Shown here piece after piece: positions 1-64,000 of a stretch of 64,000 nucleotides of DNA; the first letter of the stretch is position 1, and the number at the start of each line of letters is the position of its first letter. A model generated the notes under the pieces. It worked only from the letters and a program-made list of their open reading frames with translations, did no database searches and was not told the DNA's origin. Source of the DNA: Promethearchaeota archaeon. GTDB lineage: Archaea; Asgardarchaeota; Lokiarchaeia; Sigyniarchaeales; SOKP01. A program made the position numbers and the translations under genes. The stretch spans positions 1 through 64,000 of the forward strand of contig JBHLOI010000002.1 in NCBI GenBank assembly GCA_048940645.1. Reading direction: 5' to 3'.

Positions 1-1
1 A

Positions 2-88
2 ATAGATGCAGAAATTATCCAAGATATGACCAACCTTAATTTTGAATATTATCAAAAAATTTATGAGATAAAAAAGACTCTAATCTAA
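2..88 (+). CDS. 3' end of a gene running in from the left edge (partial, unknown product)
   Basis: Frame starting at base 2 is open (IDAEIIQDMTNLNFEYYQKIYEIKKTLI) to TAA at 86-88, overlapping the stop of the convergent VOC gene. Confidence 0.4.
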   Translation: MDAEIIQDMTNLNFEYYQKIYEIKKTLI

Positions 89-436
89 AAACATCTGTAC
101 TTCCAAAGTATAACCATTAGGATCGTTAAAGAAAAAGTGATAAATGTTAAACTTAGAATTGATTTTAGGGGGATTAGGAATTTCTATTCCTTTATTGATT
201 AACCTATGGTAAATTTCATCAACATTTTTTACAACGAGGGTTAAAATTGGGCTTTTTCCTTTAAAAATTACCGGCATATATGAACAAAATCCTAATTTTG
301 ATTCCTTTGAGATATGAAAAATCTTACATAAACCTTGATCTTTATATAATTCTAGTCCTAAACCATTTTGGTAGAATTCAGAGGTTTTTTTTATATCAAC
401 TGTCCCTAAAAAGGTTATAAATTCATCAAATTTCAT
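80..436 (-). CDS. VOC/glyoxalase family protein
   Basis: 118 aa; DIKKTSEFYQNGLGL at N-terminus and HFFFNDPNGYTLEV at C-terminus fit the VOC fold. Confidence 0.85.
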   Translation of the reverse strand: MKFDEFITFLGTVDIKKTSEFYQNGLGLELYKDQGLCKIFHISKESKLGFCSYMPVIFKGKSPILTLVVKNVDEIYHRLINKGIEIPNPPKINSKFNIYHFFFNDPNGYTLEVQMFLD

Positions 437-591
437 TTCTTACAACTTGTACAATTTTTTATAATTTTAAAGTATGAAAAATTATCAAGATATGACGTTA
501 TTTATGTTTAAGCCGATAATAAAGAAAAACTTTTTTAGAAACAAATAATAAACTAATTTAAATAATTTTATCAGAATCATAAACTATTAAA

Positions 592-930
592 ATGGTAGAT
601 TTTTGTCCTGACTGTTCAAGTCTTTTAAGAAAGAATAATAGAGACGGTATAATTTATCTAATTTGTAAATGCGGATATCAAAAGAAAGTAGAACCTAACG
701 AGAGTGTTATCAAACAAACGGTCACAAAAAAGAAGAAAGCCCTAGAAAAAAATTTACTAATTATATCTGAAGAAGATAAAATTTCCATACATCCTAAAGT
801 AAGTAAAATTTGTCCTAAATGTGGATATACGGAAGCTGAGGCTTGGCAAAGGCAAATGAGAAGTGCTGATGAGCCAAGTACATCTTTTTTTAAATGTGTT
901 AAATGTAAATATACCTGGAGAGAAAATTAA
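592..930 (+). CDS. tfs: Transcription factor S (TFS / RpoM-like)
   Basis: N-terminal FCPDC..CKCG ribbon; C-terminal CPKC...QMRSADEP...CVKC..TWRE with the acidic DE pair. Confidence 0.95.
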   Translation: MVDFCPDCSSLLRKNNRDGIIYLICKCGYQKKVEPNESVIKQTVTKKKKALEKNLLIISEEDKISIHPKVSKICPKCGYTEAEAWQRQMRSADEPSTSFFKCVKCKYTWREN

Positions 931-1195
931 TTCCCTATTTTTAAGTAAATGTATTATCTAGCTCTATATTAAAATTCGTAAAAGAGTGGTTTCACGAAAA
1001 AATTTCTTAAAAAAAAAAAGATTATTCAACTCAATTCAATTTTGAATCATCTTTCTTTCTATTCAGATTTAAATATAAAAAAGTCATTCCTAAAAATAAT
1101 ATTATATTAGCAATAATTCCTAAATTATCGTTAATGAAAACTAATAATAAATTATATACTTATACTATTAGCAATTAAATAAGAGGGAATTAATT

Positions 1196-1402
1196 TTAAG
1201 AAAGAACTTCTAAAATTTTAGTAAGAATTCTAGCTTTACCGCCTGTAGATTGTAATAAGGTTTTTCCGCAAACCAAACATTCTACATCTGTGGCAGCACA
1301 TCCAAAGATTATTTGCTGATTACCACAATTTAAACATTTAACTCGTAAAAACCTGCTCTTTGGTTGTGGAATCAATTGTTTTGGTCTACTTTTTCTTGGC
1401 AT
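1196..1402 (-). CDS. rps27e: 30S ribosomal protein S27e
   Basis: [20 protein letters not shown]...CLVCG..L...TGGKA. Confidence 0.97.
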
Positions 1403-1415
1403 TTAAAAACACTTT

Positions 1416-1697
1416 TTATACTTCCTGTAATTCTAATCTTTTTACACGATAAGATTTTGCGTATTGTTTCTTCCCACACGCACTACATTCTAACAATGGA
1501 GTGGTTCTTTTATTGATTTTTGCATTTTTATGGAAAATCTCTTTTGGAAAGGAACCATATCCTTTTTTCTTCCTTTCTAATCTCCTTCTTCCTTGATTCA
1601 ACATGCGTTCTTTTCCCTTTTTATATGTTGATACATTATGTTTCGTATGTTCACGACAATTTTTGCAATACCTTTGTACAGTTCGAGGATATTTCAT
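1416..1697 (-). CDS. rpl44e: 50S ribosomal protein L44e
   Basis: YCKNCREHTKH, GYGSFPK, LECSACGK; canonical L44e-S27e pair. Confidence 0.96.
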   Translation of the reverse strand: MKYPRTVQRYCKNCREHTKHNVSTYKKGKERMLNQGRRRLERKKKGYGSFPKEIFHKNAKINKRTTPLLECSACGKKQYAKSYRVKRLELQEV

Positions 1698-1857
1698 CTG
1701 TTTTGACCTTTATCGTTTAGAATAACATAAATAATTATTTATAAATTTTAAATTTTATTAGTTCTGATTAATTTCTTAATGAATTGAGTATTGTTTAATA
1801 AAAAAGAATTTATATTTTTCATTCATAATTTTAATAAAACTTTTATTAGGTATTTGT

Positions 1858-2778
1858 ATGTTTAAAGAGAAATTTCATGAAGGTATAATAAGTGCTAGAG
1901 ATTTTACTCGCGAAGATATTGAATACATCTTAAATAAGGCTAGAAAGATGATTCAAAATGACAAAAACTCAGATCTCCTTAAAGGAAAGATTCTAGCTAC
2001 TTTATTTTTTGAACCCTCTACACGAACTCGTTTAAGTTTTGAATCTGCAATGTATAGATTAGGAGGGCAGGTAATAGGTTTTTCTTCAGCAAAAGTTTCA
2101 TCAATAAAAAAAGGAGAAAGTATTGCTGATACAATTCGAACAGTAGAAAATTATAGTGATTGCATTGTTATTAGACATCCCTTAGAAGGAGCAGCAAAAT
2201 TGGCGGCAAAATTTGCAAAAATTCCGATTATCAATGCGGGATCTGGTAGCGGTGAACATCCTACTCAAGCTTTGTTAGATTTGTTAACTATAACCGAGGA
2301 AGGTAAAAAATTGGATGGCTTAAATTTAGGAATCATGGGAGATTTGAAATATGGAAGAACTGTACACTCTTTAGCTATTTTACTCTCAAATTATGACGTT
2401 AATATTTATTTCATAAGTCCTAAAGAATTAATGCTTAGAAATAGAGATAAAGAAATCCTAAGGCAAAGACAGGTTAAATATAAAGAAGTAGAGAAATATC
2501 GAGAGATTTTAGATGTTTTAGATGTATTATATGTAACAAGAATTCAAAAAGAGAGATTTGCTGACGTAGAAGAGTACGATCGTGTCAAAAGTTTCTATAT
2601 TTTTACAAATGAAGATCTTAAAGTTACCAAGGACAATTTCAAAATTATGCATCCATTACCAAGAGTATCAGAGATCTCTGCTGAAATAGATAGCTCGAGT
2701 AAAGCAATTTACTTTAAACAAACTTATTATGGAATACCCTTGAGAAAGGCTATTTTAGCTGAGCTCTTATCATTTTAA
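1858..2778 (+). CDS. pyrB: Aspartate carbamoyltransferase catalytic subunit
   Basis: FFEPSTRTRLSFE, HPTQALLD, GDLKYGRTVHSL, RIQKER, MHPLPR. Confidence 0.98.
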   Translation: MFKEKFHEGIISARDFTREDIEYILNKARKMIQNDKNSDLLKGKILATLFFEPSTRTRLSFESAMYRLGGQVIGFSSAKVSSIKKGESIADTIRTVENYSDCIVIRHPLEGAAKLAAKFAKIPIINAGSGSGEHPTQALLDLLTITEEGKKLDGLNLGIMGDLKYGRTVHSLAILLSNYDVNIYFISPKELMLRNRDKEILRQRQVKYKEVEKYREILDVLDVLYVTRIQKERFADVEEYDRVKSFYIFTNEDLKVTKDNFKIMHPLPRVSEISAEIDSSSKAIYFKQTYYGIPLRKAILAELLSF

Positions 2779-2784
2779 AAAGAA

Positions 2785-4722
2785 TTATTCAAGATTAAAT
2801 GCCGTTAATTTTGATTTAGAAAAATAATCAATTATATTTCTTATTGAAGATGTGTTTTCATGCATATGGTAACTAAAAATTGCTCCCCCATTAAGAATTC
2901 TTTCAAATTTCTTAAAGATTGAAATCTGTCTTTCAATTGGTAAATTTGATTCTTTTCTTATAATATTCATCGAGTAACCTTTAAATTTTTCCCCTTGAGG
3001 GACAACTATATTGTTCCATGATGTATTTAAATAGTCACCGCTATGAGGTTGACTTAAAATGTAATTCTCATCCTCATCTTGAGCTTTTTCTTTAATTATT
3101 TTTTTTATCAGAGAGATGATTCTTAAAGCAAATTTTTGACTAGTATCAATTCGATCAATTTCAATTCCACAGTGAATTTTAATAGCTTCATTTAGACCAA
3201 AAAATGATATAGATTTTAAAGAATTCTTCAGCCAATTGGATCTGTTCTCATTAAAAAAATTGCTTACTATTTCATTCCATTCATTTAATGATTTCAATTT
3301 CTTATGAATTAATTTATTTTTAATTTTATAAATTTCAAATAATTGCCCCAATCTCTCTTTAATAATTTCAAGAAATTTATCATCATTTTGACTACTCTGT
3401 AAAGCTATTGAATGTAAATTAATTAAAATTTTATCTAATATTATTTTATTTTTTGTAATATCACATTTATGATTTGATTTTATGTTTATGATTGAGGAAT
3501 TTAATAAGTTTGAGTTTTTATTATAAAAAATAAAGTATTTTTTTAGTTTTGGAATAATGTGATCGTATAAAAAATCAAATTTAGCTCCATTTAAATTTGT
3601 ATAATCTAACAATACTAAAGGAAATTGATATTGGAGCCGTGAATTTATACTTGAGCTTAAATTTATGAAAAATTGATGATCTAAATGGTTAACAAGTTCA
3701 CTAGAAAATTCTAATGTAAAAGGACATCCTGATTTTAACATCTGATTAAATAATAAGCTAAATAAATTAATTTTTTCATCTTTAATATCAAGAATAGGGA
3801 GAAAACACCCATTAAAGCCACCAAGTAGAATATCATTTGAAAAGTAAGGTTTAAATTGAGAAATTACATCAAAGAACTTTAAGATTAACCTTAAGCAATC
3901 AGATATTTTGGTTATATTATTGTATTCAATCTTATAGATTTTTTGAAGAAATTGTAATATTGACTCTGTGGTTATATAAAAACCCAATGGTCTCAAACTC
4001 CAGTAGCTCAAATTTATAAGTGCCAATTCTCCAGATAAATACAAATCAGCTAAATCATTTGGAAGAAGATTCAATAGAAGAAATTGTTCAGAAACATCAT
4101 ATCCCAATCTTTTTATAAATTGTTCTGGATTAACGAGATTATCTTCAAATAGTTTAAAAGCTTCATATGGAGGTGTTCCTAATCGAGTGAGTTTATGTCT
4201 TACTTTTTCCAAACCATTTTCCAATAATACAGCATTAATATATTCTCTCATTAAAGGAGCTGTAAAATATTCAATATTAGTTTTGGAAAGGCGCTCTTCA
4301 ACTTCTTGTGCGATTTGTTTTGCCTGAAAAACATCCATTTCTCCTTCTTTAATCAGGTATTCTTGAATTTTATTGATGTTAAATGGTTCTTTTGAGTACT
4401 TAGATGTTCTGATCATTATTGTCTTATTTTGAGCGTTAATAATCTGTTCCATTGATATGATATTTTTTAGAATTTTTTTCGCAAGGATTGTGATTTGATA
4501 ACCATCTCCTAAGGATTCAATTAGTTTACTTTCCTTAAGAGTTTTCAAATGAAACGATAGGTTTATTTTAGTTCTATTTATATTAGAGATTTCCTTTTGA
4601 AGTATTGAATAAGGTAAAGGAACTAAAGAATTATTCAATTTCTTTAAGATATCAATCCTTATTTTCTGACCTAATATCCGTAAATGCTTTTCTAGCAACA
4701 CAGGATTTTTGTCGACTCCCAA
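2785..4722 (-). CDS. ArsR-type wHTH + ATP-cone + degenerate class III (NrdD-like) ribonucleotide reductase barrel; probably catalytically inactive
   Basis: N-terminal RIDILKKL...NLSFHLKTLKESKLI (wHTH); IRTSKYSKEPFNINKI...TAPLMREYINAVLLENG (ATP cone); TRLGTP, ADLYLSGEL, SISFFGLNEA, LNGG (NrdD-like); no C-terminal Zn ribbon or RxxGY glycyl loop; TTG start. Confidence 0.75.
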   Translation of the reverse strand: MGVDKNPVLLEKHLRILGQKIRIDILKKLNNSLVPLPYSILQKEISNINRTKINLSFHLKTLKESKLIESLGDGYQITILAKKILKNIISMEQIINAQNKTIMIRTSKYSKEPFNINKIQEYLIKEGEMDVFQAKQIAQEVEERLSKTNIEYFTAPLMREYINAVLLENGLEKVRHKLTRLGTPPYEAFKLFEDNLVNPEQFIKRLGYDVSEQFLLLNLLPNDLADLYLSGELALINLSYWSLRPLGFYITTESILQFLQKIYKIEYNNITKISDCLRLILKFFDVISQFKPYFSNDILLGGFNGCFLPILDIKDEKINLFSLLFNQMLKSGCPFTLEFSSELVNHLDHQFFINLSSSINSRLQYQFPLVLLDYTNLNGAKFDFLYDHIIPKLKKYFIFYNKNSNLLNSSIINIKSNHKCDITKNKIILDKILINLHSIALQSSQNDDKFLEIIKERLGQLFEIYKIKNKLIHKKLKSLNEWNEIVSNFFNENRSNWLKNSLKSISFFGLNEAIKIHCGIEIDRIDTSQKFALRIISLIKKIIKEKAQDEDENYILSQPHSGDYLNTSWNNIVVPQGEKFKGYSMNIIRKESNLPIERQISIFKKFERILNGGAIFSYHMHENTSSIRNIIDYFSKSKLTAFNLE

Positions 4723-4955
4723 TTTATTATTAATATCATTTTATTTCTTTCAATTTCGTTAACCAAATTATGATTTTATCGATATATAAAAATTTAGGAA
4801 TATTTTTACTCTGGAATCTATTCCGATAATATGTAGGTGATATTTAACAAAATTTTTTGATTAAAAAAAAGAACACCAATAAAAAAGACATATTAACTTT
4901 AGAAGAAATAATTTAATATTTAGAATAAGTTAATTATTAAAAGTATCATACTATT

Positions 4956-5573
4956 TTATCTTGCAGAAACTGCTATTCTTTCAATCTCATCTTTCCTTTT
5001 CACAGCCCTCGAATCTTGACTATTATCTGCTGCTAAAATTAATTCTTGAGCTATATTTTCTTCGAATTGTCTCACATTTGAATGAGATCGTGAACCTATT
5101 GCTTGAACTAAATATTTTATTGCTAAATCAACTCGACGCTGAGGTGAAATATCTACTGCTGAAGCATAACTTATCCCTCCTAGCGCTATCCTCGTCGTTT
5201 CCTCTCTTGGAGAAGTATTGCAAATTGAATCAACTAAAACTTGAACAGGATTATTACCAGTATTTAATTCAATTAACGTAAATGCATTTTTAATACTTGT
5301 TAGTAATTTACTTTTTTTTCCAGAACTATAAGAACTTTTATGTCCCTTTATTTTACTTCCAATAAATCCAGGTGCTAATAATCTGTTAACAAACCGTTCA
5401 ACAATAGAAACTTTAGATGTTTTCCAAAACCTCTTGTGTTCATGTTTACCTGCTGAATGAGGTATTATCACAGGTTTTAAATTAATATAACGCTCTAATG
5501 TCCAATCCTTGATTTCAACATCTTTATATGACCATTTGTTAAATAGTTTAATATCATTCTTAGCTTTACTCAT
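4956..5573 (-). CDS. rps7: 30S ribosomal protein S7
   Basis: KLFNKWS, SIVERFVN, PREETTRI, AVDISPQRRVD, KDEIERIAVSAR. Confidence 0.98.
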   Translation of the reverse strand: MSKAKNDIKLFNKWSYKDVEIKDWTLERYINLKPVIIPHSAGKHEHKRFWKTSKVSIVERFVNRLLAPGFIGSKIKGHKSSYSSGKKSKLLTSIKNAFTLIELNTGNNPVQVLVDSICNTSPREETTRIALGGISYASAVDISPQRRVDLAIKYLVQAIGSRSHSNVRQFEENIAQELILAADNSQDSRAVKRKDEIERIAVSAR

Positions 5574-5588
5574 AGCTTTTTTACCTCT

Positions 5589-6023
5589 TTAACGCATTGG
5601 CTTTTCCTTAATCCCTTTAATAAGTGCCTCCAAGGAAACTCCATTTACTTTGACTACTTTGTATCGAACCCCTGGAAGATCACCGACGGAGCGTCCTTTT
5701 GCTCCACCAATTCCTTCAAGAGTGACTCTATCATGCTCTTCAATAAAGTTGAGAGCTCCATCTCCCGGGAGAAATGCTGTTACTCCTTTTCCATTTTTTT
5801 TTAATTGTACACGTACACATTTCCGAATAGCAGAGTTAGGTTGCTTGCTTTCTCGTCCAACTTTTTGTAATACGATGCCAATTGCTTGAGGAGCTCCTTC
5901 GAGTGGGTCAACTTTTTTCTTTAATTTTAATTTTTTGCGTTTATATTTTGTTTTAGACCATCGAAGTTTTTTCCGGTTTACTCTTAGTTTCCTTCCAGCG
6001 TATAGTCCTTTCGGTTTACTCAT
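5589..6023 (-). CDS. rps12: 30S ribosomal protein S12
   Basis: [28 protein letters not shown]. Confidence 0.98.
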
Positions 6024-6124
6024 ACAAATCCTTTTATGTTTTAACTATTAAAATAATTTTAATTATAATAGTAACAAGAATACCGCTTTAAACTTAAAAT
6101 TTTTGAATTAGGAATAGTTAAGTT

Positions 6125-6598
6125 TTAATTTTTAGTGTTGATTATCACATTATCTACTTCGAAATGGCGTAGAACAAGCATTTTTATTTTTCTTATCATT
6201 GAACCCTCTTTACCTATAGCTTTTCCTCGATCTTGAGGGCGTACTGAGATGATAACGGTTTTCTTTTGATTCTTATTTTCTCTAATTTCAATATTTTGAA
6301 CTTTAATAGAGTTTTTCGAAGTATTTAATATAAATTGGATGAATTCTTCAAGTTTATCAGACCATGGTATTACATCGATTTTTTTTTGTAATTTAGCCAT
6401 TAAGTCTTTTACATGTTCTCCAGCTTTACCAATTGCTTTTCCGACATCTTCTTTTTTTACTAAAAAAATAACAACATCAGCATTATTTTCGGGAGATTGA
6501 AATATTAAACAGTCCTTGATGATAGCACCTGTAATATTATTAAAGAGAGAAATGAGTTCCATTGCCTTTCTATCAATTCTAATGTTTCTTCTTATCAT
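6125..6598 (-). CDS. nusA: Archaeal NusA (two KH domains)
   Basis: GKAIGKAG and GKAIGKEG KH motifs; position between L30e and S12. Confidence 0.95.
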   Translation of the reverse strand: MIRRNIRIDRKAMELISLFNNITGAIIKDCLIFQSPENNADVVIFLVKKEDVGKAIGKAGEHVKDLMAKLQKKIDVIPWSDKLEEFIQFILNTSKNSIKVQNIEIRENKNQKKTVIISVRPQDRGKAIGKEGSMIRKIKMLVLRHFEVDNVIINTKN

Positions 6599-6621
6599 TT
6601 TTAGGGAACCCAGTTAGTAAA

Positions 6622-6996
6622 TTAATTTGCTTTGGCTTTTAGAGACATTAAGTCAGAATCTCCAAAATCATTTATTCCAATTACTGAAACCATGTAAGGT
6701 TTACCCATTGCGAGGCCTAATTCCCAAGAAGACCCCTTATATCTATGAATAAAAACCGGTTCCTTCATTAAGGAAATATAATAACGCAATTGATTTTCAA
6801 ATTCCTTCGAGCAGTTATTGCTAATTAATAACATCTTGAAAGTACTTTGTCGCACTTGTTTTAGAACTTGTTCTTTCCCATAAATAATTTTCCCAGTTTT
6901 ATATACAACTTTTATATTTGTATCAATATCAAATTCCTTTACTTTTTTACGGGATAAATCAATGGTTTCGCTGACCTTTTTGCTTTTCTTTGCCAT
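6622..6996 (-). CDS. rpl30e: 50S ribosomal protein L30e
   Basis: KTGKIIYG, YKGSSWELGLAMGKPY, GDSDL; conserved synteny. Confidence 0.95.
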   Translation of the reverse strand: MAKKSKKVSETIDLSRKKVKEFDIDTNIKVVYKTGKIIYGKEQVLKQVRQSTFKMLLISNNCSKEFENQLRYYISLMKEPVFIHRYKGSSWELGLAMGKPYMVSVIGINDFGDSDLMSLKAKAN

Positions 6997-7132
6997 AGTC
7001 TTATAAAAAATTATCCTTCTGATAAATCAATAATTATGTAACAAATTAAATTCATAATAATTTAAAATTTTAACGCTATTTTCTAAAGTCTTATTATACT
7101 TCAAAATCAGAATATATTATATCATAAAAAAA

Positions 7133-8344
<1,212 letters not shown>

Positions 8345-8361
8345 TTATTACCTCTCTTATA

Positions 8362-11292
8362 TTACCCCATTTTTTCTTTTTTCCAATCTAAATAACCTTT
8401 TGTAATTTTTCCTCTCCAAATAGCGTTTTTTCCGGTTTCCTCTTCATATATTTTCATCAATGAATCTTCATCTATTGCCTCTTCTTTTATTTTAGTCTCT
8501 TTTTTTCCCTTAGCAGGTTTCTTTTTTACTTTTTCCTCTTTTACCACTTGCTTTTTCGTTTCTTTTGGTAACTTTTTCAATTCTTCTCTGATTTCATCAA
8601 CATGTAGAGATTTTGCTTTAAGTAAAAGAACATCTAAATTAACAGCAGCACCATGATCTGTCATTTGTGGATTAACTGAATCATCGCCAAAATTAAATTG
8701 AATGATATTTTTATCTGAATTTCGAACAGTCCCATCATTTTCAATAACCATATCTTGTAATGCATTTACAAGTCTACGTTGCATATATCCAGATGTACTA
8801 GTACGGACTGCGGTATCTACTAATCCCTCTCTACCCCCCATCGCATGAAAGAAAAATTCTTCTGGATTTAATCCGTTTCGGTATGAAGATTCTACAAACC
8901 CTCGCGATTTGGGGCTGAGATCATTTATTTTAAAATGAGGAAGGGTTCTACTACTATATCCTCGATTTATTCTTTCACCTCTTATCGCTTGTTGTCCTAC
9001 TACAGCGGACATTTGTCCAAGATTTAATATGTTTCCTCTAGCTCCTGATTTGGTCATTATAACAGAATGAGCTTCATCACCGATATAATGAGCTGCAGTC
9101 TCTTCAGCTTTCTTACGGGCTTCGGCTAATACCTGCCTTATTCTTAATTCTAAAGTTTCTCTCATTGAACGACCTGGAGCTCTCTTTAAGATCTTTGTAT
9201 CATCATCGTAAAATGCCTTAATTAATTTTTCTGATTCTTCATTAGCTTCTTCTAAGATTTTCCTAATTGCTTCATAATCACTTCCCTTTACATATACCTC
9301 ATCTAAACCCATAGTAATTCCGTTTTGACGTATAACGTACAAAAGCATCCTTGTTGCATTGTCTAAAAATTCGCGACCTCTAGCATTTCCATGGTCTTTA
9401 ATGATTCTTTGCAAAATACTATTTGATTGCATTGCTCCAAATGAATTCTCATCAATTGTGCCAGTAATTAATTCACCATTTTTAATCACTACATAGGCAT
9501 CATATTGACAATTTTGTTCCTCACAAACTTCACATTTCTTACAAAACTTAGATTTTATTCTGATGTTTAAATCATCTGGGAGTAATGTGCTAAAAATTTG
9601 TTTTCCAGAATAAATAGGTTCAGGCTCACTTATTACTGGCTTAAGATCATCCAATGAAAAATCAGGATTAGAATCAAAAATTTCACCTAAAAATAATAAT
9701 TTTAAAGTATCTTTTTTATTATAAAGAGAATCTTTACTTGTGAATTGAAAAACTGAAGAGATAAAATCTTGGATTCCTCCTAAAATGGGTCCTCCAAATC
9801 TAGGAGAAAGAATATGTTCTTGTACCTTTAACAATAATTCTGCCTCAGTACGAGCTTCTTCACTCTGAGGTACATGAAGATTCATTTCATCTCCATCAAA
9901 ATCAGCATTGTAGGGAGGACATACTGTTAAATTAAGCCTGAAAGTTTTTCCATCCATAATCTTGACTTCATGAGCCATAATTGACATTCTATGAAGGGAT
10001 GGTTGCCGATTAAATAAAACTAAATCACCTCTATTTAAATGGCGCTCAACTGTATAACCAGGAGCTAATAGATCTGCAATCATCTTTCTATTTTTCACAT
10101 AACGCAAATCAATTCTTCTACGATCGTTTCGAATGATATAGTTTGCTCCTGGATGTATATGTGGTCCATTTAAAACTAATTGTTTCATTTCTTCGATATT
10201 CCAATCATTTACATTAGTAGGTATTGTGAGTATCTTTGCAACATCCTGTGGTACACCAACTTCATTAATACTAATATAGGGATTTGGAGAAATAACACTT
10301 CGAGCAGAAAAGTCAACTCTTTTTCCACTTAAATTGCTTCTGAATCTCCCCTCTTTTCCTTTAAGTCTTTGAGTGAGAGTTCTAAGTGCTCTACCGGAAC
10401 GATGTCTAGCAGGAGGGATTCCCGAAACTTGATTATCAAAATATGTAGTAATATGATATTGTAATAATTCCCATAAATCTTCAACAATTAGATGAGGAGC
10501 TCCAGCGTCAATATTTTCTCTTAACCGTTGGTTAATTCGAATAACATCAACCAATTTATGGGTTAAATCATCTTCGGAACGAATACCACTATCCAGAGTA
10601 ATTGAGGGTCTCGCACATACAGGAGGAATAGGCAATACAGTGAAAATTACCCATTCAAGTCTAGCATTCTCAGGAGAAATTCCTAAAATCCGGAGATCAT
10701 TATCATTCATCTTTTTAAGGCGCTCTAATATTTCAATTGGAGTTAATCTCCGTGATCCTTTAGCTTCTTCTTCTTCATAAAAGGTAGTAGGTTTTTCAAT
10801 AATTATTTTCTTTTTCTTTGCTCCACAATAAGGACAAAGTTTAGCCTTCCGTGCTCGTTTAAATACCAATCTGGCAATTTCTTCATCCCCTTCAAAAAAC
10901 ATTTTGCGATGCTTAACTTGATCTTTTCGAAACCCTTCTTTTTCTTCATCTGTTAACATCAATCGAGAACACTCAGGACAAATAGATCTTAATACTTTTA
11001 ATACTTTTTTCGCATATCCTACATGGATTACAGGTCTAGCTAGCTCAATATGACCAAAATGTCCCATACAATTACTAACTAAATTACCACAGGTTTGGCA
11101 TCTCTGTCCTGGTTCTATGGTACCTAATCGCTGATCCATCAATCCAGATGGTATTGGTAATCCATCTTCATCATAAGTATCAGCGGTTATAATACGTGCA
11201 GCTGACATTTTACGAATCTCATCTGGAGATAATAGTCCAAACTTTATTTTTTCGATCATTTTCGTTCTTGAAAAACTATAGCTCATATGCAA
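8362..11292 (-). CDS. rpoA1: DNA-directed RNA polymerase subunit A' (Rpo1N) with a C-terminal extension; start may be the ATG at 11286
   Basis: Catalytic YNADFDGDEMN, CMGHFGHIELA, GKRVDFSAR, GGREGLVDTAVRT. Confidence 0.99.
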   Translation of the reverse strand: MHMSYSFSRTKMIEKIKFGLLSPDEIRKMSAARIITADTYDEDGLPIPSGLMDQRLGTIEPGQRCQTCGNLVSNCMGHFGHIELARPVIHVGYAKKVLKVLRSICPECSRLMLTDEEKEGFRKDQVKHRKMFFEGDEEIARLVFKRARKAKLCPYCGAKKKKIIIEKPTTFYEEEEAKGSRRLTPIEILERLKKMNDNDLRILGISPENARLEWVIFTVLPIPPVCARPSITLDSGIRSEDDLTHKLVDVIRINQRLRENIDAGAPHLIVEDLWELLQYHITTYFDNQVSGIPPARHRSGRALRTLTQRLKGKEGRFRSNLSGKRVDFSARSVISPNPYISINEVGVPQDVAKILTIPTNVNDWNIEEMKQLVLNGPHIHPGANYIIRNDRRRIDLRYVKNRKMIADLLAPGYTVERHLNRGDLVLFNRQPSLHRMSIMAHEVKIMDGKTFRLNLTVCPPYNADFDGDEMNLHVPQSEEARTEAELLLKVQEHILSPRFGGPILGGIQDFISSVFQFTSKDSLYNKKDTLKLLFLGEIFDSNPDFSLDDLKPVISEPEPIYSGKQIFSTLLPDDLNIRIKSKFCKKCEVCEEQNCQYDAYVVIKNGELITGTIDENSFGAMQSNSILQRIIKDHGNARGREFLDNATRMLLYVIRQNGITMGLDEVYVKGSDYEAIRKILEEANEESEKLIKAFYDDDTKILKRAPGRSMRETLELRIRQVLAEARKKAEETAAHYIGDEAHSVIMTKSGARGNILNLGQMSAVVGQQAIRGERINRGYSSRTLPHFKINDLSPKSRGFVESSYRNGLNPEEFFFHAMGGREGLVDTAVRTSTSGYMQRRLVNALQDMVIENDGTVRNSDKNIIQFNFGDDSVNPQMTDHGAAVNLDVLLLKAKSLHVDEIREELKKLPKETKKQVVKEEKVKKKPAKGKKETKIKEEAIDEDSLMKIYEEETGKNAIWRGKITKGYLDWKKEKMG

Positions 11293-11543
11293 GTAACCTC
11301 ATAATTTTAAATTTTAATATTAAATTGAATTATTCTTGTTCGAGAAAAAGTAAATATCATAGAAGATAACATCCTCTTATAATTTTAGTTAATTTATTTC
11401 TTAAGAAATAGTTTAATGAACCCAGCACTGTAAATAAAATAAGCATGCAAATATTAAAAATTTTACGATTTAGACATAATTTTAATACTTTCTTAGTTTT
11501 TTTTAAAAGAATTTAATTTTTTGTTATATTTAATTAATTAATA

Positions 11544-12134
11544 ATGAAGTTTCCCAGAATTTTTAAAAATAAATTTATAATAATTTGTATTCAGTTCTCA
11601 ATCTTAAGTTTATTCTTACTTATTTTTGAATACTATTTTGATATTACTTTTGACCCCCTAACTTCTCAAGTTCATAGACAAATTATCCAGTTTTTAGCAA
11701 ATTATTTTTTGTATAATACTTGGTCTGATTTGATTTTTATCTATTTAGTTTGGATATTAGTAGGTTTAATACCCGTTTTCATTTATAGAAATTTAAGAAA
11801 AGCTTATTCAACTAACTTATTAATATTTTTTCTTCCAAACTTTTTCTTTTACGTATTTTTAAGCAGATATTCACCCGCTTATTTTAACTTAGAATTTCCT
11901 AATCTTATAATAAAATCAATTGTTTTATGTATTATTATTATTTCAATTTCAATTGGATTATCTTTTTTATTAAATAGATTATCAAAGAAAGATTTAACAA
12001 TTACAAAAGAAGATTTAGGTATAATTCAAAAAGAAACTACAATGATTTGTCCCTCGTGTGGAACTCCATTTAAGTCGATTCCCCAATACTGTTATAAATG
12101 TAATTTTAAATTAATAAAAGATAACAAGGAATAA
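11544..12134 (+). CDS. Membrane protein (about 4 TM) with C-terminal zinc ribbon
   Basis: Hydrophobic segments followed by CPSCG...YCYKC. Confidence 0.7.
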   Translation: MKFPRIFKNKFIIICIQFSILSLFLLIFEYYFDITFDPLTSQVHRQIIQFLANYFLYNTWSDLIFIYLVWILVGLIPVFIYRNLRKAYSTNLLIFFLPNFFFYVFLSRYSPAYFNLEFPNLIIKSIVLCIIIISISIGLSFLLNRLSKKDLTITKEDLGIIQKETTMICPSCGTPFKSIPQYCYKCNFKLIKDNKE

Positions 12135-12141
12135 ATAGAAA

Positions 12142-13599
12142 ATGTTAAATAATAAATCTATTTTCGATTTGTTGTTTAATCCAAAAACGGTTGTTATTTT
12201 AGAAGCAAAAGTAAAAATTTCTTTTTTTATTGAAGGATTTAAAAGACAGGGGTTCAACTTAGATAATTTATTTCTGATTTCTTCATCAGAAGATAAAATT
12301 CACGATATTAAATGCTATAAATCGATTAATGACATCCCAATTGAGTCAGTTGATCTTTTAATTTTATCTGTAAATAGGGACCTTCTTATAGATACCTTAA
12401 ATGAATTCTTGAACAAAAAAAAGGTCAATTTCATTCATATTTTTACTGCAGGTACAGCTGAATTTGATGAGAAAGGCATTCAAATCGAACGAGCAATAAG
12501 GTTAATCTTGGATAAATATCCGAAAACCCGCGCTATTGGACCTAATTGTATGGGATTATATAACCCTAAAGGTAAAATTGCTTATTATCCATCCTTTCCA
12601 ATTGAAAGTGGAAATATTGGTTTGGTTTTTCAATCAGGTGATTTGCATTCAAAAATGATAAAATTTAGTACCACCAGATATAATTTAAGATTTTCTAAAG
12701 GAGTTAGCATTGGAAATTGTGTGGATATACAGTTTTCAGAGATACTTGAATACTATAATGAGGATGATGAAGTTAATTTAATTTGTATATATTTTGAGGG
12801 TTTTTCTATATTACATAAGAAGGAGGGAAAGAGACTCCTTCAAGTCTTAAAAAGTATGAAAAAACCAGTATTATTTATGAGAGGAGGGAAAACTAAAAGA
12901 GGTCAGTCAGCAGTTCTTACTCATACAGGATCTTTAGCAACTTCAAATGACATTTGGGATGCGATTTATAAGCAGACCCCCATTATTGAAATTCAATCGT
13001 CTATAGATGAATTAATTGATTATACGTATTTCTTCTCAAGTTATTTAAATCGTTTTAAAAAGTTAAAAAAACAAATATTTTATCCTAGAGGGAAGCGTGT
13101 TTTAGTTATTTTGTGGTCTGGCGGCTTTGGAATATTAGCTACTGATATGCTTAATGAATTAGGTTTAGAAATGCCAATTTTTGAGGGGCAGGCTTTAGAA
13201 AAATTAAAAAACATTTATCCCATAAAAATTGGAAGTTTATCAAACCCTTTCGATTTACCTTGGATAATTCATCGAAAAGAATTTGTAGAGTTAGCAAAGG
13301 CAGCTATAGATAACGATATTGATTTGGTGATCGTAGAAACAGATGCTTGGAGTGATATGGAAGGTGAGCGTTTTAAATCTTATTACAACAATTTATATAC
13401 AATTAAAGAATATGTTGAGAGTCTTGATAAGATATTTGTGATAGTAATTCACCAATATCCTAGTAAATCAAGGGAAATTTTATATAATATGCTTGTAAAA
13501 GATAAATTCTTAGTATATAATTCTATAGAAATTGCTGCTAAAGCATTTTTAAAACTACATGAATTTGGAAAAAAATTAGAGAACATAAAAATAGAATAA
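12142..13599 (+). CDS. NDP-forming acyl-CoA synthetase alpha-subunit-like protein (CoA-binding and ligase domains)
   Basis: LFNPK, IGPNCMG, FQSG, VSIGN, phospho-His motif THTGSLA, SGGFGILATD, NPFDL. Confidence 0.85.
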   Translation: MLNNKSIFDLLFNPKTVVILEAKVKISFFIEGFKRQGFNLDNLFLISSSEDKIHDIKCYKSINDIPIESVDLLILSVNRDLLIDTLNEFLNKKKVNFIHIFTAGTAEFDEKGIQIERAIRLILDKYPKTRAIGPNCMGLYNPKGKIAYYPSFPIESGNIGLVFQSGDLHSKMIKFSTTRYNLRFSKGVSIGNCVDIQFSEILEYYNEDDEVNLICIYFEGFSILHKKEGKRLLQVLKSMKKPVLFMRGGKTKRGQSAVLTHTGSLATSNDIWDAIYKQTPIIEIQSSIDELIDYTYFFSSYLNRFKKLKKQIFYPRGKRVLVILWSGGFGILATDMLNELGLEMPIFEGQALEKLKNIYPIKIGSLSNPFDLPWIIHRKEFVELAKAAIDNDIDLVIVETDAWSDMEGERFKSYYNNLYTIKEYVESLDKIFVIVIHQYPSKSREILYNMLVKDKFLVYNSIEIAAKAFLKLHEFGKKLENIKIE

Positions 13600-13618
13600 A
13601 ATTTTGAGTTAAAGAAAA

Positions 13619-14611
13619 ATGGCGGGTGAATGGATTGCAATTCTTGCGGTGCTAACATTTGTAGGATCCAATGTAATATTTCGAAGAACTGAAAAGGAGG
13701 CCAGTCCTAAATTTATTAATTTCATTCGTACAGCTATTGGGACAATAACATTTTTCCTTCTATCATTTATCTTCAATATTTTTTTTACAATTTTTTTATT
13801 ACCTTGGGAGTTATGGATTCTATTATTTGCAAGTTTCTTATTTGGTCAAGTTATAGGAGATACATTCTATTTTCAAGCTCAGAAAGAATTAGGTACTACC
13901 ATTGCTTTGGCCATTTCAATGACCTTTCCTCTTTTTACTTTCATTCTTTCATTAATCTTCTTAAATCAACCTTTTGAAGTTAATTTATTAATATCTTTAA
14001 TTTTGATAAGTATTGGAATAATTATCATCGGAAAAACGCGGACAAAATTAGAAAAAAATAATGATAAATATGATAATGAGAAAAAAAGGTTATTATCAAA
14101 AAGCCGAATTAAGGAATTTATTTCAAAAACATCATTTAAAGCTTTAATGTTTGGTTTAGTTGCAGCCATAGGCTGGGCTACTGGTCTCGTGATGATCGAA
14201 TTTGCTACAACTGAAATTAATAGAATACTAAGTTTAGAAGGATTGAGTTCCATAATCGGTAATGTAATTAGATTTCCATTTGCTCTTCTCATTTTATCTT
14301 CAATGGTGTTTTCAGAAACATATTATCAAAAAAAAGGAAAAATTGAACCAACACAGAAAAAAAATATAAAAACTTGGGCCTTATTAATTTTAGCAGCAAT
14401 TTTAGGAACATCTATAGGCGCTTATCTATATACAGAAGCAGCACGTACTGCAGGAGGTAAGGTAATGTCATTAATAGCTAGTGCAGCTCCACTTTTTTCA
14501 TTACCCTTAACTTATTGGCTGAATAAAGAAAAAATTACAAAATTTGGATTTTTAGGCGTAATTTTAACGATTATTGGAGTCGCAATTATAATAATTACTG
14601 GAGAGCCATAA
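13619..14611 (+). CDS. DMT/EamA family transporter
   Basis: About 10 TM in two repeats; IGDTFYF, PLFT, PLFS...LNKEKIT. Confidence 0.88.
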   Translation: MAGEWIAILAVLTFVGSNVIFRRTEKEASPKFINFIRTAIGTITFFLLSFIFNIFFTIFLLPWELWILLFASFLFGQVIGDTFYFQAQKELGTTIALAISMTFPLFTFILSLIFLNQPFEVNLLISLILISIGIIIIGKTRTKLEKNNDKYDNEKKRLLSKSRIKEFISKTSFKALMFGLVAAIGWATGLVMIEFATTEINRILSLEGLSSIIGNVIRFPFALLILSSMVFSETYYQKKGKIEPTQKKNIKTWALLILAAILGTSIGAYLYTEAARTAGGKVMSLIASAAPLFSLPLTYWLNKEKITKFGFLGVILTIIGVAIIIITGEP

Positions 14612-14621
14612 ATTTTGTTAG

Positions 14622-15200
14622 CTAAACAATTTTATCATACAGAAATTCATTTTTATCCAAGATTACTTTTGCCATTTCTACAAAAATTTTTCTGATATTA
14701 ACATTTTCTTTCGAAGAAGTCTCAAAATAATGGATATTATTATGCGTTTTTCGAAAATTTTCAATAACTAGCTCATCTACCTTTTTCTTATCCTTAATTA
14801 AATCAAGTTTACACCCGATTAACACTTTTGGTATATCCTGAGGTAATAACTTTTGTAAATGATTGTTCCACCAGTCCAATCCAAGTAAAGTGTTGTTAAG
14901 ATTGTATAGACTAAATACGAGGAAAATTCCATTTGCCCCATGAATGTAATAGCTAAACATCTTTTTAAATTGTTCTTGCCCCCCAAAATCCCATATACTA
15001 AAACGTAAGAATTGCTCTTCGCCATTAATAATAATAGGCATATCATAGGTATAGAAATCAATTCCGATTGTAAGCTTAGTGTTGGCATCAAATGTGTCAA
15101 AACATAGCCTTCTTGCGATACATGTCTTCCCTACACCACCATCACCTATTAAACAGAGCTTAAAAACATAGGCTGGCTTTTCTTCTTGTTGGAATGCCAT
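14622..15200 (-). CDS. Rab-like small GTPase
   Basis: GDGGVGKT, TIGIDF, WDFGGQE, GCKLD, ETSSK. Confidence 0.93.
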   Translation of the reverse strand: MAFQQEEKPAYVFKLCLIGDGGVGKTCIARRLCFDTFDANTKLTIGIDFYTYDMPIIINGEEQFLRFSIWDFGGQEQFKKMFSYYIHGANGIFLVFSLYNLNNTLLGLDWWNNHLQKLLPQDIPKVLIGCKLDLIKDKKKVDELVIENFRKTHNNIHYFETSSKENVNIRKIFVEMAKVILDKNEFLYDKIV

Positions 15201-15329
15201 ATTTTTCTCACGTTTTTGCTTATTATAAAAAAAATATTTTTATTTTCTAGAATAAACAAAACATTCAATTTTAAATCTTTATATAATTTTTAAAATGGTT
15301 AAAAATCGAATAATGGACATTAACAGAAC

Positions 15330-16928
15330 TTATTGAATAACTTTTGCTGGATTACTTATTCTTTTTTGTAGCGTTAATATTATGATTATTAATGAGGTTA
15401 AGCTTAAAATCATAATCAAGAAGATAATATCACTTGGAATTTCATTTTCTATTCCAGAAGAATAAGAATATTTTATTAATACCATATCTATATCACTTCC
15501 ATCACTGTCATTCCATGTTTCTCCAAGAATGTAGATATTATCAAATACATCAATATACATATCAAAACACTGATCACATTTACTACTTTCATTCCACTTC
15601 TTATCCCATAAAAATTCACCTGTGATATTATAGTGCAATACAACAATATCAATATCATCCTTAATATAAGAACATGTGTCGCCTAAAATGAAAAGATTGT
15701 CATTGAAGCCAAATTCAATTTCTACTGGAAAATTTTCTCCATCATAGTCAGACCAACTTTCATCCCAAAGATATTCCCCTGTCCTATTAAATTTTACTAA
15801 TGTTATACTTGAATTGTCAAGATAGCTGGGAGCTGGCTCATCTATCCAGACTAAGATGTAAACATAATCCAATGAACTTATTGCTAAATCCCAAGATTCC
15901 TCATGATGTGCACTTCCCCACGTTTCATTCCAAAATAGGGTTCCTGAAGCACTATATTTTGATAGAAAGATATCAGCCCCATAAGGAATATATGGCTCAA
16001 GCATATATCTTATTTTGTAAGCCCCAGTTATATAAATATTATTGGATGAATCTATAGCAATTTTATAAGCATAATCTCCATAGGCAGTACCCCAAGTATT
16101 ATTCCATAATTCCTCTCCCAAACCATTTAACTTCACTAAAAATACATCACCTCTTATAAGATACTTATGTCCATATACATCACCAACTTGTATCATCCCA
16201 ATTACTCCAGAGATATATAGGTTGTTAGACGAATCGAGTATTGCATCATATCCTACATCATAATCAATTCCACCCCATGTCCTATTCCATAATTGATCTC
16301 CTATACTATTATATTTAATTACAACTATATCAAGAGCTCCATTTCCGTATGATTCAGTACGACCTACGATATAAATGTCATTAGATGAATCTATTAATAT
16401 TTTTGTGGCTAAATCCTTATTGATTCCGCCCCATGTCCTATTCCATAACTGTTCTCCAACACTATTATATTTTATTATAATTATATCACTATCTCCATTT
16501 CCAAAACTAGATGTAGATCCTGTGATGTAAATATCTCCCGATAAATCCATCACAATATCATAACCAAAATCATCATTGCTACCGCCCCATATAAAATCCC
16601 ATTCGTATTCAATCATATTTTTATATTTTATAACCACTATATCAGCTCCTCCGTTCCCATAAGATTCAGTATAACCTACAATATAAACATTATTTGAAGA
16701 ATCAACAATAAACTCATTAGGTTCATCACGATCTTTTCCCCCCCACTTCGTATTCCATTCTTCAAGATTAGTATTTGCAGAGGTGGCTGCTGTATTAAGG
16801 ATCTTACCGCTTCTTTCTTCTATATAAGTTTCATTAACTAAAAAAATAGAAATTAATAGGTTAGATATAAAAAATAGGCTAATGATTAAAACTGATATCC
16901 TTTTTAGACGGATTTTAATTTTATTCAT
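15330..16928 (-). CDS. Membrane-anchored SBBP-type beta-propeller repeat surface protein
   Basis: Repeats of about 53 aa (DSSNNxYIxGxTxSYGNGxxDIxxIKYNSxGEQLWNRTWGG); hydrophobic N-terminus and C-terminal TM followed by basic residues. Confidence 0.88.
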   Translation of the reverse strand: MNKIKIRLKRISVLIISLFFISNLLISIFLVNETYIEERSGKILNTAATSANTNLEEWNTKWGGKDRDEPNEFIVDSSNNVYIVGYTESYGNGGADIVVIKYKNMIEYEWDFIWGGSNDDFGYDIVMDLSGDIYITGSTSSFGNGDSDIIIIKYNSVGEQLWNRTWGGINKDLATKILIDSSNDIYIVGRTESYGNGALDIVVIKYNSIGDQLWNRTWGGIDYDVGYDAILDSSNNLYISGVIGMIQVGDVYGHKYLIRGDVFLVKLNGLGEELWNNTWGTAYGDYAYKIAIDSSNNIYITGAYKIRYMLEPYIPYGADIFLSKYSASGTLFWNETWGSAHHEESWDLAISSLDYVYILVWIDEPAPSYLDNSSITLVKFNRTGEYLWDESWSDYDGENFPVEIEFGFNDNLFILGDTCSYIKDDIDIVVLHYNITGEFLWDKKWNESSKCDQCFDMYIDVFDNIYILGETWNDSDGSDIDMVLIKYSYSSGIENEIPSDIIFLIMILSLTSLIIIILTLQKRISNPAKVIQ

Positions 16929-17058
16929 GTATTAATTATCTGTATTTTTTTGTCAAATTTTTGAATCTGGATTATTTATAAGGAAGAAAAGTAAATTTTT
17001 AATAATTATGCTAAGACCCTACAACAAGTTTTTATCTAAGTAATGTTAATTACCCTTT

Positions 17059-17523
17059 ATGAAAGAAAAGGATTTGTTTCCCGATTATGAACCCAAAACC
17101 ACTCCTGATACTATCGAAGATTATTTACGAAATCCTGAAAATGAAATATTCAAGATTCTAAGGAAAATTGGAGAACCTAAGCTTGAAAATTTGAACCAAA
17201 TCTTAAATTTATTTAAAAAATATCAAAATAAAGCTAAAAAAAATCCAGGTAAATTTCAGGATGGTAGAGTTGGTTTAGGTGCCAATTTAAAACAATATAC
17301 CCCTTCAGAAGAGGAATTAATTGTATCAGAATTAGGTAAAATGATAAAAAAAATAATCGAAATTAATTCAGAAAAGGAAATTAATGAATATAAGAAGAAG
17401 GAGAAAAAAAAATCCCAAATTATTGAATTTACCGAGATTTATTTTAGACATGTTGATGTTATGGGTTCAGGTAGATATTTCTATGCTGAGAAGAAAGATA
17501 AAAAGACTATATTTAGATTATAA
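17059..17523 (+). CDS. Hypothetical protein
   Basis: 154-aa ATG ORF with native codon usage; no family recognised. Confidence 0.7.
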   Translation: MKEKDLFPDYEPKTTPDTIEDYLRNPENEIFKILRKIGEPKLENLNQILNLFKKYQNKAKKNPGKFQDGRVGLGANLKQYTPSEEELIVSELGKMIKKIIEINSEKEINEYKKKEKKKSQIIEFTEIYFRHVDVMGSGRYFYAEKKDKKTIFRL

Positions 17524-17860
17524 ATCATCAAATCTCAGCTTCTATTTACAGATTCCCTTAAAAAGTAATTATCACGGAATTTTTAATCATTAGTATATGA
17601 AAAGTTTTATTATCATCAATATATACCACATCAACGTTATAAAATTCCATCACTTTATCCTATAGTTCAGATAATGATCTATAAAACCCTCCCATCTGAA
17701 TCCCAAAATTGATCAAATTCAGTGAATTGATTTCACTAGTTAAAAAAAAAAAATTTTATATCACCTATTTTTTTTGTCGACCAGAAGTGGGTGATTTGAT
17801 CTCTCGGTTTTATATCATCAACCAACACATTTAAATAGAAGTAATGCCAATTTACTAATA

Positions 17861-17895
17861 AGAATGTTAAATTTTACATAAAGTTTAACACTTCT
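17861..17895 (+). promoter_or_regulatory. 15-bp stem-loop upstream of the histone gene (possible 5' leader structure or operator)
   Basis: AGAATGTTAAATTTT-ACAT-AAAGTTTAACA(C)TTCT, one bulge and one G-U pair; lies about 25 nt after a TATA-like TTTAAATA at 17830-17837. Confidence 0.4.
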
Positions 17896-17939
17896 ATAAA
17901 AATGAATTTTATGGAAATTAACCAAAATAATTAAAAAGT

Positions 17940-17944
17940 GGAGG
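17940..17944 (+). promoter_or_regulatory. Shine-Dalgarno motif of the histone gene
   Basis: GGAGG 8 nt before ATG 17953. Confidence 0.6.
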
Positions 17945-17952
17945 AATAAAAA

Positions 17953-18159
17953 ATGGCTGCATTTGCCTGGTCACCATTACGTGCGTTAATGAAAAAAGCT
18001 GGTGCTGAAATTGTAAGCCGTGCTGCAGTTGATAAATTAATGGATTATTTAGAAGAATATGCTAAAGAACTTACTGCATGCGCTTTAGATATTGCTAAGC
18101 ACTCCGGTCGTAAGAAAGTCACCCAGGCTGATATGAAACTTGCTATCGGTATGATTTAA
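17953..18159 (+). CDS. Archaeal histone (HMf family, tailless)
   Basis: SPLRALMKKAGAEIVSRAA...AKHSGRKKVTQADMKLA histone fold, 68 aa. Confidence 0.95.
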   Translation: MAAFAWSPLRALMKKAGAEIVSRAAVDKLMDYLEEYAKELTACALDIAKHSGRKKVTQADMKLAIGMI

Positions 18160-18191
18160 GCCGATAACTCAAAATAGGAATAACCAAAATA

Positions 18192-18207
18192 TTTTTTTCT
18201 TTTTTTT
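18192..18207 (+). terminator. Oligo-T archaeal terminator of the histone gene
   Basis: T7-C-T8 tract about 32 nt after the stop codon. Confidence 0.55.
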
Positions 18208-18506
18208 ACTTTATATTAATAAAGTTTTACTTTCAAAGTGATATTTGTCTTTCAGTTTGTGCAACATTTTTTTAAAAAAGAAGCTTTCTTTATTCTATTA
18301 TTTCTAAATTTAAATCAATCCAATTCCCACTAATATCTTCTCTTAGGCGATGAATTTTCATTAGCTTATGAGTTGGAACATTTTCACAGTTAAACAACTA
18401 AAGCAATAGTCTTTTTATTAAACTTATTATGATAACTCATAGATTTTGATAGAATCCAAACTCAAAATTGTAACTATTAAATAAAATCTCATTTATATTA
18501 ATTAAT

Positions 18507-19799
18507 ATGGAGAAACGTAAATTAAATGAAATAGAATATCTAAATTGGCTTATAGGCCAGCCTTACAACATGTCTATGTCTATTACGGTAAAAGGACATA
18601 TAGATAAAGAATTACTAAAAGAGTCTTTAGAAAAAGTTCAAAAGAAGCATCCAATATTGCAATCTCGGTTAGATGTGAATGACGAGGGAAAACCATTTTT
18701 GATTTTTGGTGTTAGCGGTTTGATTCCATTAGAAATCATTCCTCGAACAGATGATGATTATTGCAAAATATTAGTGGACAAGGAATTTAATATCCCTTTT
18801 GAAACAGGTATTGATTGCCCTTATCCATTAATCAGAGTAAAATTGTTAACATCAGAATCGATCTCAGATATAATTATAACAATAGCTCATGTTATAGGGG
18901 ATGGTATGTCAATGATATATCTTTTCCGTGATCTTATTTTCTTAATGGCAAGTTCTAAGAAAAGAATTAAACCTCTTAAAGTAATAATGAACGCTGAAGA
19001 CATCCTGCCTCCTTTTTACCGGAAAAAGATACCTAAAACTGCGAGAAAATTCAAAACACTTGTATGGTTTATTAAAAAGGTGATTACTCTTCGAAAATTC
19101 ATTCGGAAACTTACTAAAAAACAGTCGAGGGAAAAAAAACAAGACAATAAAGACAATAAACAGAAGCGGTTTATAACACGAAATTGGGCTTTAACAGAAG
19201 AACAATCCCAAGCATTAATTAAAAAATGTAAAAATGAAGGTGTTTCAGTCCATAGCGCATTGTGCACAATCTTTTTACCAGATTTCTCGCTTATTTATAA
19301 TCCTGTTAATTTAAGAAAGAAATTAGCGTATCCCGTTGGAGAATCTGTAGGAGTGTATGCAGGAAGAACAGAGGTTAAGGTAAAATTAAAAAAAAAATCC
19401 ACATTTTGGAATAATGCTCGAAAATATTATGATAAACTAGTAAAGGGCTTAAATAGTGATGAAGTCTTCAAAGTTTTTAAGCTAATTAATAGAAAAGTTC
19501 CATTTAAGGTATTCAACGAGTTAATGTCCTTAGAAACAGAACATACTCGTCGCATTTGGATCACTAATCTTGGCTCACTTGATAAATTCAATGAATTCAT
19601 CGCATCTAAAGGATTCACAATAAAAATGTTGTATGGTGGAGTATCACCAACTTACGAAGCAATTTTTGTTCCTATTTTTACTATTGATAAGAAAATACAT
19701 TTTCAATTGCACTGTTTAACACCACCTCATACAGAAGAAGAAATTAAGAAATATATAAACAATAGTCTTGGGGAGCTGAGTAAAGCACTAAATAATTAA
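18507..19799 (+). CDS. Condensation-domain / PapA5-like CoA-dependent acyltransferase
   Basis: KHPILQSR, HVIGDG (HxxxDG), CKNEGVSVHSAL, PVNLR, ITNLG. Confidence 0.8.
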   Translation: MEKRKLNEIEYLNWLIGQPYNMSMSITVKGHIDKELLKESLEKVQKKHPILQSRLDVNDEGKPFLIFGVSGLIPLEIIPRTDDDYCKILVDKEFNIPFETGIDCPYPLIRVKLLTSESISDIIITIAHVIGDGMSMIYLFRDLIFLMASSKKRIKPLKVIMNAEDILPPFYRKKIPKTARKFKTLVWFIKKVITLRKFIRKLTKKQSREKKQDNKDNKQKRFITRNWALTEEQSQALIKKCKNEGVSVHSALCTIFLPDFSLIYNPVNLRKKLAYPVGESVGVYAGRTEVKVKLKKKSTFWNNARKYYDKLVKGLNSDEVFKVFKLINRKVPFKVFNELMSLETEHTRRIWITNLGSLDKFNEFIASKGFTIKMLYGGVSPTYEAIFVPIFTIDKKIHFQLHCLTPPHTEEEIKKYINNSLGELSKALNN

Positions 19800-19987
19800 A
19801 GATTCGGGACTACTCTGATAGATTCTTAGTTAAAAGACAAAAGAGACTGAATATCCTAGTTTTCTAAATATACCATTAGTAATAATTTTCTCTAGTTTTA
19901 CAATAATTCTAGTAGAATTATCCAAACCCTCAAATGTTACCTTTTTAAGGATTTTTTTTTAACACTGTTTTATTTTCTAAATAGTTT

Positions 19988-20428
19988 TCAATCTATTTCA
20001 TATATTGTATTACAACAAGAATCTCCTTCAGCGACAGTATTAATAATCTTTAATTTGATTTTATCACTCACAGCTGTACGAAAATATTCATGATCAATTT
20101 CCATTACTGCTTCACATAATTCTCTTGATGTATTTTCTAAACCAAAAGGACATTTGCTGCCTTGAATATGAAATTTATTGTCTGATACTGAAATTATCTT
20201 TACATATTTTTGATCAAAACTCTTTGAAAAAGCCTTAGAAACGGTAGTCAAATTATTATTAGGTAATTTATTCTTAATTTTTAGACCTAATGCGTGGCCT
20301 TGTTTTTTACAAGCTTCTTTGATAATTGGTAATGATTCTTTTCCAAATTTCTCATAGAAGGCTTTAATTAGACATCCTTGAGCTTCAATTGGGTTATTCG
20401 GTAGAATATCATTATTTTTTTTTTCCAT
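19988..20428 (-). CDS. ATC-hydrolase / V4R-like small Cys-containing domain protein
   Basis: KFGKE, KCPFG...ELCEA...D, TVAEGDSCC pattern. Confidence 0.6.
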   Translation of the reverse strand: MEKKNNDILPNNPIEAQGCLIKAFYEKFGKESLPIIKEACKKQGHALGLKIKNKLPNNNLTTVSKAFSKSFDQKYVKIISVSDNKFHIQGSKCPFGLENTSRELCEAVMEIDHEYFRTAVSDKIKLKIINTVAEGDSCCNTIYEID

Positions 20429-20851
20429 AATATCCCTAATTAAAGTTAGTTTCTTCTATTTGGGAAAGTATAAGAACTAATATTAAGCTATTGAAATTTG
20501 TTTTAAAAGATATTTTTTTCTTATTTAAAATATTTTTTTGAAAAACTTACCCCTCCATTAATCCCCACATTCGCCACATTTGTGAACATAATTATGAGCT
20601 TTAGCAGAACCTCTCAAGAGATTTTAGATAGGCTGAGTAGAGAATATTTTAAGTTTAAAAAAATTCAAGCGACCTGTTGAATTTTAACTTTTATTCATTT
20701 TTTTAAAAAAATACATAAAAAATACTTATTAAGGGAAATAAATCTTTAGAGTATCAGTTATAATTATTCTGATATTGTGTAAATAATTTAATATCTTTTA
20801 TGACAAAATTATTAATTAAAATATAGTTCTCATATAAAATTAAAATTAATA

Positions 20852-22279
20852 ATGAACGAATCAGACTACGACAAAGTTCCTCTTAGAACAAAATTTTTAG
20901 GGGGTTTTGGATCCTTTGGGTTGAATGTAACTACTAACTTGTTTTTAGCATGGACTCAAATCTACTATATTAAAATAGTAGGGATAGACCCTCTTAGGTG
21001 GTCTCTTGCATTCCTTATCTATATGATATGGAATGCTATTAATGATCCCCTCTTTGGCCATCTTTCTGACAGGACTCGAACAAGATATGGTCGTAGAATT
21101 CCGTACTTAATGATATGCAGTCCCTTATTATCAATAAATTTCATAATTATGTATTTCGCTCCTATTGAGAGTTCTCAATGGATAAAATTTACATGGTTAT
21201 TAATTAGTTTGATCACATACGATTCTTTTTTTACGATTGTTTCAATTGCTTTCACTTCTCTTTTAGCAGAATTGTCTATTAATCCTCAAGAAAGGGCAAT
21301 GATAAATCTTTTTGCAGGAGTGGGTAATGGAATTGGTTTTGGAATTGCATATCTTCTTCCACTTTTACTGATTAATTATGAAGCAGTTCCATATTCTCAA
21401 AATGAGGATATATTTCAACTTATTATTATTATATTGGCTATACTAGGAGCAACTTTTTTAGCATTTACGGCTTTTGGAATTAAGGAGAGACCAGAATTAT
21501 TACCTGAAAAGGAAGAACGTTTAAATATACTTCAATCTATAAAAAATGTATTAGCTAATCGAAGTTTTATTACGTATTCTATATTCAATTTCATGGTTTC
21601 ATATCTAATATTTTCAATTAATGCAAATCTTCCATTTTACTTACAAGATGTTTTAAAAATTAGTAGTGATAATGTGTTGGCGTCCATACCATTGATATTA
21701 TTTTTAACTTTTTCAATATTAGGATTTCCAATTATTCTATTATTAAATAAGAGAATAGGAAGTAAAAGAACTTTATTTTATTCTTCAATTTTAACAATTT
21801 TTGGCCTTATAATTATTACTTTCAGTGGTGATATAATTTTGGTAAATATATCATTTGCTGTAGTAGGTTTAGGGTTTTCCGGAACATTACTTGTTTTCAC
21901 ATTACTAGGTGATATTATTGATCAAGATGAGCTAAAGACTGGTGTGCGAAGAGAAGGGGCTTATTTCGGAACTGATGCATTAATAAATAAACCAGCTCAG
22001 TCCGTATCCGCCGGGATTTCTGGTTTAGTATTTTTTCTTACAAATTTCAATCAAAATCTAGGAGCAGGGGAAAATCAACCAGATAGCGCGATATTTGGAA
22101 TAAAAATGTTAATAGGAGTGATCCCAGCAATTTTTATCATATTAGGACTCATTTCTCTTTGGTATTATCCTCTTGATGCAGCAACTAAAGAATATAGGGA
22201 CATGAAAAGACAGGTGATGATCTTACATAATGAGAAATTACAAAGATTAAGAGAAACATTGGGCAAAAAAAACAGATAG
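20852..22279 (+). CDS. GPH (MelB-like) family MFS sugar/glycoside transporter
   Basis: WNAINDPLFGHLSDRTRTRYGRRIPY; DIIDQDELKTGVRREGAYFG. Confidence 0.93.
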   Translation: MNESDYDKVPLRTKFLGGFGSFGLNVTTNLFLAWTQIYYIKIVGIDPLRWSLAFLIYMIWNAINDPLFGHLSDRTRTRYGRRIPYLMICSPLLSINFIIMYFAPIESSQWIKFTWLLISLITYDSFFTIVSIAFTSLLAELSINPQERAMINLFAGVGNGIGFGIAYLLPLLLINYEAVPYSQNEDIFQLIIIILAILGATFLAFTAFGIKERPELLPEKEERLNILQSIKNVLANRSFITYSIFNFMVSYLIFSINANLPFYLQDVLKISSDNVLASIPLILFLTFSILGFPIILLLNKRIGSKRTLFYSSILTIFGLIIITFSGDIILVNISFAVVGLGFSGTLLVFTLLGDIIDQDELKTGVRREGAYFGTDALINKPAQSVSAGISGLVFFLTNFNQNLGAGENQPDSAIFGIKMLIGVIPAIFIILGLISLWYYPLDAATKEYRDMKRQVMILHNEKLQRLRETLGKKNR

Positions 22280-22308
22280 TTAAATTTTGATATTATATTT
22301 TATATTTC

Positions 22309-24282
22309 ATGGATGATTCCAAGCGTCCTTATAATAAACTCACTTATATTCCTTTTTTTAAAATAAATATTACCGATGATTTTTGGGCAACTAGGCAAAA
22401 AATTAATAGTGAGGTTTCAATACCACTCCAATTAGAAAAGCTTGAAGAAGATCATCATATTGATAACTTTAGAGTAGCTGCTAGAGTTAAAAAAGGCATA
22501 CACCAAGGTGAATTTTATTTTGACTCTGACTTATATAAATGGCTTGAAGCTGCATTTTACGTGTTACACATGCATGAAAATACCAATTTAGAAAACAAGG
22601 TAAATGAAATAGTTGATTTAATTGTTAAGACTCAATTAAAGGATGGATATGTGAATACATTTTACTCAACGAGATTTATAGAGAGAAAGTTCACAAATTT
22701 TCCTTTTATGCATGAATTGTATTGCGCTGGTCATCTTATTCAAGCAGCTATTGCTCAATATAGGGCAAATGGTTCCCAAGCATTATTAAAAGTAGCAGAA
22801 AAATTCGCTAGTTTTATCGTAAAAGTTTTTCAAAATAAAAAAGATAAGGAAGTACCTGGTCATGAAGAAATTGAGATGGCCTTAATTGAGCTATTTAGAA
22901 TTACAAAAAATAGAAAGTATCTATTCCTCTCTAGAGATTTAATTAATAACCGTGGCCATATTTCTGGATTAAAAGCTTACATTATTCGTAAATATTTTAA
23001 TTTTAACCAAATATTAAGAGCAGCAAAATCTTTTAATGAGATTTTTAAAAAGCAAAACCCTAATTTAGATTACAATAAGCGTGGAGAAGAAGATGAAGTT
23101 GCTGATTTTTATTCTGATCTAACGTTAAATGAAAAGATTAAATTTATTTTTTCAGTTTTAAAAGGAAAATGTTTTCAATTAAATATTCCAGTTAAAGAAA
23201 TTATTGATCCCGAGGGACATGCTGTAAGAGCTATGTATCTTTTTTGTGGGATGGCAGATTTGTATTCTGAAACTGGTGATCATTTACTCCTAAATGTTTT
23301 GAAGCGAATCTGGTTAAAGATTGTAAAAGGAAAAATGTATATAAGTGGAGGCATTGGTTCAATTAAGGGGATAGAAGGATTCGAAAAAGATTTTAAGTTA
23401 AGGAATGAAAAATCTTATTCTGAAACGTGTGCCGCTATAGGATTTCTAATGTGGAGTTGGCGTTTACTTCAAGTTACCGGGCACTGCAAATATGCAGATT
23501 TAATTGAGCGCATTTTATATAATGCTATGCTTGTAGGGTATTCAATTGATGGTAGAAAATATTTTTATAGCAATCCTTTAATTTCAAATGGGCAAGAAGA
23601 GAGAAAAGAATGGTTTCTATGTGCTTGTTGTCCTCCTAATGTTGCTAGAACTATAGCATCCTTAGGAAATTACATCTATAGCATCTCTGAAAAAGGGATT
23701 TGGATTCATCAATATATTGGAAATGAAACTCAAGTCGCACTTCATAATAATAAAATAAAAATGGAATTAAAAAGCAATTTTCCATGGAATGGTGTGGTGA
23801 AAATAAAACTTAGATTAGATAAAAGCCTAAATTTTTCGATTTTTCTTAGGATACCCCGATGGTGTATTAACACTACGCTTACGGTTAATGGAGAAAAGTA
23901 TTATGGCTCTCTTACTCCGGGAAAATATGTGGAAATTATTCGTAATTGGATTGACAAAGATTTAATTGAATTAAATTTTGAAATTGTACCACGATTATTA
24001 GAAAGTGATCCAAGAATAAAAAGTAATAGAGGAAAAGGTGTACTATCATATGGACCTCTAATATATTGTTTAGAACAAAAGGATAATAAGAATTTTGATA
24101 TTTTAAACATGAAATTTCCAAAAAATCAAGATTTTGAGGCTACTTATGAACCAGACTTATTAGATGGAATCACCATTATCAGAGGAAATATTTCTGAAGG
24201 GGAAAAATTTATAGCGATCCCCTATTATGCATGGAATAATCGAGGGCCGACCAAAATGCAGGTTTGGAATAAAATAATTTAA
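22309..24282 (+). CDS. Glycoside hydrolase family 127 (beta-L-arabinofuranosidase-like)
   Basis: DSDLYKWLEA, HELYCAGH, GHEEIEMAL, GHAVR, YSETCA, CACCPPN, IPYYAWNNRG. Confidence 0.93.
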   Translation: MDDSKRPYNKLTYIPFFKINITDDFWATRQKINSEVSIPLQLEKLEEDHHIDNFRVAARVKKGIHQGEFYFDSDLYKWLEAAFYVLHMHENTNLENKVNEIVDLIVKTQLKDGYVNTFYSTRFIERKFTNFPFMHELYCAGHLIQAAIAQYRANGSQALLKVAEKFASFIVKVFQNKKDKEVPGHEEIEMALIELFRITKNRKYLFLSRDLINNRGHISGLKAYIIRKYFNFNQILRAAKSFNEIFKKQNPNLDYNKRGEEDEVADFYSDLTLNEKIKFIFSVLKGKCFQLNIPVKEIIDPEGHAVRAMYLFCGMADLYSETGDHLLLNVLKRIWLKIVKGKMYISGGIGSIKGIEGFEKDFKLRNEKSYSETCAAIGFLMWSWRLLQVTGHCKYADLIERILYNAMLVGYSIDGRKYFYSNPLISNGQEERKEWFLCACCPPNVARTIASLGNYIYSISEKGIWIHQYIGNETQVALHNNKIKMELKSNFPWNGVVKIKLRLDKSLNFSIFLRIPRWCINTTLTVNGEKYYGSLTPGKYVEIIRNWIDKDLIELNFEIVPRLLESDPRIKSNRGKGVLSYGPLIYCLEQKDNKNFDILNMKFPKNQDFEATYEPDLLDGITIIRGNISEGEKFIAIPYYAWNNRGPTKMQVWNKII

Positions 24283-24289
24283 AATTTAT

Positions 24290-25168
24290 CTATATTTGAA
24301 AAATTTTTATGAATAGTGAATAATCCAATTCACTTTCCTGCATCGTTAAGTAGCTAAGATTTTCGTTTAATTCTTCTATGTTTTTTACGCCCATAAGAAT
24401 TACTGAAACTTCCGGAAATGCTTTAACATAAGATATACATTTACTGGGAGTTAAATCGGGAGGAATCTTCTTTTTAAAGCTTAAACCTCCTGTTTGATAT
24501 TTAGCAATATGAGTAGTTTGGTTCCTCTTTAAAAGTTTACCTCCAGCAAAAGGCTTAATTACTACTAAGCCTATTTTATTTTTCGAGCAAACTGTTAAAA
24601 GTTCCTCCCTTCCCATTAATCCATGATTTGCTATATTAATAGGAAACATTATTATATCAAATCTTCCACTTTTAATAGCTTGTTTGGCAACTGATGTATC
24701 ATGAGTGCTTAATCCTAAATATCGAGTTTTTCCTTCATCTTGGAATGAAATTGCTAAATCCAATAACCCTCTAGGACTCATAACTTTTTCAAATTCATTT
24801 GCTTTGACATATTGTATATTAAGGATATCTACATAGTCTATCTTTAGTACAGATAGTATTCTTAAAAATGCCTTTCTACTTTCTTTAATACTTCTATTTC
24901 TTCTAGGTTTACCTTCAGATTCACTGGTTCCCAAATGTCCTGTTATAATTAACTGATCCCTATATCCTTTAAAAGATAAGGCTAATTTTTCAAGGTAATG
25001 TTGAACAGAAAAGAGAACATCAAAGTAATTTATTTCATTCTCAATAGCACTAAGTATAACAGATTTCACTATACTTTTAGGTTGATAGAATAAATGTTCT
25101 GTTCCTATTCCTATTTCGCTGACCTTTAATCCTGTTCTTCCTAATTCCTTAAAATTCAAACTAATCAT
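24290..25168 (-). CDS. Aldo/keto reductase family protein
   Basis: LGRTGLKVSEIGIG, INYFD, GKTRYLGLSTH, KPFAGG. Confidence 0.9.
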   Translation of the reverse strand: MISLNFKELGRTGLKVSEIGIGTEHLFYQPKSIVKSVILSAIENEINYFDVLFSVQHYLEKLALSFKGYRDQLIITGHLGTSESEGKPRRNRSIKESRKAFLRILSVLKIDYVDILNIQYVKANEFEKVMSPRGLLDLAISFQDEGKTRYLGLSTHDTSVAKQAIKSGRFDIIMFPINIANHGLMGREELLTVCSKNKIGLVVIKPFAGGKLLKRNQTTHIAKYQTGGLSFKKKIPPDLTPSKCISYVKAFPEVSVILMGVKNIEELNENLSYLTMQESELDYSLFIKIFQI

Positions 25169-25252
25169 TTATAAAAATATTAATTGGAGCCTTTTTGAAT
25201 TCATGTTTAATTTTATATACTTTAAATTATTCGCATGTAGAAGGTATACAAA

Positions 25253-25807
25253 TTAAAAATCTTCTAGTTTCTGGCTTTCTGGATATCGCTCAAAAAGAGT
25301 TTCTGTTATAACATTAAAAGCCTCTTCAACATTTTTTCCTGTTTTTGAAGATAATTCTACAAATGATGAAAGATTATATTTTTTGGCTGCTAAAATACCT
25401 TCTTCTCTAGGGACCGCTCTATATTCTTCTAAATCTAACTTTGAACCAATTAACATTATTGGAATGTCACCTGAATGTTCTCGAATAATTTGGGTCCAAT
25501 CAGGTAAATGGTCTAACGATAAACGATTTGTTATGTCGTATAAAAAGAACGCAGCGTTTGCTCCTTTGCAATACTGATGAAGTAAGAATCTGAATCTTTC
25601 TTCTCCACCAAAGTCCCATATTTGTAATTTTACCTTCTTTTCCTGAAAATATGTTGTTTTTGAATAAAAATCAACACCTATTGTCAATTTAAGATCCTCT
25701 AAGAAGAATCCGGAAATATACCTAATAGTTAGAGAAGTTTTTCCGACTGAAGCGTCCCCTAACATCATTATTTTAAAAGTAAAATCATAATCCATCATTC
25801 TTCTCAA
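25253..25807 (-). CDS. Rab-like small GTPase
   Basis: GDASVGKT, TIGVDF, KLQIWDFGGEERFR, GSKLD, ELSSK. Confidence 0.95.
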   Translation of the reverse strand: MRRMMDYDFTFKIMMLGDASVGKTSLTIRYISGFFLEDLKLTIGVDFYSKTTYFQEKKVKLQIWDFGGEERFRFLLHQYCKGANAAFFLYDITNRLSLDHLPDWTQIIREHSGDIPIMLIGSKLDLEEYRAVPREEGILAAKKYNLSSFVELSSKTGKNVEEAFNVITETLFERYPESQKLEDF

Positions 25808-25966
25808 CGAGTAAATCTTTCTGGTGATTAATATCAGATATTTTACAATAGTTTGAAATAAAAGTTTTTAAAAATCTGTTATTTTATTATTTTCTTTTAA
25901 TAAAAATTATATCTATTATTATTTAATATTTCTTTTTAAAAAGTAACTTTTTTTATTCGATAGAGT

Positions 25967-26620
25967 TCATAAAATTAAGACCAATATATTAAAAATAGAA
26001 TGAGTAATTGAGCACATAGTCAAAGATCTTCCAGAGTAAATATACATAAGAGCAAATAAGGAACCTATAGTAAAAAAATATCCAAAATAGGTAATTATTG
26101 TTTGTATTGGGACCAAAAATGGAGGAACATGGTATAATGTAAAAAAAATAGAGGATAATATGATCGAATAAATTAGCTTTAATTTAGAGTTAAGTTTTTG
26201 AATTAGAAAACCCCTAAAAAACCCTTCTTCACAAGGACCTGTAATTAAGATCTGTAAAATAATTACAATGGAAATTTCAATATATGATGGTTCTATTGGC
26301 TCGGTATTTATGATATTTGTAATTCCCTCTTCAATAAATTTGGTTCCAAATATACTCTCAATCAAGATATTTCTATAAAAAATCATCAAAAACCCACTAA
26401 ATATATATAAGAAAATGCCAATATCTATTCCTAAAATAATTTTAAGGCATCTGCTATATGTACTTTCTGCCTCTCTAGAAAAACCAATCTCTTTGAATTC
26501 TTTTTTAAGTGGTATATTTTCCAGTTTTGCAGAAATAAATACTGGAATAATGATTAAGAATAATTCAAGAGACATTAACATAATTAGTATCCAAAAATTC
26601 TCTCCTAATTGAATGGGCAT
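25967..26620 (-). CDS. CPBP (Abi/Rce1-like, type II CAAX) intramembrane glutamic protease
   Basis: Intact EEGFFRG, FTLYH and HSIFN motifs; multiple TM segments. Confidence 0.9.
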   Translation of the reverse strand: MPIQLGENFWILIMLMSLELFLIIIPVFISAKLENIPLKKEFKEIGFSREAESTYSRCLKIILGIDIGIFLYIFSGFLMIFYRNILIESIFGTKFIEEGITNIINTEPIEPSYIEISIVIILQILITGPCEEGFFRGFLIQKLNSKLKLIYSIILSSIFFTLYHVPPFLVPIQTIITYFGYFFTIGSLFALMYIYSGRSLTMCSITHSIFNILVLIL

Positions 26621-26717
26621 TCTAAATTAACCAATTAATATCTAAAAGTAATTCTAAAAATTATAAAATTAATTATCTCATCATCATTAATATTCTTTTA
26701 TTTAATTTATAATCTTA

Positions 26718-27998
26718 ATGACGATTAAAGATAGTTCTTTGAAAACGCCTAAATTTAAACCAAAAAATATAAAGAATAATATTTCTGAGACAACCCCTAT
26801 AGGATTAACAAAAGAGCAAATATTATTAGATGATTTAAAAAAAATCGCTAAAGAGTATCTAGAAATAGAACAATTAAAAAAAAAGTTTGTAGAAATTATT
26901 ATCAACAATATTGAAGATTTAGATTTTTCTCCATTTATAAAATATCCCAATTACCATATAAAAGAAAATAGAATTAAAGTAAAGGCTCAATCAGCTAATA
27001 TTAGAGGATTAAATGTTGTAAGTGTGGATGGTAGTTCAGTAATAAAAAAATTCATGAATGTGGATTTTTCATTTCTAAAAGCGATGGCTGTTAAATATTA
27101 TTTCTATCAAAATGATTATTCAAAAATAGAATATTTTCCAGATATTAGCGGCTATAATAATTACAGGGTACAAGGAAATTATATTAATCGAGGAGAAAAT
27201 GAAGCTGATACCAACCTTTCAATGGATATGACATATATGGAGTTGAATTTATTAAATAATCTCATTTTAAAAAATTCTGACATTGATCTTGTCATATTGG
27301 ATGGATCCATAGTTATTATGCCTATTAATTATATATTTTCAAAGGATCTGGAACTTTCTAAGAAATATGATGAATTATTAAAAGAATATCAAAAGTTGTA
27401 TACCAATTGTAAAGAAAAAGGGATTATTCTAATAGGGTCAATAAAAGATACAAGAACATCTGCTTTAACTCATCTAATTAGAAATTCTATCCAAATGTTA
27501 AAACCAAATACAACACGATTAACAGATTTTCTAAAAATAAATTATAGACAAATAACTGACTATTTTTCAGATTTAGATTTATTTAATCGTCTTTTGAATA
27601 TATCGGAAAGAAGTTGTATTTTTAATTGTAAAAGAGAAGTTGATAAGATAAGAGATACAGGTATTAAAAAAGAAATACCTTATTACTTCCCCTTGAATTT
27701 TTATGCATTTTATTTGAAAACTGCTTTACATGATACACCATGTAGGATTGAGTTCTTTATGGATGAGAAAAGTTCTAATAATGAAGCAACAAAAAAAGCA
27801 AATTTAATCTCATCAATCTTATTGCCGATTTCAAGTCTTAATGAGTTTTATGGCTTACCAATTCCTCAAATTGAAGCCCATAAAAGAGCTGTCTTTAAAC
27901 CTCCTGAAATAGATCTTTTATTTAATAACTTATCAAGAACTATAACTAAAAACGGTAATTTCTTGTTAGAAAAAAGAAGAATGAGAAGACCCTTTTAG
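26718..27998 (+). CDS. nurA: NurA-family nuclease
   Basis: VSVDGS, ILDGS, IGSIKD, GLPIPQIEAHKRA. Confidence 0.8.
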   Translation: MTIKDSSLKTPKFKPKNIKNNISETTPIGLTKEQILLDDLKKIAKEYLEIEQLKKKFVEIIINNIEDLDFSPFIKYPNYHIKENRIKVKAQSANIRGLNVVSVDGSSVIKKFMNVDFSFLKAMAVKYYFYQNDYSKIEYFPDISGYNNYRVQGNYINRGENEADTNLSMDMTYMELNLLNNLILKNSDIDLVILDGSIVIMPINYIFSKDLELSKKYDELLKEYQKLYTNCKEKGIILIGSIKDTRTSALTHLIRNSIQMLKPNTTRLTDFLKINYRQITDYFSDLDLFNRLLNISERSCIFNCKREVDKIRDTGIKKEIPYYFPLNFYAFYLKTALHDTPCRIEFFMDEKSSNNEATKKANLISSILLPISSLNEFYGLPIPQIEAHKRAVFKPPEIDLLFNNLSRTITKNGNFLLEKRRMRRPF

Positions 27999-28005
27999 AT
28001 TTTGA

Positions 28006-28698
28006 TTATTTCAATTCCAACCTATTTAAAAGAATGTCTTCAAAAAAAATATGTTTTCTTTTCACAACTCTTCTTTTAAATCCCTTGTCACGAATTAAAT
28101 TATCTAATTCCTTGATATCAGCTCTGCTTGAACTGATAAAATATATATATAAACCATTTTTATCGTTAGTATCAATAAACTCAATTACTTGATTAATAAA
28201 TCTTTTTAAGACTTCAAATCCCTTAACACCCCCGTCCCAACAAAAGTTTATAGGTTTTTTGTTATTAAATTCTTCTGTCTCGATTGAGGGTAAATAAGGG
28301 GGATTAAATACAATGATATTAAAAGCGTGTTTTAAATTCTTAGGAAATGAGTTAAACAAATCTGATTGGAAAAATATGATTTGATTTTCAAAGTTATTAA
28401 TCTTTTCATTTAATTTACTACAAACTATAGCTTTCTCTAATATATCTGAGGCGTATATTTTTGGGTTAAATTTAGAATATTTTTTTTTAATGAGTAGAAA
28501 AAATATGGGAATAATTCCTGAACCTGTTCCCATGTCCAAAATATTCTTTATTTTATTGAATTCCAGGCCATCAAAATGAGAATTAGTAATATTTTCTTTA
28601 AGGTAATCAATAATTAAGTAGGAATCGTCAGAGGGGGAGTAAACGCTCTTAAATTTATTTACAATTATAGGATCGGGAAATTCTTTTATATTATTCAC
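28006..28698 (-). CDS. HemK2/Mtq2-type protein-glutamine methyltransferase
   Basis: VYSPSDDSYL, LDMGTGSG, FNPPYLP, WDGG; downstream of ksgA as in other archaea. Confidence 0.9.
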   Translation of the reverse strand: MNNIKEFPDPIIVNKFKSVYSPSDDSYLIIDYLKENITNSHFDGLEFNKIKNILDMGTGSGIIPIFFLLIKKKYSKFNPKIYASDILEKAIVCSKLNEKINNFENQIIFFQSDLFNSFPKNLKHAFNIIVFNPPYLPSIETEEFNNKKPINFCWDGGVKGFEVLKRFINQVIEFIDTNDKNGLYIYFISSSRADIKELDNLIRDKGFKRRVVKRKHIFFEDILLNRLELK

Positions 28699-28716
28699 CT
28701 AATGTTTATAAAAATA

Positions 28717-29565
28717 TTAATATTTTAGCCAATTAAAAATGTGTGCGCATATATCTATTAAATCATCTATATTAAACTGAAAAAGCTTCTTGTTTGGGAT
28801 ATTAAATTCTTTTAGAAAATCTAATAATTCTATTTTGTCAAAATGAAAAGAGTTATTATTTTTAAAATATAGTTCTAGAGCATTTACTAAATTTTTGTTT
28901 TTATAAGGCATAATACCTGCGACAAATCTTAAGAAAAATTCGCTATTTCTTTTTTCTAATAAAAATGATTTTATTACTTCTCTTGGTTTAACTTTAACTA
29001 AAGCAAGGTCAATTTTAGGGCGAGGGTAAAAGCAATTTGAAGATACAATTTGCTTTTTAAGCGGTTCCATAAATGCATTAAATGTTACACTTATTCTTGA
29101 GAAATCCTTGTAGGTTCCTGATAAAAAAATTCTATTAGCAATACTTTTTTCTATTATTAAAACAGCTTCAGGAGGTTGCTCATTATAGAATATTTTTTGG
29201 ATTATAGGTCCTGTTAATTTATATGGAATATTTGAAACTACTTTATTATGATTAGGGATTTTTACTTGTAAAATATCTTCGTTAAAAAGTTCAATATTAG
29301 TTAAATCAGAAAATTTTTCCTTTAAATATCGAAAGAGTATTGAGTCAATCTCATAGGAATAAACTTTTTTGGCATTTAAAATTAATTCCGAAGTTAATGC
29401 TCCTAACCCGGCTCCAATTTCAACCACAATGTCATTCTCATTAAGATTTGCTTCAGATATAATTTTTTGCCGTACCTTTGAGTTAATTAAAAAGTTTTGG
29501 CCAAACTTTTTCTTTGGAGTAAAATTTAATTGCTTTAGAATCAATTGTACTTTTTTTCTATTCAT
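28717..29565 (-). CDS. ksgA: 16S rRNA adenine dimethyltransferase
   Basis: KKFGQNFL, EIGAGLGALT, YEID, SNIPY, FYPRPKID. Confidence 0.95.
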   Translation of the reverse strand: MNRKKVQLILKQLNFTPKKKFGQNFLINSKVRQKIISEANLNENDIVVEIGAGLGALTSELILNAKKVYSYEIDSILFRYLKEKFSDLTNIELFNEDILQVKIPNHNKVVSNIPYKLTGPIIQKIFYNEQPPEAVLIIEKSIANRIFLSGTYKDFSRISVTFNAFMEPLKKQIVSSNCFYPRPKIDLALVKVKPREVIKSFLLEKRNSEFFLRFVAGIMPYKNKNLVNALELYFKNNNSFHFDKIELLDFLKEFNIPNKKLFQFNIDDLIDICAHIFNWLKY

Positions 29566-30217
29566 ATTTCTGAGTCTTTGAAAATAAATAATATTTTACT
29601 CCTTCACGTTGGAGTTCTTTAATTATTCTTTGGGCAATTAATTTAGGTGGATTTGAAATACTAGTACGATCTGCGATATCCTGGAAAGTAACGAAGTTTT
29701 GTCGTTCTCTTTCCTCAAGAATTTCCCACATATGTTTTTGGCCTATACCCGGTAATAATTTCAAGGCATGCATCCGTGGGGTGATTGATGTTGAATTATT
29801 AAAAAAATTTATAAATTCTTCCTCGTAATTTAGTACTTCTTTTTCTAGTATTGGCTGTATTAAAGCTTTTGAAGTATTAGTTAATTCATTATAATCTATT
29901 TTTTTTAATACTTCTCTTAATTTGTTTTGTCTTAGAAATTCTTCATATGTATTTTTTTCTTGGACTTTAATATCAGTATCTTTATTAATTTTAACCTCGT
30001 AAAGAACGAAATCTGGAAAAGTCAAAACTTGAGCGATTGGTGTTTTAGACCAACTTGGCTTATCTTCATCTGGATGTCCGTGTAATAATATATCTAGGAT
30101 TACCAATTCTCTGAATTTCTTTATAAACTGTTTCTTCTCTCTTGGGCCCCTTTTTTGATATGGTGGTCTGCGTGAAGGCCTTCTGTACCGATCTAAACGT
30201 CTTTCCATTTCCACCAA
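29558..30217 (-). CDS. DUF655 family putative RNA-binding protein
   Basis: FINFFN...ITPRMHALKLLPGIGQKHMWEILEER; conserved L21e-rpoF-DUF655-ksgA synteny. Confidence 0.92.
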   Translation of the reverse strand: MVEMERRLDRYRRPSRRPPYQKRGPREKKQFIKKFRELVILDILLHGHPDEDKPSWSKTPIAQVLTFPDFVLYEVKINKDTDIKVQEKNTYEEFLRQNKLREVLKKIDYNELTNTSKALIQPILEKEVLNYEEEFINFFNNSTSITPRMHALKLLPGIGQKHMWEILEERERQNFVTFQDIADRTSISNPPKLIAQRIIKELQREGVKYYLFSKTQKYE

Positions 30218-30360
30218 TTTTCTTATTTTTTACTTTTCCAATATGCATACTAATTTTAATTTTGAATTTCTCTTTTTTGAGAAGGAATACTCATTAAAAT
30301 TTAAAACAATAAGGATTTATAAATTCTTCGCTATTTAAAACTCATCTTTTTATAACAAGA

Positions 30361-30723
30361 TTATCTTTTAAATCCCTCAAGATTGGCAAGCAAATCTTGT
30401 AATTGATCATCACTCAAAGTTTTTCCAGTGAAACTTTTTTCTAGTATCATCCTTAATTCTGGGATCGTTTTAGGATCAACATTCACAATATTAATAGCAT
30501 AAACTTCTTCAATCTCAAATTTTTCCATTAGAAATTTTTGAATCTTTTTAGCATCTTTTTCACTCATTTTGGCAAACTTATTCACGTAGTTATAGGTAAT
30601 TTCTTGAAAATGTGATAACCCTTCTTCAGGATCAATTTCTTCAACTTTTTTCTTAACTCTCTCCATAATCTTTTTAACTTCTGGGATTGATACTGTTTTT
30701 TCGTCGACTTTTCTTCCCGACAT
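30361..30723 (-). CDS. rpoF: RNA polymerase subunit F (Rpo4); ATG at 30723 preferred because it follows an AGGTG SD motif
   Basis: VSIPEVKKIM, YVNKFAK, AINIVNVDPKTIPELRMIL; synteny. Confidence 0.92.
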   Translation of the reverse strand: MSGRKVDEKTVSIPEVKKIMERVKKKVEEIDPEEGLSHFQEITYNYVNKFAKMSEKDAKKIQKFLMEKFEIEEVYAINIVNVDPKTIPELRMILEKSFTGKTLSDDQLQDLLANLEGFKR

Positions 30724-30747
30724 GATATACACCTTAAAATCTCAATT

Positions 30748-31047
30748 TTAATTTAATGACGCATTATTTAAGCGTAAATGTTCTTTACCAATTATTAATA
30801 ACTTCTTTGAGTTTCCTAACTTTACTTGAACTTCATAACAGCGTCCTCTTTGGTTCATAATTGTACCTGTTAAGCCATGGAACCTTCTATGGGGCATACC
30901 ACGCTTGTGTTTTGAAGGATCTGTAATTATGTCAACCTTATCTCCCATCTTATAGTCAACTAAAAATTTATCAATAGATCCTAAACCTTTATCTCTAGTC
31001 TTTTTTCTATGTCTTTTACGCGATTTGTTCCTGTAACCTTTATGCAA
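30748..31047 (-). CDS. rpl21e: 50S ribosomal protein L21e
   Basis: KGYRNKSR, GDKVDI, GMPHRRFHGLTG, EHLR. Confidence 0.96.
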   Translation of the reverse strand: MHKGYRNKSRKRHRKKTRDKGLGSIDKFLVDYKMGDKVDIITDPSKHKRGMPHRRFHGLTGTIMNQRGRCYEVQVKLGNSKKLLIIGKEHLRLNNASLN

Positions 31048-31181
31048 AGTTATTTTAATTCACCTAATTTATTCGCGAATTATTAGAATTATAAATTGTT
31101 TTATTATTCATAGTTTATTTATTTTTCTAATGTCTATGCTTAGTTCTAAAAACTTAATTTGAGACTCTTAGAATTCTTTGA

Positions 31182-32537
31182 TCAAAATATTTTTATTACA
31201 TCTAACTCCTTACAAATGAGAGTATCTTCAAAAATTTGGGTAAATGAAGGGTTTGTACGATTTTCATCTCCACTAATTAATTCCTTAATGTAAGTTCCTC
31301 CCTGTGTTTCAATTAAAAATTCGAAAAATTGTGGTTTAAGGTATTTTCCTTCAATTTTATAAATCTTTTTATTTCTTATTTTATTAGCTCTTCTGTGAGA
31401 CACCCTTAATGGTGTTTTTTGTTTAATAATATGATTTTCTAATTCACTTTTTAATTTAGTTATTAAACGTTCGAATTCTAATTTAGTGAATTTATTTTCT
31501 GTTTTAACTAAAACTCTATATAATTTTTTTGCTTTTTCGGCATTTGCTTTAATCATTTTTACTTGATTTTTTGTGGTATAACTTAACTGAGATATTTTAA
31601 CTTTCCTTTTATTTTTTTTATTTACTTTTTTCTGGATCCTTTCCAAATTTAAAGTTCTTATTTTAGGATTTTTCAATTCAAGAATGAAAGGTCTACCTTC
31701 ACCTAACATTTTAGCATCAATATCTTCTCTACCCGCACCATGAAACTTTGATTTTGTCGAATATGATTGTTTAATAAACTCAGGGCTTATAAGTTCCTCC
31801 ACGCTCATCATATATTGCTTTCCAGAGAAATTGCACATCTGGCATCCTTTTCCATTACAGTTCCTGCAATTCCAGTGGGTTTGGGGTATATCTCTTACAA
31901 ATTTATTATACCTTCCATATATGAAGAGAGATCTAATAAGGAAGTAAATATTGAATGATTTGAATTTCAATGAAAAAACAATAGTAATATCTGGATTGGT
32001 GAAATCAGGAGGTTTTTGTAATATTTTTAGTAATAATTTTCCAGTTTCTCTATTAAAGTGACTCTTAAATGATTCTGCATGTAATAAATTAAGTTTTGCT
32101 TTGAAAATATCCTCTCTATTAACAATCTGTGAATTAATTTCAGTTCCAACTAAAAAACTGTTAAATTCATATTCTTTTATATTACTTATTGCTTCATCTA
32201 CATACTTTTGTAAGTCTAAGAAAATGTCATTACATAAATAACAAGTTGGATTAAGTTCAGGTTTTTTATAATTTAAACCTTCATTTTCTAAAACTTTCTG
32301 TGCGGCAGTACAATGAGCCTTTTCAGCTAGAATTTTTAAATTTTTAATTGAATTGTCTTGGTTTTTGCCACGATTTAAATAAATTCTATGATTTTCCATT
32401 GTTATTGAAAGTAATAGAGAATCTCCTCTATATTGATTGGTGGTATTGCTCCCTAAAAGAGAAAACATCCTACCTAAACAATGAGTACAAATAAAATGTT
32501 CTTCATAAATTTCTATAACTTTACTGAAAATGCTCAT
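31182..32537 (-). CDS. pus10: tRNA pseudouridine(54/55) synthase Pus10; likely start ATG 32537
   Basis: CTHCLGR, GRYNK..RDIPQTHW, FHGAGREDID, QKTPLRVSHRRA, GGTYIKELISGD. Confidence 0.96.
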   Translation of the reverse strand: MSIFSKVIEIYEEHFICTHCLGRMFSLLGSNTTNQYRGDSLLLSITMENHRIYLNRGKNQDNSIKNLKILAEKAHCTAAQKVLENEGLNYKKPELNPTCYLCNDIFLDLQKYVDEAISNIKEYEFNSFLVGTEINSQIVNREDIFKAKLNLLHAESFKSHFNRETGKLLLKILQKPPDFTNPDITIVFSLKFKSFNIYFLIRSLFIYGRYNKFVRDIPQTHWNCRNCNGKGCQMCNFSGKQYMMSVEELISPEFIKQSYSTKSKFHGAGREDIDAKMLGEGRPFILELKNPKIRTLNLERIQKKVNKKNKRKVKISQLSYTTKNQVKMIKANAEKAKKLYRVLVKTENKFTKLEFERLITKLKSELENHIIKQKTPLRVSHRRANKIRNKKIYKIEGKYLKPQFFEFLIETQGGTYIKELISGDENRTNPSFTQIFEDTLICKELDVIKIF

Positions 32538-32693
32538 ATTCAATAAATATAATTGGAACTCATTTTTCTTTTTATTGATTTTAATAAAAGAAATCAAATC
32601 TTATTAAAAAAATTTTAAAATCAAAGTTTCTTCTCCTAATTAATCTTTAGGTCATCTTAAAATAGGAAATTTAATAGTTTAGGAGAAAAAGTT

Positions 32694-32930
32694 ATGAGCA
32701 AAAGAAAGACTGGTTATGTAAAATGGTTTAATTATCGAAAAGGTTATGGCTTTATAACCACTGATGAACAACAAGAGGTTTTTGTACACTTTTCTAACAT
32801 AGATATGGACGGATTTAAAAAATTAGATATGGGAGATCATGTTGAATTCGAATTAAAAGAATCTAAAGATGGTAAAGGTTCTGAAGCTACAAATGTGAAA
32901 GTAATTCTTAAAGATAAAAGATATTTTTAG
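32694..32930 (+). CDS. Cold-shock domain protein (CspA-like)
   Basis: GYVKWFN, RNP1 KGYGFI, RNP2 VFVHFS. Confidence 0.95.
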   Translation: MSKRKTGYVKWFNYRKGYGFITTDEQQEVFVHFSNIDMDGFKKLDMGDHVEFELKESKDGKGSEATNVKVILKDKRYF

Positions 32931-32999
32931 AAAAAAAATGAATATGCATAAAAATAAGTAATAATGAAGATAAGATTTTAAGAACTAATTATCGTCTTC

Positions 33000-33974
33000 T
33001 CAGTCTTCTTCTTCATCCCATCCTAAATCTTTTAAAACAGATTCAAAAGTCTCTGATTCTTTATCTAAAACGAATTCTGTATCGTATTCAGAGGCGGTTT
33101 CTATATTCTGTGATTCTAATTTTGGGGGGGATAAATCATCAAGAGAAGGTAATCCGTCTGGAACTTGTTTTTCTTGGACAATTTGCGGTTCTTGGGCATT
33201 GGTGTCTTCCTCAATTTCCATAGGTGTATAATCTTCAAGAGGAACTGGAGGGATTTCATCATCATAAACCTTAAATCCTGCTTCAGAATCTTCTGAAATT
33301 TGAGGTGTTTCAACAGTTTCCTCAGTTGCAGGAGGATGTTCATGTATTTTTTCATATTCTAACCCAACTGATTTTGGAATTGAAACAATATTATTCTCTG
33401 CCTTTTCTTCAAATTCCTCAACCGCTATTCCTTCCTTTTCCCATTCATTAAGAAATCCCAATAGATCATCTAAAGCAGCTTTATCTTCTTCAAGTGAAGG
33501 GATTTTTAATGCTGAAGCCTCTTGATCTTGTTCTCTAACTAATTTTTGTCTTTCAGATTCTTCTAATGAAAGCGTCATTTCTGTTATTTCATCCCCTGAT
33601 ATTAAGCGATTTAACTTTTTAGCTAACTCACGGAGGTATCCTAAATAATATCCAATTCGATAGACATTCTTTAATCCTCCAAATACAATATATTCATCAT
33701 TTATTGCTAATAATATACTATAACCTGATGTATTATGAAGGATAATCTCTGTTAAGGCCCCATGGGCCGTAGCTTCACTTAATCTTAATCCTAAATCAAT
33801 TAATGCTGTACTTGAAGCAGAAGTAGCATCAGCATCTAATTCTGAGGATAAGGCAGAGGCAACCTTCATTCCAACTCTTGATAATACAGCTAAATTCTCT
33901 AAATCTGTTCTGTCTTCTTCGATTTTAAGAATATTCATCATTTTTTCTCTAACATCTTGAACAAGGGAAGACAT
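33000..33974 (-). CDS. Roadblock/LC7-like domain protein with a long acidic C-terminal region
   Basis: AVLSRVGMKVAS...SASSTALIDLGLRL...GALTEIILHNTSGYSILLAI fits the roadblock pattern; residues after about 130 are E/D/P-rich. Confidence 0.75.
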   Translation of the reverse strand: MSSLVQDVREKMMNILKIEEDRTDLENLAVLSRVGMKVASALSSELDADATSASSTALIDLGLRLSEATAHGALTEIILHNTSGYSILLAINDEYIVFGGLKNVYRIGYYLGYLRELAKKLNRLISGDEITEMTLSLEESERQKLVREQDQEASALKIPSLEEDKAALDDLLGFLNEWEKEGIAVEEFEEKAENNIVSIPKSVGLEYEKIHEHPPATEETVETPQISEDSEAGFKVYDDEIPPVPLEDYTPMEIEEDTNAQEPQIVQEKQVPDGLPSLDDLSPPKLESQNIETASEYDTEFVLDKESETFESVLKDLGWDEEED

Positions 33975-34078
33975 TTTTAGTCAAAAACTCATTTAGATTT
34001 AAATTTTATTAATAGCAATACTTTTTACCTATTCTTAAATATACAAATAAAATTTATACTAATATATTTTATTATGGG

Positions 34079-34795
34079 TCAAACTAAAAAATCACTTAAA
34101 GTTGTTTGAGTGGATGGAATTTTTTCTAACTTCTTAAAAGAATAACCAGATATATGTGTAATAATCTCTTCAATTTCTTTAACTACATCATCTTCTAAAA
34201 GGTTTTCAGTATCAATAATAAATAATTTGTCTGATTGATCTTGGGATAATAACATCTGTTCATATTGAGAAAGAATTTTTAGAAGATATTCTTTCTCATA
34301 TTCATTCCATTCTCTTCTTATCTTTTCTAATGAACCTCTTTGTATAATTCTTTTAAGGATCGTCTCGGGATAGGCACTAAGATAAATAATATAATCTTCT
34401 CGCCATCTAACTGATTTAAACATATCATATATAAGATTATAATCCTTTTCTTTAAGGTTTAGACTTTTAGAATAAATTAAAACACATTTAGGAGTTCGAT
34501 CTAAGATAATTATCCTTCCGTTGTATAATCTATCAAAATTGAGAATGTTTTGATTTCTTTTAATAAATTGTTGGAGAAAATGCATTTCACTTCTAAAAGC
34601 AATTTGTTTATCAGAAGATCCAAATGGAAAAGGAGGTATTTTTTTATATCTTTCTGGAAAAAATTTGAATTTTTTATTGTTTTCTAATTTTTTCCTTAAA
34701 AGATAATATATTGTAGTTTTTCCAACTCCATGAGCACCAGCTATTGAGATGACTAAATTTTTTTTGCTGCCTTTATTTCTATAAATTTTACCCAA
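34079..34795 (-). CDS. Deoxynucleoside/thymidylate kinase-like P-loop kinase
   Basis: ISIAGAHGVGKTT, IILDR, IIYL.A.PETILKRIIQRG. Confidence 0.75.
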   Translation of the reverse strand: MGKIYRNKGSKKNLVISIAGAHGVGKTTIYYLLRKKLENNKKFKFFPERYKKIPPFPFGSSDKQIAFRSEMHFLQQFIKRNQNILNFDRLYNGRIIILDRTPKCVLIYSKSLNLKEKDYNLIYDMFKSVRWREDYIIYLSAYPETILKRIIQRGSLEKIRREWNEYEKEYLLKILSQYEQMLLSQDQSDKLFIIDTENLLEDDVVKEIEEIITHISGYSFKKLEKIPSTQTTLSDFLV

Positions 34796-34916
34796 TCTAT
34801 CTTTCTCCGTAAAGCGATTTTACCGTATAATAAAGAATTTAAGGTGTTAATAATACCATTAGAGTTATTTAATTTTTCTTATTATTAAATTTATATATTA
34901 AGTAGTAAATTGAATT

Positions 34917-36008
34917 CTAAAAAAATAGGATTACAATAACAAGAACTATATTGTAGAAGGTACCTGCTAGGATTGTATTATAGATGTTATTGTTCAATTC
35001 AAAAATTATTCCCAGTAATATTGAACTTGAAAAATAGAATAAAAAAAAGAAAACACTTATCGGAAGCAAAAATACCAAATTTAATAAAGAATACACCAAA
35101 GCAACCAAAATAATTACAGTGATTCTTCCAATAATGTTGTTTTCAAAATGATTTTTTAATGTATTATGTAAAACTCCTCTAAAAACAATTTCAGAGGATA
35201 TAGTACTTATGCTCATAAAAATAATTAATATAATGTCCCATAAAAGTCCAGCTTCTCGAATAATTTGATTTTGTAAGGCAATTTCACCAGGAAGATCAAT
35301 ACCAAAAGTAATACCAGAATTATAGAGAAAATCTGTGAACATATCAGAAAAGAAACTAATCTCAAATAAAATTACACTAGATATTACTCCGATAATAAAA
35401 GCAAGTACAATCAATTTTTTACGAGATCTAAATCCTAATTTCGTAAAACTGTGTTTTTTAGAATAAATATACCATAAAGGATAAACACCAAAAATTATTT
35501 CAGGAATGTGACTTAAGAAAATTGTAAAGATATTCACATCTCCAGAAACTCCCGTTAATAACATGATAATCAATAGTCGAATAGTTATATATGCCATTAA
35601 GGAATTTCCAAAAACACTAATTCCCTCCCTCAAATTCCATATATCTTTTTTTAATATGAGTTTTTGTTCAGGTATTAATTTTTTATTTGTGAAAATGAAT
35701 CCTGAGCTTTTTTGAGGAACTTGAGATGCAACTCGCTTTTGATCTTTCGATAATTTTTCTAATTTTGTATTACAAATTGGACATTGCTCTAATATAGGAG
35801 AAGTAATTATAGAACCACATCCAGGACACTTTCTAGATACAGTTTTTTTGACTTTTAATGAGGTTGGTTCTTCAATTAAATCTACTTTTTCAGATTTCAT
35901 CTTTAAAACTAATTTCCCGCATCGGGGGCAATAAGTTTGATTCATGTCAACAGTTTCACCACAATGTACACAATATTTTACTGCTGGTTTTTTGTTATTA
36001 TCTGACAT
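34917..36008 (-). CDS. Double zinc-ribbon + CPBP-like membrane domain (catalytic residues degenerate)
   Basis: CVHCG..YCPRCG and CPGCG..CPIC; SEIVFRG in place of EExxFRG; both His motifs absent. Confidence 0.75.
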   Translation of the reverse strand: MSDNNKKPAVKYCVHCGETVDMNQTYCPRCGKLVLKMKSEKVDLIEEPTSLKVKKTVSRKCPGCGSIITSPILEQCPICNTKLEKLSKDQKRVASQVPQKSSGFIFTNKKLIPEQKLILKKDIWNLREGISVFGNSLMAYITIRLLIIMLLTGVSGDVNIFTIFLSHIPEIIFGVYPLWYIYSKKHSFTKLGFRSRKKLIVLAFIIGVISSVILFEISFFSDMFTDFLYNSGITFGIDLPGEIALQNQIIREAGLLWDIILIIFMSISTISSEIVFRGVLHNTLKNHFENNIIGRITVIILVALVYSLLNLVFLLPISVFFFLFYFSSSILLGIIFELNNNIYNTILAGTFYNIVLVIVILFF

Positions 36009-36156
36009 TGTTATATCGAAATTAGGATTTTAATATTCTTAAGCACATAACATATGTAAAAGTACTTGTTTTAACTTAGTAAAAAATATAAATTAAAAAT
36101 TATATAGTTTATGATTATTTTTACTAATTATCAAATAATTTCATAACTATTTTACT

Positions 36157-37308
36157 ATGAAGAGTAGAGAAAGGGTTAAAAGAGCGTTCCATTATGAAAA
36201 ACCCGATCGAGTTCCAATGTTTAGCATGAATTTGATTAAATCAGATTTTTTATATGGTATTCTATTTAATTCAAAAATATGGCAACCTGAAAACTATCCA
36301 CCTCACGTTTCAGGAGGAGTATATTCAATTTCCAAATTATATTATCGCCTTCTTGTATATAATTGGGAGAAAAAGTTTAGAAAGAAAGCAGAATACCCAA
36401 AAAGATGGTGGAAATACCCTCATACTAGTATAGATGAGTGGAATATTTTGTGGAAATCTGCTGGAACTGAAAGCAAAGATATTACCAAAGGACATCCTTG
36501 TTTTGGTCCAATTCAGGATAATTGGGACAATTTAATCAACTTTGAAATACCTAATGGATCAAATTCAGATAGATTTCGATTAGTTCGATTTAAATTATGG
36601 AAAATCTTGGCAAAAAACAAATACACTGTAGGAGTATTAGATGTAAATGGCTTTTTCAATTTATGTTCCCAACTTAGAGGTTTTAATAACATTTTAATAG
36701 ACTTTGTGAGAAATTCTAATAAGGTGCATATATTAATAAACAAATTGGTTCCCTACTTTCTAGATCAGATAAAGGAATATAAAAGCCAATATCCAAAATT
36801 AGATGCAATATATGTAGCTGATGATCTAGGTACACAAAAGTCACCTTTCATAAGTCCGGTAATATTTAATACATTTTTTAAGAAACCTTACAAGAAAATT
36901 ATTAATTTAACACATGATTTAGATATGGATTTTATACTCCATTCATGTGGCCAAATTTTCGAACTGATGCCAAATGTCATAGATACCGGGGTTGATGTTT
37001 TTCAATTTGATAGCCCTTTAATGACTGGTGTAGAAAATTTCAAGCTGTATTCCGAACAAAGAAAGGTTGCTTTTTGGCTCTCTTCGAACATTCAGAGCAC
37101 TTACATACTTGGAACTCCGATAGATGTGGAGAATGAAATAAAATATTATATTGAGCAGATAGGGAAAAAGAATGGGGGATTAGCGATTTGCGAATATGAC
37201 TCAAATAGCACTTTAGGCACTCCCAAAGAAAATATTATAGCCCAAAGGGAAGCTACATTAAAATGGGGCATATATAATCAGGAAGGGTATATTACTTGGT
37301 TAGTATAA
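36157..37308 (+). CDS. Uroporphyrinogen decarboxylase / MtaA-CmuA methyltransferase family protein
   Basis: MKSRERV..A...EKPDRVP, DEW, LRG, DDLGTQ, LHSCG. Confidence 0.85.
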   Translation: MKSRERVKRAFHYEKPDRVPMFSMNLIKSDFLYGILFNSKIWQPENYPPHVSGGVYSISKLYYRLLVYNWEKKFRKKAEYPKRWWKYPHTSIDEWNILWKSAGTESKDITKGHPCFGPIQDNWDNLINFEIPNGSNSDRFRLVRFKLWKILAKNKYTVGVLDVNGFFNLCSQLRGFNNILIDFVRNSNKVHILINKLVPYFLDQIKEYKSQYPKLDAIYVADDLGTQKSPFISPVIFNTFFKKPYKKIINLTHDLDMDFILHSCGQIFELMPNVIDTGVDVFQFDSPLMTGVENFKLYSEQRKVAFWLSSNIQSTYILGTPIDVENEIKYYIEQIGKKNGGLAICEYDSNSTLGTPKENIIAQREATLKWGIYNQEGYITWLV

Positions 37309-37451
37309 TATAAAAATTTATCTAAAAAAGGTTATATAAATTAAATTATGAAGATTTTCAAGAAAAGAATTAATGAAATTAGAGGAAAATTTGTAATAAT
37401 TGGATAGGAAATATTAAAAATTTAATATAAGCAAAATAGAATGAATATTTA

Positions 37452-38708
37452 TTAAGGTTTGTCGTCAAATTTTTTTAAATTTTTTCTTGTAATATTATAC
37501 ATTTCCATTAATAACAATCCATGATAATATGATATCGCATCAAAATAAACTTCTCCCAGTTCAGATTTACCAGAATGTACTAAAGCCAATTGAGCATTCA
37601 AAGCGGTTTTAATTAACAATTCTACCCCAGTATAAATTAAATTTGGACTCCAAATCCCTCTATCTGGATTTGCCCACCAAGTAGGACAAGAATATAATCC
37701 TCTATCATAAAAATATCGAGCGGTTTTATAATAATTCTCAATATCCCAATCTTCTGTAAAATCTAAACTATCCACTATATTAATTAGATTATGTAAGCTA
37801 TTCATTATTTTCCAGTAATATTTATGAATGATATTATCTGGATTTCTCCATAGGGGGTAGGGTAATCCAGATTTTAAATCATCATAGGTAGTACTCCAGC
37901 TTGAATCATTTGGTATTATATGTTTCTTCACCATAGGGAAATAATTATTTAATTCAGATATAAAAATCATTTTGATACTTTCTTCTTCACTGATTAATTC
38001 CATAGTTTTTCCCAGAAATATTTTTTCATAGTTCTTTACGTGATGCCCAAATGTTTCTCCATCCATTGCTGTTATGATATATGTATCATTGGCATTTTTC
38101 TGCTTTGGATCCTTATGGGTAGTTTTTAAATCTTTAACAAATTCTTTGGCGGAAATATGTTTAAACGAAATTTTATTACTCAATATGTCATCTCTAAAGT
38201 AAAGCAATAAACCATTTGGGGAAGTAAAGATCTTATCATAAGGCCATTCCACAGGACAAGCAATTCCGCTTAAAATGACCCATTTATAACCTAAATCTCT
38301 TAAAAATTTAGCCACTTTAGAATTAATCGATAATTCGGGAGGGAAAAAGCCTTTTCTTTCCCATCTTCCAAATGTCTTAATGTTCACTTCTTCATTTATT
38401 TGAATTTGATGTTGTGCTTCTTTTCTTGGAATTAAGGGCAAAATTGGATGAAATTTTGCGGTACCAACTACTTCTATTTTATTTTCAACTACTAAGTCTT
38501 TTATTAATTCAATAGTATCTCCAAAATCATATTCATATAACATTTCGATAAGGATACCATTAATATTTAAACAAAATTTAGCGTTATCATATCCTTTAAT
38601 TAGAGAAAATAATGGTTTATAACATTCTTCATTAATCCTCTTTAAAACTTTAATATCCTGAGTCGGAGGTTGATATATATGTATAAGAGGGGCAAAATAT
38701 GTTGTCAT
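37452..38708 (-). CDS. Glycoside hydrolase family 57
   Basis: HIYQP, FHPILPLI, GFFPPEL (nucleophile), AMDGETFGHH (acid/base), SSWS. Confidence 0.92.
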   Translation of the reverse strand: MTTYFAPLIHIYQPPTQDIKVLKRINEECYKPLFSLIKGYDNAKFCLNINGILIEMLYEYDFGDTIELIKDLVVENKIEVVGTAKFHPILPLIPRKEAQHQIQINEEVNIKTFGRWERKGFFPPELSINSKVAKFLRDLGYKWVILSGIACPVEWPYDKIFTSPNGLLLYFRDDILSNKISFKHISAKEFVKDLKTTHKDPKQKNANDTYIITAMDGETFGHHVKNYEKIFLGKTMELISEEESIKMIFISELNNYFPMVKKHIIPNDSSWSTTYDDLKSGLPYPLWRNPDNIIHKYYWKIMNSLHNLINIVDSLDFTEDWDIENYYKTARYFYDRGLYSCPTWWANPDRGIWSPNLIYTGVELLIKTALNAQLALVHSGKSELGEVYFDAISYYHGLLLMEMYNITRKNLKKFDDKP

Positions 38709-38775
38709 TTTTAATCTATATTTAATTAGTTATAATTTAAAAAATTAATAATTTGTATTGCTAATTAATTTTGGG

Positions 38776-40335
38776 TTAACTAAATGAAGTTTTAAAATTT
38801 TGTAGGGCTTTATTACGATTTATACAAGGTTTACATTTTCCACATGGCTCGTTAAAATCTCCATAACAACTCCATGTTAGATCAATAGGGACCTTAAGCT
38901 TTTTAGCTAACTTAATAATTCCTAATTTATCTAGTTTTGCTAAAGGAAAAATTAATTTTAAATTAGTTCTATCCTCTTTATGTTTAGATTTCAATATTAA
39001 TTTTTCCAAAGATTTAAAGAAAGATAATTCAGAATCCGGAAAAGATTTTGGATCCTCAACAATATGGCCTCCAATGACAAATTCACATCCGTAAATTTGT
39101 GCATAATAAGCTGCTATAGAATAAAATATTAAATTACGCAGCGGTATATAGCCTTCGGGTGCATTAAAAGCGGAAATAACAGGATACCCCTCAAAAAGTA
39201 GATCGGTTGCTTGTGCTATAAATGGGATATTAACCTCAGTTAATTCAACTCCAGCTATCTTTGCTAATTCTCTAGCAGCTTGTTTTTCTTTCTCTGGTCT
39301 ATATTGATAATTCATCGAAAGCGTAATAACTCTATAACCTTGTTTAATTGCCCAAAAAAGCGTTGTTGTAGAATCAATACCACCAGAAAGTAGTATTATT
39401 GCTCGGTTTTCTGATCTATCTAACTTAGGTTGTAGTTTCGCTAATACTGCTGCTTTAACTGCTTCACTTAAAGAGGTAAGCTTATAATTCAAAATTTGGG
39501 CAGTTAAATTTCCATCTAAATTTAGATTACACCGCATAACATCAACCATTTCTTCGCAAATGTCTAATTCATCAGCAGCTTTATCATAGTCAATGTAATT
39601 AAAATCTGGTTTGGGAATATTTATGCCAATTTTTTTTATATTTGAATAGACCCTATCAACTAATTTATTCATATTGGTAGTTTCTGGGCCTACAAGGTTG
39701 TATATTTGATTATCCTTACCAATTCCATCAGCAGCTGCTAAAAATGCTTTAACCGCATCTTTAACATAAATAGGTTGCATTGGGATTTTTCCATCTCCAG
39801 CGATTAATACAATCCCATTAGAGATTTGCTCAATAATCTCAGGAATTAACTCATCATTTGGACCTAAGATATAGGAGGGTCTAAAAATAATATAAGGAAT
39901 TTTACTCTCTTGCAATAGCTGTTCTGCCTTTTTTTTTGAGTAAAAATAATTATTATTGGCCCATTCCTCAATACCAACTTTATCAACACCTAACCCCGAG
40001 GGATATATTATTCTTGATACATTTTGGCTTTTAGCAGCTTCTATAACATTTTTCAACCCATTAACATTTATACTTTCAAATAATTCCTTACTTCCACATA
40101 CAATATTCGCAAAATGTAATACTGCCTTACACCCATTAAATGCTTGTTCTAATTTTTCGATTGCAAAATTTTTTACAATATAAGGTTTTGCTCCTAGGTT
40201 TTTAACCAACTCAACAACTTCTTGTCGTCGTACAATAGCATTAACTTTCCATCCTAATTTTATTGCTTCCTTTATAGTGTGTTGTCCAAGGTAGCCATTA
40301 GCACCAGTTATTGCAACTCTTTTTGTTTCATTCAT
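38776..40335 (-). CDS. queC: Fusion: NAD(P)-dependent SDR/epimerase domain + 7-cyano-7-deazaguanine synthase QueC
   Basis: N-terminal TGANGYLG, YFYSK, RPSYILG; C-terminal LLSGGIDS, YIPLRNLIF, TWSCY...PCGKCKPC; one uninterrupted 519-aa frame. Confidence 0.88.
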   Translation of the reverse strand: MNETKRVAITGANGYLGQHTIKEAIKLGWKVNAIVRRQEVVELVKNLGAKPYIVKNFAIEKLEQAFNGCKAVLHFANIVCGSKELFESINVNGLKNVIEAAKSQNVSRIIYPSGLGVDKVGIEEWANNNYFYSKKKAEQLLQESKIPYIIFRPSYILGPNDELIPEIIEQISNGIVLIAGDGKIPMQPIYVKDAVKAFLAAADGIGKDNQIYNLVGPETTNMNKLVDRVYSNIKKIGINIPKPDFNYIDYDKAADELDICEEMVDVMRCNLNLDGNLTAQILNYKLTSLSEAVKAAVLAKLQPKLDRSENRAIILLSGGIDSTTTLFWAIKQGYRVITLSMNYQYRPEKEKQAARELAKIAGVELTEVNIPFIAQATDLLFEGYPVISAFNAPEGYIPLRNLIFYSIAAYYAQIYGCEFVIGGHIVEDPKSFPDSELSFFKSLEKLILKSKHKEDRTNLKLIFPLAKLDKLGIIKLAKKLKVPIDLTWSCYGDFNEPCGKCKPCINRNKALQNFKTSFS

Positions 40336-40510
40336 ATTAATATCTCATTTTTATATTGATTATCCAAATTAATATTTATCCTACATATTTTAAAAATCAT
40401 AAGAACAGATAGAATAGATTTATAATCTTTAAACACAAAATATAAAAAGATTCAAAAGAAATTCAATACAATTCCAATAATTAAAATAATTTAAAATAGA
40501 TTGACATTCT

Positions 40511-40966
40511 ATGGGATATAAAGTTATTATCAATTCTAACAAAATCAAATTCAGTGCTTGTCATTTTCTTAAAGAACCTCGCAAATGTTCAAGGCTTCAT
40601 GGTCATAATTATTATGTTTCTGTTGAGCTAGAAGATGAATTAGATGATAATTACTTTGTTGATGATTTTATCAAATTAAAAAAGAATATTAAGGAAATTG
40701 TTAAACATTTAGATCATTTCATTCTGATACCAGAAGAAGCACCTTATTTAAAATTCAAAAAAGATCAAACCTCTGTAGAAGTTCTAACATCAAATAAACG
40801 CTATGTTTTTCCTCTCTCAGAAGTTAAATTTCTTCCAATTCCGGCTAGTACTAGTGAACTTTTAGCTAAATATATTCATAGTAAAGTTAAAGAGATCTAT
40901 AAAGATAAGAAAATTTCTGTTAAATTAGAAGAAAGTAAAGATGCAATAGCTGTTTATGAAGATTGA
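40511..40966 (+). CDS. queD: 6-carboxy-5,6,7,8-tetrahydropterin synthase (QueD/PTPS family)
   Basis: FSACH, CSRLHGHNY, LDH, STSELLAKYI; divergent from queC. Confidence 0.9.
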   Translation: MGYKVIINSNKIKFSACHFLKEPRKCSRLHGHNYYVSVELEDELDDNYFVDDFIKLKKNIKEIVKHLDHFILIPEEAPYLKFKKDQTSVEVLTSNKRYVFPLSEVKFLPIPASTSELLAKYIHSKVKEIYKDKKISVKLEESKDAIAVYED

Positions 40967-40980
40967 TAATTACACTTTTA

Positions 40981-42090
40981 CTACTTTTCTATTATTGTTT
41001 CTTTTATTTTTGTACCAAAATGTGTGGCTCCTGGTCCAAGATGAACTAAAATTTCATCTCCTAATTTTATATCTACTACTGATTTTGCATTACCATTTGA
41101 ATCCACTAATCTTATAGTTTCTGCATTTTGACAGATACAACTTAAATGAATCCTCTCATTATTAATAACTGTCTCCAATTTAAATCTTAGCATAGGGCGT
41201 GTTTCTATTTTAACTCTTCCCACAGAGGCAATTCTTCCAATTCCATCAACATTAACAATTAAAACTTTATCTCCCCCTTCTAATTCACTTAGATATTTCG
41301 TTCGGAAATTGAAAGGGTCATCTCCAGGTACTAATATATAGGCAGATACATCCCCCGCATTGACACGAAATGGTCTGGAAGCAACAAACTGCGTTTCAAA
41401 TACTTCTGCATGAACTAAAGCAAAACCTTGAGCAGTACTTCCCACAAGCATACCTTCTCCTTTATATAAGAGAGAAGTAGTATCAACACAGACTCTATCA
41501 CTTTCAGGTAATTTTTGAATATTAATGACTTTTGCTTTATTTAATCCTACTCTAATAGCTGGTTGCATAATTTTCTTTAATTCTGCTAAATCATTCACAT
41601 CCTTTGGAGTTATTAAAATTCCATCAACACCGATTTCAAGTGTTTTTAGCATTAATTCTACTTCTTCAATATTATCTACATTTGCTATCAGTTCAATATC
41701 AGTTGATTGTGTCATAGCAATTAAATTTTCAAATGGAATTATTTTCCAATCAGGAGCAGAAACAATTATAAAATCAACTTTTTTGTTTTTTGATAGTTCT
41801 TTTACTAATATCTCATTTTCCTTTGATTCAATAATTTCATAAAAGCCAATACTTTTTTCTTCGGAATATTTTTTTCCTAACTTTTCTAAATCCTCTTTAG
41901 AATCAAAAATTATATGATCTGTGGATATCTCAGGAAATCTGGAATATATATTAATACGCTCAATATTTTCGAAATATTTAACTGTTTCATTAGATACTAA
42001 AAAATTCAAAAAGTCTTTATTAAAAGCTTCTTGGACTAATTCATTAAATTTATTTATTTCATGCTCAAAATTCAAAATTATTCGTTTCAT
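40981..42090 (-). CDS. 3-dehydroquinate synthase II (archaeal AroB')
   Basis: DWKIIPFENLIA, DRVCVDT, GEGMLVGS, RPFRVNAG, QNAETIRL, HFG..IKETIIEK. Confidence 0.95.
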   Translation of the reverse strand: MKRIILNFEHEINKFNELVQEAFNKDFLNFLVSNETVKYFENIERINIYSRFPEISTDHIIFDSKEDLEKLGKKYSEEKSIGFYEIIESKENEILVKELSKNKKVDFIIVSAPDWKIIPFENLIAMTQSTDIELIANVDNIEEVELMLKTLEIGVDGILITPKDVNDLAELKKIMQPAIRVGLNKAKVINIQKLPESDRVCVDTTSLLYKGEGMLVGSTAQGFALVHAEVFETQFVASRPFRVNAGDVSAYILVPGDDPFNFRTKYLSELEGGDKVLIVNVDGIGRIASVGRVKIETRPMLRFKLETVINNERIHLSCICQNAETIRLVDSNGNAKSVVDIKLGDEILVHLGPGATHFGTKIKETIIEK

Positions 42091-42241
42091 ACACCATCGA
42101 CAAATTCTGGACTCTGAAAGTTTTATTGCTATAAAATTTTTTTTTAATTATATTCTATTAAATTTTTAAGTTAAAAAAATCATATTAATTATAAAAGAGA
42201 TAACATTAAAATAAACTTCTAACGGGAGTTGAAAAAAGCAA

Positions 42242-42892
42242 GTGGGACTGAAGAAAAAATTGTTCCCTCGAAAAAGTAAAGAAAAAGAAGATTTAATTAT
42301 AAAAGCTAAGTCTCATATCCGACAAATTTCTTTAGCAAATAAAACTTATAATCAGAGATCAGAAATAGCAAGAAAGAATGCGAAAATTGCCTTAAAAAGG
42401 GGAGAACGCGAAAGAGCAAAGAATTATTTAATTCAATTTAAACAATATCAGCGAAAGGTGGACCGAGCAAACAATATAAGGGCAAAAATAGAAAGACAAA
42501 TAGAAGCGATAGAGGAAGGACAAATGATTTCAATGACAGGAGATTTGATGGGTGGAATACGAGATGAGTTAGAAACTATTGCCACGAAAGCGTCTCCTAC
42601 TAAGGTCGCTGAGATTGCGGAAGATTCTGAGGCTTATGTTGCCGAAATAGAAGAATCCGCAGAAATTCTTGCGGGTGATCCCGAAATTGACTTGGCGATT
42701 GACGTCACAGATGATTTGAACCAGCTTGAGACCGAAATGTTGTTAGAACAGGGTGGTCAAATGCCAGAAGTTCCGATTGATGATTTGCAATACATTTCTG
42801 AATTAGATATTGAAGAAGAACCAGAAATCAAAACTAAAGCTAAACTAGAAGATGAAATTGAAAAATTAAGAAAAGAATTAGAAGGCGGATAG
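42242..42892 (+). CDS. ESCRT-III / Snf7-family protein (Vps20/32/60-like)
   Basis: Basic helical N-half (AKIALKRGERERAKNYL...QIEAIE), acidic C-half with DDLNQLE, MPEVP and a terminal LEDEIEKLRKEL helix; GTG start. Confidence 0.85.
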   Translation: MGLKKKLFPRKSKEKEDLIIKAKSHIRQISLANKTYNQRSEIARKNAKIALKRGERERAKNYLIQFKQYQRKVDRANNIRAKIERQIEAIEEGQMISMTGDLMGGIRDELETIATKASPTKVAEIAEDSEAYVAEIEESAEILAGDPEIDLAIDVTDDLNQLETEMLLEQGGQMPEVPIDDLQYISELDIEEEPEIKTKAKLEDEIEKLRKELEGG

Positions 42893-42940
42893 AATTTTAT
42901 TGTTCTTCCATTCTTTACTTATCGAAGATTATTGTTAAAA

Positions 42941-45097
42941 TTAACTAAAGTATCTTTTTTTATCAAATTCTCTATTAGATCTCCTTAGAGATTCACTTTC
43001 TCTTATTTCTTCTTCTAAATTTTCGATCTTTCTATCAATTAAATAAATTTCCTTTTGAAGATTTTTAAATGTCCTAAAATAATCAATTTCAGAAATTATC
43101 CCATTATCAAACTTTGAGTCCAATGTTTTTAGAGTTTCTTCAAGGCTATATTTTTCTTTTTCTAATTCGAGCATTTTTTTTCTTTTTATCTTCTCAACTT
43201 TAGATATTCTCTTCTTATGCATATAATTTTCCTGAGATAATGTGTAATCTGGGTTAAATAAATCCGATAAATGATTTTTAGAATATTCCCGATATATTGG
43301 CATCCTATTTTGTTCACTTCTTCTATTATTTAGTTCCATATATAACTCATCGTTAATATTATAATTATATTTATCAATAGGGTTTAATATTGGTGGATTA
43401 TTACGCTGTATTTGTTCTAATTTTCGCATTAAAATGTTTTTTTCATCTAGATCAGCAATATTTCGAATATGTGGATCCTCAAACCTTTCTGAGCGATAAT
43501 TCTGTATTCTGTTTGGATCATAAAAATTTTGGAGAAAGAAGTCATTCTCATTATAATTGGGTGGGAGATATTGCCTTAACGCATTTCCATAATATCTTAT
43601 ATCCCCAGGAGTTTGTATCTGAGAATTTCTTAAATCATAAGGATAAATATTATTCTGATAAAGCGATTGATTTTGAAAATTAGGATTAAAATTTTTATAT
43701 GCTCCTGGAGGTAAAATGGCGGGATTTTGATAAGGGTCAAAATTTTGAGGGTTTCGATTTTGATTTTGATTTTGAACAGAGTTAAATTGGACTTGTTTAA
43801 CAGGATTATATGGATTTTGAATAAAAAGATTATTATTTTTATGCTGGTTATTAAAAGTATTGTTCTGGTGGATAGTATTGTATTTACATTTTAAACTGAA
43901 AAAGGAGTTTATTGCTTCTTCAATATAATTAATTATATCTGAAAAATCTATGTCCATTTCATAAAGATTTTTAGCCGAGTCTTCATCATAGATAACACAC
44001 TCATCAAAGTTTCTAGCTAAGAGGATGTAATCCATAACTTTTGTGAGGACTTTCGGAGGAAGTGTAAATTCATATCTCCCATATTCAAATTCTACATATA
44101 GTTTTTTAAATAGCTTTCCCCTAAGTTTAATTCTAGTTAAATCTTTTACTGGAGCTTTGAAGATTGTTTTTTGTTTTTTCTTAATTTTTCCATACCTTTG
44201 TACGAAAGATAAATCAAAATTTGTTATAAAAAGAATACCTTTATTTTTTTTAAACTTATCATGATTATTTAAGCCATTGGTAAGTTTAGCATAAACTGCA
44301 TATACAGGCTTCTCTTTATCTGCTAGATTAAGATATTTCCTATATGAATTAAAAAGAATATTGATTTTGTCAATAAAGTAGAGATTCTTTTGGATGGGTT
44401 CAACGCTATTAGTTATAGTAATTATATTATTAGTAATAAATTCATTAATAGAGTGGTAATTTGTATTTAAATTTTCAAAAATGCCCTCAATAATCTTTAC
44501 ATTTGAATTTGGTTGAGTATAAATATTAAAAAAATACTCTTTATTAAGAGAAAAATGATGAAAGAGGATGCTAATCTTTTCTAATAAATTTTCCTTAGCA
44601 TAACCAAATAATTTAAACAGAGATAATAGGTCAGATTCCATATTTGGATAATGATGACATCTAATTGGAGGAGCTCTGGCTTTTTCAATTTTTTGTCTTA
44701 ATGTATACAAATTATTAAGGGCATCTCGTAGAGGATCTATAAATGTGCGAGCATTTTTAATAAGATCCAAGAATTTTTTTTCTAATTGTTCCTTTTTTTC
44801 ATAAATATTGATAATTTGATGAGAATGGCATCTAGGACAGGATTTTAATTGTTGGTTTACTAGTTTTACGTTCTCCTTTCCACAATTTTTACAGACTTTC
44901 TTTTTTCCTGAATCTAAAATCTCAATATTTTTTGAGTTACAGTCTTGACATACATAAAAATCATATTTTTCTTCATGTAGGCAATCAGAACAACAACTTG
45001 TGCCACATTCTTCACAGTAATAAGCTAACTTAATATTCCTTTGACAGAAACGACAAATTTGTATGTGTTGGTCTGACATTTTTATGATTTGATCCAA
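42941..45097 (-). CDS. Multidomain protein: Zn fingers, helical region, PH/GRAM-like domain, N/Q/P-rich region and C-terminal Vps23/TSG101-like steadiness box
   Basis: Several CxxC pairs; KGILFITNFDLSF; NQNQNRNPQN; LELEKEKYSLEETLKTLDSKFDNGIISEIDYFRTFKNLQKEIY. Confidence 0.7.
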   Translation of the reverse strand: MDQIIKMSDQHIQICRFCQRNIKLAYYCEECGTSCCSDCLHEEKYDFYVCQDCNSKNIEILDSGKKKVCKNCGKENVKLVNQQLKSCPRCHSHQIINIYEKKEQLEKKFLDLIKNARTFIDPLRDALNNLYTLRQKIEKARAPPIRCHHYPNMESDLLSLFKLFGYAKENLLEKISILFHHFSLNKEYFFNIYTQPNSNVKIIEGIFENLNTNYHSINEFITNNIITITNSVEPIQKNLYFIDKINILFNSYRKYLNLADKEKPVYAVYAKLTNGLNNHDKFKKNKGILFITNFDLSFVQRYGKIKKKQKTIFKAPVKDLTRIKLRGKLFKKLYVEFEYGRYEFTLPPKVLTKVMDYILLARNFDECVIYDEDSAKNLYEMDIDFSDIINYIEEAINSFFSLKCKYNTIHQNNTFNNQHKNNNLFIQNPYNPVKQVQFNSVQNQNQNRNPQNFDPYQNPAILPPGAYKNFNPNFQNQSLYQNNIYPYDLRNSQIQTPGDIRYYGNALRQYLPPNYNENDFFLQNFYDPNRIQNYRSERFEDPHIRNIADLDEKNILMRKLEQIQRNNPPILNPIDKYNYNINDELYMELNNRRSEQNRMPIYREYSKNHLSDLFNPDYTLSQENYMHKKRISKVEKIKRKKMLELEKEKYSLEETLKTLDSKFDNGIISEIDYFRTFKNLQKEIYLIDRKIENLEEEIRESESLRRSNREFDKKRYFS

Positions 45098-45285
45098 CCT
45101 AATTCTGAAAAAATTGATTATTAAAACGCTTTATCATAAATAGTAGATTAAAAATACTACTAAAATAGGTATGATATACTTATAATATTCAAATATTATC
45201 TGTAAAAAGCAAAAATCGAAAATAAGACAAAAACATAGAAAGCTAAAAACTTATCTTTAAATTATTATAGAGAGACTATTTGGGT

Positions 45286-45579
45286 TTATTTTATGATCTT
45301 TACTTTTGTCCCGAGAGCTTGTCCGGGTACACCAGCTTTTTTGAAATGGGCTCTTACAGCTCCATTATTTCCATGAGAGCGGGTAATTTTACCTTTTAAT
45401 TCTTTACCGGTTGAAGTGATCCAAACAATAGTTCTTCCAATTAATTTATTTGCTTCTTTCTTAGTTTGTATATTTGGAAAAACTATTATACAGTGTTTAG
45501 GGTGTACTGTGTGGCGTCCTCTTTTGTAGTTAGAGATTGTCCCTTCCATTCCTAAAATTTCTAATTTATTTGAAGTCAA
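45286..45579 (-). CDS. rpl35ae: 50S ribosomal protein L35Ae
   Basis: GTISNYKRG, GKITRSHGNNGAVRAHF, PGQALG; TTG start. Confidence 0.95.
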   Translation of the reverse strand: MTSNKLEILGMEGTISNYKRGRHTVHPKHCIIVFPNIQTKKEANKLIGRTIVWITSTGKELKGKITRSHGNNGAVRAHFKKAGVPGQALGTKVKIIK

Positions 45580-45711
45580 AAGAATAACCTAATATCTTGA
45601 AATTATTAAGAAGAATTTTTAAAAAAATAAAAAATTTACGTATCTATAGTCTTGTTTTATTTAGTAATAAAAAAGAAATGTTTTTCTACATCAAATTTTT
45701 AATATAATAAA

Positions 45712-47106
45712 GTGAAAGTAGCTTTTAGTAGAGTTGATATTACTCCGAAAGAGTTCATTGGAAAATCAATGGCAGGTTATACTCGGAAAGACCGTTGCCT
45801 TGGAAAACTAGATGATATTCATGCTTATGGTGTATTAATAGGAAATGATTCATTAAATAAAGAATATCTTTTATTAATTTCTATTGATACTCTTAAAATT
45901 CCACTTTCTATAGGAAATTATTGTAAAAATAAAATCATAACTGCATTTCCGGTATTAAAATTGCATAATGTCATCATCCACGCTACTCATACTCACTCTT
46001 CTTTAGATCTTACAGGAGAGTTCTATTGGCCTGGTGGATTTTTCAAGATTGTTAAAGGGATTATGTTTGGAATGAATAGAAATGATAAATTTATCATCTG
46101 GCTTTCTTATAAAATAGTAAATATGGTTAAAAATTTATTTAATAGTCTCGAATCTTGTAAAATAGCATTAAAAAGTAAAACATTTAATTCTAATATTGTT
46201 ATTAATCGAAGACATCCAGAAAGAAAGGTTCAACCAAACTTAATGATTTTGGTGTTTAAAAATTTACAAACAAACCAATTAAAAGGGATACTTATTAATT
46301 ATGCATGTCATCCTACAACACTTTCCTTTAAAAACAATAAATTATCAGCAGATTATCCAGGTAGGATTATATACAGAATAAGTGAATTATCTAATCATAT
46401 AATATCCACTATATATTTTAATGGCCCTTCTGGTGATTTAAATCCAATAACCACATGTGGAATTGATTTTGAAAAATTATCTCAAGATAAAAGTCTTATT
46501 TATGATCAATTAGGAGATTATAATGATACAATAAGGATTGGAAACTCTATAGCAGAAGAGGCATTAAAATTAGCAAAAAATATTCCCGAATCGGACTTTT
46601 TTGATGATATTAAATTTCAAGTCTTTAAACGCAAATTTTTAGTTCCTATGAAGGATTATAAGTATTTCACAAAAACTTGGTTTATTAATAAGCTTTATTT
46701 TTCAATTAAAAAATATTTTATATTAAAATTTAGTAAAGGGAACATACAAAATGCTAATTTCCCGATATTTTTACTAAGACGTCGGAGATTAAAATTATTT
46801 TGTGAATCTTTGGTTCAATTCATTAAGTTAAAAGCCCAATCAGAGATAAACTCAGTTGAGTTTGGTATTATGACAATACCAGGTGAATTATTTGAAGATA
46901 TTGGAAAAAATTTAATTAAAGTGTCACCTACAAAAGATAACACTCTCATTTTTCAAAATTCCCAGGATTGGATTGGATATTTGTTTCCAATAAAAGAATA
47001 TATTCAAGAGGGAGGCTATGAACCAGTACCCAGCTTTAGTCCCTTATGTGGATATTATGTTTTAAAAGAAATGAAGAATTTATTACATAATTTTGGAAAA
47101 TCCTAA
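45712..47106 (+). CDS. Neutral/alkaline ceramidase-like amidohydrolase
   Basis: VDITP, MAGY, HATHTHS, NRR, NYACHPT, SADYPG, PGELF, GGYE. Confidence 0.85.
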   Translation: MKVAFSRVDITPKEFIGKSMAGYTRKDRCLGKLDDIHAYGVLIGNDSLNKEYLLLISIDTLKIPLSIGNYCKNKIITAFPVLKLHNVIIHATHTHSSLDLTGEFYWPGGFFKIVKGIMFGMNRNDKFIIWLSYKIVNMVKNLFNSLESCKIALKSKTFNSNIVINRRHPERKVQPNLMILVFKNLQTNQLKGILINYACHPTTLSFKNNKLSADYPGRIIYRISELSNHIISTIYFNGPSGDLNPITTCGIDFEKLSQDKSLIYDQLGDYNDTIRIGNSIAEEALKLAKNIPESDFFDDIKFQVFKRKFLVPMKDYKYFTKTWFINKLYFSIKKYFILKFSKGNIQNANFPIFLLRRRRLKLFCESLVQFIKLKAQSEINSVEFGIMTIPGELFEDIGKNLIKVSPTKDNTLIFQNSQDWIGYLFPIKEYIQEGGYEPVPSFSPLCGYYVLKEMKNLLHNFGKS

Positions 47107-47110
47107 ATTA

Positions 47111-48313
47111 TTATTTTATTAATTTTTTAATTTTATTCCAAGTTTCTTGATTTAAAGCTATTATTTGATTTATAAATTTGGTATGATTTTTACTACACTC
47201 TTCGTTTTGAAGCTCTCTTACTTTTCTCAAAACATTATTTTCTATAGTTTTAATAGATTTGAAAAAGTTATTTTTTTCAGATTGGTTTAAAAATTTATCA
47301 TAATCTCTTATCAAGGAAGAATATCTAGTCCAAATCCAATCTGGATTTATTTTGGAATATGGACCAGGTTTTAAATACTCTTGACCTAGAATTGGAAACG
47401 TGTATGGTTTATAAATACTTAAGCAAGGAAGAGTTGTTCCCGTAAACCAGTGAATCGTACAATTATTATCTTTTTGTATTTGGGATACTTGTGAACCAGT
47501 TGATTCGAAATCACCATGCATGCATATTCCTGCTTCATGTTCTCTCAAAAATTCCATCATAATAGCAGGATTAATTTTTCCCTTATTCTTTTGTAATAAA
47601 ATTGTTGATTTTCCTCCTCTAGAAAATTGTGAAGGTGTATTTGGTATATTAGATCCAGTAAATGTAGTAGCAAAATCAAAATCATCATCATCTTTACAAT
47701 AACCTTGTTCAATTGCATGTTGAATTATGCCTTTTCTCCTTATATCTCCTTTTCCTCTGATTGAAAGCCAATTTGAAATAGATCTTACACTTTTCACCTT
47801 TTCTACGATCCACCAATCATCAGCAGTTTCTAAAACATAACCTTCATTTGAATCAGCAATCAGAAATGAATTGTGATACATCCAACTAGAATCATCATAA
47901 GCACAACCTCCACCTTGATGATATTTTTCAAGTAATTCAGTTATTATATATAAAGCTTCTTTGGCGGTTTTACCCCTCTCAAGACCCAAGCGGATTAAAT
48001 CCATACCTAATAAGCCAATATGCCGGAGAGGCTCATAAGAATAAACTGCTTCATTTCCAATAACTACATTATATTCATTACATGCCATCTCTGCGCCCCA
48101 TAACCAAAACGGTTGGTTCATAAGTAAAGCATTTGTTTCAGTTACTTGTGGGATAGAGATATATGTACATTTTACCTCTTCACCTTTAGAATATCTCTTC
48201 CTTGGTGCATATGTGATTAACTGAGCTTCATTATTAGGTCTATCACTATTCTTTCCAAAGATTACACTTCCATCTATAGTTGAATTCCCTAATGCTAGTA
48301 GAGTGTCACACAA
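47111..48313 (-). CDS. Secernin / peptidase C69 (Ntn-hydrolase), copy 2
   Basis: N-terminal CDT nucleophile, FGKNSDR, WGAEMACNE, GMDLIRLGLER; TTG start. Confidence 0.92.
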   Translation of the reverse strand: MCDTLLALGNSTIDGSVIFGKNSDRPNNEAQLITYAPRKRYSKGEEVKCTYISIPQVTETNALLMNQPFWLWGAEMACNEYNVVIGNEAVYSYEPLRHIGLLGMDLIRLGLERGKTAKEALYIITELLEKYHQGGGCAYDDSSWMYHNSFLIADSNEGYVLETADDWWIVEKVKSVRSISNWLSIRGKGDIRRKGIIQHAIEQGYCKDDDDFDFATTFTGSNIPNTPSQFSRGGKSTILLQKNKGKINPAIMMEFLREHEAGICMHGDFESTGSQVSQIQKDNNCTIHWFTGTTLPCLSIYKPYTFPILGQEYLKPGPYSKINPDWIWTRYSSLIRDYDKFLNQSEKNNFFKSIKTIENNVLRKVRELQNEECSKNHTKFINQIIALNQETWNKIKKLIK

Positions 48314-49504
48314 CTAAATTATCATCCCTAGAGATTTTTTCCAAGCTTGGTTGTTAATTTGAGAAATTTTCTCGACAAATTCATCTCCTAGAAGTTTATC
48401 CTCTCGATTAAATACATCATAAAATTTTCTAATCAAGTCATTTTCAATTGATCTTAATTCTTTAATATATACATCTCTCTCAACATTTTCTTTTAGAGGA
48501 TTTCTCATAAAAGGTTTTATAAAATCAGCATGTCTAATCCAAAACCAATCTGGATTAATTGCGGGGTAAGATTTAGCTTCTAATACCTTTTGACTTTTAA
48601 TTGGAAAAGTATAGGGTTTATATATACTTAAACATGTTAGAAGACTCCCTGTAAACCAATGAATTGATTTTGATTTACCTTTTCTAAGATGAGACACTTG
48701 TGATCCAGCTGTCATGTCTTTTCTTTTGTGTCTACAAATATTTCCTTCATGATCTCTTAGTAAATTCATCATTAAAGCAGGGGTTATTTGTTTTTTATAT
48801 TGACTTAATTGTCGCATAGAACATTCAATATTACTTGGTAATTTTTGGGGACTTGAGAATGTAATTGCAAAATCAAAATCATCATCGTCTTTACAATAAC
48901 CTTTTTCTACAGCATGATCAATTATTCCTTTCCTTCTTATGTCGCCTCTACCCCTAATCGAAACATCATTGGAAACGGACCGAAAATCTTTTACAATTTC
49001 AACGATCCACCAATCACCTGCAGTTTCCAATAAAAAAGCTTCTTGAGGATCTGCTATTATAAACGAGTTATGATAATTATGTCCTGTTAAACTATGTTCA
49101 CCTCCTTGTCCATACACTTCTAATAGATTGGTAATTATATTTAATGCTTCCTTAGCTGATTTTCCACGTTCAAGACCTAATCTTAAAATATCCATGCCTA
49201 ATAAACCTTCTTCATTTAGAGGTTCTTTTGTCATAATTGCTTCATTTCCAATAGATACTCCATATTCATTTGCACCCATCTCAGCCCCAAACATATAGTA
49301 AGGTTGGCTTAAAATAACAGCAGCAGTTTCTGAAACTTGAGGTATCGAAATATGAGTGCATTTTACATTAACTCCTTTTGAATACTTCATTCTAGGTTTA
49401 TATGTTATTAACTGTGCTTCTGAGGAATTTCTATCACTATTTTTACCAAAAATTACATTTTTATCCTTGGATGATTCAGATAAACATACATAAGTATCGC
49501 ACAT
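48314..49504 (-). CDS. Secernin / peptidase C69 (Ntn-hydrolase), copy 1
   Basis: MCDT, FGKNSDR, GAEMGANE, GMDILRLGLER. Confidence 0.92.
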   Translation of the reverse strand: MCDTYVCLSESSKDKNVIFGKNSDRNSSEAQLITYKPRMKYSKGVNVKCTHISIPQVSETAAVILSQPYYMFGAEMGANEYGVSIGNEAIMTKEPLNEEGLLGMDILRLGLERGKSAKEALNIITNLLEVYGQGGEHSLTGHNYHNSFIIADPQEAFLLETAGDWWIVEIVKDFRSVSNDVSIRGRGDIRRKGIIDHAVEKGYCKDDDDFDFAITFSSPQKLPSNIECSMRQLSQYKKQITPALMMNLLRDHEGNICRHKRKDMTAGSQVSHLRKGKSKSIHWFTGSLLTCLSIYKPYTFPIKSQKVLEAKSYPAINPDWFWIRHADFIKPFMRNPLKENVERDVYIKELRSIENDLIRKFYDVFNREDKLLGDEFVEKISQINNQAWKKSLGMII

Positions 49505-49699
49505 AAAATTATGCCCATATTTATTCGGATTTTAAAATTAAAATGACTAAGATTTTAAAAAAATTTTGATTGTATATTTTATAGCAATCTTCATTTTCAA
49601 TTTATAATAAAATGGAATTTGATAATTAAACTTTTTAATTAACTTTTAATTAGAATAAATTTTTAAGATTTTAGTAGCAATTGAAAGAAAGATCTCACT

Positions 49700-51502
49700 T
49701 TGATTAATCAGAGAAAGAAATTATGGATTTTTTCATTTGAATATGCTGGTATTGCCAAAGTTGGAGGATTAGGAGAAGTACCTGCCAATCAAGCAAAACA
49801 TTTAAGCAATTTATATGATATTACTGTATTTTTGCCTTCACATGGACAATTAGATAGATTGAAGCAAAGCTTAGAATATGAAAAGCTACCTTTTGCTTGC
49901 GTTGGAATAATAAATCCTTCTGATTTTGGAGTTATGGAGCCAGAAACTAGATATTCCATTTCATTTTTCAAATTTAAGATGGATAGTGTGAATATTATAC
50001 TTCTTTCAGGAGGAAATTCATTCACAACAAAATTCTTAGATGATAAGTCAGTATATAATCCCGATACAATTAAGGGGAAAATTAATCTTTTTAGCCTTGG
50101 AGTTAAGTGTTTTACTGAATATCTAACTTATTTAAAGAGAGATGATTTGCCCAATATAATTCATTTGCATGATTATCATGTAACCTTACCCTTTATTAGT
50201 ATGAAACAAGTATTAGCTAAAAATGGGTTAGATGTTGCTTCAATACTTACAATTCATTTATTAACATGGCCTCGATTTGAGTTTGAATTTTATAAAGCAT
50301 GCGGTATTGATAATACACCAATAAAAATTCGATTACCTACTGAATTTAAACAGTTAACGTTTACAGAAATATTTACCTTGAATAACGATATAGAAAAAAT
50401 ACCTACTGTAGAAAAGATTGGCGCTATAGTATGCGATATGGTTACAACCGTAAGTGAATCTTATTTAATATCAGATATAATTCCCAATTGCGGTCAAAAT
50501 TTAATTGAATTTAAAGCTGATTTTGTATGGGATGGATGTGATTGGAAATATGAAGAAATTTATTCTAAAATATTACAATTACTAGGAACAGAGATTTATG
50601 AGATATTAAAAATTTCTCATGATACACAAATTGATAGAAATGATTTTAAGAAATACTTGCTTGAATATAAAATTGAAAATTTAATCCAAAGCCCTTTAAT
50701 TAATTCTCAAAAAGTATTAAAGACTATAAATGAAATATCAAATGGTAAAATTTTCATTAGAGATGGGAATATAAAGGGATTTTCGGAAACTGGCCCTTTA
50801 GCTATTACCACAGGTAGGATATCTCCTCAAAAAGGATTTGAAACAATTTTTGAGGCAATACCAAAAGTAGTTGAAGTAATTCCAAATGCAAAATTTTTAT
50901 TTTTAATAATACCAACTGATTACAGTCTTAATGAAATTAAAGTTTATGCTAAATATGTCAAAGATTACCCAAATAATGTAAGAATAGTTTTTGGAGTGGC
51001 TACTGATATTTTTTATCTTGCACACTTAGCGGCAGATGTCTACTGCGCTTTATCCCGTTGGGAACCTTTTGGAATAATGGCTTTAGAGAGTATGGCTTCT
51101 AAAATCCCAATAATTGCCACTAAAGTTGGAGGACTACAAGAAACTATAGTTGATATGAGAATATATCCAGAAATAGGTACAGGCATTTTAATAGAAAAAG
51201 ATAATTCATCTCAATTTGCTAATGCATTAATTTCTCTTTTTAAAGCAGCCGAGGTTAGTGAAAAAGTCAAGGATTCTGAAATTCACACAATTTATGATAC
51301 TCAAATCTTAAAGATTGTTAATCAAATACCTGATGAAATTATAAAATCTAGAGTGTTATTAGATCCAAATTATTATTTTACAATTAAAGAAAACTGTTTT
51401 AAAAGAGTGAAAAATCATTTTACTTGGAAGATAGTTTCTAATAAGCTAATAGATTTGTATTCTGAAATAATCAAATTACATTTAAATGGAGAAAAAGTTT
51501 GA
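49700..51502 (+). CDS. glgA: Glycogen/starch synthase (GT5)
   Basis: KVGGLGEV, HLHDYH, TTVS, GRISPQKG, SRWEPFGI..LE, VGGL. Confidence 0.9.
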   Translation: MINQRKKLWIFSFEYAGIAKVGGLGEVPANQAKHLSNLYDITVFLPSHGQLDRLKQSLEYEKLPFACVGIINPSDFGVMEPETRYSISFFKFKMDSVNIILLSGGNSFTTKFLDDKSVYNPDTIKGKINLFSLGVKCFTEYLTYLKRDDLPNIIHLHDYHVTLPFISMKQVLAKNGLDVASILTIHLLTWPRFEFEFYKACGIDNTPIKIRLPTEFKQLTFTEIFTLNNDIEKIPTVEKIGAIVCDMVTTVSESYLISDIIPNCGQNLIEFKADFVWDGCDWKYEEIYSKILQLLGTEIYEILKISHDTQIDRNDFKKYLLEYKIENLIQSPLINSQKVLKTINEISNGKIFIRDGNIKGFSETGPLAITTGRISPQKGFETIFEAIPKVVEVIPNAKFLFLIIPTDYSLNEIKVYAKYVKDYPNNVRIVFGVATDIFYLAHLAADVYCALSRWEPFGIMALESMASKIPIIATKVGGLQETIVDMRIYPEIGTGILIEKDNSSQFANALISLFKAAEVSEKVKDSEIHTIYDTQILKIVNQIPDEIIKSRVLLDPNYYFTIKENCFKRVKNHFTWKIVSNKLIDLYSEIIKLHLNGEKV

Positions 51503-52674
51503 TTTTATCAATGAGAACAGTGATTTCTTCGCTCATAACTACTTTTTTTTTCAATACTATTGGAATGGCAATATTTTCTTATATTCCCCCTTATTTACTC
51601 GCATTAGAAAATGAGGGATTTATTGCTCCATTAGTCTCTTCAATATTTCCGTTAACTGCTACTATTTTTCCCTCTCTTTTAGGTAAAAGGTCTGATTTAA
51701 TACAAAATCGATCAATTTTTTTTATTATAGGAACTATTGGCACTTGTTTAACACTTTTTTTACTATTATTTGTCAAGGAACTAATCTGGATAATTACTTT
51801 GCTATTTTTGTATGGTATCTTTAACGCTTGTTTTGGATTAATATTTATATTGTATCAAGAGGTGGTAGAAAATAATCCAAGATTAATTAGCTATTATAAT
51901 GCGATTATTGTATTAGGATGGTTTGCGGGTTCTTTATTTGGGGGAATATTTATAGATTTTTACGGAATTTTAAATCTTATTTGGTTTTTATTCCTAGTTT
52001 CGGTTATAAGTGTTGTTCTATTACCTCTTATTAAAGAAGATAGAGAGATGATATTAGAACATTACAATATAAGAAGTAATCAAGAAGTGAATGATGGTAT
52101 TGAACAACAAAGAAATAAAAAAATATCAAAATCTATTTATTTTGGATTATTCTTCAGAAATTTTGGAGTTAGACCTGTTATGGCAATATTAGCAATAACG
52201 ATAGGCTTATATTTAACTAGTAAAATTGCAATCGGATTTCTGATTGGCCTCAATCCATTACTTCAATTTTTTCTAATGATATTGATTGGGAATGTTATTA
52301 AGAATAAAAATCAAAAGATCATTATAGTAATCGGATATCTTTTAGGCGCTTTAACTTTATTTGGTTATGCTATTTCAATTGATTTTATTGGATTTCTATT
52401 TTACCAGGGATCAGCTTCTTTTTCATATGCAATGTTTTGGAATGCTACACAGATATATATTGCCCAGAGAACAACTCCAAAAAATAAAGGAAAATATATT
52501 GGATATGCAAATTCAAGTTTCTTTTTGGGAAGCTTTATAGGTGGTCTTATATTTAGCCTTTTATCATTTATTGCTGATTTTTATTTTGCAATGTGGTTTA
52601 TGATAATTTTTCCAGTAATATCCGCGCTAATCATTTTTCTCAAATTAAATAATGAAGAAAAATCAGAATCATGA
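51499..52674 (+). CDS. MFS transporter
   Basis: About 12 TM; motif A-like LGKRSD; start overlaps the glgA stop. Confidence 0.88.
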   Translation: MILSMRTVISSLITTFFFNTIGMAIFSYIPPYLLALENEGFIAPLVSSIFPLTATIFPSLLGKRSDLIQNRSIFFIIGTIGTCLTLFLLLFVKELIWIITLLFLYGIFNACFGLIFILYQEVVENNPRLISYYNAIIVLGWFAGSLFGGIFIDFYGILNLIWFLFLVSVISVVLLPLIKEDREMILEHYNIRSNQEVNDGIEQQRNKKISKSIYFGLFFRNFGVRPVMAILAITIGLYLTSKIAIGFLIGLNPLLQFFLMILIGNVIKNKNQKIIIVIGYLLGALTLFGYAISIDFIGFLFYQGSASFSYAMFWNATQIYIAQRTTPKNKGKYIGYANSSFFLGSFIGGLIFSLLSFIADFYFAMWFMIIFPVISALIIFLKLNNEEKSES

Positions 52675-54642
52675 ATTCCAAAAAATATGCAAATTTTTAG
52701 TAATTTCTCCTGCTTTATCGGGTATTACTTTAAGTTCACTTCTGATCCAATCAGAAATCCATTTAGATTTATCTTTAAATCGAGTATCCATGAAAATTAT
52801 TGCTCCTTTATCTTTAATTTTTCTAATTGGTCGACCAGATGCTTGATTTGCCCGTTGAACCGCAGGATATAGATAAGCAAAATTCCAACCTTGTTTATTA
52901 AAGACTTTATCATAATATTTAATTTTTGCATTAACTCTTGGAGTGGGTAAATGATAAGGAAATCCAGCAACTACTACCGAATTCATAGAATTCCCAGGAT
53001 AATCTTCCCCTTCTGAATTTCTCCCTCCACATACACCTAATAAAACAGCGCCTCCATTTGAAGACATACTTTTGAAATGTCCAATTAATGCAGCATTTTC
53101 AGAAGCAGATAATCCAGGTTCTTCAATAAATAATTTTTTATTGTTTTTTTGTACTATAGATTCTATACCATTTTCTATAAGTGCATTTAAAATTCGATAG
53201 GATGCACAAAAAATCCCAACATTTGCAGGAGTACATTGTAAAACCTCATTAATTTTCCCAATCATCTTTTTAAACATTCTTGGTATCCTGTTAGCTCTTT
53301 TAGTATCAACTCCTTCAGTGATAATAGCCTTAACGTTTTTATTGCTAAATGGTGAGGCTGCTATTATCCCCTTATAAGTTTTTCCACTCTCTTTAAATCC
53401 AATTAATTTATTAAAAACATAAGGATTAACAGTCCCCGAAAGGTTAAGGCAAGTAAAGCAATCTTTTAAAATAGGTATAGTAATATCTCGAGGATCTAAC
53501 GCAACAATCTCTATTGAAACCGATTTACGTCCTTTTATCTGTTTTATGGAGTAGCAAAAAAAATAATTAGGCAGTAAATAAGTATTAACCCACTTAATCC
53601 AAAATTCTGCTAGAGATCCAATATTATTTCTGGAGAATTCTCCATTAGCTATTCTTTCCTCGTGAATTGAGGTCCCAAAATCAAGGAGATCATTGATAAG
53701 ATTTTCTAGTTGTTTTAAACTTGTTAATCCAAGGCTTTTATTTAGATTTTCAAGAAAAGTTTCAGGTTCGATCTCTTTTTCATCAACATTGAGATTTTTC
53801 GCCTTTTTTTCTAAATGGTTTAAAAGCAAGTTAACAAAATTTTGTAATAAGATTGGAGAGTTATATAACTCTAAATCTCTCAAACATAATCTTAATAAAT
53901 AAGGAGAAATTCGCTCAGAATTAATTTCTGTAGCGACTTGGATTAAATTATGACATTCATCTATAACTAAAATACATTCTTGAAGTTCCTTCCCCACAAA
54001 TTTCAAGAAGTTAAACCTAATATATGGATTAAAGAGCCACTGGTAATTACATATAACTAAATTCATCTCATTTAGGAGAAATTTACTTAGATAATAGGGA
54101 CAAAATGTTTTTTCCCTGCAAAAATATATAAGTTCTTCAGCATCTATAGGTTTATTAAGCATTTCAGGAGCAATTAATTTTGGATCACTATATTGGTCTT
54201 TTTTCTTAATTAAATTATTATAATGAGCACAATTTCGATTTTTCCTTAAATCACTACAAACTGACATTGCCTCTCTTGGATTCAATCTAAGCTGTAATAA
54301 TGTTTTATTTAAGCACATTTCGTTCCGCCCTCTAATAGAAAGTCCATTGATTTTAATATTTAATTTTTTATTTTCTATTAACTTTGAAACTTTGGTCAAT
54401 TCTTTAATTATTCGTGTATTTTGTGCATGTGTTCGACACATGTAAATGATTTTCAAGTTTTTTTCATAGGTTAAAGGTAATAATGCACTCAAGGCCATAA
54501 TTGTTTTTCCAGTACCATTTGGAGCAGAGAGTAAAATAATTTTTCTTTCTTTTGACGCATTTTCAAGTTGCTTTATAATAACTTCCTGATCTTGCCTAAA
54601 TTGTTCATAAGGAAAAAAATTATAATAATTGAAGTTTGTCAC
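52669..54642 (-). CDS. xpd: XPD/Rad3-family Fe-S DNA helicase
   Basis: APNGTGKT, RTHAQ, Fe-S Cys (MCLN, VC, NC, CPY), IDECHN, LSGT, SEGED, QASGRPIR. Confidence 0.93.
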   Translation of the reverse strand: MTNFNYYNFFPYEQFRQDQEVIIKQLENASKERKIILLSAPNGTGKTIMALSALLPLTYEKNLKIIYMCRTHAQNTRIIKELTKVSKLIENKKLNIKINGLSIRGRNEMCLNKTLLQLRLNPREAMSVCSDLRKNRNCAHYNNLIKKKDQYSDPKLIAPEMLNKPIDAEELIYFCREKTFCPYYLSKFLLNEMNLVICNYQWLFNPYIRFNFLKFVGKELQECILVIDECHNLIQVATEINSERISPYLLRLCLRDLELYNSPILLQNFVNLLLNHLEKKAKNLNVDEKEIEPETFLENLNKSLGLTSLKQLENLINDLLDFGTSIHEERIANGEFSRNNIGSLAEFWIKWVNTYLLPNYFFCYSIKQIKGRKSVSIEIVALDPRDITIPILKDCFTCLNLSGTVNPYVFNKLIGFKESGKTYKGIIAASPFSNKNVKAIITEGVDTKRANRIPRMFKKMIGKINEVLQCTPANVGIFCASYRILNALIENGIESIVQKNNKKLFIEEPGLSASENAALIGHFKSMSSNGGAVLLGVCGGRNSEGEDYPGNSMNSVVVAGFPYHLPTPRVNAKIKYYDKVFNKQGWNFAYLYPAVQRANQASGRPIRKIKDKGAIIFMDTRFKDKSKWISDWIRSELKVIPDKAGEITKNLHIFWNS

Positions 54643-54737
54643 CTTGAAATTGGGTATATTTTAATAATTCTATAATTTATAGTTTATATTAACAAGGAGT
54701 ATAAAAGTTTAATTATTAAGAATATTATAATTAAAAA

Positions 54738-55631
54738 ATGACTAAGGATAATTCTGAAAAACCATATTTACTTCTAAGAGAAATATTCAATGAAATACTC
54801 TTAAGAGATATTATTCTCTTTACAATACTATTTTTATTTATCCTTGCCCAAACTTGGGATACTATCATTCTATTTTTATTTCCAATTATCTCTTTTGCCT
54901 ATTCACTAATTTTTAGAATTATAAGCACAAATAAATGGAGAATGTATTCTGAAAATAGTCCACTAATCTATAATCCTGTAGGTGTTGAAAAACGACATGC
55001 CAACAGGCTTGAGTTTTGTACTTTACTTCAATTAATTCTTTTATTTTGGATAGGTGCTGAATCCTTGTACCATCCCCAATTGATAGATGATTACACTATT
55101 TATTTTAACATTCTCTATTTCTTTATTTACTCTTTCGGATTTTATTGGATAATGATTGATATCTGGAAATATAGTAGATTTGGAATTATATTAAAAAACA
55201 TCGATCTTGAATATGAAAAAAGCAATTCGGGAAAAGAAATCAATAATTTAATTAACTTTTTAAAATTTGAAAAGTTCAAGCGAATCTCTATAGTAAATTT
55301 AATAATCTTTTTAGTAGTAAACATGTTAAATATCTTGTTTGCGTTAGGTATTCATTATAATGCAATATCAGGTATACCTTTTCTATTGCCAGGTACAGGA
55401 ATAGAATCTTCAAAACCGATACAAATTACCCTAGTTTCATTTTTTATAATTGTTATTTCTCCACTACTAACAAGCTATTTTCTAATTCTTATCTATAGAG
55501 ATGTAAACAATTTTTCACTTGACAATTTAAATATCGCAATAGAATATTTGCCTGATAAAGTGAAACAACAAATTTTAAAAAATATTAAAAATTTGAACAA
55601 TCACTTTTCTAAAATACTATCAATAGAGTAA
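54738..55631 (+). CDS. Hypothetical multi-pass membrane protein
   Basis: 297 aa with about 6 hydrophobic segments. Confidence 0.7.
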   Translation: MTKDNSEKPYLLLREIFNEILLRDIILFTILFLFILAQTWDTIILFLFPIISFAYSLIFRIISTNKWRMYSENSPLIYNPVGVEKRHANRLEFCTLLQLILLFWIGAESLYHPQLIDDYTIYFNILYFFIYSFGFYWIMIDIWKYSRFGIILKNIDLEYEKSNSGKEINNLINFLKFEKFKRISIVNLIIFLVVNMLNILFALGIHYNAISGIPFLLPGTGIESSKPIQITLVSFFIIVISPLLTSYFLILIYRDVNNFSLDNLNIAIEYLPDKVKQQILKNIKNLNNHFSKILSIE

Positions 55632-55715
55632 ATATTTATTAAAGTCAAAAAGTAACAAATTATAAATTTCTGCTATTTATATTATTTTAAAAAAACTTCA
55701 TTTTTAACTTGAATT

Positions 55716-56255
55716 ATGACTCAAATAGCCGATCAAAGCCGAAAATACCTCTTTAAAGTAGTAATAGTCGGTGATGGGGGAATTGGAAAGAGCACTATGA
55801 TACAGAGACTAATAACAGGGCAATATATTCCAATGAAAGTGACGATTGGTACAGATTTAAGTACTTTTTCTTCCAAATTGGAGGAAAGCGAAGTTAAATT
55901 GCAAATATGGGATTTTGCTGGTGAAAAGCGTTTCAGGTTTTTTCTACCGAATTACTCACGTGGAGCAAAAGGATGTTTGTTATGTTACGATATTACCAGG
56001 TATACCAGCTTCCAAAATTTATCTGATTGGTACGAGATTATAAAAATGAATGCGGGTAATCCAATTTTTATACTAGTAGGATGTAAACATGATTTAGCGG
56101 ATTTAAAAAGGTCAGTTTCTACAGAACAAGCACAAAAGTTTCAAGAAGAGTATAATATTCCATATTTCTTTGAAACATCTTCAAAAACAGGATATCATAA
56201 TGGATTAATTTTTGAGAAATTAAGTAAAGCAATACTTGAATTTCATAGTAATTAA
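55716..56255 (+). CDS. Rab-like small GTPase
   Basis: GDGGIGKS, TIGTD, KLQIWDFAGEKRFR, GCKHD, ETSSK. Confidence 0.93.
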   Translation: MTQIADQSRKYLFKVVIVGDGGIGKSTMIQRLITGQYIPMKVTIGTDLSTFSSKLEESEVKLQIWDFAGEKRFRFFLPNYSRGAKGCLLCYDITRYTSFQNLSDWYEIIKMNAGNPIFILVGCKHDLADLKRSVSTEQAQKFQEEYNIPYFFETSSKTGYHNGLIFEKLSKAILEFHSN

Positions 56256-56313
56256 AGCTTCTTTTGAAAAGTAAAAAAAAAAATGAGAATCACTATGGGA
56301 GAATTCTATAAGT

Positions 56314-57255
56314 TTATTCTAGCAAATCTTTAAATTCATCAATATTTAATTCCAAATATTTTGCTGTAATTAAGTCTCTGCCCATAAGAGTTCTAAAGTT
56401 TTTTTTGCGTTTATTGTTAAGAAATTTTTTCATTTCGCTTAAGTCTGGTTGTTTATTTGTTATTTCTAGATATTTCTTTTTTATTGCATGCTCAACGATC
56501 TTTTGCCCTACGTCTGTTCTTATTATTAAAAATGCTTCACCTGAACCTTTAGGAGCCCCCCACGGGCTATATGAAATATCAGAAAATTCACCAGAAAAAT
56601 CAGTACAATATTTACAACCTGTCATACCCCCAGAAGAGCAAGCATAAGCAATTTTCAATGATGTACGTTCTGCCCCAGTGTTAAAATCTGATACCAATAT
56701 CTTTCCTAGACCTTGAAGATGACACGGATTAGCTATTATGCCGATATCTCTTTTTTTATCTAAATAGGCCTTTCCTATACCTGTTATAAGGGGACCTGCG
56801 TTATCCATCGTGGCTTTGGGTATATATTGTTTAGCATCCTTAGCATTATCAACAACAACTGGGAATGCGACAGGTGGTTTTTTACTTTTTAGTTCACTGA
56901 GTACAAAATGTTTTACAACACCAGATTCAAAAGCAGCTAAAACTAAATTATATAAAATATCATCGTTATTTTTCGATTTTACTTGGATAATATCTTTATA
57001 GACTCCTACTGCTAAATCAACTCTGGTTTGACCGAATAATTTTTCTTCGATTTCTGATACAGGCAAAAAACTTCTTGGGCAAGCATTATAGCATAGTCCT
57101 ACAGTTTCAGCACATTCATCAACTACAAATGCTTCTCCAGTTTCGCTATTGAAGTCCATATGGGGACAAAAAGCGTTACAACTTCCACAATGGATACAAA
57201 GACCTGCATAAATTACTTCATTTTCAAGATCTTGACTAGATTTTTCAATTTTCAT
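56314..57255 (-). CDS. Coenzyme F420 hydrogenase/dehydrogenase beta-subunit (FrhB)-like Fe-S protein, shortened
   Basis: CIHCGSCNAFCP...C...CYNACP ferredoxin; NPCH; GCKYCTDFSGEFSDIS; IIRTDVG. Confidence 0.8.
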   Translation of the reverse strand: MKIEKSSQDLENEVIYAGLCIHCGSCNAFCPHMDFNSETGEAFVVDECAETVGLCYNACPRSFLPVSEIEEKLFGQTRVDLAVGVYKDIIQVKSKNNDDILYNLVLAAFESGVVKHFVLSELKSKKPPVAFPVVVDNAKDAKQYIPKATMDNAGPLITGIGKAYLDKKRDIGIIANPCHLQGLGKILVSDFNTGAERTSLKIAYACSSGGMTGCKYCTDFSGEFSDISYSPWGAPKGSGEAFLIIRTDVGQKIVEHAIKKKYLEITNKQPDLSEMKKFLNNKRKKNFRTLMGRDLITAKYLELNIDEFKDLLE

Positions 57256-57491
57256 AACATAAATTCACAAAAATGCATTTTTTATAGCTTATTTTCTTAA
57301 AATTTTTGATTGCAAATAAATTTAGTGCGAAATTAAATGAAATTTCACACTCTTCAAGTTTTAATCCATAATAAAGAAAACTTAAAGAATGATTGCGAAA
57401 ACTTGTAGAAATATGAATTAAAGAAGATTTTAAGAAATCCACTTAACTTTCCTTTAGGTGAACTATAAATACTTCTTCCAGATAAACGTAT

Positions 57492-57806
57492 TTAAGGAAT
57501 TGTATATAAAATTCTGCTTGATTTGGTGAGTTTTTTGAGGAGTATAGAATTTTTTTCTATATTTTCTGCCCTTAATAGTATAGCAGTAGGACTAAATAAG
57601 TAAAGACGTAGCATAACATCATATTCCGCAATAATAACATAATGAATTAGTTCGTGCTGTTTAACGATTAAAGAAGGCATAAATCCTCGTTTAAAGACGG
57701 TTTTATCCCTAACTCTCAGGATTGTCACCTTTAATGGTTTTTTTTCCTTATATTCACGCCTTCCAAATTGAATTAATTGTTTAGGTAATTTTCTTAAATC
57801 AATCAT
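57492..57806 (-). CDS. Hypothetical basic protein
   Basis: 104-aa ATG ORF preceded by AGAGG. Confidence 0.6.
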   Translation of the reverse strand: MIDLRKLPKQLIQFGRREYKEKKPLKVTILRVRDKTVFKRGFMPSLIVKQHELIHYVIIAEYDVMLRLYLFSPTAILLRAENIEKNSILLKKLTKSSRILYTIP

Positions 57807-57973
57807 CCTCTAATGAAATAATTAACTTATCCTTTCAAACTTTTACTTTTTCTATTATTCTTTAAATTTTCTTTTTTAACTATCGAAACAATAAAAAATG
57901 GACTCCTTATACTTTTTTAAGGTGGAAAAATTTTTGATATTTGGTATAGCCTAGAAAAAGCTGATGATAATAA

Positions 57974-58555
57974 ATGTCAGATATTAATTTAACAAGAAAT
58001 TTCCAAAAATTTGGGAAAAATGTTCATACTATTGCCATTCTCATGATACTTTCTTTTCCATTTCCTTTCCTTATTATAGGAATTTTAGTTTTAATGAGTA
58101 ATTTATTGAAGAATATAAAAAATATAAATATAATATTAAATAACAAAAATTTATTGGAGTTTTATACCAAATATAAATATTCTGCGGTTTTAAGGGTTAT
58201 AGGGCTTTTATTTACTGCTGGAAGTATAACGGCATTTACATTTGCCTTAAGAAACCCTCTTTTTTTCAATCCATGGTATATTTTAATAATCCTGATTTGT
58301 AGTATTATGATTTTATTTGCAGGCTCGGTGAGTGAGGCAAAAGGGTGGGAGGAATTAAAACAATTTATTGAGGAGAATGCTAATCTATTTCCGAGTGAAG
58401 TTTTAGATGATTCTATCGATGGTTGCAGTAAATTGAGAAAGGGATCTTTAATCTATCATCTATGGTTCTTAGTAATTCCAATTCTGATTGGTTATGGTTT
58501 TCAAGTTAAAGGGTTTTTTAAATTATCAAAACTTAAAGATTTAGCGATGTTTTAG
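57974..58555 (+). CDS. Hypothetical membrane protein
   Basis: About 4 TM segments. Confidence 0.7.
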   Translation: MSDINLTRNFQKFGKNVHTIAILMILSFPFPFLIIGILVLMSNLLKNIKNINIILNNKNLLEFYTKYKYSAVLRVIGLLFTAGSITAFTFALRNPLFFNPWYILIILICSIMILFAGSVSEAKGWEELKQFIEENANLFPSEVLDDSIDGCSKLRKGSLIYHLWFLVIPILIGYGFQVKGFFKLSKLKDLAMF

Positions 58556-58741
58556 TTGTATTAATCATAAACTCATACTAATCATAAAGAATTTTTATCT
58601 ATGTGATTTAAAAAAACTTTAAAACTTAAGATGGGAGGTAACACTGTAATATTATCTTAATTTAAATAATTATAATCTCATTTTAATATCCAGCGATCAT
58701 CTTTTCAAAAAAGTTAAAAATTAAAGATTGGAGGATAAGCG

Positions 58742-59182
58742 TTGGAATATTTAAGAGAATTCTTAGTTTTGAAAGAAGGGGGCAAAGTCTTATACTGTAA
58801 TTCCTCCGAGTTAATAAAAGATGAGATATTATTTGGTGGATTTCTTGAGGCAATCAATTCTTTCTATAATATCTCTCTTAAAGATGATTTACGGCAAATT
58901 GAAGGAAATGTTCTAAGAATTTCTTTTTTAACAAAGTTAGGGTGTCAATTTATTGGTATTTCTTCAATGAATGATAGTTGTAATGATGCATTAGAAGAAT
59001 TACAATTTTTTACTAATAGATTTGTTGAACTGTTTCCAGAAATCTTAAACAAAGATAATGAAAATGATGTTCGCGTTTTTCAGAGGTTTAATTCAGAGAT
59101 AATTAAAACCAAGAAAGATTATTTGGGAAAAGGTTTCGAAAGCAATTATCTCTCATATTTATTAGAATCAGAAGACTGGTGA
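58742..59182 (+). CDS. Longin/sigma-like small domain protein, copy 1
   Basis: FLVLKEGGKVLY...LFGGFLEAINSF...LRQI pattern; GGAGG SD and TTG start. Confidence 0.6.
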   Translation: MEYLREFLVLKEGGKVLYCNSSELIKDEILFGGFLEAINSFYNISLKDDLRQIEGNVLRISFLTKLGCQFIGISSMNDSCNDALEELQFFTNRFVELFPEILNKDNENDVRVFQRFNSEIIKTKKDYLGKGFESNYLSYLLESEDW

Positions 59183-59192
59183 AAAAAAAATC

Positions 59193-59612
59193 ATGGTTGA
59201 ATACTTAAAAGATTTTTTTGTGTTAAAAGAAGGAGGTAAATGCATTTTTTCTAAAAATTCAGATTTAATCAAGGATGAGTCGTTGTTTACGGGTTTCCTT
59301 GAGGCAATTAATGGTTTTTATACTTTAGCCTTTAACGATGAATTAGACCAAATTGAAGGCAAAAATCTACGAATTACATTTATAAATAAAGAAGACTGCC
59401 AATTTGTTGGCATTTCTCCTATGACTGTTAAAAATGAAGAAGCGAGAGATGAGCTTGAATATTTTGCAGATATTTTTATTTCACGTTTTGGGGATGCATT
59501 AGAGAATGGAGAAAATGTCAGGATTTTTCACAGTTTTAGTTCAGAAATTATAAAAACCAAAAGTCAGTACCTTACAGAATTGCTAGAGAAATATTATCTT
59601 GTTAAAAATTAA
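59193..59612 (+). CDS. Longin/sigma-like small domain protein, copy 2 (tandem paralog)
   Basis: FFVLKEGGKCIF...LFTGFLEAINGF...LDQIEG; aligns end to end with the preceding ORF. Confidence 0.6.
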   Translation: MVEYLKDFFVLKEGGKCIFSKNSDLIKDESLFTGFLEAINGFYTLAFNDELDQIEGKNLRITFINKEDCQFVGISPMTVKNEEARDELEYFADIFISRFGDALENGENVRIFHSFSSEIIKTKSQYLTELLEKYYLVKN

Positions 59613-59622
59613 TTTAATAATT

Positions 59623-59916
59623 TCAACACTCTTCTTCTTCCTCTTCTTTAAGAAAACGGGAACATGTATCGTCTAATTTCTTTATGATATGATCTCTGTC
59701 CTTCCAAATTAACCACGTTCCACCACTTTTCTCAAAATGGAATCCTTCATAATTACCAACCATGCCTTTTAGTGTCTTTTTGATAAAACTCCAAGAAAAA
59801 TTCGTCCTTTCAACCACTTCAGAAATCGCAATAGGGTGATTAATTTCTAAATCGTTATTAAAAAATTCTATTACTCTATTTAAGCCAGTTTTAGGTGCTG
59901 ATTCTTTTTCTGACAT
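59623..59916 (-). CDS. Small winged-HTH-like protein
   Basis: IAISEVVERTNFSWSFIKKTL helix-turn-helix followed by a KSGGTWLIW wing. Confidence 0.55.
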   Translation of the reverse strand: MSEKESAPKTGLNRVIEFFNNDLEINHPIAISEVVERTNFSWSFIKKTLKGMVGNYEGFHFEKSGGTWLIWKDRDHIIKKLDDTCSRFLKEEEEEEC

Positions 59917-59995
59917 GCTTACCAGGCATCTTAATCTATTATTTATTACAAATTATAGTTTTTATATCAATATTAACATTAGAAAAATTTGAAGA

Positions 59996-61201
59996 TTATT
60001 TTCTCATCTTAATAAATTCTCCAGATTTCATTAACTCACATGGTTTTAAATATGTTAATCCTGTTTTTTCTGAGAGTTCTTCAAGCATTTTGGTCCACTT
60101 TACATAATTTTTTTTCCCAGGTCCAAAGGGTCCTGGCATGTCCATTCCTGCGAGCATAGTATCGTCAATGGTTTTATAATTGGAAACAATACCTTCTTCT
60201 AGAAGTCTACAACCTTCATTCAATTGAATAGCGTAATAATATTCTGGGCTGGATAATTCTGCTTTTTCTGTAGTTTTAATTTTTGGTTTTCCTTCACTCC
60301 AATCATAGATACCTTTTCCCGTTTTTTTTCCTAAGTGACCTTCTTTGAGTAATTTAGTAAGAGTTTTTCCCGGTACAAATTCAGGTGAAAGTTCCTCGGT
60401 AAAATAGTTCATAGTATTACATATTACGTCGAGACCAAAGTAATCCCATTTAGCAAATATACCGAGTTCTGGTGGAGTTACAAAATCATTATCAACTTTT
60501 TCATAGGGGATTCCTTTTTCAGTTGCTAAATCTAATAACCAATTTAATAAAAGGTTTGATGCAATGGTTAGGCGATTTACAATAAACCCTGGGCTCTCCT
60601 TTTCAATTTTGGCGATAAATCTTTTACCTTTTAGAGCTGGTAACTTACTCCCTAGTTCTACTGCCGTTTCAAAGGTTGCGTGAGAGGTTTTTTCACCTTT
60701 AATAATTTCTATTAATCTAAGAACTGGGACAGGAGTAAAAAAATGCATGCCTATAACTTTATCAGGTCGATTAGAAGCCTCTGCTATTTTTGTGATACTC
60801 ATGGTAGACGTATTAGTTGCTAAAATCGCATGTTTGGGTGCTAATCTTCCTAAATTTTGAAATAATTCTTGTTTTAACCCCATCACTTCGGGGATTGCTT
60901 CAACAATGAAATCAGCATCTTGAATAGATTTTTTTAAGTTTTTTTCTTTAATTAGAGTACCCATTAATGAATCGATTGATGATCCCTGACTTAATAGCCC
61001 CTTGGACTTTATTTTATTTAATCCATTTCGAATAAAATTTACAGCCTTTTCCAAGGCATTTTTATTAATGTCATTTAATATGACTTTCTCGAATAATCCT
61101 GACATTAGAGCAACTTGAGCAATTTCTCGCCCCATGGTGCCTGCTCCGATAACTGTGAAAACCCTGATATTATCAATGATTACCAATCTGAAATTCACCA
61201 T
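59996..61201 (-). CDS. 3-hydroxyacyl-CoA dehydrogenase family protein
   Basis: VIGAGTMG, EAIPE, ATNTST, GMHFF, PGFIVNR, GKKTGKGIY; duplicated C-terminal domain. Confidence 0.95.
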   Translation of the reverse strand: MVNFRLVIIDNIRVFTVIGAGTMGREIAQVALMSGLFEKVILNDINKNALEKAVNFIRNGLNKIKSKGLLSQGSSIDSLMGTLIKEKNLKKSIQDADFIVEAIPEVMGLKQELFQNLGRLAPKHAILATNTSTMSITKIAEASNRPDKVIGMHFFTPVPVLRLIEIIKGEKTSHATFETAVELGSKLPALKGKRFIAKIEKESPGFIVNRLTIASNLLLNWLLDLATEKGIPYEKVDNDFVTPPELGIFAKWDYFGLDVICNTMNYFTEELSPEFVPGKTLTKLLKEGHLGKKTGKGIYDWSEGKPKIKTTEKAELSSPEYYYAIQLNEGCRLLEEGIVSNYKTIDDTMLAGMDMPGPFGPGKKNYVKWTKMLEELSEKTGLTYLKPCELMKSGEFIKMRK

Positions 61202-61276
61202 AAATTAAGAAATTGATAAAAAGTAGGCATAAGTAATATAAAAATTTTTTTTATGAAAAAAAGAGTATTTATAAAA

Positions 61277-62338
61277 TTAAATAATTGAAATAATATACCA
61301 TGAGATTAGCATTGTACCTATTCCTAAAAATATTGAAATGGGAAGACCAGGCAAAATTTTATTACGTTTTAGCCCCATGATTGTTATACCTGTTCCAATT
61401 ATGATTGCAATTGCTGTTAAAATCATGACTATTACGCTATTTGCTTGAATAAGTGCACTTGAAGTAAGCATGCTATAAAAAGCTAAATCCCCAATTCCAA
61501 TTTCTAATTTAGAAGTGTCATATACAGCTTCACCACTATCAATCTTTTCTTGGATATCTTTCTTAGCTAAATCCTTATTTACATCCCCTTGGGAAGCGAT
61601 GTCTATCATTTCTTTTATTGGTCCCTTTTTATAGAGTACAGCAAATATATCCCAAATAGATATTCCAATTAAAATTGCTAATGTAGTCCAAAGTGGCATT
61701 AACACCCCCATAGATGCTCCAACCAATAAACCCATGTATAACACGATAATATTCTTAGTAAATACTGATTTCGATGTAAAATATCCATAAAGTAAAAAGA
61801 GGGTAAAAATTCCAACATATATAGGTAAAAGAATATTTGCTAATGCATTATAAGTATAAACTAATGATGGTGATTCGGGAAATTGTATAAAGAATAAATA
61901 TAAAATAATGGAACTAAAAAACAGTGATAAGAAAAAGCTTAAAAAACCAAAGCTTAAACCAAATATATACTTTAAAACATCAATCCCTCGTTTTTTCACC
62001 AAGTAGATTATTAGAAATGCTGAAGCAGCAGCCATAATAGTGAAAATAACTCCATTTAATATTCCGCCTAAAGCTCCAAACTCCTCTTCAGATAAATAAC
62101 CACCGTCTATTTGAACTCCGGCTTCTATATATGTAAGATAAGATAAAATCCCAGCAATAATTACAACAAGTATAATTGGTAATGCATAAAATTTAGAACT
62201 AATTCTATATGTAGGTAAAAAATGTGGCACAAAATCTTTTTCAATTACTTCTTTTTCTGATTCTGTTTCTTCTGTATCTCTTTGATTATTTGGTTGATTT
62301 TGATGGTCAATCTGTGAATTTTCAAAATTTTCTGACAT
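61277..62338 (-). CDS. Presenilin-like (A22) intramembrane aspartyl protease
   Basis: [31 protein letters not shown]; about 9 TM. Confidence 0.9.
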   Translation of the reverse strand: [353 protein letters not shown]

Positions 62339-62457
62339 ATTATTATAGTACTTTGTTTATGAATTAATTATTTAAGGTAATAATATAATTAATAATTTAA
62401 ATATCTGTTATTTATGAAAAATATTAGAAAACAACTCGATGTAAATAATTAAAAATA

Positions 62458-63144
62458 ATGTCAAAATACCAAAATTTTGAACAAAAATTAAGTAAAGCTT
62501 ATTTAAATTTTTTGAATAGTGATATTAGAAAAATTTATCATAACCCTATATTTCCGTGTCATTTAGGAATTATTTTTTTTAGTAATAATCATAGTAATTT
62601 ATTTGAAAAATTAAATATAGAAATTAATAACGTTTTTGAGCGTTTTTTCTTTGGGATTATGAGCTTTGAAATTAAAAATGATTATTTCTTCTCTATAAAA
62701 GAAAGAATTAAAGTTAAAGGATTATGTAATGATGTTTTTGTATATCCTTCAAATTATTTTTATACAATTATTTCTGATTACAAAATTAAAAACAATTCTG
62801 ACATAGGTCTTGGGATAACGAATTTACCCATATACTCAAGCGATAGAAAAAATTTGATATTTCTATATGGTGAGGCACATCTACGTCAAAATTGTGCTGT
62901 TGTGTCTTCCTACAATTTAAAATTGAATGCCCATTCTCAGCATGATGATAAAACTAATCATAGATTGATTAAAGAAGCGATTCATGAAATTGGACATATT
63001 ATTTTAGGAGCTGGGCATTGTTTAAATAAATTATGTGTTATGAGTTTCTCCAAAAATATTGAGGCAATTGATAAAAAATCACTAAAGCTATGTTCAAATT
63101 GCCAATTTGAATTAAAACGGTTAAGAGCAAAATTAAACTTTTAA
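62458..63144 (+). CDS. Archaemetzincin (peptidase M54)
   Basis: KEAIHEIGHIILGAGHC...CVMSFS...DKK...LC..C. Confidence 0.88.
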   Translation: MSKYQNFEQKLSKAYLNFLNSDIRKIYHNPIFPCHLGIIFFSNNHSNLFEKLNIEINNVFERFFFGIMSFEIKNDYFFSIKERIKVKGLCNDVFVYPSNYFYTIISDYKIKNNSDIGLGITNLPIYSSDRKNLIFLYGEAHLRQNCAVVSSYNLKLNAHSQHDDKTNHRLIKEAIHEIGHIILGAGHCLNKLCVMSFSKNIEAIDKKSLKLCSNCQFELKRLRAKLNF

Positions 63145-63160
63145 AAAGATTCAATTTTTC

Positions 63161-64000
63161 TTAAAAATAGACATTTGGAAACTGTTGTATAAATTCTTTC
63201 AATAAATTTACTCTATGCCTTCTTTCTTCTCTACGATAACGCAATGGATATAATTCATCAATAGTAAATTTATATAATTGAACCCATGTTTTTGCTACTT
63301 TTTCGATTCTATAATTTTCCGAAATTAATTTCGCATTTTTTCCGAACTCTTCTCTAAGATCATCATCTTTTAGTAATTTAATTACATATTCATTGAATTG
63401 ATCTAAATTATTAGCTAAATATCCTGTCTCTCCATGTCTTATTATATTAGCTATACCACAACCATTAGCTCCAACACTAGGAGTTCCTTGAGCCATAGCT
63501 TCCGCTAAAACTAAACCCTCTGCTTCAACCCAAGACCATAGACACGTTAAATCAACAGTATTATATAATTTTAACAAATCCTCGAATGGTACTCTCCCTT
63601 CATATGATACAAAATCTCTATATTTCTTATTCTTAACGATTTTCTCTACAGCATCAGTAGATGGACCGGGACTACCTACTAACATTAAATGAGAATCAGG
63701 AACCTTTTTATGAATTTCTCTAAATGCTTTTATAACTCGAATTGGATGTTTTTCAGGTGATAATCTTGAAGCATATAATAATACTTTTTTATCTCCTAAA
63801 TTATATTTTTCTCTAATTCCATTTTGTTTAAGCGTTTTAAAGTAAAAATCAGGAATTCCCGTATTTAGAGCAATTATTGGTTCTTTAAACTTATATCTAA
63901 GTAATAAATCTTTTTTTGTTTTAGTTGGAACATGAACCAAATCATATTTGTCTAAGACTTGCCTTTCATATCTCCAGATGATATCATTTTTGGCCAGTAA
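63161..64000 (-). CDS. Glycosyltransferase family 4 (5' end beyond the window)
   Basis: SRLSPEK, EAEGLVLAEAMAQGTP, GETGYL; frame stays open to the window edge. Confidence 0.9.
   Translation of the reverse strand, partial: LLAKNDIIWRYERQVLDKYDLVHVPTKTKKDLLLRYKFKEPIIALNTGIPDFYFKTLKQNGIREKYNLGDKKVLLYASRLSPEKHPIRVIKAFREIHKKVPDSHLMLVGSPGPSTDAVEKIVKNKKYRDFVSYEGRVPFEDLLKLYNTVDLTCLWSWVEAEGLVLAEAMAQGTPSVGANGCGIANIIRHGETGYLANNLDQFNEYVIKLLKDDDLREEFGKNAKLISENYRIEKVAKTWVQLYKFTIDELYPLRYRREERRHRVNLLKEFIQQFPNVYF

Follow-up and report, generated by a model that had tools for sequence, protein, structure and literature searches.

NrdR, the regulator of ribonucleotide reductase (RNR) genes in bacteria, is rare in archaea (PMC9110341), and so the control of archaeal RNR genes is largely unknown. 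In class III RNR, the thiyl-radical cysteine of the finger loop lies in an MGCR or MCCR motif, and the beta-A cysteine (RPFC) is present in 92.6% of the sequences (PMC9669993). The HxHD motif of the class III enzyme NrdD binds the substrate triphosphate, and a K-R dyad in the beta-hairpin of the ATP-cone (Lys7/Arg8 in PcNrdD) touches the triphosphates (PMC11226230).

Here we examine a gene at positions 2785..4722 (minus strand) of the window, which is the whole 64,000-nucleotide stretch of DNA that was analysed. The gene encodes 645 amino acids from a TTG start and comprises a winged helix-turn-helix (wHTH), an ATP-cone and a dead NrdD barrel. Its family is labelled 'anaerobic ribonucleoside-triphosphate reductase' in public records. 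Our literature searches found no description of the wHTH-NrdD family, and the only paper they gave on both NrdD and Asgard archaea concerns Tn7 attachment sites. We think it fairly probable, though well short of certain, that this non-catalytic class III RNR paralogue is a putative one-component nucleotide-sensing transcription factor.

Domain architecture

The stop codon lies at 2785-2787 (minus strand), and the orthologues have an ATG start codon at the position equivalent to the TTG. The preliminary description had read the protein as an ArsR-like wHTH followed by an ATP cone and an NrdD barrel, and this layout is borne out by HMM search and structure prediction. The landmarks quoted there (LTRLGTPP, LADLYLSGEL, SISFFGLNEA, LNGG, LRPLG and QPHSG) are all found in the translation.

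Residues 14-87 (4462..4683, minus strand) match Pfam DUF7347 with 29.2 bits against a cut-off of 27.6. The AF2 model of the N-terminal fragment (pLDDT 84) was matched by Foldseek to ArsR 6j05, CzrA 1r1u and the NolR-DNA complex 4omy with TM scores of 0.64-0.71, and the profile of the wHTH-NrdD superfamily, when searched against the PDB, found ArsR 6j05 with an E-value of 5.5e-4. Model, fold search and profile thus agree on an ArsR/SmtB-type winged-helix fold, as had been proposed for the N-terminus. The domain scores below the cut-offs of both Pfam HTH_20 and NCBIfam HTH_metalloreg. Its recognition helix bears invariant residues, for example H58. When the lone sequences of the wHTH and ATP-cone pieces were compared with the PDB sequences, only chance-level matches were obtained, among them a dynein regulatory complex subunit and the SAP region of Ku70 (E 8e-5), which we rejected; single-sequence PDB searches are insufficient for these pieces, and profiles and folds are needed to find their relatives.

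The ATP-cone (residues 102-174; 4201..4419, minus strand) is recognised by Pfam PF03477 with 26.4 bits, barely over the cut-off of 25.8, and the Foldseek matches of its AF2 fragment are the ATP-cones of NrdR (7p37/9fxk), NrdB (5olk) and StNrdD (9d3x). The position of the K-R dyad is occupied by R105-T106, which is invariant, the equivalence being one of motif position and not of residue-level structural alignment; the canonical NrdD of the same lineage also has R-T there. Given the near-cut-off score and this R-T dyad, the binding of ATP or dATP by the ATP-cone is not assured.

Next comes a conserved linker and helical segment (residues 175-250; 3973..4200, minus strand), which runs from RHKLTRLGTPP through LADLYLSGELALINL to LRPLG and contains invariant columns. 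The second half of the ATP-cone together with this linker is the most strongly conserved part across the superfamily. The same genome also contains a second dead NrdD paralogue. Over 52 residues of this part, the canonical NrdD and that paralogue are 100% identical, although the DNA is only 74% identical, and such protein identity at that level of DNA identity suggests an interaction surface. Both observations are in favour of a non-catalytic subunit, which would pair with an active NrdD through the dimer interface or the ATP-cone, or bind PyrB, with the winged helix serving for protein contacts. However, the winged helix resembles DNA-bound structures of the ArsR family and has a recognition helix with the invariant H58, and a positionally conserved DNA box is present at the gene itself. 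We regard such a subunit as improbable.

Loss of the catalytic residues

Residues 251-645 (2788..3972, minus strand) form the NrdD alpha/beta barrel without its catalytic residues, as assigned by Foldseek, the superfamily profile and residue mapping. The descent is clear: Pfam PF13597 (NRDD) matches residues 429-641 with 58.1 bits against a cut-off of 26.2 (E 8.9e-16), the top Foldseek matches of the full AF2 model are all class III RNRs (TmNrdD 4con, E 3.3e-15), and the superfamily profile finds StNrdD in the PDB with an E-value of 1.3e-30. The NRDD match spans only profile positions 279-501 of 562. For the NCBIfam equivalog TIGR02487, the score of 43.9 bits falls far short of the cut-off of 326.35.

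The alignment to the catalytic residues of active NrdDs shows that the thiyl cysteine, the beta-A cysteine, HxHD, PAE, the Zn ribbon and the glycyl loop are all missing. At the finger-loop position, NLLNS (residues 405-409; 3496..3510, minus strand) is found where active NrdDs have xCCRx/xGCRx. It aligns with QCCR of the NrdD of the lineage, which puts L407 in place of the thiyl-radical cysteine, and also with NLCRL of a distant wHTH homologue; the sole cysteine near the finger loop, C420, is not conserved. The beta-A cysteine is absent, with RPLG at residues 244-247. The preliminary description had noted the LRPLG in place of a cysteine and the QPHSG in place of PAES, and both losses are seen in the residue mapping. 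The cysteine expected after LRP is the beta-A (bottom-face) one, and the radical-carrying cysteine of the finger loop is a separate residue that is lost too. HxHD has gone from the segment 175-250, where GELALINL stands in place of the expected G.IHIHD, and the TPAE(S) motif is replaced by QPHSG (residues 558-562; 3037..3051, minus strand). The 645 residues contain neither CxxC pairs nor an RxxG[YF] motif. The frame stops at profile position 501 of 562, ahead of the Zn ribbon and the glycyl-radical loop, which agrees with their reported absence. The canonical NrdD of the closest relative retains RPFC, QCCR, NLPR, the Zn ribbon and SRITGYY. Because of the lost motifs and the equivalog score, nucleotide reduction by the known mechanism is impossible.

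A separate gene that supplies the radical domain had been considered as a means of rescue. The search of the assembly turned up no C-terminal radical fragment encoded on its own and, since the thiyl cysteine, the beta-A cysteine and HxHD are gone within the barrel itself, no separate gene can restore the activity. The search for a separate intact RNR showed that the same genome has working RNRs elsewhere: a class II RNR (RTPR) and NrdG are present, together with a canonical NrdD whose gene runs off the end of its contig. The genome has no NrdR gene, and TIGR00244 matches only the class II RNR gene, as a weak cross-hit through the ATP-cone.

The barrel could also have acquired a new, non-radical enzymatic activity, and its purifying selection (dN/dS 0.13-0.36) and new invariant residues (QPH at 558-560, C518 and D523-R524) are in line with this. 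On the other hand, the known nucleotide-phosphate and radical residues are all lost, conservation is lowest in the N-terminal half of the barrel, which has many indels, and a fused DNA-binding domain is what one typically sees in regulators. A new enzyme is, in our judgement, very improbable.

Distribution and selection

From the family to which this genome belongs, 68 genomes were sampled, and the protein is strongly matched (E 1e-114 or better) in 65 of them. Apart from pieces cut by contig ends, the open frames listed are 636-714 amino acids long. The dN/dS of the whole gene is 0.12-0.23 and every domain is under purifying selection, with values of 0.04-0.13 for the ATP-cone and 0.01-0.13 for the segment 175-250, the lowest in the gene. 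The wider superfamily consists of 215 clusters (50% identity, E<1e-30) and at least 591 loci in species-representative genomes, and it reaches Promethearchaeum syntrophicum MK-D1, Lokiarchaeum ossiferum, Culexmicrobium, Nitrososphaerota and Bathyarchaeia. The survey across archaea that had been proposed thus finds the same layout in hundreds of genomes. Among the distant members the Zn ribbon is retained, and the thiyl cysteine is kept in almost none.

A decaying pseudogene or an annotation artefact would fit the missing C-terminal domain and the low score for the NrdD equivalog (43.9 against 326 bits). The frame is intact, however, and the selection, the shared architecture and the conserved promoter elements all speak against decay. 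The truncated pseudogene that had been named as an alternative therefore fails, being refuted by the conservation in 65 of 68 family genomes and the purifying selection, and we assign it practically no weight.

The pyrB neighbourhood

The convergent neighbour is pyrB, the gene of the aspartate carbamoyltransferase catalytic subunit (1858..2778, plus strand; TIGR00670, 374 bits against a cut-off of 237). The distance between the two stops is 6 nt, as given in the preliminary description, where pyrB received only a passing remark; the link proves far better conserved than that remark implied, since the adjacency is found across archaeal phyla. In the own family, pyrB is the direct neighbour at every informative locus. 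In five or more other Asgard families it also adjoins the gene, though the orientation varies, and the two are neighbours in Culexmicrobium (Culexarchaeia) and in one Nitrososphaerota MAG as well. The gap to the pyrB stop is about 17 nt in MK-D1 and about 40 nt in Lokiarchaeum, and from these operon-like distances the two genes are apparently co-transcribed there. At one locus (L159), pyrB is followed by the wHTH gene, and a TTTTGTCG box precedes this gene pair by about 106 nt.

All these observations also suit a protein that is primarily a regulator of de novo pyrimidine synthesis, a functional analogue of PyrR, in which case the box at the RNR genes would be the site of another factor or a coincidence. 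Against this, the own family has no box or motif common to the pyrB promoter and the wHTH-NrdD gene. In two Asgard families the adjacency is missing and the gene follows an HMG-CoA synthase/thiolase operon; elsewhere the genes are mostly convergent, and because of this they have no common promoter in most lineages. We consider a primary role in pyrimidine synthesis unlikely, but it carries more weight than the other alternatives.

Upstream elements

The rare box CGA(C/T)AAAA occurs at the start of the wHTH-NrdD gene, and the leaders of nrdD and of the class II RNR gene have it as well. In the window, the box CGACAAAA covers codons 3-6 (4707..4714, minus strand), and a variant box CGATAAAA lies at 4774..4781 (minus strand), immediately 3' of the TATA-like TTTTTATATA; the variant is also found at -47 of the class II RNR gene. 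There are 91 copies of CGACAAAA in the 3.8 Mb genome; just one pair of them stands within 40 nt of each other, and this pair precedes the class II RNR gene. CGAYAAAA in sense orientation is found in 2.2% of the gene upstream windows, yet it is present in all three genes. The box was discovered on the same three genes that it links, and its conservation in other genomes is the independent observation: its position is kept in 18 of 19 wHTH-NrdD orthologues, including cases where it is untranslated, in the nrdD leaders of 5/5 relatives and in the class II leaders of 4/5. That nrdD and the class II RNR gene have this rare sequence too speaks indirectly for an NrdR-like role. Within the own family it is always in sense orientation and in leaders.

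In most promoters the box is a single 8-9-mer, which was counted against the regulator reading; ArsR dimers typically recognise a palindrome. No such box was seen at the pyrB promoter of this genome or near the wHTH-NrdD gene in MK-D1, Lokiarchaeum and Atabeyarchaeum, and the exact box is absent from the NrdG gene and the second dead paralogue. It could be the site of another factor or act in RNA; Rfam found nothing in the leaders of the three genes. Further single intergenic copies of CGACAAAA precede an RPA-like gene, TFB, small GTPases and an Lrp/AsnC regulator, and these are possibly chance matches.

A second conserved element, ATATCACCyAsATAwTATC (4824..4844, minus strand), lies upstream of BRE/TATA. 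This 21-nt element is unique in the genome: a PWM of ATATCACC..ATAWTATC gave no second convincing site, the next best being inside a coding region on C77, and no site in the more distant loci. The element therefore defines no regulon.

Discussion

Taking the nucleotide-sensing transcription factor as the preferred reading, we can outline how it may work. The ATP-cone, and perhaps also a remnant of the effector site at the NrdD dimer interface, would bind (d)NTPs, and the ligand state would shift the oligomerisation or the domain arrangement, as it does in NrdR and NrdD. In response, the winged helices would bind or release the CGA(C/T)AAAA boxes that follow the TATA box in the leaders or gene starts of the own gene, canonical nrdD and class II RNR, and box occupancy would repress or tune dNTP synthesis. 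The pyrB adjacency and apparent co-transcription suggest either a coupling between the expression of the putative sensor and the de novo synthesis of pyrimidines or, in some lineages, pyrB(I) as one more target. A bolder version, namely an ancient archaeal regulator born from a dead RNR, which reads the (d)NTP pool through the ATP-cone and a relic effector site and coordinates nrdD, class II RNR and pyrBI, is offered only tentatively; we lean somewhat against it in this full form.

Judged from sequence, the family probably represents an undescribed regulator of nucleotide supply. If this is true, a large family labelled as anaerobic reductase would be the missing archaeal RNR regulator, in the place that NrdR holds in bacteria. 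The mislabelling would inflate the counts of class III RNR in archaeal metabolic reconstructions, Asgard included. The family would also show clearly how an enzyme can become a transcription factor, with putative intermediates still extant in which the Zn ribbon is kept and the thiyl cysteine lost, and the conserved pairing with pyrB would suggest that the synthesis of pyrimidines and the supply of dNTPs are linked in a way not recognised so far. The idea is testable since the gene is present in two cultured Asgard archaea, MK-D1 and Lokiarchaeum.

Comparison with known systems

With NrdD (PF13597, TIGR02487; 4COI, 8P23, 9D3X, 1H7A), the protein shares the fold and descent, the order of an ATP-cone before the ten-stranded barrel, a score over the Pfam gathering threshold and the co-linear motifs LTRLG.P, LAD..LSG, INL..IA, FxGLNEA and LNGG. 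It differs in the added N-terminal winged helix and in lacking the finger-loop cysteine, the beta-A cysteine, HxHD, PAE, the Zn ribbon and the glycyl loop. The ArsR/SmtB repressors (6J05, 1R1U, 4OMY) resemble it in the fold of residues ~10-95 and in weak profile similarity (E 5.5e-4), but metal sensing is not evident here and the wHTH is joined to about 550 more residues. PyrR, the UPRTase-fold regulator of bacterial pyr operons, is, like the putative sensor described here, enzyme-derived and encoded beside pyrB or in an operon with it. PyrR binds RNA and retains residual catalysis, whereas our protein, which is not homologous to it, has a putative DNA-binding domain and a catalytically dead barrel. 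NrdR (TIGR00244; PMC9110341, PMC12176259) likewise combines a DNA-binding module with an ATP-cone, has a common short box at its own and the RNR genes near the transcription start, and follows the proposed logic in which nucleotide load governs DNA binding. In contrast to NrdR, the wHTH-NrdD protein has an ArsR-type winged helix and not a Zn ribbon, carries a whole dead RNR barrel and does not have TIGR00244 among its NCBIfam matches, and CGA(C/T)AAAA is unrelated in sequence to the NrdR boxes. The best reading of these comparisons is an analogue of NrdR that is not homologous in the DNA-binding part.

Domain architecture and predicted fold

The open reading frame at 2785-4722 (minus strand) encodes a protein of 645 aa from a TTG start; the orthologues have ATG at the aligned position. 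It lies on contig C52 of an assembly of 3.83 Mb (GC 29.8%, estimated completeness 89.6%), with an rpoA2-L30e-NusA-S12-S7 cluster upstream on the same strand and a convergent pyrB downstream, separated by the 6 nt originally reported. Pfam assigns a DUF7347 winged helix to residues 14-87, an ATP-cone to residues 102-174 and NRDD to residues 429-641, the last covering profile positions 279-501 of 562. The NCBIfam NrdD equivalog gave only 43.9 bits against a cut-off of 326. Homologues come from MAGs named Promethearchaeota, Hodarchaeota and similar Asgard groups.

When an AF2 model of the full protein (alignment of 21 sequences, mean pLDDT 74) was searched with Foldseek, the leading hits were all class III RNRs: TmNrdD (4con, E 3.3e-15) came first, with the enzymes of S. 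thermophilus, P. copri and T4 after it. Residues 1-195, modelled separately (58 sequences, pLDDT 84), matched the ATP-cones of NrdR (7p37, 9fxk), NrdB (5olk) and StNrdD, and the first domain of this model reached TM 0.64-0.71 with ArsR, CzrA and a NolR-DNA complex. The superfamily profile matched StNrdD (1.3e-30), TmNrdD (7e-26) and ArsR 6j05 (5.5e-4). The order of winged helix, ATP-cone and NrdD barrel in the preliminary description is therefore borne out by Pfam and the models. With a first domain that resembles DNA-binding regulators, we regard a regulatory subunit without DNA binding as improbable. A weak phmmer match (E 8e-5) was also seen between the last ATP-cone helices (residues 137-174; 4153-4431, minus strand) and the SAP region of Ku70 (1jjr), which is probably a chance helix-extended-helix likeness.

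Loss of catalytic residues

Residues were mapped in an alignment of 125 sequences and canonical Asgard NrdDs, with TmNrdD as the anchor. The beta-A Cys is lost (RPFC reads RPLG), the finger loop xCCRx is NLLNS with L407 at the thiyl-radical position, and the NLPR and TPAE motifs read NLHS and QPHSG. HxHD, which binds the substrate triphosphate (PMC11226230), is replaced by ALINL, and the protein stops ahead of the Zn ribbon and the RxxGY loop. Among 1,375 class III sequences, MGCR and MCCR are the two dominant finger-loop motifs (PMC9669993). The alignment thus upholds the missing C-terminal elements, the LRPLG in place of the Cys and the QPHSG in place of PAES noted from the sequence earlier. 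In the closest relative, whose version of this protein shares 92% identity with it, the canonical NrdD keeps every one of these features, so the losses are specific to the winged-helix paralogue. The barrel resembles class III RNRs and has lost these residues; that it is a new enzyme is very improbable in our estimation.

Other ribonucleotide reductase genes in the genome

The preliminary description raised a separate RNR, and genes for working RNRs are present. An ATP-cone plus adenosylcobalamin RTPR (class II) is on C11 (TIGR02505, 418 bits against a cut-off of 340; 1l1l, E 6e-114), and NrdG is on C92 (TIGR02495 over cut-off). The first 367 codons of a canonical nrdD are at C7:1-1101, where the contig ends, and the C-terminal half was not found anywhere in the assembly. 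Taken by itself, the assembly would suggest that the genome has no intact NrdD; each of five relatives has a full-length NrdD of 713-722 aa. No NrdR was found in the genome.

A second dead NrdD paralogue of 609 aa exists outside the window (C94:73903-75729, minus strand). It has an ATP-cone and lacks the winged helix, the beta-A Cys, the finger-loop Cys, the Zn ribbon and the Gly loop. It is nested in the canonical NrdD clade of the family, and 4 of the 5 relatives checked have it too. Over 52 residues spanning the second ATP-cone half and the linker, it shows 100% identity with the canonical NrdD on C7, although at the DNA level identity over the first 300 nt is only 74%; this pattern suggests that the two proteins share an interaction surface.

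In one relative, the class II RNR match (G207:C13:43441-46683, loci L090/L091) is split into query residues 1-450 and 449-583, ~1.5 kb apart within one 1251-aa open frame, which looks like an intein insertion.

Conservation and distribution

Sampling of 68 genomes from the same family gave a strong match (E 1e-114 or better) in 65; the other three gave weak matches only, to other NrdD paralogues or unplaced among the matches listed. Among those listed, open frames are 636-714 aa, except for pieces cut by contig ends. Over nine orthologue pairs, dN/dS was 0.12-0.23 for the whole gene, 0.04-0.46 for the winged helix, 0.04-0.13 for the ATP-cone, 0.01-0.13 for the following segment and 0.13-0.36 for the barrel. 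A truncated pseudogene, considered at the outset, is contradicted by this conservation and by the whole-gene dN/dS, and its probability is negligible.

An exhaustive profile search matched 880 representatives of clusters at 50% identity with E<1e-3, and 215 of these with E<1e-30. Nearly all full-length members carry ~100 N-terminal residues ahead of the cone and lack the thiyl Cys. At least 591 loci were counted in a scan of one genome per species, including Promethearchaeum syntrophicum MK-D1, Ca. Lokiarchaeum ossiferum, Culexmicrobium, Bathyarchaeia and Nitrososphaerota. In public records these proteins are named 'anaerobic ribonucleoside-triphosphate reductase' or 'ArsR family transcriptional regulator', and our literature search found no description of the family. 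Three tail types occur: none (the family of the window), a Zn ribbon with a degenerate Gly loop (Jordarchaeia/Freyarchaeota, Atabeyarchaeum and Nitrososphaerota), and an alternative YxRYFGxY. In a FastTree phylogeny of 64 sequences, canonical NrdDs form a single clade and the remainder are winged-helix forms. As this tree has no outgroup, the order of the tail types is only inferred: rooted at the canonical clade, the Zn-ribbon type would branch first and the tail-less type would be the most derived.

In another Asgard family (f9), many NrdD-like matches lie in frames of 800-1400 aa with one in-frame TGA (e.g. G236:C5:178080-178649, G134:C63 and G143:C20), possibly a selenocysteine, an intein or a frame break.

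A candidate DNA box shared with the RNR genes

An 8-mer of the CGA(C/T)AAAA type is common to this gene and the leaders of nrdD and the class II gene. The box CGACAAAA is at 4707-4714 (codons 3-6 of the gene), 85 nt ahead of nrdD with an imperfect inverted partner TTTTGTCT, and twice at -273 and -262 of the class II gene, with a spacing of 11 nt. The variant CGATAAAA is at 4774-4781, just past the TATA-like element of the gene, and at -47 of the class II gene. Of CGACAAAA itself, 91 exact copies are present in the genome, and the class II tandem is the sole pair within 40 nt. Sense CGAYAAAA is found in only 2.2% of 3,397 crude gene upstream windows, and the chance of all three genes carrying it is ~1e-5, uncorrected for how the motif was found.

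Other genomes give independent support: the box position is kept in 18 of 19 orthologues of the winged-helix gene. Some of these loci have a stop codon or use a later ATG, and the box is then not translated; what is constrained is therefore the DNA or RNA, not the peptide. For example, locus L036 (genome G216) and genomes G008 and G171 have a TAA after the ancestral TTG start, with an ATG further downstream; the N-terminal DKN peptide is thus not made, and the box is kept as CCGACAAAA. In the nrdD leaders, the box stands out as an island of identity in 5/5 relatives, and both positions are kept in the class II leaders of 4/5. The neighbouring family has the box in reverse, TTTTGTCG, partly in tandem and 110-146 nt upstream of the gene. 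Within the own family the box is always sense, downstream of the TATA elements and within leaders, so it may instead act at the RNA level or be bound by another factor; Rfam gave no match on the leaders carrying it.

A 21-nt element, ATATCACCyAsATAwTATC, lies at 4824-4844 (minus strand), upstream of the BRE/TATA of the gene, and occurs once in the genome. Of 18 orthologous promoters, 17 have a regular-expression match (up to 3 substitutions) where the alignment places the element; the match at locus L024 is off-position and was excluded from the PWM.

Association with pyrB

Within its own family, the gene lies directly beside pyrB at every informative locus; the two converge and are separated by anything from a few nt to some tens. 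In the neighbouring family, pyrB is directly upstream in the same direction, with gaps of 15 nt (G285), ~90 nt (G282) and ~190 nt (G089), and of ~17 nt in MK-D1 and ~40 nt in Lokiarchaeum. Genome G007 also has pyrB upstream and co-directional, and a canonical nrdD abuts the winged-helix gene as well. A convergent pyrB together with a pyrI divergent from pyrB was found in Atabeyarchaeia, another Asgard family, two Culexmicrobium genomes and one Nitrososphaerota MAG; in other lineages pyrI adjoins the winged-helix gene. In the source genome, pyrI (C117:30573-31079, minus strand; TIGR00240 over cut-off) is not linked to pyrB. The pyrB adjacency is missing in two Asgard families. Since the adjacency outlasts changes of orientation and spans phyla, gene order argues for a functional tie between the two genes. 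A pyr-specific regulator would suit this arrangement; with no operator found that accounts for the adjacency, we consider it unlikely.

Proposed function

Taking the fold, the lost catalytic residues and the box together, we favor, with some reservation, a nucleotide-sensing transcription factor. It would probably target its own gene and the RNR genes, and would be coupled to pyrB in some way. Such a protein would follow the logic of NrdR, the bacterial RNR repressor, but would be built on a dead NrdD.

Follow-up and report, generated by a model that had tools for sequence, protein, structure and literature searches.

To our knowledge, all 7-deazapurines, from queuosine and archaeosine to the DNA deazaguanines and the toyocamycin-type antibiotics, are thought to be made along one route that runs from QueD through the radical-SAM enzyme QueE to QueC. 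Archaeal arcTGT and ArcS use preQ0, not preQ1. Among described systems, GAT-QueC, the crenarchaeal archaeosine synthase, joins an archaeal QueC-type domain to a second catalytic domain, a class-II glutamine amidotransferase at its N terminus. QueF is a nicotinamide-dependent enzyme that acts on the 7-substituent of 7-deazaguanine and has a T-fold with a catalytic Cys. Carboxylic acid reductases and alpha-aminoadipate reductase combine an ATP-activating domain with an NADPH-type Rossmann reductase and carry ANL adenylation and carrier domains. Some SDRs of the NDP-sugar, NDUFA9 and NSDHL types carry out a decarboxylation or rearrangement driven by transient oxidation, and NDUFA9-like SDRs can be non-catalytic. 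For canonical QueC (PF06508 cluster 1), a signature that includes YxQxHxxE has been defined, and in E. coli QueC the positions Y35, R99, Y189 and an aromatic residue at 131 are essential, with partial activity left in Y131F (PMC13329287).

We compared with these systems a locus in a 64,000-nt stretch of DNA (the window) from an Asgard archaeon. One gene on its minus strand encodes an SDR domain and a QueC-type domain, here called QueC′, and the gene lies next to queD. The features are as follows.

38776..40335, minus strand: SDR-QueC′ fusion gene, 519 aa plus stop, a single uninterrupted ORF with an ATG start
39436..40335, minus strand: extended (NDUFA9/NSDHL-like) SDR domain, aa 1-300, from Pfam, PDB sequence matches, Foldseek and a 79-sequence alignment
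39406..39435, minus strand: short interdomain linker, aa 301-310, with a pLDDT dip to ∼80
38794..39405, minus strand: QueC′ domain, aa 311-514, Pfam QueC, with PP-loop SGGIDS, IPLRN, FPDS and the zinc Cys4 site
40336..40510, no strand: divergent intergenic region between the fusion gene and queD, 175 bp, head-to-head
40511..40966, plus strand: queD (6-carboxytetrahydropterin synthase type), 151 aa, PTPS E 3e-23, with CSRLHGH (Cx3HGH)

The initial annotation had reported an SDR (GxxGxxG, YxxxK) and a QueC (SGGxDS, Cys4) in one ORF, FPDS in place of YPDC, a 175-bp head-to-head spacing from queD and no queE in the window, and each of these readings held. In the sequence, the linker contains neither a stop codon nor a frameshift. 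Pfam matched aa 4-214 to Epimerase/NAD_binding_10/3Beta_HSD/NmrA (E 2e-22) and aa 311-514 to QueC PF06508, where the match covers positions 1-209 of the 210 in the model (E 2e-49). An AlphaFold2 model of the fusion protein, built from a 79-sequence alignment, had a mean pLDDT of 94.7 and a pTM of 0.87 with the linker as its sole internal pLDDT dip, and is consistent with one compact, rigid two-domain body. We considered whether the fusion was an assembly artefact or had arisen by a lost stop codon, as would be expected if it were unique to one assembly. This reading is contradicted by >120 protein clusters and ∼40 genomes of one Promethearchaeia family: at least 120 full-length homologues with 54-89% identity and an identical domain set were found among the matches listed, and 91 family genomes held 37 full-length copies and 3 cut by contig ends. 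The finding therefore stands. The architecture, which is retained at identities down to ∼35%, is far beyond chance. The initial annotation knew of no described SDR-QueC fusion, and none is mentioned in the 2026 survey of PF06508 (PMC13329287).

The N-terminal domain has the features of the extended SDR superfamily, namely, GxxGxxG (GANGYLG), YxxxK (YFYSK), the N-S-Y-K tetrad (N90, S113, Y130, K134) and a two-subdomain Rossmann fold. In the 79-sequence alignment, G11, G14, G17, N90, S113 and K134 were invariant and Y130 was conserved in at least 90%. The pair R36-R37 after strand 2 suggests an NADP-type cofactor preference. The best PDB sequence matches were 9g83_P (NDUFA9-like) and 6jkg (NSDHL), and Foldseek returned 9g83_P together with NDP-sugar 4-epimerases (TM to target, 0.7-0.8). 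The domain shares its fold, GxxGxxG and tetrad with these proteins and with NDP-sugar epimerases/dehydratases, but it is only ∼20% identical to them and, unlike them, has a C-terminal E-M-x-D-x-M motif near a Cys. The partners conserved with it are QueC′ and QueD rather than sugar-pathway genes.

QueC′ shares with canonical QueC (TIGR00364; 3BL5, E. coli QueC) the fold, SGGxDS, Zn(Cys)4, Y35, E42, in most members PxRN, D133, Y189 and a queD neighbor, but an SDR is joined to it or encoded directly beside it, and it is found without QueE. It aligned to B. subtilis QueC (3BL5). In a motif census of 121 fusion sequences, SGGxDS (SGGIDS at aa 317-322 here) and the four zinc ligands (C490, C498, C501 and C504) were present in all, the ligands with Cx7CxxCxxC spacing compared to Cx8 in canonical QueC. 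Y35, E42, N100 and D133 were each kept in 121/121, the Tyr after the first zinc Cys (Y189) was kept in 116, and position 99 held R in 101 sequences and K in the remaining 20. The VPxRN position, IPLRN in the window, kept P and N throughout and had V changed to I in 118. Other positions of the canonical signature were uniformly replaced. Q37 was never Q (W, L, Y or F instead) and H39 never H (P in 115, S in 6); YxQxHxxE reads Y-Q-Y-R-P-E-K-E in the window, with only the Y and E kept in every sequence. At YPDC, Y131 was F in 119/121, C134 was Cys in 0/121 (A, T, V or S instead), and R135, the Arg that follows the motif, was lost in all 121. By comparison, nine canonical Asgard QueCs kept the published signature. 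QueC′ formed a clade apart from canonical QueC (support 100/100), scored 139.8 bits with TIGR00364, below the equivalog cut-off of 150.3, and scored ∼170 bits with Pfam QueC versus ∼240 for the standalone QueC of sister genera. Judged from these sequence features, QueC′ makes up its own subfamily within the QueC ATP-pyrophosphatase fold and is predicted to keep the adenylating and zinc machinery in combination with a uniformly remodelled substrate pocket. The domain had initially been called a complete QueC, but it belongs to a separate subfamily with a remodelled pocket. The fusion proteins are currently annotated uniformly as "7-cyano-7-deazaguanine synthase," which the present finding corrects.

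The queD gene, the sole PTPS-family gene in the source genome, has Cx3HGH, the PTPS fold and orthology to que-cluster QueD. It shares 57-67% identity with the QueD proteins encoded in the queE-queD-queC clusters of sister genera and keeps all motifs, and a single lineage-specific replacement of His by Pro lies three residues ahead of the catalytic Cys; its TIGR03367 score is 70.5 bits, below the cut-off of 89.25. It lies adjacent to and head-to-head with the fusion in 27 of 30 related loci, and the same arrangement was seen in nearly all named Promethearchaeia loci. The pair occurs in different syntenic contexts in two genera, queD was absent from the three cassette-less genomes checked, and in four genomes, it and the fusion were lost as a unit through deletion or frameshift. 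No further conserved cassette genes were found, queD alone being common to the genera. Genes for DUF166 and coiled-coil proteins next to the pair in genus g2 were considered and set aside as ordinary synteny.

We further examined which deazaguanine genes accompany this pair. An inventory that the initial annotation had proposed found arcTGT, ArcS, MptA and QueD in the source genome (3.83 Mb, 89.6% complete), with no match to QueF (PF14489) and no QueE in QueE searches, a motif scan or tblastn. One QueE candidate (C92) proved to be NrdG, the activase of anaerobic ribonucleotide reductase (TIGR02495, 156 bits). A B. subtilis QueE model missed the family's own 287-aa QueE at E≤1e-6, which showed that divergent QueEs can be missed and that this model alone is unreliable, and the search was therefore repeated with two lineage-specific QueE proteins, tblastn and a motif scan. 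Among the 91 family genomes, 17 have canonical QueC, and in 15 of these, a queE-queD-queC cluster encodes the 287-aa QueE (E≤1e-81). Three different queries detected neither local type of QueE in any of the 40 fusion genomes, nine of which are rated 100% complete. The one fusion genome with a QueE (G104) carries it in a QueD-QueE-FolE island of 43-49% GC, foreign to its ∼29% GC genome. Of the FolE/MptA-QueD-QueE-QueC pathway, the source genome has MptA and QueD, with QueE found neither there nor in the 40 fusion genomes, and the cassette takes the place that queE-queD-queC has in sister genera. We note that the family genomes are related, so this sharp either/or split reflects a small number of independent events, two or three at the least. 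The key anomaly is the missing QueE in every fusion-bearing genome of the family, not the missing QueF. The fused SDR had initially been proposed as a substitute for QueF, by analogy with its nicotinamide-dependent chemistry. This idea found no support: arcTGT and ArcS use preQ0 itself, so these archaea have no evident need for preQ1, the T-fold of QueF has no homology to an SDR, and we know of no SDR precedent as a nitrile reductase.

The association of the two domains extends beyond the family. In Bathyarchaeia/Thermoproteota, SDR and QueC′ are abutting separate genes, and the partnership is older than the fusion. The combination of fused domains in Asgard archaea and abutting genes in Bathyarchaeia supports functional coupling. 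PTPS/QueD was absent from six genomes with SDR and QueC′, four from Bathyarchaeia and two from genus g11, which indicates that the pair does not always depend on QueD. A search for QueE in Bathyarchaeia gave no matches, with the positive controls also negative with the QueE model used. A sister SDR clade (SH-like support 0.976) was found in Acidobacteria, where a second QueD paralog lies within 2 kb in 7 of 10 loci. At least two acidobacterial sequences carry SDR and QueD in a single frame; this is rare, with one other among the 120 relatives listed, and the acidobacterial link rests on the adjacency. Four MAGs (G352, G353, G354 and G462) hold QueC′ together with a canonical-like QueC, which disfavors a simple functional equivalence of the two; in G354, the nearby SDR falls outside the QueC′-linked SDR clade. 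Genus g11 also has a standalone SDR among glycoside hydrolase genes, away from QueC′. Shared synteny between that locus and the window was rejected, as the URO-D-like proteins share only 27% identity and the glycosidases show no relationship.

Taken together, these data are best explained, with a rough probability of 0.5 for the explanation as a whole, by a bifunctional fusion enzyme that forms a mobile two-gene cassette with queD and runs an undescribed QueE-independent pterin or 7-deazaguanine branch. We infer the substrate, the order of steps and the product as follows. QueD would convert the MptA product to 6-carboxytetrahydropterin (CPH4), and the fusion would couple two steps on CPH4 or on a close derivative of the pterin or 7-deazaguanine type: ATP-dependent activation of the carboxylate by QueC′, towards an amide, nitrile or acyl-adenylate, and a redox reaction in which the SDR would use NADP(H). 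The product may be preQ0 for arcTGT/ArcS or some other compound. The pairing of an ATP-activating domain with a Rossmann reductase recalls carboxylic acid reductases and alpha-aminoadipate reductase and makes reduction of a carboxylate to an aldehyde one plausible reading, although their ANL adenylation and carrier domains are absent from the fusion and the PP-loop fold is unrelated. The fusion also resembles GAT-QueC in joining a QueC-type domain to a second catalytic domain, but its N-terminal SDR places it outside that family, and fusion genomes already have ArcS for archaeosine formation. Weighing against the QueE-independent branch, we know of no SDR or QueC reaction that accounts for the fate of CPH4 without QueE, and the residues essential in E. 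coli are largely kept in QueC′, which may allow it ordinary CDG-to-preQ0 activity. The SDR-QueC′ pairs without QueD, the four MAGs with both kinds of QueC and the 89.6% completeness of the source genome also count against this branch. The cassette is unlikely to make the 6-hydroxymethylpterin precursor of folate or methanopterin, since there are 100%-complete relatives with neither queD nor the fusion.

It is possible, if on the unlikely side, that the cassette serves salvage or recycling, with SDR and QueC′ converting an imported or recycled 7-deazaguanine, such as CDG, the amide ADG, archaeosine base or an oxidisable derivative like preQ1, to preQ0 for arcTGT and QueD a leftover or in another role. 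Since arcTGT and ArcS occur in 90 of the 91 family genomes, including the 30 without any QueC, preQ0 salvage must work in the family. The SDR-QueC′ pairs without QueD in Bathyarchaeia and g11, the repeated loss of the cassette (four genomes) and a YhhQ fragment at a contig end in the source genome also fit salvage. YhhQ/Vut_1, a preQ0-transporter family, was found in about one-third of fusion-type and cassette-less genomes compared to about 1 of the 17 canonical-type genomes; however, its distribution is patchy and confounded by relatedness, and we rejected it as a way to tell salvage from de novo synthesis. Moreover, an SDR has no role in known deazaguanine salvage. A leftover QueD is disfavored, as purifying selection maintains queD (57-88% identity), which is physically linked to the fusion in almost all Promethearchaeia loci and disappears along with it.

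We regard as rather improbable that QueC′ is an ordinary QueC that converts CDG to preQ0 in a normal pathway, with an enzyme that is unrecognised, non-homologous or very divergent carrying out the QueE step and the SDR accessory, regulatory or structural. Retention of Y35, Y189, R or K at 99 and an aromatic side chain at 131, where Y131F is partly active, would suit such an enzyme, as would its being the only QueC-type protein in the source genome, its adjacency to queD and the presence of arcTGT, ArcS and MptA; the blindness of the first QueE model to the 287-aa QueE shows how a QueE could escape notice. Yet three QueE queries separated 0/40 fusion genomes from 15/17 canonical-type genomes of the same family, Q37, H39, C134 and R135 are replaced in 121/121, and the conserved SDR tetrad and NADP site would be unexpected in a purely structural domain.

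A specific version in which the SDR replaces radical-SAM QueE is doubtful: its bound NADP would transiently oxidize CPH4 on the way to 7-deazaguanine carboxylate, which QueC′ would convert to preQ0. Transient oxidation by SDRs is known in sugar ring contraction and decarboxylation. If true, the replacement would provide a second route to the 7-deazapurine ring, one free of radical chemistry. Finally, an accidental join without metabolic meaning, with an SDR whose action on NDP-sugars or lipids has nothing to do with QueC, is very improbable, since its support from NDP-sugar 4-epimerases among the best structural matches, the g11 standalone SDR among glycoside hydrolase genes and a GH57 gene (Pfam) downstream in the window is countered by the persistence of the fusion to ∼35% identity, the abutting genes in Bathyarchaeia, the tie of the sister SDR clade to a QueD paralog in another phylum and the lack of conservation of the GH57 neighbor across genera.

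The QueE-independent branch that we favor bears on an Asgard lineage that has retained QueD, the enzymes of tRNA insertion and a QueC-type protein without QueE. Because the cassette consists of only two genes, it is directly testable in E. coli and in vitro. Either the deazapurine ring is made or recycled by a second route in these archaea, or QueD and QueC have been adapted to yield a new pterin-type product, and both would be new biochemistry. A textbook tRNA-base pathway thus probably runs in an undescribed way in this Asgard archaeon.

The fusion gene and its queD neighbor are divergent and separated by 175 bp, in a window of ∼29% GC. The genes around them are arranged as follows.

36157-37308, forward strand: MtaA/URO-D-like gene
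37452-38708, reverse strand: GH57 glycosidase gene
38776..40335, reverse strand: SDR-QueC′ fusion ORF, one 519-aa frame beginning with ATG
40511..40966, forward strand: PTPS/QueD gene, 151 aa, Cx3HGH motif, divergent from the fusion gene
40981-42090, reverse strand: archaeal 3-dehydroquinate synthase II gene

In Pfam searches, residues 4 to 214 of the fusion protein carried an extended-SDR signature (Epimerase, NAD_binding_10, 3Beta_HSD, NmrA) and residues 311 to 514 gave a full-length QueC match (E 2e-49). Against the curated QueC equivalog model, the protein scored 139.8 bits, under the cut-off of 150.3. Conservation of the MtaA/URO-D-like, GH57, and 3-dehydroquinate synthase II genes is limited to the genus, and they lie outside the two-gene cassette. 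Just past the synthase gene lie genes for a Snf7 (ESCRT-III) homologue (42242-42892, forward) and for a protein of 718 aa that weakly matches the Vps23 core (42941-45097, reverse); ESCRT genes of these types are typical of Asgard archaea and identify the host as a member of that group, in the Loki lineage.

The SDR-QueC fusion noted in the initial annotation is genuine and not an oddity of one assembly. A protein search returned at least 120 full-length relatives (512-570 aa, 54-89% identity) with an identical domain set; these originate from numerous independent metagenomes, and their annotation is plain QueC. In a set of 301 genomes from the phylum, only the window's own family had the full-length fusion, which is whole in 37 of the family's 91 genomes and cut by contig ends in 3; more remote SDR-QueC′ fusions occur in P0136, P0140, Loki CR_4, and a "Zod" MAG. 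An AlphaFold2 model built from 79 sequences (mean pLDDT 94.7, pTM 0.87), in which the drop in confidence is confined to a ten-residue linker, suggests one compact two-domain body. In the SDR domain, G11, G14, G17, R36, N90, S113, and K134 do not vary across 79 sequences, Y130 and R37 are conserved in at least 90% of them, and by its sequence the domain looks catalytic. Two Arg residues follow strand 2, where an acidic residue is absent, which suggests NADP(H) as the cofactor. The closest solved structures, at ∼20% identity, are an NDUFA9-like subunit (9g83_P), NSDHL (6jkg), and NDP-sugar 4-epimerases.

In a recent study, canonical QueC is defined by SGGxDS, YxQxHxxE, VPxRN, YPDC, and a Zn motif, and Y35, R99, Y131, and Y189 of the E. 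coli enzyme are essential, with Y131F partly active; the study mentions neither SDR fusions nor Asgard proteins (PMC13329287). We compared 121 fusion sequences with this signature. The PP-loop, the four Cys, Y35, E42, P97, N100, D133, and Y189 are fully or almost fully retained, Y131 is Phe in 119 sequences, and R99 is Lys in 20. The canonical residue was found in none of the 121 at Q37 (W, L, Y, or F), H39 (P or S), C134 (A, T, V, or S), or R135, and the whole signature is intact in nine standalone QueCs of the same order. A maximum-likelihood tree split QueC′ from canonical QueC at 100/100 support, the QueC′ branch holding the fusions together with standalone forms of genus g11, Bathyarchaeia, and one Nitrososphaeria MAG. 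Taken together, the census and the tree therefore indicate that the adenylating and Zn machinery of QueC′ is under selection and that its substrate pocket has been rebuilt.

queD belongs to the same unit. The two genes are head-to-head in 27 of 30 loci, and almost every named Promethearchaeia locus shows this arrangement; the syntenic context of the pair differs between genera g1 and g2. The cassette QueD is orthologous to that of canonical clusters (57-67% identity, all motifs retained), and three cassette-less genomes rated 100% complete have no PTPS gene. Four g2 genomes (L183-L186: G225, G273, G195, and G171) retain no more of the fusion than its last 84 to 110 codons, at a syntenic position flanked by DUF166 and a zinc-ribbon/roadblock-like gene; three have lost queD, and in G171 it carries a frameshift. 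The cassette is thus lost as a unit.

The window's own genome (3.83 Mb, 89.6% complete) encodes arcTGT, ArcS, an MptA-type GTP cyclohydrolase, and one QueD, while QueF and FolE were not found in it. Its top QueE-model match was rejected as NrdG, and a six-frame scan gave no match to the QGEG...Cys-cluster motif. Sister genera of the family carry a ∼240-aa standalone QueC within queE-queD-queC clusters; the QueE encoded there is a variant form of 287 aa, with a long insert and a Cx(12-14)CxxC-type Cys cluster (L088-L093, e.g., L089:10819-11682). The B. subtilis QueE model at E≤1e-6 misses this variant, and model-based QueE inventories will under-call it in Asgard archaea. With the 287-aa QueE as query, 16 family genomes matched at E≤1e-81, including 15 of the 17 with canonical QueC, and QueE was found in 0 of 40 fusion genomes, 9 of them rated 100% complete. 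The same outcome was obtained with the QueE of G213, a genome of the same order assembled as one 4.4-Mb contig. The sole exception, G104, is a fusion genome whose QueE lies in a QueD-QueE-FolE island (L052, G104:C7:61984-65376) of 43-49% GC in a ∼29% GC genome; the same contig also carries a QueC fragment farther on. The island is clearly foreign and resembles a 7-deazaguanine gene set of viral or other foreign origin. No family genome has both QueC types, and genus g6 includes one genome of each.

Outside the family, in Bathyarchaeia and Thermoproteota, SDR and QueC′ are separate genes, stop abutting start. Four such genomes lack a PTPS gene, and in four MAGs a canonical-like QueC accompanies QueC′. 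In the SDR tree, QueC′-linked SDRs form one clade (support 0.947), with the Nitrososphaeria SDR outside, and its sister is an acidobacterial clade (joint support 0.976). The Vicinamibacteria with SDRs of that clade carry, besides a normal queD-queE-queC cluster, a second QueD paralog (QueD′) at another site, adjoining the SDR, at times in the order SDR, FAD oxidoreductase, QueD′, classical SDR; in at least two acidobacterial sequences, SDR and QueD′ share one reading frame. This SDR lineage is thus tied to QueC′ in archaea and to QueD in bacteria. The redox-rich Vicinamibacteria cluster around QueD′ (L153:5944-10547, L148:5992-7275) comprises an extended SDR, a DAO-type FAD oxidoreductase, QueD′, a weak GH88-like gene, and a classical SDR, and is possibly a pterin pathway; in L148, SDR and QueD′ form one 427-aa frame directly after purH. 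Separately, a locus of another Asgard family (L050, G038:C1:2592000-2609000) has a nucleoside 2-deoxyribosyltransferase-like and a weak TGT-like gene after a standalone QueC, a context resembling deazaguanine DNA-modification or purine-salvage settings.

The archaeosine enzymes arcTGT and ∼700-aa ArcS occur in 90 of 91 family genomes, so the need for preQ0 persists, and because these include 30 without any QueC, salvage must be possible in the family. This persistence, and the SDR-QueC′ pairs without QueD in Bathyarchaeia, which would also fit another product, favor a salvage role for the fusion itself, which we consider rather unlikely. The preQ0 transporter family YhhQ/Vut_1 is patchy (28/91), more frequent in fusion-type and cassette-less genomes than in canonical-type ones, where it is rare, a distribution confounded by relatedness; the window's own genome holds a gene start cut by a contig end (G000:C18:3-92, L182). 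Slightly less probable again is an ordinary QueC working with an unseen QueE substitute, and a fusion without meaning is very improbable.

We consider a QueE-independent branch the likeliest account of the cassette (probability about 0.5). QueD would form a carboxylated pterin, and this pterin or a close derivative would be the substrate of the fusion, whose QueC′ domain would activate it with ATP and whose SDR domain would carry out a redox step. The mutually exclusive occurrence of fusion and canonical cluster, together with the universal arcTGT/ArcS, points to preQ0 as the product; the MAGs with both QueC types, the Bathyarchaeia without QueD, and the paralog in Acidobacteria suggest another product or salvage. 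The shared element is an NADP-type SDR working with the enzymes that precede and follow QueE.
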